This document shows, in pieces, positions 1 to 5,484 of a stretch of 5,484 nt of DNA. The DNA comes from Escherichia phage Lilledu. The stretch is taken from sequence record MK791318. One strand, 5' to 3'. The notes under the pieces are model-generated. The model had not been told where the DNA came from. It saw nothing but the letters and a program-made list of their open reading frames with translations, and searched no databases. Numbering within the stretch: position 1 is the first letter of the stretch; the number at the start of each line of letters is the position of its first letter. The translations under genes and the position numbers were made by a program.

Positions 1-1635
1 ATGTCTGTAGAACTCATCAAACCACTCGTCGAAGCCGCTGGCATGTCGACACTCACGCAATCTCCAAACCTCCGTATCTGGAAACAGGTAAACACTCGCG
101 TAAAATTACTCGAAGAAATCCTTGCTCACTGGACAAACGGAATCCGTCGCTGCCCTGAAACCCAAGACTTCTACATGAACCCAAATTCTCAACTGGCTAC
201 TACTATTGCCTATCGTGCCCATCAAAAAGGACATAACCCAAAACTCATTCAATACCCTGACACATTTACTCTCGACGACATTATTCGCCGTAAACCAATC
301 CCTCAAACTGCCCCTGACGAACTACGCCTCTCTGATGAAATCGGTGAGGATTACCGCCTTACAGTCATCGCCATTGCTGACGAACTGCAAGAATGTTACG
401 ACGTGCTCGGACAACTTGATATTAATAACACTATAGACCACACCCCTAAAGGTAACGCCCACTGGAGTATGCTTTATGATAAACCTGTTAACACCCATTG
501 GTCACAGCTCGTATCTAAACGACCCCTTAAAGATATCCGCGCCGATTACAACTATGCAAAGGCGAAGGGTATTAAGGATGAATGCTCAAAAATGCTTGAG
601 GAATCCACCATGAAATCACGCCGGGGCTTTACCGTTCAACGATTGATGAATGCTATGCGCCAAGCCCACACTGACGGCTGGTATGTTGTATTCGACACTC
701 TTACTCTGGCCGATGACCGCATACAGGCTTTCTATGATAATCCCAATGCTCTTCGTGACTACTTCCGTGATATTGGTCGTATGGTGCTTGCTGCCGAGGG
801 TCGCTCTGCTAATGACTCACACGCCGACTGCTATCAGTATTTTTGTGTTCCAGAGTATGGCACACAGCACGGTCGTCTACATTTCCACGCAGTGCACCTT
901 ATGCGCACACTTCCTCTGGGTTCTCGTGACCCTAACTTCGGTAAGCTGGTACGCACTAATCGCCAAATAAATAGCTTGCAAAACACTTGGCCTTACGGCT
1001 ACTCTATGCCCATCGCAGTCCGGTACTCCCAAGACGCATTCTCGCGCGCTGGCTGGCTCTGGCCTGTCGACTCAAAGGGTGAACCCCTTAAAGCTACCTC
1101 GTATATGGCTGTCGGCTTCTACGTCGCTAAATACGTTAATAAAAAATCTGATATTGACATGGCCGCAAAAGGCCTAGGGAATAAAGAATGGAACGCATCA
1201 CTCAAGACCAAAATATCTCTCCTACCAACCAAACTATTCAGAATCCGAATGTCCCGCAACTTCGGGATGAAGATGTTATCAATGGCGCACCTGACCGCAG
1301 AAACATTGATCCAACTGACCCAGCTGGGCTACGACTCGACCCCGTTCAACAACGTCTTGAAGCAGAACGCCAAGAAAGAGCTGAAATCGAGGCTGGCAAA
1401 AGCATCTGTCGCGACCGTTTTGGCGGCGCAACCTGTAACGACCAATCTGCTAAAATTTATGCGCGATTTGACCCGAACAATCGGAGCGTCCAACCTGCAG
1501 AATTTTATCGCTTCAATGACTCAGAAATTAACACTCATGGATACTTCTGATGAAACCAAAAACTACCTTGCTGCTGCAGGAATTACTACTGCTTGCTTAC
1601 GAATTAAATCGAAGTGGACTGCTGGTGGAAAATGA
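1..1635 (+). CDS. A: Replication initiation protein A (HUH rolling-circle endonuclease), 544 aa
   Basis: ORF 1..1635, stop TGA 1633-1635. Translation carries the HUH motif L-H-F-H-A-V-H (codons 877-897) and the paired active-site tyrosines in [10 protein letters not shown] (Tyr374/Tyr378, codons 1120-1122 and 1132-1134). The C-terminal ~340 aa closely resemble phiX174 protein A as I recall it. GGAGG at 5472-5476 sits 8 nt upstream of the ATG at position 1 if the sequence is circular, so the start at 1 is probably the true start. It cannot be excluded that the ORF extends upstream across the junction. Confidence 0.93.
412..441 (+). other. Viral (+) strand origin of rolling-circle replication; predicted protein A nick site between G418 and A419
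   Basis: The 30-nt sequence CAACTTGATATTAATAACACTATAGACCAC is present exactly. From memory this is the conserved origin that protein A recognises and cleaves in phiX174-like phages. It lies inside gene A, as in phiX174. Confidence 0.85.
610..1635 (+). CDS. A*: Protein A* (in-frame internal initiation product of gene A), 341 aa
   Basis: In-frame ATG at 610-612 preceded by GAGGA (597-601). The product begins MKSRRGF..., the same N-terminus as phiX174 A*, and the length (341 aa) matches. Assigned by homology and position, not independently provable from sequence. Confidence 0.65.
1188..1550 (+). CDS. B: Internal scaffolding protein B, 120 aa, overprinted in an alternate frame of gene A
   Basis: ORF 1188..1550 lies entirely within A in a different frame. 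The product (MERITQDQ...PQLRDE...[24 protein letters not shown]...[15 protein letters not shown]) is clearly similar to phiX174 B and has the same length. Purine-rich AGGGAATAAAG precedes the ATG. Confidence 0.9.
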
Positions 1636-1714
1636 AGAAATTCAATCTTGCACTAAAGAACTCGAGAGGGTCTTACTTCGCAACCTTTCGCCATCAACTC
1701 GCAATACTCTCTAA
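1550..1714 (+). CDS. K: Protein K, 54 aa, overlapping the 3' end of A and the 5' end of C
   Basis: Hand translation from ATG 1550-1552 (overlapping the B stop as TGATG) gives [54 protein letters not shown], stop TAA 1712-1714. The core [19 protein letters not shown] and the LSPST motif match phiX174 K. Too short to appear in the supplied ORF track. Confidence 0.85.
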
Positions 1715-1892
1715 GGCTGATGCCCTTGACGAGGAAAAATGGCTTAACATGCTGGGCGCTCTTCTTAAGGACTGGTTCCGCTACGAAGAACATTTCGTAC
1801 ATGGCAAACAATCTTTAGTTGACATATTAATCGAACGGGGGTTACTATCCCCCACACAAACAACCCGTAACAACAAAGGAAATACCAAATGA
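1632..1892 (+). CDS. C: DNA maturation / packaging protein C, 86 aa
   Basis: ATG 1632-1634 overlaps the A stop (ATGA at 1632-1635). The product [42 protein letters not shown]...[25 protein letters not shown] is near-identical in its core to phiX174 C. The track's longer ORF from 1614 (MDCWWKM...) is an upstream in-frame extension that I do not take as the start. Confidence 0.92.
1819..1848 (+). promoter_or_regulatory. PD-like sigma70 promoter for the D-E-J-F-G-H transcript
   Basis: TTGACA at 1819-1824 and TACTAT at 1843-1848 with an 18-nt spacer, located inside gene C about 40 nt upstream of the D start. This is the same arrangement I recall for the phiX174 PD promoter (TTGACA ... TACTAT). 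Confidence 0.6.
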
Positions 1893-2344
1893 ACTCCAAC
1901 GAATCTGCTGTAGCCTTTCAAACTGCAATCGCTTCTATCAAAATGATTCAAGCTTCATCCGTCCTCGACCTTACCGAAGACGACTTCGAATTCTTAACTG
2001 GCGACCGTGTCTGGATTGCTACTGACCGCTCCCGCGCCCGCCGTGCTGTCGAGGCCTGCGTATATGGAACACTGGACTTTGTCGGGTATCCTCGCTTTCC
2101 TGCTCCTGTTGAGTTTATTTCTGCTGTTATCGCTTACTACGTTCATCCGGTCAACACCCAGACCGCTTGTCTCATCATGGAAGGAGCCGAATTTACTGAA
2201 AACATCGTCAATGGCGTTGAATCCCCAGTTAAGGCTTCCGAACTCTTCGCTTTCGTTCTCCGTGTCCGCGCCGGCTGTAAAGACGTCCTCGAAGGTGCCG
2301 AAGACAACATTCGCGCTAAACTCCGTGCACAAGGAATCATGTAA
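1889..2344 (+). CDS. D: External scaffolding protein D, 151 aa
   Basis: ATG 1889-1891 overlaps the C stop (ATGA). AAGGA at 1876-1880 lies 8 nt upstream. The product is near-identical over most of its length to phiX174 D (e.g. WIATDRSRARR.VEACVYGTLDFVGYPRFPAPVEFI.AVIAYYVHPVN.QTACLIMEGAEFTENI.NGVE.PVKA.ELFAF.LRVRAG). Stop TAA 2342-2344. Confidence 0.96.
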   Translation: MNSNESAVAFQTAIASIKMIQASSVLDLTEDDFEFLTGDRVWIATDRSRARRAVEACVYGTLDFVGYPRFPAPVEFISAVIAYYVHPVNTQTACLIMEGAEFTENIVNGVESPVKASELFAFVLRVRAGCKDVLEGAEDNIRAKLRAQGIM

Positions 2345-2351
2345 TGGCTAA
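2064..2351 (+). CDS. E: Lysis protein E (MraY inhibitor), 95 aa, overprinted within gene D
   Basis: ATG 2064-2066 in an alternate frame inside D, preceded by GAGG (2051-2054). The product begins MEHWTLSGILAFLLLLSLFLLLSLTTFIRSTPRP..., a hydrophobic N-terminal transmembrane segment aligning with phiX174 E (MVRWTLWDTLAFLLLLSLLLPSLLIMFIPSTFKRP...). Stop TAA 2349-2351, inside J. The track ORF starts further upstream (2007), but the internal Met matches the E N-terminus and has an SD. Confidence 0.85.
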   Translation: MEHWTLSGILAFLLLLSLFLLLSLTTFIRSTPRPLVSSWKEPNLLKTSSMALNPQLRLPNSSLSFSVSAPAVKTSSKVPKTTFALNSVHKESCNG

Positions 2352-2430
2352 AGGCAAATCTTATCGCCGCGGCTCTGCTGGCAATAAAAAAGGCTCCCGC
2401 CTCTGGTACGTTGGCGGCTCACAATTCTAA
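2344..2430 (+). CDS. J: Small basic DNA-binding / packaging protein J, 28 aa
   Basis: ATG 2344-2346 overlaps the D stop (TAATG). AAGGA at 2331-2335. Hand translation: MAKGKSYRRGSAGNKKGSRLWYVGGSQF, stop TAA 2428-2430. Highly basic with the conserved C-terminal ARLWYVGG.QF-type motif of microvirus J proteins. Shorter than the 38-aa phiX174 J. Confidence 0.85.
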   Translation: MAKGKSYRRGSAGNKKGSRLWYVGGSQF

Positions 2431-2437
2431 TCTCTCT

Positions 2438-2451
2438 GGGGCTTCGGCCCC
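2438..2451 (+). terminator. J-F intergenic stem-loop (GGGGC-TTCG-GCCCC), terminator / mRNA-stabilising hairpin
   Basis: Perfect 5-bp GC stem (2438-2442 / 2447-2451) around a TTCG loop, 8 nt after the J stop. The same GGGGCTTCGGCCCC element sits at this position in phiX174 as I recall it. It is not followed by a strong U-tract, so termination is probably partial at most. Confidence 0.6.
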
Positions 2452-2467
2452 AATTTAAGGATATAAA

Positions 2468-3754
2468 ATGTCTAATGTTCAAACTTCCGCATCTCGTGAC
2501 GCAATTGACTTATCACATCTGGTCTTCAACACTGGCGCTATTGGTCGCCTTAAAGTCGCGTCATGGACTCCTGTTATCGCTGGTGATTCTTTCCAGCTTG
2601 ACGCTGTTGGTGCTTTACGCTTATCCCCTCTGCGTCGCGGCTTGGCTATTGACTCAACTGTTGATTACTTCACTTTCTACATTCCACACCGTCATATCTA
2701 TGGTGATGCATGGATTCAATTTATGAAAACTGGCGTCGCTGCCGCTTCTCTTAACCCTGTAACTACTGGCGAATACGTTGACAGCGCCTCTTATCTTGGT
2801 GTAATCCCTTCTGCTGATGGCAAGGTTCCCAAGTTCCTGCACCAAGGCTATCTCAATATTTACAATAACTACTTCAAAGCCCCTTGGATGGCTGACCGTA
2901 CTGAGGCAAACCCCTCCAACTTAAACGACGACGACCGTCGTCACGGCTTCCGCTGCTGCCACTTAAAAAATATCTGGTCTGCGCCTCTTCCTCCTCAAAC
3001 GGAAATTACCCGCGCTATGACTACTGGCGCTACCTCCATTGATATCATGGGTCTTCAAGCTGCCTACGCCCAACTTCATACTGACCAAGAACGTGACTAC
3101 TTCATGCAACGTTACCGTGACGTAATCTCTTCGTTCGGTGGCAAAACTCACTATGACGCTGACAACCGTCCTCTTCTGCTTATGCGCTCTAACTTCTGGG
3201 CTTCTGGCTATGACATTGACGGTACTGACCAAACCTCATTAGGTCAATTCTCTGGTCGTGTCCAACAAACATTCCGCCACTCTGTTCCTCGCTTCTTCGT
3301 ACCGGAACACGGCGTTATTATGACTCTTCAACTCGTACGCTTCCCGCCTACCTGCACTGAGGAAACTCACTATCTCGTCGGCAAAGGCGCACTAAACTAT
3401 ACTGACCTTGCGGGTGATCCAACTCTTTACGGTAACTTACCGCCTCGCGAAATCGAAATGAAAACTCTCTTCCGTGGCGCTGCTGGCTCTACTGAAAAAA
3501 TCAAAATTGCCGAAGGGCAATGGTATCGCTATCATCCTTCCTACGTTGATGGACAATATCACAACCTTCAAGGCTTCCCGTTCATCCAAAATGGTCCAAC
3601 TGGCAACATGGAAAACCGTGTACTGATTGACCATAAAAAATACGACGAATGCTTCCAATCACTTCAATTAACTCACTGGAATGCCCAGGCTAAATACAAT
3701 GTCACTGTATATCGACATATCCCGACCACACGTGATAGCATCATGACTTCTTAA
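2468..3754 (+). CDS. F: Major capsid protein F, 428 aa
   Basis: ORF 2468..3754 with AAGGA at 2457-2461. The product is strongly similar throughout to phiX174 F (MSN.QT...DLSHL.F..G.IGRL......TPVIAGDSF..DAVGALRLSPLRRGLAIDSTVD.FTFY.PHRH.YG...I.FMK.GV ... HLKNIW.APLPP.TE..R.MTT..TSIDIMGLQAAYA.LHTDQERDYFMQRY.DVISSFGGKT.YDADNRPLL.MRSN.WASGYD.DGTDQTSLGQFSGRVQQT ... TTRDSIMTS). Confidence 0.97.
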   Translation: MSNVQTSASRDAIDLSHLVFNTGAIGRLKVASWTPVIAGDSFQLDAVGALRLSPLRRGLAIDSTVDYFTFYIPHRHIYGDAWIQFMKTGVAAASLNPVTTGEYVDSASYLGVIPSADGKVPKFLHQGYLNIYNNYFKAPWMADRTEANPSNLNDDDRRHGFRCCHLKNIWSAPLPPQTEITRAMTTGATSIDIMGLQAAYAQLHTDQERDYFMQRYRDVISSFGGKTHYDADNRPLLLMRSNFWASGYDIDGTDQTSLGQFSGRVQQTFRHSVPRFFVPEHGVIMTLQLVRFPPTCTEETHYLVGKGALNYTDLAGDPTLYGNLPPREIEMKTLFRGAAGSTEKIKIAEGQWYRYHPSYVDGQYHNLQGFPFIQNGPTGNMENRVLIDHKKYDECFQSLQLTHWNAQAKYNVTVYRHIPTTRDSIMTS

Positions 3755-3765
3755 AGCCTATAACG

Positions 3766-3803
3766 TGACAGGGGGAAAAATTTTAATTTTTCGCCCCCTG
3801 TCA
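3766..3803 (+). promoter_or_regulatory. F-G intergenic extended hairpin (terminator-like; candidate complementary-strand initiation / primosome assembly structure)
   Basis: TGACAGGGGG (3766-3775) pairs with CCCCCTGTCA (3794-3803). The stem extends through AAAAA (3776-3780) / TTTTT (3787-3791) with a 2-nt CG bulge and a TTTTAA loop. It lies in the ~99-nt F-G intergenic gap, the location of the F-terminator hairpin and complementary-strand priming signals in phiX174/G4-type phages (established knowledge; the function here is inferred). Confidence 0.6.
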
Positions 3804-3853
3804 GGTTGAACAAGCGCAAGCGCGTTAGCTACCTAACTATAAGGACTACTCAA

Positions 3854-4378
3854 ATGTTCCAGAACTTTGTCACTAAACACAATTCTCCTCAATTTACTAC
3901 TACTATCACAAAGGCTGTCACTCCCGCTGCGTTGGCTCCTATTATTAATACGCCAACCGTTGCGCGTGACAATCTATTTGTGAATCTAACTACTACCGCC
4001 CTGACTTCTCCGGGCGGTATCTCTGCTGTTGTCGCTATCGACAACTCCTCTCATACCGACAATCAGGTCGTTTCTGTTGCTGCCTCACTTTCTACTATCG
4101 GCAGCCTCGTACCTGTTCTTTGTCGGTTTGAATCTGCTACTGTCCCAACGGCTATCCCCGCCTCTGCGGTTACTTACTATCCGTTGGAATTTAAATCATC
4201 TGATACTACTCTGTCCGTTAAGGACTGCGTTACTGTCTCTACTCTTTCTCGCTCTGGCAATCCTGTTTATGTAGGTATTGCCCTTATTGCGAAATCATTT
4301 GTCGCCGGTACTGTGTACGGCTCCATCTCAATTAATCAGGTTGACCAAGAAATCACAACTCTGCAACCTCTCAAATAA
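3854..4378 (+). CDS. G: Major spike protein G, 174 aa
   Basis: ATG 3854-3856 preceded by AAGGA (3841-3845). The product begins MFQNFVTKHNSPQF... and ends ...SINQVDQEITTLQPLK, matching the conserved N- and C-termini of microvirus G proteins (phiX MFQTFISRHNS ... LQPLK). The middle is divergent and reads closer to G4-type G than to phiX G. The track ORF begins at 3806, but that start lies in the intergenic hairpin region and lacks an SD. Confidence 0.9.
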   Translation: MFQNFVTKHNSPQFTTTITKAVTPAALAPIINTPTVARDNLFVNLTTTALTSPGGISAVVAIDNSSHTDNQVVSVAASLSTIGSLVPVLCRFESATVPTAIPASAVTYYPLEFKSSDTTLSVKDCVTVSTLSRSGNPVYVGIALIAKSFVAGTVYGSISINQVDQEITTLQPLK

Positions 4379-4387
4379 GGAATCTCT

Positions 4388-5425
4388 ATGTTTGGTGCAA
4401 TCGCTGGCGGCATCGCCTCTACTCTTGCTGGCGGTCTAATGTCCAAACTGATGGGCGGCAATAAACAAGCCGCCCCTTCAACTCCCGGACAAGGCCTCTT
4501 CGCTACTCCTGAAACTACTATCTCTGCTGACAATGCAGGTATTCAATCTGTTATGCAGGGACCTAACCCGCCTAGCCCTGATCAGGCGGCTCCTACATTT
4601 ACCGAATCTGCCGTCTCCTCACTTAAGGATGCTGGCAAAGGACTCCTCGATGGTACTCTACAAGCTGGCGGCTCTGCTGTTCAACAAGCTCTTCTTAACA
4701 AAATTGGCCTCGGTGGCAAATCTGCTGCTGATAAAGGCAAGGATACTAAAGATTACCTTGCTTCTGCGTTCCCCGAGCTCAACCCGTGGGAACGCGCTGG
4801 CGCTGGTGCTTCCTCTGCTGGTATGGTTGACGCTGGTTTTGAAAACCAAAAGCAACTAACCAAAATGCAACTTGACAACCAAGTCAAAATCGCTAAGATG
4901 CAAAACGACACCCAAAAGGATATCGCTGGTATCCAGTCTGTCACATCACGCATGAATACTAAGGACTCTGTATATGCTCAAAACGAAATGCTCCAATACA
5001 ACCAAAAGGAATCTATGTCACGTGTTGGCGCTATTCTCGAAAACACAAGCCTCACCAAACAACAACAAACTTCTGAAATTATGCGCCAAATGCTTACTCA
5101 GGCTCAAACCTCAGGACAACACTTTACTAACGCTCAAATCCAAGAGCTTACTCGAAAAGTCGGTGCTGATATTGATGCTGTTCGTGCTAACACTGAACGC
5201 ACCCATGTAGAAACTGACCGCTCTAAACAGGAAGTCCAAAACTCACGTTACGCATCATCACAGGTCGGTAAAACCGCCAAGGACGTATCAAATGTCATTA
5301 GTGACGCATCTTCTGGTATTGTTGATTATTTTCGTGGCGTTGATAAAGCTGTATCGGACACTTGGAACAATTATTGGAAAGATGGTAAAGCCGACGGAGT
5401 AGGCTCCAACATGTCTCGCAAATAG
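4388..5425 (+). CDS. H: Minor spike / DNA pilot protein H, 345 aa
   Basis: ATG 4388-4390 with AAGGA at 4377-4381, overlapping the G stop. Gly/Ala-rich N-terminus [21 protein letters not shown], central block [51 protein letters not shown], and C-terminal ...[23 protein letters not shown] all align with phiX174 H. Stop TAG 5423-5425. Confidence 0.95.
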
Positions 5426-5426
5426 C

Positions 5427-5454
5427 TTGACAATCACATCATAAATCCTATCTA
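5427..5454 (+). promoter_or_regulatory. PA-like promoter upstream of gene A (across the circular junction)
   Basis: TTGACA at 5427-5432, 16-nt spacer, TATCTA at 5449-5454. phiX174 has TTGACA at the equivalent position just after the H stop. The -10 element is a weak match, so the exact hexamer is uncertain. Confidence 0.5.
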
Positions 5455-5456
5455 AT

Positions 5457-5478
5457 AGCCTCCATTAACACGGAGGCT
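5457..5478 (+). terminator. H-A intergenic hairpin (H terminator-like) whose 3' arm carries the gene A Shine-Dalgarno
   Basis: AGCCTCC (5457-5463) pairs with GGAGGCT (5472-5478) around an 8-nt loop, followed by TTTAACA and then ATG at position 1 of the circle. phiX174 has the homologous GCCTCC...GGAGGC hairpin followed by a T-run and the A start. The U-tract here is only 3 nt, so intrinsic termination may be inefficient. Confidence 0.6.
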
Positions 5479-5484
5479 TTAACA

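Follow-up and report, generated by a model that had tools for sequence, protein, structure and literature searches.

The Escherichia phage Lilledu record: a probable complete circular genome of the phiX174/G4 type, opened at gene A

Relatives among the Bullavirinae

In phiX174 (Sinsheimervirus), the spacer between genes H and A has been described as an overlapping promoter-terminator element, pA-T_H (Logel and Jaschke, bioRxiv 10.1101/2020.03.05.979765). The literature on this phage recognizes four leaky terminators, situated in the J-F, F-G, G-H, and H-A spacers. Closer to the sequence studied here are the coliphages of the wastewater Lille/SECphi17 clade (lillemer, MN850599; Lilleto, MK629529; Lilleput, MK629525; Lilleen, MK629526; MG1, OR702609; SECphi17, LT960607). 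Olsen et al. (2020, Viruses 12:986) assigned this clade to Gequatrovirus despite an overall similarity of 59 to 68%, and in the NCBI taxonomy, the closest relative is listed among the unclassified Bullavirinae.

In the current study, we analyzed the whole 5,484-nt record of phage Lilledu (MK791318; here, the window), of which a preliminary description had been made from the sequence. The window belongs to the Lille/SECphi17 clade, near-identical members of which have already been published. It has the gene order and gene A start of these phages and a whole-genome nucleotide identity to them of 93.7 to 98.1% (over the full length, 96 to 98% to lillemer, Lilleto, Lilleput, and MG1, and 93.7% to SECphi17). 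The Lilleput, Lilleto, Lilleen, and MG1 records are moreover opened at the same ATG. The window carries 12 private substitutions and has 7 nt fewer in the J-F spacer, where its hairpin is of the SECphi17 type; over positions ca. 2300 to 2490, SECphi17 is closer to it than are the phages that otherwise rank nearest. Members of the clade may swap short patches, of which the J-F hairpin region would be one example.

With the G4-like phages (Gequatrovirus: G4, ID2, ID18, and WA14), the window shares the eleven-gene layout, an identical 30-nt origin, a short H-A spacer with the same promoter, hairpin, and Shine-Dalgarno unit, and A, C, and D proteins that are 78 to 86% identical. However, nucleotide identity is ca. 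80% over 73 to 86% of the genome (ID2 and G4), gene A starts 9 to 10 codons later in the window, and the G proteins are ca. 42% identical. The F protein is nearer to that of phiX174 (73.6%) than to that of G4 (66.6%), and the F-G spacer is of the ID2/phiX174 type rather than the longer G4 type. Taken overall, phiX174 proteins are 40 to 83% identical to those of the window. An affinity with alpha3/St-1 was ruled out; identity in the A protein is 40%, and the H-A spacer there extends over ca. 757 nt.

One tentative possibility is that the Lille phages, SECphi17, and MG1, with Salmonella phage PJNS002 as a more distant member, form a genus-level lineage of the Bullavirinae distinct from G4, phiX174, and alpha3. 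Such a lineage would combine a G4-like replication and scaffolding module with an F protein and F-G spacer nearer to those of phiX174/ID2 and a G protein that is only ca. 42% identical to that of any classified member. We judged this jointly with a second point, a genuine base change at the cut (discussed below), and give the pair somewhat less than an even chance.

Gene content and intergenic hairpins

The preliminary description listed eleven genes, each present once and in canonical order, and Pfam searches together with pairwise comparison to ID2, G4, and phiX174 support that list. Genes A, A*, B, K, C, D, E, J, F, G, and H lie on one strand (the + strand, as do all features given here) with the A/A*/B/K/C and D/E overlaps of the Bullavirinae, and 96.3% of the window is coding. 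A, B, K, C, D, F, G, and H were called from Pfam matches above the gathering score, and E and J were called by alignment to ID2, G4, and phiX174; all eleven are free of internal stops and align to their counterparts in these three phages.

Gene A (positions 1 to 1635; 544 amino acids [aa]; Phage_GPA, E = 2.4e-60) encodes the rolling-circle replication initiator, with 83.4% aa identity to the A proteins of ID2 and G4, the HUH motif HFHAVH at aa 294, and the catalytic tyrosine pair YVAKY at aa 374. Inside it lies the viral-strand origin (412 to 441), the 30-mer CAACTTGATATTAATAACACTATAGACCAC, which exactly matches phiX174 4299 to 4328 as well as G4 and ID2 at position 500. By homology to phiX174, in whose record rep_origin is annotated at 4306, the nick would fall between G418 and A419. 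Gene A* (610 to 1635; 341 aa) uses an in-frame internal start within A, 7 nt downstream of a GAGGA; its length is that of A* in ID2, G4, and phiX174, to which it is 83 to 88% identical.

Overlapping A is gene B (1188 to 1550; 120 aa; internal scaffolding protein; Phage_B, E = 6.3e-44), followed by K (1550 to 1714; 54 aa; Protein_K, E = 1.3e-16), both of which were also recovered by pairwise comparison, and by C (1632 to 1892; 86 aa; DNA maturation protein; Phage_C, E = 2.8e-40). Gene D (1889 to 2344; 151 aa; gpD, E = 1.2e-80) encodes the external scaffolding protein and contains, in the +1 frame, the lysis gene E (2064 to 2351; 95 aa), which extends 7 nt beyond the D stop into J. The N-terminal sequence of E, MEHWTLSGILAFLLLLSL, matches that of G4 E (54% identity), and its score against Pfam Microvir_lysis was 20.3 bits, below the gathering cutoff of 25. 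Gene J (2344 to 2430; 28 aa; MAKGKSYRRGSAGNKKGSRLWYVGGSQF), encoding the DNA-binding core protein, had no match in the Pfam search and was recognized by the C-terminal RLWYVGG..F common to the J proteins of ID2, G4, and phiX174. Its ATG overlaps the D stop codon (TAATG), and the J start given in an earlier account is corrected here to 2344, with one base common to the two codons. The remaining genes encode the major capsid protein F (2468 to 3754; 428 aa; Phage_F, E = 1.7e-151), the major spike protein G (3854 to 4378; 174 aa; Phage_G, E = 2.6e-30; ca. 42% identity to G4 and ID2 G), and the pilot or minor spike protein H (4388 to 5425; 345 aa; Microvir_H, E = 4.1e-140). Both D and G are thus present, as expected of the Bullavirinae; to our knowledge, gokushoviruses lack the external scaffolding protein D and the major spike protein G.

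Two of the spacers between these genes contain hairpins. The J-F hairpin, GGGGCTTCGGCCCC (2438 to 2451; -12.2 kcal/mol, z = -2.1), occupies the site of the phiX174 terminator T_J and is preserved in relatives through compensatory changes. The F-G spacer, which is 99 nt long and aligns as a homologue of the ID2 and phiX174 F-G regions, contains a 10-bp hairpin, TGACAGGGGG...CCCCCTGTCA (3766 to 3803; -34.7 kcal/mol and z = -4.7 for the spacer). An Rfam scan of the window returned no family at the gathering score.

The joined ends and the H-A spacer

The central proposal of the preliminary description was that the window is a full unit-length circular microvirus genome cut at the start of gene A. 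The window does open on the A start codon (1 to 3) and close in the H-A intergenic region, 59 nt beyond the end of the H stop at 5425. As that description had suggested, we joined the ends in silico (the last 300 nt followed by the first 300 nt) and aligned this 600-nt query to lillemer, SECphi17, and PJNS002, the records of which are opened at other points, so that the junction is internal to them. It matched internal lillemer sequence at 97.5% over 600 nt with a single 1-nt gap, and SECphi17 and PJNS002 at 89.3% and 89.4%, respectively; the match was unbroken in all three. In whole-genome alignments to rotated relatives, the indels were small (1 to 4 nt) and confined to intergenic regions, and none deleted H-A sequence; relative to these phages, the H-A region is intact. 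The length of 5,484 nt likewise falls, as proposed, in the phiX174/G4 range, inside the ca. 5.4 to 6.1 kb of circular Bullavirinae genomes.

We regard it as almost certain, from colinearity with relatives rather than from the isolate's own reads, that the window represents one complete circular single-stranded DNA unit of a phiX174/G4-type coliphage (Microviridae, Bullavirinae), given as the + strand and opened at gene A, and that its ends are adjacent in the molecule. The cut between 5484 and 1 is arbitrary, a database convention and not a biological terminus. That the window might instead be incomplete, a fragment of a longer contig, or else an integrated or concatemeric copy is highly improbable and effectively refuted: we found no point in favor of such a reading, and it is opposed by an H-A spacer of 59 nt (58 to 60 nt in the closest relatives), by the colinear junction in three differently cut genomes, by a source length equal to 5,484, by the lack of any gene duplication or truncation, and by a search of 5,426 complete E. 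coli genomes, which gave no hit to the junction. Terminal redundancy was also considered and rejected, as the ends of the window share no repeat.

No + strand open reading frame spans the joined ends. After circularization, an in-frame TGA lies upstream of A at 5428 to 5430, with no ATG, GTG, or TTG between it and position 1; the ATG at position 1 is therefore the earliest possible A start, which rules out a longer, G4-like upstream start. The joined-end sequence had no exact match among IMG/VR viral contigs, and neither form of the AAC(N)ATG junction occurred in IMG/VR and JGI metagenome contigs, which fits the statement of Olsen et al. (2020) that phages of the Danish Lille group are absent from metagenomic databases. 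Exact-protein look-ups returned no contig for H and, for A, solely Lilleen's own record.

The H-A spacer resembles that of phiX174 in its order of elements: TTGACA, a gap of 17 to 18 nt, a -10 hexamer, GCCTCC...GGAGGC with the Shine-Dalgarno sequence, a T-run, and the ATG. The putative pA promoter (5427 to 5456) consists of a -35 hexamer, TTGACA (5427 to 5432; 6/6 consensus), an 18-nt spacer, and a -10 hexamer, TCTAAT (5451 to 5456; 5/6 consensus). These lie at positions homologous to those of phiX174 and G4 and align column by column with TTGACA-N17-TTTCAT and TTGACT-N18-TAATAT, respectively; the -10 hexamer thus differs from the TTTCAT of phiX174. A hairpin homologous to that of phiX174 T_H follows at 5457 to 5478 (AGCCTCC, loop ATTAACAC, GGAGGCT, and then TTAACA), with a 7-bp stem (5457 to 5463 paired with 5472 to 5478), -12.6 kcal/mol, and z = -3.5. 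Its loop is 8 nt long (versus 3 to 7 nt), and it is followed by a run of 3 T, versus 6 T in phiX174. Across the Lille group, PJNS002, ID2, G4, and phiX174, the arms are invariant and the loop is variable, while St-1 has a hairpin in the same position with another stem sequence.

As in the pA-T_H element, this GC-rich hairpin comes after the -10 hexamer and carries the gene A Shine-Dalgarno sequence, GGAGG (5472 to 5476), in its 3′ arm. The next 8 nt, CTTTAACA (5477 to 5484), lead to the ATG at position 1 once the ends are joined, exactly the spacing that had been described. The same description saw a single regulatory unit spanning the junction. The phiX174-like layout of that unit is indeed present, but promoter, hairpin, and Shine-Dalgarno sequence are all contained in 5427 to 5478, at the 3′ end of the window, and the cut therefore leaves each of these signals whole; the spacer between the Shine-Dalgarno sequence and the ATG is the sole part that crosses it. 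Consensus promoter and terminator scans, run on the window and on lillemer across the junction, reported neither pA nor T_H, the former because its -10 hexamer has no A at position 2 and the latter because its T-run has only 3 T. Both assignments therefore rest on homology, and their promoter and terminator activities are putative.

By analogy with phiX174 and G4, the genome would first be converted to a double-stranded replicative form, from which host RNA polymerase would transcribe in the + sense only, with gene A driven by the promoter in the H-A spacer. Protein A, an HUH endonuclease, would nick the origin and start rolling-circle synthesis; B and D would act as scaffolding for the F/G/H capsid, C and J would package the DNA, and E would lyse the cell. 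The hairpin at 5457 to 5478 would terminate transcripts coming through H and, on these same transcripts, would hide the gene A ribosome-binding site. Transcripts from pA, on the other hand, would begin within the 5′ arm of the hairpin and so leave GGAGG free, an escape suggested by the phiX174 record, in which the transcription start is annotated at 3962, within the hairpin stem and just downstream of pA.

The base at the cut

The terminal A of the window (5484) is the same letter as base 1 and has no equivalent in six of the seven relatives compared. The window reads ...TTTAACA|ATG, compared with ...GGAGGCTTTAAC|ATG in the relatives (TTTAAC|ATG in lillemer, SECphi17, Lilleput, MG1, and Lilleen) and ...GGAGGCTTTCTC|ATG (TTTCTC|ATG) in PJNS002; this junction base is where the Lille/SECphi17 H-A spacer departs from that of the window, with one substitution in addition in SECphi17. 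Because these six relatives lack the base, their Shine-Dalgarno spacing is 7 nt. Lilleto is the exception, its last seven bases being different (CTCTTTCGA|ATG).

A5484 may duplicate base 1 as a 1-nt overlap (a linearization artifact), or it may be a true 1-nt insertion. We see an even chance that the record is one base too long, with A5484 being A1 left behind by trimming, a true unit of 5,483 nt, and a spacing of 7 nt. The extra base lies precisely where the record was opened and repeats the first letter, and the shorter form is read in lillemer, SECphi17, and PJNS002 at a site internal to the record. Errors of this kind are found in sister records: lillemer has a duplicated GG (a 2-nt overlap) at its own ends, which would frameshift gene F, and the SECphi17 record contains 55 nt of assembly redundancy and comes to 5,483 nt once this is removed. 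In addition, Table 1 of Olsen et al. (2020) gives Lilledu as 5,483 bp with a GC content of 47.2% (47.21% in the window). On the other hand, single-base indels are common in intergenic sequence, Lilleto differs yet again at this site, and its length is also mismatched (5,492 in Olsen et al. versus 5,494 in the record). Given the six relatives in which A5484 finds no support, the unit length may be 5,483 nt. Alternatively, the extra A could be genuine, in which case the Shine-Dalgarno spacing would have grown from 7 to 8 nt; together with the separate lineage considered above, this has, in our estimate, less than an even chance.

The uncertainty over one base at the cut is a minor matter of data quality, and the genome as a whole adds one more isolate to a published coliphage clade and raises no new biological question. 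Its importance lies mainly in bookkeeping. If the ends are left unjoined, the H-A spacer looks like a dangling end, and naive circularization of lillemer, with its 2-nt overlap, would break gene F. In annotation, positions 5484 and 1 have to be handled as neighbors; otherwise, gene A seems to lack both a promoter and a ribosome-binding site.

Completeness of the genome

Megablast of the window against 50,697 phage records matched 569 microvirus records. Full-length matches included lillemer (98.1% identity), Lilleto (97.7%), Lilleput (97.2%) and MG1 (96.0%); Lilleen, which carries a deletion, matched 97% of the window at 96.8% identity. SECphi17 matched at 93.7% (coverage 95%), Salmonella phage PJNS002 at 83.5% (coverage 86%), and the ID2 and G4 group at about 80% (coverage 73-86%). 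The preliminary description took the window to be a full unit-length circular microvirus genome cut at the gene A start, a reading that we find correct, well observed and ordinary. The full source length equals that of the window, 5484 nt. The window opens on the ATG (1-3) of a 544-aa ORF ending at 1635, and the final long ORF (4388-5425) leaves 59 nt, in which GGAGG (5472-5476) is followed by eight bases, CTTTAACA, to the window end, exactly as originally described. In the circularised window, the gene A frame extends back to a TGA at 5428-5430, and no ATG, GTG or TTG lies between this stop and position 1, which is therefore the first usable start. No plus-strand ORF crosses the junction of the circularised window, and no repeat is common to the two window ends.

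To examine the junction directly, the last 300 and first 300 nt of the window were joined into a 600-nt query. The lillemer record is cut elsewhere, within gene F, and there this query matched internal sequence unbroken (97.5%, with a single 1-nt gap); it also matched internal sequence as one piece in SECphi17 (89.3%) and PJNS002 (89.4%). Joining the ends in silico, a check proposed in the preliminary description, thus yields a junction colinear with these genomes. (The SECphi17 record has an exact 55-nt terminal repeat, arising from assembly, and measures 5483 nt without it.) When every relative was rotated to the A start and aligned with the window, no H-A sequence was found to be missing, a loss that had been named as telling against unit length. 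Against the close relatives, the alignment showed indels of 3 and 4 nt on either side of the hairpin between J and F, of 2 nt in Lilleto's F-G spacer, of 2 nt where the lillemer record itself begins and ends, and of 1 nt at the junction of the window. In Lilleen (MK629526), approximately 155 nt are absent, corresponding to window positions ~3739-3894. The gap takes in the last part of F, all of the F-G spacer and the beginning of G, so that F and G overlap in the annotation; it reflects either a viable deletion or a collapse in assembly.

Gene content and the D-E-J-F region

Gene coordinates were set by translation and by pairwise alignment with annotated genes of ID2, G4 and phiX174. Together with Pfam, these confirmed eleven genes, each in single copy, in canonical order and on the plus strand: A (1-1635), A* (610-1635), B (1188-1550), K (1550-1714), C (1632-1892), D (1889-2344), E (2064-2351), J (2344-2430), F (2468-3754), G (3854-4378) and H (4388-5425), covering 96.3% of the window. 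Eight ORFs exceeded the Pfam gathering score (Phage_GPA, Phage_B, Protein_K, Phage_C, gpD, Phage_F, Phage_G and Microvir_H). E matched Microvir_lysis only below threshold and begins MEHWTLSGILAFLLLLSL..., as does G4 E; J had no Pfam match and ends in RLWYVGGSQF, a C-terminus common to all relatives. Both the HUH motif (HFHAVH) and the tyrosine pair (YVAKY) are present in protein A, and the 30-nt viral-strand origin (412-441) is identical to that of phiX174, G4 and ID2.

The lysis gene E runs 7 nt beyond the D stop into the first codons of J, so that D, E and J have bases in common around 2337-2351. In ID2 and phiX174, by contrast, E ends before D, whereas in the G4_WWN record it overruns D as in the window. 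The J-F spacer (2431-2467) contains a GGGGCTTCGGCCCC hairpin common to the window, SECphi17 and PJNS002; in lillemer, Lilleto, Lilleput and Lilleen, this spacer is 7 nt longer, with GTGGGACCACGGTCCCAC, and the hairpin is kept through compensatory changes, while MG1 has the longer spacer and an intermediate stem. Over ~2300-2490, the window shows 96-97% identity to SECphi17, as against only about 90% to the relatives that are otherwise its closest, which suggests a recombination patch.

The H-A spacer and the base at the cut

The preliminary description envisaged one regulatory unit spanning the junction, comprising the putative gene A promoter (pA), the hairpin terminator after H (T_H) and the gene A Shine-Dalgarno. 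The sequences assigned to these signals all sit at the 3' end of the window, and only the Shine-Dalgarno-to-ATG spacer crosses the cut. Alignment of the H-A spacers of the window, seven relatives, ID2, G4 and phiX174 revealed one common layout. A putative -35 (TTGACA, 5427-5432; identical in phiX174, TTGACT in G4) is separated by 18 nt (17 in phiX174, 18 in G4) from a putative -10 (TCTAAT, 5451-5456; TTTCAT in phiX174, TAATAT in G4). There follow a hairpin (AGCCTCC, 5457-5463, and GGAGGCT, 5472-5478; GCCTCC...GGAGGC in all aligned spacers), a short T-run (6 T in phiX174) and the ATG. The hairpin has a folding energy of -12.6 kcal/mol (z = -3.5), and across the aligned lineages its arms are invariant while its loop and flanks vary. 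The layout recurs in St-1, a member of the alpha3 group, with a different stem (GCCCTCG/CGAGGGC).

In the phiX174 RefSeq record, a transcription start is annotated at 3962, inside the 5' half of that phage's hairpin. Logel & Jaschke described four leaky intrinsic terminators, among them T_H between H and A, and pA-T_H as an overlapping promoter and terminator that "resets" transcription ahead of gene A. By homology, we assign the same putative roles to the signals in the window. Transcripts reading through from H would fold the hairpin, which would both terminate them and mask the Shine-Dalgarno; those starting from pA would not contain the 5' arm, so that the Shine-Dalgarno would be exposed. 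The assignment has its weaknesses: position 2 of the -10 is not the usual A and the stem is followed by only three T, so that consensus promoter and terminator scans detected neither pA nor T_H.

Immediately before the A start, lillemer, SECphi17, Lilleput, MG1 and Lilleen read ...GGAGGCTTTAAC and PJNS002 reads ...GGAGGCTTTCTC; the window, once joined, reads ...TTTAACA. Of the seven relatives compared, six lack the extra base, A5484, which falls precisely at the cut and is the same base as position 1. We consider the chances about evenly balanced that it duplicates A1, as a 1-nt overlap left by linearisation, in which case the Shine-Dalgarno spacing would be 7 nt, as in most relatives. Consistent with such an overlap, Olsen et al. 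(2020, PMC7552041; Table 1) list Lilledu (MK791318) at 5483 bp; they give its GC content as 47.2%, and that of the window is 47.21%. Moreover, the lillemer record (MN850599) ends ...CATGG and begins GGCG..., a duplicated GG indicating that small overlap artefacts do occur in this data set. That duplication maps to window position ~3310; circularised as deposited, lillemer would carry a 2-nt insertion shifting the frame of capsid gene F, which accounts for its fragmented F annotation. The Lilleto record (MK629529) has ...GGAGGCTCTTTCGA as its final 7 nt where others have ...GGAGGCTTTAAC, and is 5494 nt long versus 5492 in the table of Olsen et al.; its divergent end may be another end artefact.

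Placement of the clade

Every sequence-testable defining feature of the Bullavirinae was found in the genome, and nothing in it is new in kind, near-identical genomes having already been deposited and published. Beyond the preliminary description, our analysis adds a probable overlap of 1 nt where the window is cut, precise coordinates for its parts, and the location of the signals wholly at the 3' end. Olsen et al. (2020, PMC7552041) described the Danish phages as five near-identical "gequatroviruses" differing by SNPs and in non-coding regions, a name given to the clade despite 59-68% overall similarity. NCBI taxonomy, by contrast, lists it as unclassified Bullavirinae, so that the two sources differ on its genus. 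Identities of 78-86% mark proteins A, C and D as G4-like, whereas capsid protein F is nearer to that of phiX174 (73.6%, versus 66.6% for G4), and spike protein G is about 42% identical to that of G4, ID2 or phiX174 and 48% identical to that of PJNS002. The affinities of F and G are mosaic.

The F-G spacer (3755-3853) is nearly identical to its ID2 counterpart, shows clear homology to that of phiX174, and is unlike the longer spacer of G4. In phiX174 the F-G region contains the PriA primosome assembly site; in G4 it contains a primase-only complementary-strand origin. Given its ID2/phiX174-type spacer, this clade may prime complementary-strand synthesis in the manner of phiX174.

Follow-up and report, generated by a model that had tools for sequence, protein, structure and literature searches.

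The window, meaning the whole 5,484-nucleotide stretch of DNA that was analysed, is a complete Bullavirinae (phiX174-like) genome in which the list of open reading frames (ORFs) identifies genes A, C, D, F, G, and H as well as the nested or overlapping genes B, K, E, and J. From a whole-genome comparison, it is 96–98% identical to the Escherichia phages lillemer, Lilleto, Lilleput, Lilleen, and MG1, 93.7% identical to SECphi17, and 90% identical overall to the metagenome contig OBLN01002562.1. Salmonella phage PJNS002 shares about 80–83% identity, and G4, ID2, and ID18 only ~74–80%. The window, Lilleto, lillemer, MG1, SECphi17, Lilleput, Lilleen, OBLN01002562.1, and PJNS002 all encode leucine at position 21 of lysis protein E and are considered together as the Leu21-type set (n = 9). 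Lillemer, Lilleto, Lilleput, and Lilleen were obtained from Danish wastewater with E. coli K-12 MG1655 as the host, MG1 is from China, and SECphi17 is a sewage isolate. The source paper on the Danish phages, which does not mention E, placed them near Gequatrovirus and reported their isolation as plaque formers on MG1655, that is, as phages that lyse their hosts (PMC7552041). The SECphi17 (5538 nt) and OBLN01002562.1 (5539 nt) sequences are ~55 nt longer than the window and carry a 55-nt insertion in the whole-genome alignment, which looks like terminal redundancy from a circular genome assembled as a linear one.

Gene D, at positions 1889–2344 of the + strand, encodes the external scaffolding protein (151 aa). 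It was located from the ORF list; the Lilleto, Lilleput, and MG1 records give it as gpD, and its product is nearly invariant across the lineage. A strong sigma-70-like site (TTGACA-18-TACTAT, 10/12 matches) is found at 1819–1848 (+), 40 nt upstream of gene D; by position it matches the phiX174 D promoter and would drive a D/E mRNA. The gene E orthologue lies at 2064–2351 (+) and consists of 95 codons and a stop in the +1 frame within D, extending 7 nt beyond D into J. The translated protein is MEHWTLSGILAFLLLLSLFLLLSLTTFIRST, and the 95-residue frame begins MEHWTLSGILAFLLLLSLFLLLSLTTFIRSTPRP... (MEHWTLSGILAFLLLLSLFLLLSLTTFIRSTPRPLVSSWKEPNLL...). Upon retranslation, the readings given in a preliminary description of this DNA proved correct: codon 3 is CAC (His), codon 21 (2124–2126) is CTG (Leu), and residues 17–22 are S-L-F-L-L-L as opposed to S-L-L-L-P-S in phiX174, with codon 19 being TTT (Phe).

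The E translation start (2051–2066, +) is made up of a GAGG sequence (2051–2054), a 9-nt spacer, and the ATG (2064–2066), which is formed by a D tyrosine codon, TAT, and the G of the codon that follows. The start context GAGGCNTGYGTWTATG is common to every Bullavirinae E examined. Both the GAGG and the TAT at the E start are kept in 9/9 Leu21-type genomes, while two nearby D tyrosine codons have changed from TAT to TAC in the lineage. Like E, the genes J (2344–2430; MAKGKSYRRGSAGNKKGSRLWYVGGSQF), K (1550–1714), and B (1188–1550) are intact ORFs in the window. None of the four is annotated in the GenBank records of the relatives that were inspected, each of which lists 5–7 genes, and an annotation gap in the lineage is thereby exposed. 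The E protein of Lilleen ends with ...SCKYYG (97 aa) and not ...SCNG, and the base after the D stop differs as well, so that the 5342-nt record seems to contain an indel where D and J meet. A hairpin, GGGGC-TTCG-GCCCC, was noticed by eye at 2436–2449 (+) in the J-F intergenic region directly after J. It may be a J-F terminator or attenuator; a simple terminator scan of the + strand made no call.

The ORF at 2064–2351 is a true orthologue of the microvirus lysis gene E since it has the expected position and frame inside D and the GAGG-N9-ATG start, matches the PDB chains 8G02_B ('Lysis protein E', E = 1.4e-9) and 8G01_B ('GPE', E = 1.9e-9) in a phmmer search, is 53–60% identical to the gpE proteins of G4, ID8, and ID11 (ID8 gpE: E = 1.7e-17 at 60% identity), and is nucleotide-identical to the G4 reference in codons 1–20. 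A collection of 5.8 billion proteins searched with window E contained nothing above 60% identity. Pfam PF04517 (Microvir_lysis, C-terminal part) scored 19.7 bits (E = 8e-4) against a curated cut-off of 25, a result that says little as the family spans only the poorly conserved C-terminal 40 positions. With respect to the G4 group (G4, ID8, ID11, and NC13), window E has in common the position in D, the start context, His3, Phe19, Thr26, and a similar cytoplasmic tail (KTSSM.LN...); it differs at residues 20–25, which are L-P-S-L-L-I in G4 and L-L-L-S-L-T in the window, and at position 29, which is proline in G4 and arginine in the window. The phiX174 and ID21 E proteins seen in the MraY-E-SlyD (YES) complex (8G02 and 8G01) are homologous single-pass membrane proteins whose helix aligns with that of window E without a gap. 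From these, window E retains W4, T5, L6, L10–L18, L20, L24, F27, I28, W39, K40, and M50; Pro21, which both possess, is absent. In terms of descent, window E is an E protein; by the hallmark residue of the phiX174/ID21/ID52 class, which is leucine in the window and its eight relatives, it is not a standard member.

Residues 9–28 (ILAFLLLLSLFLLLSLTTFI; 2088–2147, +) are predicted to form a transmembrane helix from Kyte-Doolittle hydropathy and the gapless alignment to the E helix of 8G01 and 8G02. With a 19-residue Kyte-Doolittle value of 2.68, this helix is the most hydrophobic segment among the ORFs scanned in the window, and it is followed by a positive flank of R29, R33, and K40. As in other E proteins, the charge distribution predicts an N-out, C-in orientation. 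Residues 9–28 are invariant in 8/9 members of the lineage, lillemer having an S17N substitution, and the helix LAFLLLLSLFLLLSLTTFI recurs in the six close relatives from GenBank, OBLN01002562.1, and PJNS002. In the last of these the helix is the same as in window E, but the E tail is quite different.

A codon-by-codon comparison with PJNS002, G4, and phiX174 delimits a remodelled block at E codons 21–26 (2124–2141, +). The block reads CTG TTA TCG CTT ACT ACG (L-L-S-L-T-T) where other phages have CCG TCA TTG CTT ATT AYG (P-S-L-L-I-M/T). The D frame limits the changes open to E. In the +1 frame, the middle position of every E codon coincides with the wobble position of a D codon, and the four changed bases (2125, 2128, 2131, and 2137) are all wobble bases of this kind. 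The resulting P21L, S22L, L23S, and I25T substitutions are fixed across the clade and synonymous in D. In the case of P21L, the D alanine codon GCC becomes GCT; the earlier statements that this change is silent in D and that D keeps YGTLDFVGYP were both confirmed. The preliminary description did not include the other differences from phiX174, namely Leu22, Ser23, Thr25/Thr26, and Arg29. Compensation at the level of RNA structure is unsupported since the four changes (C>T, C>T, T>C, and T>C) contain no complementary pairs. Shifting the register by one residue so as to bring the helix into line with the Pro21 type was rejected upon inspection as D is ungapped and the match is not improved.

A second proline is also affected. 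Pro29, which PJNS002 retains, does not vary among the Pro21-type E proteins; in the window, a comparison with other E genes places an arginine codon, CGG, at this position (2148–2150, +). Residues 1–31 of window E contain no proline. Every other invariant residue of the helix (L10–L18, L20, L24, F27, and I28) is kept, as are the cytoplasmic invariants W39, K40, and M50. When plotted on an ideal helical wheel, the positions that changed (21, 25, 29, 22, and 26) cluster in an arc of 140 degrees and the conserved residues 13, 16, 17, 20, 24, and 27 occupy the opposite side, a geometry that is descriptive only as the Pro21-type helix is kinked.

The conservation of Pro21 was surveyed with a degenerate DNA pattern anchored on the invariant D peptide EFI[A/S]AVIAYYVHP. 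IMG/VR contained 18 loci with a proline codon and none without one. The only non-proline contig in a metagenome collection was OBLN01002562.1, which belongs to the same lineage as the window, and a scan of GTDB (one genome per species) returned 0 non-proline variants. A profile search of the 5.8-billion-protein collection produced 1021 matches, and the 120 listed were mostly error-laden phiX174-like ORFs. Isolated 'P21L/T' singletons among the matches listed were rejected as natural variants since the sequences that carry them are otherwise phiX-like and contain scattered errors elsewhere. For comparison, 21 distinct Pro21-type D/E regions were assembled from phiX-like, G4-like, and alpha3-like phages, representing three genera. 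Residues 10–16, 18, 20–25 (L-P-S-L-L-I), and 27–29 of E are invariant among them, and four of these positions (21 P>L, 22 S>L, 23 L>S, and 25 I>T) are switched in all 9 Leu21-type sequences. The supposition that Pro21 is conserved was thus borne out by the 21 regions and the 18 IMG/VR loci. As to whether Leu21 occurs elsewhere, for which an alignment of E proteins had been proposed, it was found in the eight relatives of the lineage and in none of the 21 other distinct sequences. A sequencing or assembly artefact confined to one genome is barely conceivable when the CTG TTA TCG CTT ACT ACG block is common to eight other independently determined sequences; because these genomes have the same helix, sequencing error is excluded as the source of Leu21.

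The His3 and Phe19 residues have a different history. R3H and L19F are, as the preliminary description stated, the Epos changes of phiX174; these alleles allow plaque formation on slyD hosts, reportedly through faster or raised synthesis of E (PMC4825663, PMC3324380), and the L19F allele is paired with A79S in D (PMC4825663, Table 1). Native E proteins of the G4 group read MEHWTLSGILAFLLLLSLFLPSLL and already contain His3 and Phe19. In the window, L19F is likewise paired with an alanine to serine change in D. Hence the residues that were presented as special features of the window phage are the normal state of the G4 group. While window E resembles the phiX174 Epos proteins at both positions, including the paired serine in D, what arose as laboratory suppressors in phiX174 is here an inherited, ancestral G4-type state. 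Since His3 and Phe19 are native in the G4 group, SlyD independence is not inferable from them, and they offer no specific reason to call window E SlyD-independent.

The E frame is open in 9/9 genomes of the lineage. When D was randomly recoded with synonymous codons according to the codon usage of the genome, E remained open for at least 90 codons in 2.2% of trials and for at least 35 codons in 16%; the E ORF is more than a product of chance. Synonymous differences were counted only at codons whose D amino acid is unchanged. For the window compared with PJNS002, such differences were found at 16/35 codons upstream of E, 3/28 under E residues 4–31, and 17/42 under residues 36–93 (Fisher p = 0.002), a selection test that rests on two sub-lineages only. 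In a sliding window, synonymous divergence forms a trough of 0.10–0.13 at 2039–2160 versus 0.33–0.52 in the flanks. Among all nine sequences, the variable D-synonymous codons number 22/34 upstream, 4/28 under E residues 4–31, and 24/43 downstream (p = 4e-5), or 4/28 under the E helix region versus 46/77 elsewhere when pooled. Control pairs of Pro21-type phages present the same pattern, for example 20/36, 3/27, and 22/47 for G4 versus ID2.

At E sites 20–28, the window and PJNS002 have 0 differences, where relaxed constraint would be expected to give roughly the 40% background rate. The proline-less helix appears from these counts to be under purifying selection. The window and G4 differ at 7/28 codons in the helix region as compared to 1–4 of 27–28 in other between-lineage comparisons. 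Taken with the counts above, this is read as a burst of change along the branch to the lineage, after which the new helix came under constraint again; simple decay would leave a different picture. The synonymous trough could nevertheless arise in part from constraints on the D mRNA or from a small recombination patch rather than from E.

The preliminary description had raised another lysis route as the alternative to a functional E. To identify a replacement lysis ORF, the nine complete genomes were aligned and every plus-strand ORF of at least 30 codons was mapped. The ORF at 2475–2726 (+) encodes a very hydrophobic product of 83 aa in the +1 frame of F and is listed in lillemer as the 'hypothetical protein' lillemer_1. 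It was rejected as a lysis gene as it contains a stop in PJNS002. The lillemer_1 annotation is probably spurious because of stops in relatives (PJNS002, ID2, and ID18), little synonymous suppression, and no Pfam match. An ORF at 650–970 within A is open in the lineage and was rejected since its synonymous divergence is ordinary (0.3–0.4), and the ORF at 4029–4274 and other hydrophobic ORFs were rejected on account of stops in relatives or no synonymous suppression. None of the remaining plus-strand ORFs of at least 30 codons was both open in all lineage members and lineage-specific. The search lends another route no support: it identified no other conserved hydrophobic ORF under constraint, whereas constraint is seen in the E helix.

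The loss of Pro21 may be considered against what is known of other E proteins. According to the summary of Tanaka & Clemons 2012 and Witte 1997 in PMC5039524, phiX174 E inhibits MraY, the activity resides in the helix, and substituting or moving Pro21 abolishes function. The P21A substitution kills the G4-like ID52-E (PMC11126076), and the literature agrees with the earlier assertion that Pro21 is required. In the cryo-EM work of Orta 2023 (PDB: 8G01, 8G02), as cited in PMC11812184, SlyD is bound and a bent E helix lies in a groove next to helix 9 of MraY, and the bend, which that account credits to Pro21, is part of the fit of E to the groove. Window E lacks Pro21 as do the engineered phiX174 E and ID52-E mutants, which are lysis-dead as single mutants. 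The natural variant differs from them in having three more fixed neighbouring changes (L22, S23, and T25) and a signature of purifying selection.

Serine and threonine residues are able to bend membrane helices. It is proposed that in one lineage, consisting of the K-12-infecting lillemer/Lilleto/Lilleput/SECphi17 phages and PJNS002, the membrane helix of E was remodelled by P21L, S22L, L23S, and I25T switching together, and that selection has since held the new helix constant. Window E would then remain the single-gene lysis protein of the phage, inserting with its N-terminus out and its C-terminus in. It would most probably still dock in the MraY groove next to helix 9 through the unchanged L10–L18, L20, L24, F27, and I28, followed by W39-K40, with the small polar residues S23, T25, and T26 supplying the helix bend or packing that is given elsewhere by Pro21. 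From sequence comparisons, we infer the lytic activity, the MraY target, and the compensation by S23/T25/T26. Taken as a whole, the reading in which window E is a functional orthologue whose helix has been remodelled, remains the lysis protein, and most likely acts on MraY by its conserved face with S23/T25/T26 in place of the proline, is given a probability of roughly 0.55. Counted against this reading are the reported indispensability of Pro21, the part of its helix bend in the fit to the MraY groove, the PF04517 score, and a sample of only two sub-lineages.

A functional E may also work unlike phiX174 E, with the proline-less helix adopting a different pose on MraY or having switched to some other mechanism or membrane target. 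The joint change of four positions that do not vary in three genera, and their subsequent freezing, fit a shift to a new interface, and the known mode reportedly depends on Pro21. With regard to another target, the short helices of single-gene lysis proteins from other phages act on MurJ (bioRxiv 10.1101/2023.10.16.562596). Residues 10–20, 24, 27, and 28 as well as W39, K40, and M50 are unchanged, however, which argues for the same partner; a change of mode or target is regarded as unlikely. A related formulation, in which a selectively maintained natural E works without Pro21 as L22, S23, and T25 re-solve the interface, whether as a differently shaped helix in the MraY groove or on a different membrane target, would be a somewhat unlikely outcome.

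If published mutagenesis is taken at face value, E should be inactive without Pro21, and the gene would be a dead or dying relic whose open frame and helix DNA are kept by constraints on D mRNA and translation or by recent recombination, lysis being achieved otherwise. The additional loss of Pro29 in the window, the lack of an E annotation in any relative inspected, and the 16% of recodings in which at least 35 codons stay open by chance are all compatible with a relic. Such a relic would not be expected to keep a full-length ORF, a TAT-dependent ATG, and the GAGG in 9/9 genomes, and the synonymous trough falls on the E helix and resembles the one seen in phages whose E works. Moreover, sites 20–28 are without window-PJNS002 differences despite the background rate, and the nine aligned genomes provided no alternative conserved ORF. 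Decay of E is therefore considered quite unlikely, and the preferred reading remains that of a remodelled but functional lysis protein.

Protein E is a textbook 'protein antibiotic'. If E does work without Pro21, the lineage would provide a second, proline-independent design of this phage protein antibiotic. Among the papers searched, none linked the phages of this lineage to E, Pro21, or slyD. The replacement of an 'invariant, indispensable' proline across a phage lineage that keeps E under apparent selection amounts to a natural test of the role of that proline, and the lineage includes SECphi17, an available isolate on E. coli K-12 (MG1655). P21L together with S22L, L23S, and I25T may serve as a ready-made natural suppressor set that is transferable between G4/ID52 E and window E. 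The sequence freedom of an MraY-blocking helix would be relevant to the design of peptide inhibitors and to the production of bacterial ghosts.

Some features of the genome outside of D and E are also of interest. The gene G region (3854–4378) aligns poorly with PJNS002 and G4, with frame-mapped stops and length changes, and the spike protein G of the lineage has been described as having almost no similarity to that of recognised gequatroviruses (PMC7552041). The divergence of this region may be related to the use of K-12, and not E. coli C, as the host. Synonymous divergence falls sharply at 391–570 in gene A and at 4868–5050 and 5258–5425 at the 3' end of gene H. Against OBLN01002562.1, it is 0.00 at A 391–540 with flanks of 0.33–0.5, and against PJNS002 it is near 0 in A 1321–1635 as well as where H ends. 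The low divergence at A 1321–1635 is due to the B/K overlap; the other stretches may stem from mosaic recombination or from cis elements, for example the A promoter or the origin of replication.

Follow-up and report, generated by a model that had tools for sequence, protein, structure and literature searches.

Escherichia phage Lilledu very probably carries a structural cassette co-inherited within a wild Bullavirinae lineage, and its structural module and G4-like backbone differ in affinity

The window, that is, the whole stretch of 5,484 nucleotides of Escherichia phage Lilledu (MK791318) that was analyzed, was found to carry every open reading frame of the Bullavirinae gene set (A/A*, B, K, C, D, E, J, F, G, and H), in canonical order and on one strand. 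The sequence opens at the ATG of gene A, as in the Lille records, and not at the start of the phiX174 numbering. The following genes and elements were assigned:

1–1635, + strand: gene A, replication initiator, 544 aa (Pfam Phage_GPA; exact match to QEM40921.1; G4-clade-affiliated backbone)
610, + strand: A*, internal in-frame start of A
1188–1550, + strand: gene B, internal scaffolding protein, 120 aa, overlapping A (Pfam Phage_B)
1550–1714, + strand: gene K, 54 aa (Pfam Protein_K)
1632–1892, + strand: gene C, DNA maturation, 86 aa (Pfam Phage_C; annotated at these coordinates in Lilleto and Lilleput)
1889–2344, + strand: gene D, external scaffolding protein, 151 aa (Pfam gpD)
2064–2351, + strand: gene E, lysis, 95 aa, in the +1 frame within D (open reading frame; Pfam Microvir_lysis, 19.7 against a cut-off of 25 bits)
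2344–2430, + strand: gene J, basic DNA-binding packaging protein, 28 aa (Pfam Microvir_J, PF04726, 36.2 against a cut-off of 30 bits)
2437–2452, + strand: J–F intergenic GC hairpin (RNA fold −12.2 kcal/mol, z −2.1)
2468–3754, + strand: gene F, major capsid protein, 428 aa (Pfam Phage_F; exact match to QEM40924.1)
3755–3830, + strand: F–G intergenic block with a long hairpin at 3762–3807 (DNA fold −20.7 kcal/mol, z −5.0)
3854–4378, + strand: gene G, major spike protein, 174 aa (Pfam Phage_G; exact match to QEM40925.1)
4388–5425, + strand: gene H, pilot or minor spike protein, 345 aa (Pfam Microvir_H)

The products of A, B, K, C, D, J, F, G, and H all passed their Pfam gathering scores, while E fell below its cut-off but is syntenic, ends 7 nt beyond the D stop codon inside J, and is 98% identical to its counterparts in phages lillemer and Lilleto. 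The ATG at 3854 is the likely start of G, the mechanical open reading frame beginning at a TTG at 3806. The Bullavirinae were recognized by a genome of ~ 5.4–6.1 kb in which B and K overlap A and E lies inside D. External scaffolding protein D (gpD, 268.8 bits) and major spike protein G (Phage_G, 105.9 bits) were both detected with Pfam; neither is known from the gokushoviruses. A scan of the whole Lilledu genome against Rfam returned no family at threshold. An earlier note on this DNA had placed J at 2344–2430, F at 2468–3754, and the end of G at 4378 and had remarked that J is short, and these points were confirmed: J has 28 aa, against 38 in phiX174, 26 in ID2, ID18, and PJNS002, 25 in G4, and 24 in alpha3.

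A protein look-up identified the A, F, and G proteins as exact, residue-for-residue matches to the Lilledu entries, with no difference from that record detected and with the gene order and the ATG start at A as in sibling phages. For the exact H and B sequences, no match was present in the protein collection searched. Gene B is without annotation in the sibling records. Lilledu (MK791318) was described by Olsen et al. (2020; Viruses 12:986; PMC7552041) as one of five 'gequatroviruses', and its genome is given as 5483 nt in their table, the sequence analyzed here being 5484 nt. It is an already known, deposited, and published natural phage.

Six siblings were retrieved by megablast, with nucleotide identities to Lilledu of 98.1% (lillemer), 97.7% (Lilleto), 97.2% (Lilleput), 96.8% (Lilleen), 96.0% (MG1), and 93.7% (SECphi17), and all six were isolated in nature, wastewater, sludge, or sewage being the source (Denmark, China, and one sewage sample). 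The same nearest relative was found for all genes: the 11 proteins were 97–100% identical to those of lillemer, and in the same range to those of Lilleto except for B (94%). Such a uniform outcome is what the earlier note had itself set against its proposal of a mosaic protein set. J was identical in six of the six siblings, while F was 97–100% and G 91–99% identical. The sibling alignments contained 111–362 differing columns, synonymous for the most part; the 111 that separate Lilledu from lillemer comprised 80 that are silent in all frames, 13 that change a protein, eight in intergenic sequence, and 10 indels, and F carried 37 synonymous and no non-synonymous changes. The genes of Lilledu are under purifying selection. 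Similarity to the siblings was patchy, with the J–F hairpin allele resembling that of SECphi17, positions 3400–4400 resembling lillemer and Lilleto, and positions 1–400 resembling Lilleput and Lilleen, an allele pattern indicative of recombination between siblings.

Beyond lillemer and Lilleto, the next relatives were SECphi17 and then L035, a complete genome from a metagenome, with similarity roughly uniform across genes except G. L035 is 85% identical at the nucleotide level, and its proteins gave 92% for A, 95% for D, 93% for J (28 aa), 92% for F, 92% for H, and 72% for G. J, F, and G are inherited together and do not form a mixed set, in a lineage to which the Lille phages, MG1, SECphi17, and L035 belong, with Salmonella phage PJNS002 as a more distant member. 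There is accordingly little doubt that Lilledu is a natural lytic microvirus of the Bullavirinae, with E. coli K-12 MG1655 as host, Danish wastewater as source, and a publication date of 2020, and that positions 2344–4378 are an ordinary structural cassette co-inherited in this wild lineage.

The A* and D proteins, with the C-terminal part of A, had been described in the earlier note as phiX-like. Both were nearer to G4, A* being 88% identical to G4 versus 83% to phiX174 and D 87% versus 80%; the same was true of full-length A (85% versus 72%) and of B (67–71% to the G4 clade versus 57% to phiX174). Grouping with the G4 clade received NJ bootstrap values of 100% for A, 94% for D, 80% for C, 74% for A*, and 73% for B, and in the per-gene NJ trees no gene joined phiX at > 50%. 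The resemblance to phiX174 lies in the 11-gene architecture, the TAATG overlap of D and J, the architecture of the F–G hairpin, and an F protein at 74% identity; the two phages differ at the genome level (64% nucleotide identity), in J length, and in A, G (41%), and H (70%). Likewise, phages of the genus Gequatrovirus (G4, ID2/talmos, and ID18) match Lilledu at 67–93% in A, A*, B, K, C, D, and the C terminus of H and have a short J, but differ in F (67%), G (40–51%), and J (60–62%).

These affinities bear on classification. On protein A, the Lille phages, PJNS002, and the G4 clade formed one group (100% NJ bootstrap; 82–85% aa identity), as is required of a Gequatrovirus, while neither a G4-type F nor a G4-type G was found in Lilledu, F lying outside the cluster of G4-type F proteins (100% bootstrap). 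Placement in Sinsheimervirus, which calls for a J of 38 aa as well as high identity to phiX174, failed on a genome-wide identity of 63.9%, as well as on J. NCBI taxonomy places Lilledu in 'unclassified Bullavirinae'. Global nucleotide alignment with recognized Gequatrovirus species gave 71.6–73.0%. Olsen et al. (PMC7552041) reported BLAST similarities of 59.1–67.9% to such species and almost no similarity of gpG in any of their five phages, and still called them gequatroviruses.

The relationship between the backbone and the structural genes was followed with a sliding comparison. Outside ~ 2000–4800, an interval that spans the 3′ end of D/E, J, F, G, and the N terminus of H, the excess affinity of Lilledu to the G4 clade, relative to that of phiX itself, was +6 to +21 points, while inside the interval it was ~ 0 (−4 to +4), with sharp transitions near ~ 2000 and ~ 4700. 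Nucleotide identity of H to the G4 clade was 51–62% over 4401–4700 and 85–93% over 4801–5300, and the N-terminal third of H belongs to the divergent block, its C-terminal two-thirds being G4-clade-like. The same discordance relative to the G4 clade was seen in PJNS002. The backbone (the C terminus of H, A, B, K, C, and the 5′ part of D) goes with the G4 clade, and J–F–G–H(N) lies equally far from each of the classical clades; set against the three of them, it makes up a fourth, deep type of structural block. The discordance is old and is common to the whole Lille/SECphi17/L035/PJNS002 lineage. It most likely goes back to an ancient module exchange. Modular exchange among Bullavirinae clades has reportedly been recognized since wild microvirid coliphages were surveyed in 2006.

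The F protein was 79% identical to that of PJNS002, the nearest outside the lineage, 74% to that of phiX174, 71% to that of alpha3, and 67% to that of G4, and the best solved F chain was 9k3n_F. The description of F as phiX-like stood in so far as phiX174 is nearer than alpha3 or G4; F did not cluster with phiX, the bootstrap for that grouping being 16–25%. Branching of the F lineages was star-like, with every alternative below 50% NJ bootstrap, and rooting of the F tree with an Eel River pequenovirus capsid protein (37% identity) gave no supported deep branching and no direction for an exchange of F. A scan of IMG/VR with F returned only genomes of the classical clades, at 67–74% identity, and no intermediate donors. 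The Lilledu F is a deep type of its own.

One interpretation of the same data is that no module was exchanged, and that the lineage is a vertical sister of the G4 clade in which the structural block evolved faster or is saturated; we regard this as unlikely, but as deserving serious consideration. The split of {phiX, alpha3} from {Lille, PJNS002, G4 clade} keeps 19% bootstrap and is not significantly rejected by the F tree, between-clade F identities all lie within 64–76%, and G is hypervariable everywhere; note that on NJ trees of 12–15 taxa, exchange and lineage-specific rate shifts are not rigorously separable. However, within the G4 clade F is 88–91% identical, compared with 87–90% for A, and between phiX and G4 the values are 66% and 69%, and because these pairs are alike F is not intrinsically faster than A. 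The identity between Lilledu and G4 nevertheless falls from 85% in A to 67% in F, equal to the phiX–G4 distance. An acceleration confined to the Lille phages would predict an F further from phiX than is the F of G4, while it is in fact nearer (74% versus 66%). The sharp transitions near ~ 2000 and ~ 4700 also speak against a purely vertical history, as does the clear transfer of F elsewhere in the subfamily: recomputed identities and trees gave NC28 and ID21 a G4-type F on an alpha3-type backbone.

The G protein was 99% identical to those of lillemer and Lilleto, 91–93% to those of the other siblings, 67–77% to those of metagenome relatives, and at most 51% to those of classical phages. Over its whole length, it was 42% identical to G of G4, 41% to that of phiX174, 47% to that of PJNS002, and 51% to its best outside match, ID18. 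The four peptides quoted in the earlier note as G4-like were all present, and three of the four were nearer to G4-clade G, the fourth being nearest to PJNS002; the label holds for these three motifs but is weak for the protein as a whole, which is about equally remote from G4 and phiX174 and joins G4, ID12, ID18, and ID204 with only 69% NJ support. In PJNS002, G clusters with the ID2 and phiX proteins (94%). No gene of the lineage diverges faster than G, and within the wider lineage this gene, at least, has been exchanged or has diverged beyond recognition. A likely host-range determinant, G may have a role in the K-12 host range; the recorded host is E. coli C for the G4-clade phages ID204 and ID11 and K-12 for Lilledu.

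A recent natural recombinant that joined phiX174-like A*, D, and F to a G4-like J and G is hardly credible. It would fit an F nearer to phiX174 than to G4, a J that is short like the G4-type proteins, and the three G motifs, but A* and D are nearer to G4, F does not cluster with phiX, and G is as far from one parent as from the other. The short J does not deserve the label G4-type, being 60% identical to J of G4 (60–62% across G4, ID2, and ID18) and forming its own group with PJNS002 (99% bootstrap). At least six independent isolates, and a relative that is 85% identical, carry the same gene set, and no 300-nt stretch of Lilledu exceeds 81% nucleotide identity to phiX174; recent recombination is refuted because there is no high-identity phiX-like or G4-like tract. 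The apparent patchwork arose because the genome had been compared with two references only.

An engineered or AI-designed genome, such as an Evo-type phiX174 derivative with a short heterologous J, has a precedent in Evo-Phi36 (bioRxiv 10.1101/2025.09.12.675911; PDB 36cr, where F has 427 aa, G has 175 aa, and the J chain carries the sequence of G4 J), in which a 25-aa G4 J likewise sits in a phiX-type capsid whose F is nearer to phiX than to G4, but it is the least credible origin and is refuted because the Lilledu proteins match exactly a natural GenBank isolate published in 2020, its genome being 64% identical to phiX174 where Evo-Phi36 is 96.9%, its J and F being those of its own wild lineage, its differences from wild siblings being overwhelmingly synonymous with compensatory stem changes, and its start lying at the ATG of gene A, as it does in the Lille records, and not at the phiX174 numbering start. 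Of the three origins offered in the earlier note, natural recombination, a divergent wild lineage, and design, only the divergent wild lineage was upheld.

The J protein, MAKGKSYRRGSAGNKKGSRLWYVGGSQF, begins at the classic TAATG, where its start codon overlaps the stop of D, has K or R at seven of its 28 residues, and ends with the conserved RLWYVGG motif in the alignment. The nearest solved J chain was 9k3n_J of PJNS002 (J identity 88–92%). PJNS002 (PQ479935) is the nearest structurally solved relative and resembles Lilledu in its short-J architecture (26 aa), but differs in overall nucleotide identity (78.5%), in G, and in its host, rough Salmonella. The J–F–G question is covered by cryo-EM structures of PJNS002 (9k3n), phiX174, G4, and alpha3. 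In entry 9k3n, the 26-aa J is bound to F, and the F residues that anchor J (D14, D62, and R215) are invariant. The shell is a T = 1 assembly built from F, with pentameric G spikes that meet host LPS; the basic N terminus of J binds ssDNA and its C terminus (RLWYVGGSQF) docks on F. The ssDNA is condensed by J and tethered to the inner capsid surface. The J–F interface is common to all Bullavirinae, with G(A/S)RLWYVGGxQ(F/Y) in J and the three invariant anchor residues in F, and length variation is confined to the basic N-terminal arm. J and F remain compatible because the C terminus of J is conserved and the anchor residues of F are invariant. The supposed compatibility problem of a mixed J/F/G set therefore falls away: the set is co-inherited, the interface is shared, and 9k3n already holds a 26-aa J in such a capsid.

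The J–F hairpin (TGGGGC-TTCG-GCCCCA) was identical in SECphi17 and L035, while the Danish siblings carried GGGAC-CACG-GTCCC instead, the two alleles differing by 7 nt of indels and by stem changes that compensate one another; the hairpin is a probable transcription terminator or attenuator after J. The 76-nt F–G block was 100% identical to that of ID2 (Gequatrovirus talmos), ID204 having one further mismatch at 3833, and the sequence was also present in L035 and L036; by comparison, the neighboring F is ~ 70% and G < 55% identical. The F–G spacer aligned with those of phiX174, ID2, ID18, and PJNS002. A complementary-strand origin of the G4 type was not found, as the different F–G spacer of G4 proper (V00657, 3884–4019), with its annotated primer and origin, did not align with the Lilledu spacer. 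The F–G hairpin is probably a complementary-strand priming site of phiX174-type architecture rather than a G4-type origin, and the block may point to phiX-type (PriA-primosome) over G4-type (primase-only) priming.

The useful outcomes are in part negative, in that the patchwork is only apparent and the genome is not engineered. The solved PJNS002 structure already answers how J and F stay compatible, and the lineage has a distinct, co-inherited J/F type. No prior description of the module map or of the priming-site type of these phages was found in the literature. Tentatively, and with slightly less than even confidence, we propose a fourth Bullavirinae lineage in which the structural module at ~ 2000–4800, bounded near the D/E–J junction and in mid-H, would have its own deep history, while non-coding cassettes would still be traded with other clades and priming would be of the phiX type. 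The phiX-like F–G spacer bears on complementary-strand priming in 'gequatroviruses'.

The sequence is a complete microvirus genome of 5484 nt, opened at the A start codon (ATG), with every gene on the + strand. Its features are as follows.

Genes and intergenic elements
1-1635, + strand: A, with A* starting at 610
1188-1550, + strand: B
1550-1714, + strand: K
1632-1892, + strand: C
1889-2344, + strand: D
2064-2351, + strand: E
2344-2430, + strand: J, 28 aa
2431-2467: J-F spacer, with a GC hairpin at 2437-2452
2468-3754, + strand: F
3755-3830: F-G spacer block, 76 nt, with a hairpin at 3762-3807
3854-4378, + strand: G
4388-5425, + strand: H

Pfam gathering scores were passed by nine of the 10 distinct proteins; E occupies the syntenic position and its Pfam match fell under the gathering cut-off. 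The E lysis ORF encodes 95 aa and extends 7 nt past the D stop into J, and its identity to other clades is only 44-58%. The region singled out in an earlier note, 2344-4378, corresponds exactly to J, F and G with two spacers. Since the ORF coordinates, the length of J and all four peptides quoted from G were as described there, the ORF-level observation is real.

Megablast against GenBank phages returned full-length matches to lillemer (98.1% nucleotide identity), Lilleto (97.7%), Lilleput (97.2%), Lilleen (96.8%), MG1 (96.0%) and SECphi17 (93.7%), followed by Salmonella phage PJNS002 (83.5% over 86% of the query) and the G4-clade phages (79-82% over 71-86% of the query). The relatives are natural phages recovered from wastewater in Denmark, sludge in China and one sewage sample; E. 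coli K-12 MG1655 was the isolation host for SECphi17 and the Danish phages. The genome is itself an already published natural isolate: the Danish phage paper (PMC7552041) describes Lilledu as the fifth sibling, MK791318, with a size of 5483 nt, and exact-sequence look-up matched A, F and G residue for residue to QEM40921.1, QEM40924.1 and QEM40925.1 of Lilledu, encoded on a 5484-nt contig. A designed or engineered genome, one of the origins considered in the earlier note, was rejected on this ground; the designed phage Evo-Phi36, in which a capsid of phiX type carries the G4 J (bioRxiv 10.1101/2025.09.12.675911; PDB 36cr), is 96.9% identical to phiX174, whereas the value for Lilledu is 64%. 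NCBI taxonomy lists Lilledu as a species under 'unclassified Bullavirinae'. As a separate observation on classification, the 5.5-kb microvirus Salmonella phage SP14 (PP501405) is filed under Caudoviricetes.

Every protein was 97-100% identical to its lillemer counterpart, and the same range held for Lilleto except for B (94%); J was identical in all six siblings. The alignment with lillemer contained 111 differing columns, comprising 80 changes silent in every overlapping frame, 13 protein-changing, eight intergenic and 10 indels, and within F there were 37 synonymous and no non-synonymous changes. Changes relative to the siblings resemble natural drift constrained by purifying selection. Their distribution was patchy: positions 1-400 were nearly identical to Lilleput and Lilleen, not Lilleto, while 3400-4400 were nearly identical to lillemer and Lilleto and showed 5-10 differences per 100 nt against Lilleput, Lilleen and MG1. 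This patchiness indicates ongoing recombination among co-circulating siblings within the clade. In the Lilleen record (3694-3806), ~150 nt are absent across the end of F, the spacer and the start of G, with an annotated F/G overlap, and the lillemer record is linearised within F, which is consequently annotated in fragments; both are probably assembly or annotation artefacts.

When G was used to query a metagenome protein collection, spikes at 77, 72 and 67% identity were recovered. One of these lies on L035, a complete circular metagenome-derived genome of ~5.5 kb (Logan run SRR25667319) that is colinear with Lilledu at 85% nucleotide identity. Its A, D, J, F and H proteins were 92, 95, 93, 92 and 92% identical, respectively, with J again 28 aa, and G was the sole protein to drop, to 72%. 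The phiX/G4 mosaic proposed in the earlier note was therefore not borne out: every gene has the same nearest relatives, the siblings and L035, G being the fastest-evolving, and this is a uniformly divergent single wild lineage.

The phiX and G4 labels that the earlier note had attached to individual proteins were compared with amino acid identities.

Amino acid identity of Lilledu proteins to reference phages
A (full length): G4 85%, phiX174 72%
A*: G4 88%, phiX174 83%
D: G4 87%, phiX174 80%
F: G4 67%, phiX174 74%, PJNS002 79%, alpha3 71%
G: G4 42%, phiX174 41%, ID18 51%, PJNS002 47%, alpha3 37%
J: G4 60%, phiX174 62%, PJNS002 88%

Most of this labelling did not hold. No part of the genome is more G4-like than A* and D, which had been described as phiX-like. 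F is indeed nearer to phiX174 than to G4, but it formed no cluster with phiX (16-25% bootstrap), was excluded with 100% bootstrap from the cluster of G4-type F proteins, and is most aptly regarded as a deep F type of its own. For the supposedly G4-like G, three of the four quoted motifs were nearer to G4-clade spikes and the fourth was nearest to PJNS002; neighbour-joining (NJ) support for grouping with G4, ID12, ID18 and ID204 was 69%. The short J belongs to the lineage itself, grouping with PJNS002 at 99% bootstrap. Among the matches to G, the 25-kb Mycolicibacterium phage J1 record (MZ417522) contains a G gene with the same match statistics as phiX174 records (40.2% identity, 113 bits), which is probably phiX spike-in contamination.

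A deeper discordance was seen when closeness to the G4 clade was compared, in 400-nt windows, between Lilledu and phiX174. From ~4600 through the origin to ~2000, covering the H C-terminus, the H-A spacer, A, B, K, C and 5' D, Lilledu showed an excess G4-clade affinity of +6 to +21 identity points, while over ~2000 to ~4800 (3' D/E, J, F, G and N-terminal H) the excess was about zero (-4 to +4). PJNS002 gave the same profile. NJ trees placed the lineage with the G4 clade for A (100% bootstrap), D (94%), C (80%), A* (74%) and B (73%), and not for F and J; H was split, its C-terminal part being G4-clade-like and its N-terminal part unplaced. Variation in evolutionary rate alone is a poor explanation of this pattern. 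F is as conserved as A within the G4 clade (88-91% versus 87-90%), phiX and G4 share 66% identity in F and 69% in A, and the Lille F is nearer to phiX F than the G4 F is, so that acceleration on the Lille branch alone would be insufficient. The F types branched in a star-like order even with a pequenovirus outgroup included, and the lineage that changed its structural block may be either Lille/PJNS002 or the G4 clade.

The spacers varied on a finer scale. The J-F hairpin of Lilledu, GGGGC-TTCG-GCCCC, is the allele of SECphi17 and L035; in the four Danish siblings the hairpin reads GGGAC-CACG-GTCCC, with compensatory changes in the stem and 7 nt of indels, and MG1 is intermediate in form. The hairpin in the F-G block had a predicted DNA fold of -20.7 kcal/mol (z -5.0). 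The 76-nt block is 100% identical in ID2, ID204 having one further mismatch at 3833, and its sequence is also carried by L035 and a second metagenome relative, L036; the flanking genes are ~70% (F) and <55% (G) identical to those of ID2. From the sequence, this suggests either cassette exchange or extreme constraint. The block resembles in architecture the phiX174 F-G spacer, which is the PriA (n') primosome assembly site, and is unlike the G4 spacer, which bears an annotated primer and origin. It may be, judging by this likeness, that complementary-strand priming in Lilledu is phiX-type, with a putative site in the block.

The earlier note had also asked how a mixed J/F/G set could stay compatible. 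In the cryo-EM study of PJNS002 (9k3n), a 26-aa J occupies a groove of F; PJNS001 and PJNS002 share its hydrogen bonds to Asp14, Asp62 and Arg215 of F, and in PJNS002 the J residues Lys3, Arg7, Arg17 and Tyr20 contact DNA. Chains of 9k3n were the best solved matches to Lilledu F and J. The three F residues were invariant in Lilledu and every reference aligned, conserved counterparts of the four J residues were found by inspection of the alignment, and the J C-terminal core KG[A/S]RLWYVGGxQ[F/Y] was invariant next to a variable basic arm. Since the interface core is universal and J and F co-evolved in one lineage, there is no special compatibility problem.

Exchanges of the structural block are normal within Bullavirinae, for which Rokyta et al. 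in 2006 reportedly described three clades with inter-clade transfers. The backbone of NC28 and ID21 is of alpha3 type (A 95% identical to that of alpha3), and their F shares 80-81% identity with F of the G4 clade and only 67% with that of alpha3, a clear inter-clade transfer with 100% bootstrap. ID2 and ID204 both belong to Gequatrovirus talmos, and the G of ID2 groups with PJNS002 and phiX while that of ID204 falls with G4 and ID18; G acts like a cassette that is swappable or hypervariable. PJNS002 was placed in Sinsheimervirus by its own paper; A shares 86% identity with G4 versus 70% with phiX174, its genome is nearest to the Lille lineage, and only in H (81%) and F (76%) is it relatively high to phiX. 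The sole genuine mosaicism in Lilledu is a modular discordance that is old, common to the whole lineage and typical of Bullavirinae, together with fine-scale exchange of non-coding cassettes.

Follow-up and report, generated by a model that had tools for sequence, protein, structure and literature searches.

A probable phiX174-type primosome assembly site in the F-G intergenic region of Escherichia phage Lilledu, with relatives beside plasmid replication origins

Conversion of the + strand of phiX174 to duplex DNA is established as a primosome-dependent process. The primosome or PriA binding site has been placed at the hairpin between genes F and G (PMC3606162; PMC5778457; PMC8246471), and a complete mutational scan of the phage describes this hairpin as a PriA site overlapping the terminator T_F, followed at 2353-2373 by a second, shorter hairpin in which mutations in both stems were detrimental (preprint 10.64898/2026.07.25.740675). 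One phiX174 record labels nucleotides 2308-2351 as "Complementary (-) Strand Origin of Replication". The G4 origin is built differently, from three stem-loops with a 5'-CTG-3' start located 3' of them, and is primed by primase and SSB alone (PMC6783573). In the G4 record the RNA primer is annotated at 3970-3997 and the origin at 3998, inside a 136-nt F-G gap, and the alpha3-like phages carry a G4-related origin between G and H, their F-G gap being just 33-37 nt long. These annotations agree with the background given in an earlier note on the Lilledu sequence, according to which the F-G region holds a PriA-dependent site in phiX174 and hairpins read directly by DnaG in G4. In small plasmids, palindromic ssi elements near the origins aid lagging-strand priming (PMC6854812; preprint 10.1101/2022.12.05.519187; PMC5935869).

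The stretch of DNA analysed here (the window, 5484 bases) is the complete genome of Lilledu, a phage of the phiX174 family (Microviridae, Bullavirinae). Genes A (1-1635), C (1632-1892), D (1889-2344), J (2344-2430), F (2468-3754, stop codon 3752-3754), G (3854-4378, ATG at 3854) and H (4388-5425) are all encoded on the + strand which, following established Bullavirinae biology, is for that reason taken as the packaged strand. The F-G gap, with 99 nt (3755-3853), is the largest non-coding gap, as had been noted earlier, since the J-F, G-H and H-A gaps have only 37, 9 and 59 nt. The closest records are those of the Escherichia phages lillemer (98.1%), Lilleto, Lilleput and MG1, then SECphi17 (93.7%), followed by Salmonella phage PJNS002 and the G4-like ID2, ID18 and G4, with approximately 79-83% identity over the aligned parts. 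At the protein level A, D and H form a G4-like backbone, A being 85% identical to its G4 counterpart and 66% to that of phiX174. The F protein is divergent (79% to PJNS002, 74% to phiX174 and 67% to G4) and the G protein very divergent, with 40-51% identity to everything (ID18 51%, G4 41%, phiX174 40%). The earlier note had described F as phiX-like and G as G4-like; the former holds in that F is nearer to phiX174 than to G4, although by a modest margin, while the latter does not agree with the identities of G.

The F-G intergenic region would accommodate the whole priming element plus the ribosome-binding site of gene G. Its main feature, hairpin 1 (3762-3807, + strand), is a 46-nt interrupted hairpin of 19 bp supported by the predicted fold, by an inverted repeat (arms 3762-3780 and 3789-3807 according to the repeat finder) and by homology to phiX174. 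In the single-stranded DNA fold, AAC at 3762-3764 closes the structure with GTT at 3805-3807, G3765 and G3804 remain unpaired, and a 16-bp stem is formed by 3766-3781 with 3786-3791 and 3794-3803. The stem is interrupted by a CG bulge (3792-3793), and the loop, TTTA at 3782-3785, falls inside a conserved TTTTAA. An interrupted hairpin of about 15 bp had previously been proposed at 3766-3803; its G5/C5 core and A5/T5 extension are as described, but the stem has 16 bp there, plus the three outer pairs. The 99-nt gap folds with a minimum free energy of -20.7 kcal/mol, compared with -9.4 +/- 2.2 kcal/mol in dinucleotide shuffles (z = -5.0), and none of 200 shuffles was equally good. Its centroid fold consists of the hairpin alone, at -16.6 kcal/mol, and in a 50-nt sliding fold of the + strand hairpin 1 is the most stable local structure of the genome (-16.6 against -14.0 kcal/mol for the next one). 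The runner-up, at 3996-4045 within gene G, comprises CCGCCC..GGGCGG followed by GTTGTCG..CGACAAC.

Folding of 3755-3853, which confirmed the stable hairpin at 3762-3807, also predicted a second short hairpin at 3809-3826 (+ strand), directly 3' of the first, conserved and absent from the earlier note. Hairpin 2 is the counterpart of phiX174 nucleotides 2353-2373. Its outer pairs are A3809-T3826, A3810-T3825 and C3811-G3824, after which an AA bulge leads to a GC-rich mini-hairpin that can be drawn as GC-GCAA-GC or, in an alternative register, as GCG-CAAG-CGC. The hairpin is contained in a nearly invariant block, GGTTGAACAAGCGCAAGCGCGTTAG (3804-3828, + strand), defined by the invariant columns of the phage alignment and recurring in plasmids. 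A third small hairpin, GTTAG/CTAAC at 3824-3837, is kept in ID2 and was left out of the element because it is missing in ID18, PJNS002 and phiX174. Further downstream on the + strand, AAGGA at 3841-3845, 8 nt before the ATG, reads as the likely ribosome-binding site of gene G; AAGGA or AGGAG occurs at the equivalent place in the relatives present in the phage alignment, and the motif belongs outside the priming element. An Rfam scan of the whole genome at E <= 1 returned no family.

A blastn search of the 99-nt gap against 50,697 phage records matched 176 of them. Among the matches listed, nearly all records other than those of close relatives are phiX174-clade genomes, and phiX174 itself is matched at 2305-2371, always in the F-G gap, with approximately 77-79% identity and E values of 1e-5 to 5e-4. 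The labelled phiX174 origin at 2308-2351, 44 nt long, is the counterpart of Lilledu 3762-3807, which strengthens the earlier proposal that the Lilledu hairpin is a candidate initiation site for the complementary strand. The records of the Gequatrovirus phages ID2/FL76 and ID18/WA14, and that of PJNS002, contain no annotation in the F-G gap. On alignment the Lilledu gap goes with the phiX174 element and not with that of G4, so the case of a region aligning to neither does not arise.

The resemblance to the phiX174 primosome assembly site (the n'/factor Y/PriA site or ori(-), nucleotides ~2301-2373) extends from sequence to architecture. Both elements lie between F and G on the same strand and, across 70 nt of approximately 77-79% identity, share a hairpin of about 45 nt closed by AAC...GTT, an A/T-rich apical stem with a TTTTAA tip, and a 3' block, GGTTGA-CAAGCG-AAGCGCG-TAG, that folds as a second short hairpin. 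The Lilledu gap differs very little from that of ID2, and the gaps of Lilledu, ID2 and phiX174 have in common TATAACG, the apical AAAAATTTTAATTTTT and this same 3' block. The differences are local: the lower stem is fully paired in Lilledu (TGACAGGGGG/CCCCCTGTCA), whereas phiX174 has a GA/AG internal loop; the 2-nt CG bulge is a Lilledu feature; hairpin 2 has one extra base in Lilledu (GCAA) compared with phiX174 (GAA); phiX174 has a T-run after hairpin 2 (GGTTTTCTG) that Lilledu lacks; and Lilledu has 16 nt less spacer between the F stop codon and the element. The 5' arm of hairpin 1 in phiX174 includes the hexamer AAGCGG, which does not occur anywhere on the + strand of the Lilledu genome. 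In the older literature this hexamer is described as common to PriA sites. It is not conserved in the homologous family, since the 5' arms of ID18 and PJNS002 lack it as well; in Lilledu the related AAGCGC occurs twice in hairpin 2, at 3812 and 3818.

ID18 and PJNS002 carry a Lilledu-like architecture at the same F-G place, with stems that differ by compensating changes. Four versions of the element can be distinguished in the phages (Lilledu/ID2, ID18, PJNS002 and phiX174), whose stem sequences differ while complementarity is kept; the AAC/GTT closing pairs, the TTTTAA tip and the 3' block are the invariant parts of the phage alignment. The module common to the phages can be written as AAC-hairpin 1-GGTTGA[A/C]CAA-mini-hairpin-GCG[G/T]TAG. 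When the two-hairpin structure was imposed on nine phage sequences, 98.2% of the cells were paired, against 32-49% when the partners were slid by 1-3 columns. Compensatory changes affected 10 of the 25 pairs, and the observed covariation was reached in none of 500 shuffles. In hairpin 1 alone, 9 of the 19 pairs showed compensatory changes among the phages, and 15 when the plasmid copies described below were included; in hairpin 2 the second outer pair covaries, being A-T in Lilledu and ID18 and C-G in phiX174 and PJNS002. With the plasmids added (12 distinct sequences), 16 of the 25 pairs were compensatory and the covariation score was 0.664, compared with 0.174 in shuffles; the paired fraction of 95.7% in this set is inflated, as the phage-plus-plasmid alignment was fitted to the model structure. 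To judge from these alignments, the paired stems of the two-hairpin module are under selection, a signal that taken alone fits folded DNA or folded RNA.

A covariance model, R1, built from the nine phage sequences only, matches Lilledu 3755-3852 on the + strand with 102.8 bits (E = 6e-28). The - strand gives only 26.9 bits, contributed by the palindromic hairpin alone, so that the match is strand-specific. Matches obtained with nhmmer likewise support homology to phiX174 2305-2373. The model also recognized (E = 2e-4) a module variant at 2494-2574 of IMGVR_UViG_3300005306_000004, a divergent member of the Bullavirinae whose F is 68% identical; this variant has a GC-rich apex (CACGTCAG/CTGGCGTG), a phiX174-like GA/GA internal loop and GCGC-TTTA-GCGC as hairpin 2. 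Related loci sought in viral contigs through the G protein were not found, G being too divergent, and the search by F alignment worked. A pattern scan for the module found only two loci in metagenomes. In genome contigs the scan yielded 121 identical phiX174 copies and three useful new variants (L070, L081 and L140); L079 and L144, from the same scan, were chance matches without a hairpin. About 120 contigs of approximately 5.4-5.5 kb, from unrelated bacterial and archaeal assemblies (L044-L163), contain the exact phiX174 F-G sequence and are sequencing-control contamination deposited within those genomes.

Outside phages, the 99-nt gap matched the Erwinia piriflorinigrans plasmid pEPIR37 (79.7% over 71 nt, E = 9e-7) and, further, plasmids of E. 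tasmaniensis (pET46), E. rhapontici and Winslowiella. Used in turn as a blastn query, the pEPIR37 copy matched 59 plasmids, including 34 from Pantoea, 10 from Escherichia, 5 from Erwinia and 5 from Pectobacteriaceae, the match covering little beyond the invariant block in about 40 of the 59 listed rows. Model R1 located complete copies, with both hairpins, in pEPIR37 (2995-3089, E = 1e-14), pET46 (2989-3084), E. coli pEc631_3 (2453-2550, E = 6e-10), Pantoea p81147 (2494-2567) and an IncFII plasmid (L043, 2452-2549). It did the same in a Pectobacterium contig and in a small Mob_Pre plasmid contig (E = 1e-18), and gave a weak match to Leclercia pCOL314-5 (14.7 bits, E = 0.035). The block equivalent to 3804-3828, as seen in phages and plasmids together, reads GGTTGA[A/C]CAA..GCG[G/T]TAG. 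The plasmid copies differ from the phage module in that the TTTTAA tip is often missing and the mini-hairpin, GCC-GNA-GGC instead of the GC-GAA-GC or GC-GCAA-GC of the phages, has one extra C-G pair. The generalised module is then AAC-variable hairpin-GGTTGA[A/C]CAA-GC(C)-GNA/GNNA-(G)GC-GCG[G/T]TAG.

The location of these copies is informative. In the five annotated plasmids with E <= 1e-4 the copy occupies non-coding DNA adjoining the annotated replication-initiator gene, and in three genome contigs the neighbours of the module are, respectively, Mob_Pre; ParA/ParB; and G2P, TrbL and HicB. In pEPIR37 and pET46 it is placed between a divergent parA-like gene and repE and is followed directly by a DnaA box (TTATCCACA in pEPIR37, TTATACACA in pET46), AT-rich DNA that contains GATC, and a series of four or five iterons upstream of repE, an arrangement that is the F-type origin layout. 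In pEPIR37, pET46 and p81147 the copy is found upstream of the rep gene, between divergent genes, and in that orientation no annotated gene is read into it; as it precedes rep and does not follow an annotated gene in these three plasmids, a replication role is favoured over a terminator. The plasmid ssi elements and phiX174-type primosome sites likewise stand by plasmid origins, and the module copies may be of this kind. The Pectobacterium brasiliense contig L140 has two copies in opposite orientation, at 5059-5154 (-) and 5674-5768 (+), about 520 nt apart. They flank a HicB-like gene, and the contig has genes for TrbL and for a G2P replication protein of filamentous-phage type as well; the pair may represent priming signals, one per strand.

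Taken together, homology, structure and position indicate that the F-G element of Lilledu is probably a primosome assembly site of the phiX174 type, at which synthesis of the complementary (-) strand would start in a PriA-dependent manner. The hairpin would be an ordinary member of the known family of phiX174-type sites, relatives of which appear beside plasmid replication origins too. According to the proposed scheme, the packaged + strand would enter the cell as single-stranded DNA and be coated by host SSB, whereas hairpin 1 (3762-3807) and the mini-hairpin block (3804-3828), by analogy with phiX174, would stay folded and escape SSB. PriA would bind the fork-like hairpin structure, PriB and DnaT would join, with PriC, and DnaC would load the helicase DnaB. 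While the complex moves down the template DnaG primase would lay primers, and DNA polymerase III would turn the single strand into the double-stranded replicative form. For PriA binding and the protein requirements of the Lilledu element we infer from phiX174 biochemistry what would apply.

The same hairpins probably form in the F-G mRNA also, the mRNA having the same sense as the + strand. They might then act in RNA only, as an intrinsic terminator T_F after F or as a stabiliser of the 3' end of the F mRNA that sets the F:G ratio, with priming taking place elsewhere. The phiX174 hairpin is indeed annotated as T_F, so that part of the conservation could stem from transcription, and the phiX174 F-G terminator blocks 20-40% of transcription; moreover, the alpha3-like phages, whose origin is between G and H, keep a small GC hairpin and a T-run in the F-G gap. 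Lilledu, however, has no T-run after either hairpin (GAACAAGC follows hairpin 1 and AGCTACCT hairpin 2, where phiX174 has GGTTTTCTG), and consensus scans for terminators and promoters found nothing on the + strand of the F-G gap. The sequence invariance of the loop, the closing pairs and the 25-nt flank is unusual for terminators, the copies of pEPIR37, pET46 and p81147 are placed, as described, where no annotated gene is transcribed into them, the module is missing exactly where a G4-type origin is present, and the Lilledu genome offers no other origin candidate. An exclusively RNA role is thus unlikely. A secondary one, as a weak terminator or mRNA end in the manner of phiX174 T_F, is possible but less supported, and the lack of the phiX174 T-run after hairpin 2 implies that any terminator role in Lilledu would be weaker or secondary.

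A conserved, strand-specific structure alone fails to name the protein that binds it. It could in principle serve as a DNA signal for another step, such as priming by RNA polymerase in the style of filamentous phages, packaging or condensation of the genome, or a secondary site for A/A*, and one non-phage copy is in fact found on the contig encoding the filamentous-phage-type G2P rolling-circle protein. Against such roles, no promoter-like hexamers are present in or around the hairpin, theta plasmids (RepE, RepB, IncFII), which have no packaging step, carry the module, and a biochemical role is defined for the homologous phiX174 site (PMC5778457; PMC8246471; preprint 10.64898/2026.07.25.740675), making this explanation very unlikely.

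The G4-type origin (F-G in G4; G-H in alpha3, St-1 and phiK) would serve the same step of the life cycle as the Lilledu element, also uses hairpins that exclude SSB and, in G4 itself, occupies the same F-G locus. It differs in having an unrelated sequence, three hairpins over ~130-135 nt, a CTG 3' of the hairpins and no need of PriA. A profile of 12 G4/alpha3-type origins, searched with nhmmer --max and filters off, detected all G4-like and alpha3-like loci at E <= 1e-34 and found no match in the Lilledu genome at E <= 10. The Lilledu element has two hairpins instead of three stem-loops, and the sole CTG of the gap starts at 3798, base-paired in the 3' arm of hairpin 1. Hence, that DnaG recognises SSB-free hairpins directly and starts a single primer in Lilledu, as the G4-like backbone (with its A protein 85% identical to that of G4) and the shared F-G position might suggest, is extremely unlikely for an element without similarity to the G4/alpha3 profile, with two hairpins and not three, with its only CTG (3798) paired and not 3' of the stem-loops as in G4 (PMC6783573), and with clear homology to the phiX174 site instead. 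The earlier note had left the priming mechanism open; phiX174 homology and the missing G4-type origin favour the PriA-dependent mechanism, as far as sequence can.

The two types of origin are distributed as alternatives. In the Bullavirinae loci compared, wherever an origin could be identified it was either the phiX174-type module or the G4-type origin, never both. Among GenBank phages, 176 records match the phiX174-type module and 365 the G4 origin, and no record appears in both sets among the matches listed (60 of the 176 and 40 of the 365). The record of Lilleen (MK629526.1), a close relative, has neither type: at the junction 3751/3752 it skips the counterpart of Lilledu 3739-3893, so that F loses its end, G its first 40 nt and the gap between them disappears entirely, with the result that the F and G annotations overlap. 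Lilleen was rejected as a natural viable deletion mutant; since both coding sequences are truncated along with the gap, an artefact of assembly is the likelier cause, probably a dropout at the hairpin.

The module seems to have a history of its own. The 67-nt core at Lilledu 3762-3828 is 100% identical to ID2 3837-3903 (83 of 84 positions in a wider core), while at the nucleotide level the flanking genes of ID2 are only 67% (F) and 51% (G) identical to those of Lilledu, and the ends nearest to the module 64% (last 200 nt of F) and 50% (first 200 nt of G). When genes are compared one by one, PJNS002 comes out nearest to Lilledu (A 87%, F 75%, H 84%), yet its core is just 78% identical. ID2 in turn is closest to ID18, with a core 76% identical to its own, and to G4, which has the other origin type. 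A cassette phylogeny so at odds with that of the neighbouring genes suggests horizontal exchange of a piece of less than 100 nt. The simplest reading of these comparisons would be that lineages have swapped a short non-coding cassette and that one origin type has thereby also taken the place of the other at this locus.

Since the origin module has its own history, gene affinities are a poor predictor of origin type, which is therefore unreadable from the genus of the phage or from neighbouring genes. Lille-type, ID2 and ID18 phages are accordingly predicted to need the PriA restart pathway like phiX174, despite genomes classed with or resembling that of G4, which needs primase only. The comparative set provides a compact definition of the module, separating invariant from freely covarying positions, and links the classic phage site to elements beside plasmid origins; it could help in annotating priming sites and in designing experiments on PriA recognition. 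A broader proposal, which we regard as possible rather than probable, is that one sequence family of mobile priming cassettes, each of less than 100 nt, is common to microviruses and to many Enterobacterales plasmids and rolling-circle elements, that in G4-like phages the cassette has been swapped with the primase-only origin at the F-G locus, and that the primosome would read the invariant mini-hairpin block and not the large varying hairpin. Assignment of the mini-hairpin block as the part that is read agrees with the phiX174 scan, in which hairpin 2 is mutation-sensitive.

Two of the remaining intergenic gaps of Lilledu also contain hairpins. In the J-F gap a GC hairpin, GGGGC-TTCG-GCCCC (2437-2452), is followed by AATTT; it resembles the terminator that phiX174 has downstream of J, and also the small hairpin found between F and G in alpha3. 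The H-A gap (within 5427-5480) contains a perfect TTGACA hexamer (5427-5432) and the hairpin GCCTCC-ATTAACAC-GGAGGC (5458-5477), followed by TTT. The GGAGG in the 3' arm of the latter stands just ahead of the gene A ATG, an arrangement that matches the phiX174 terminator T_H overlapping the ribosome-binding site of gene A.
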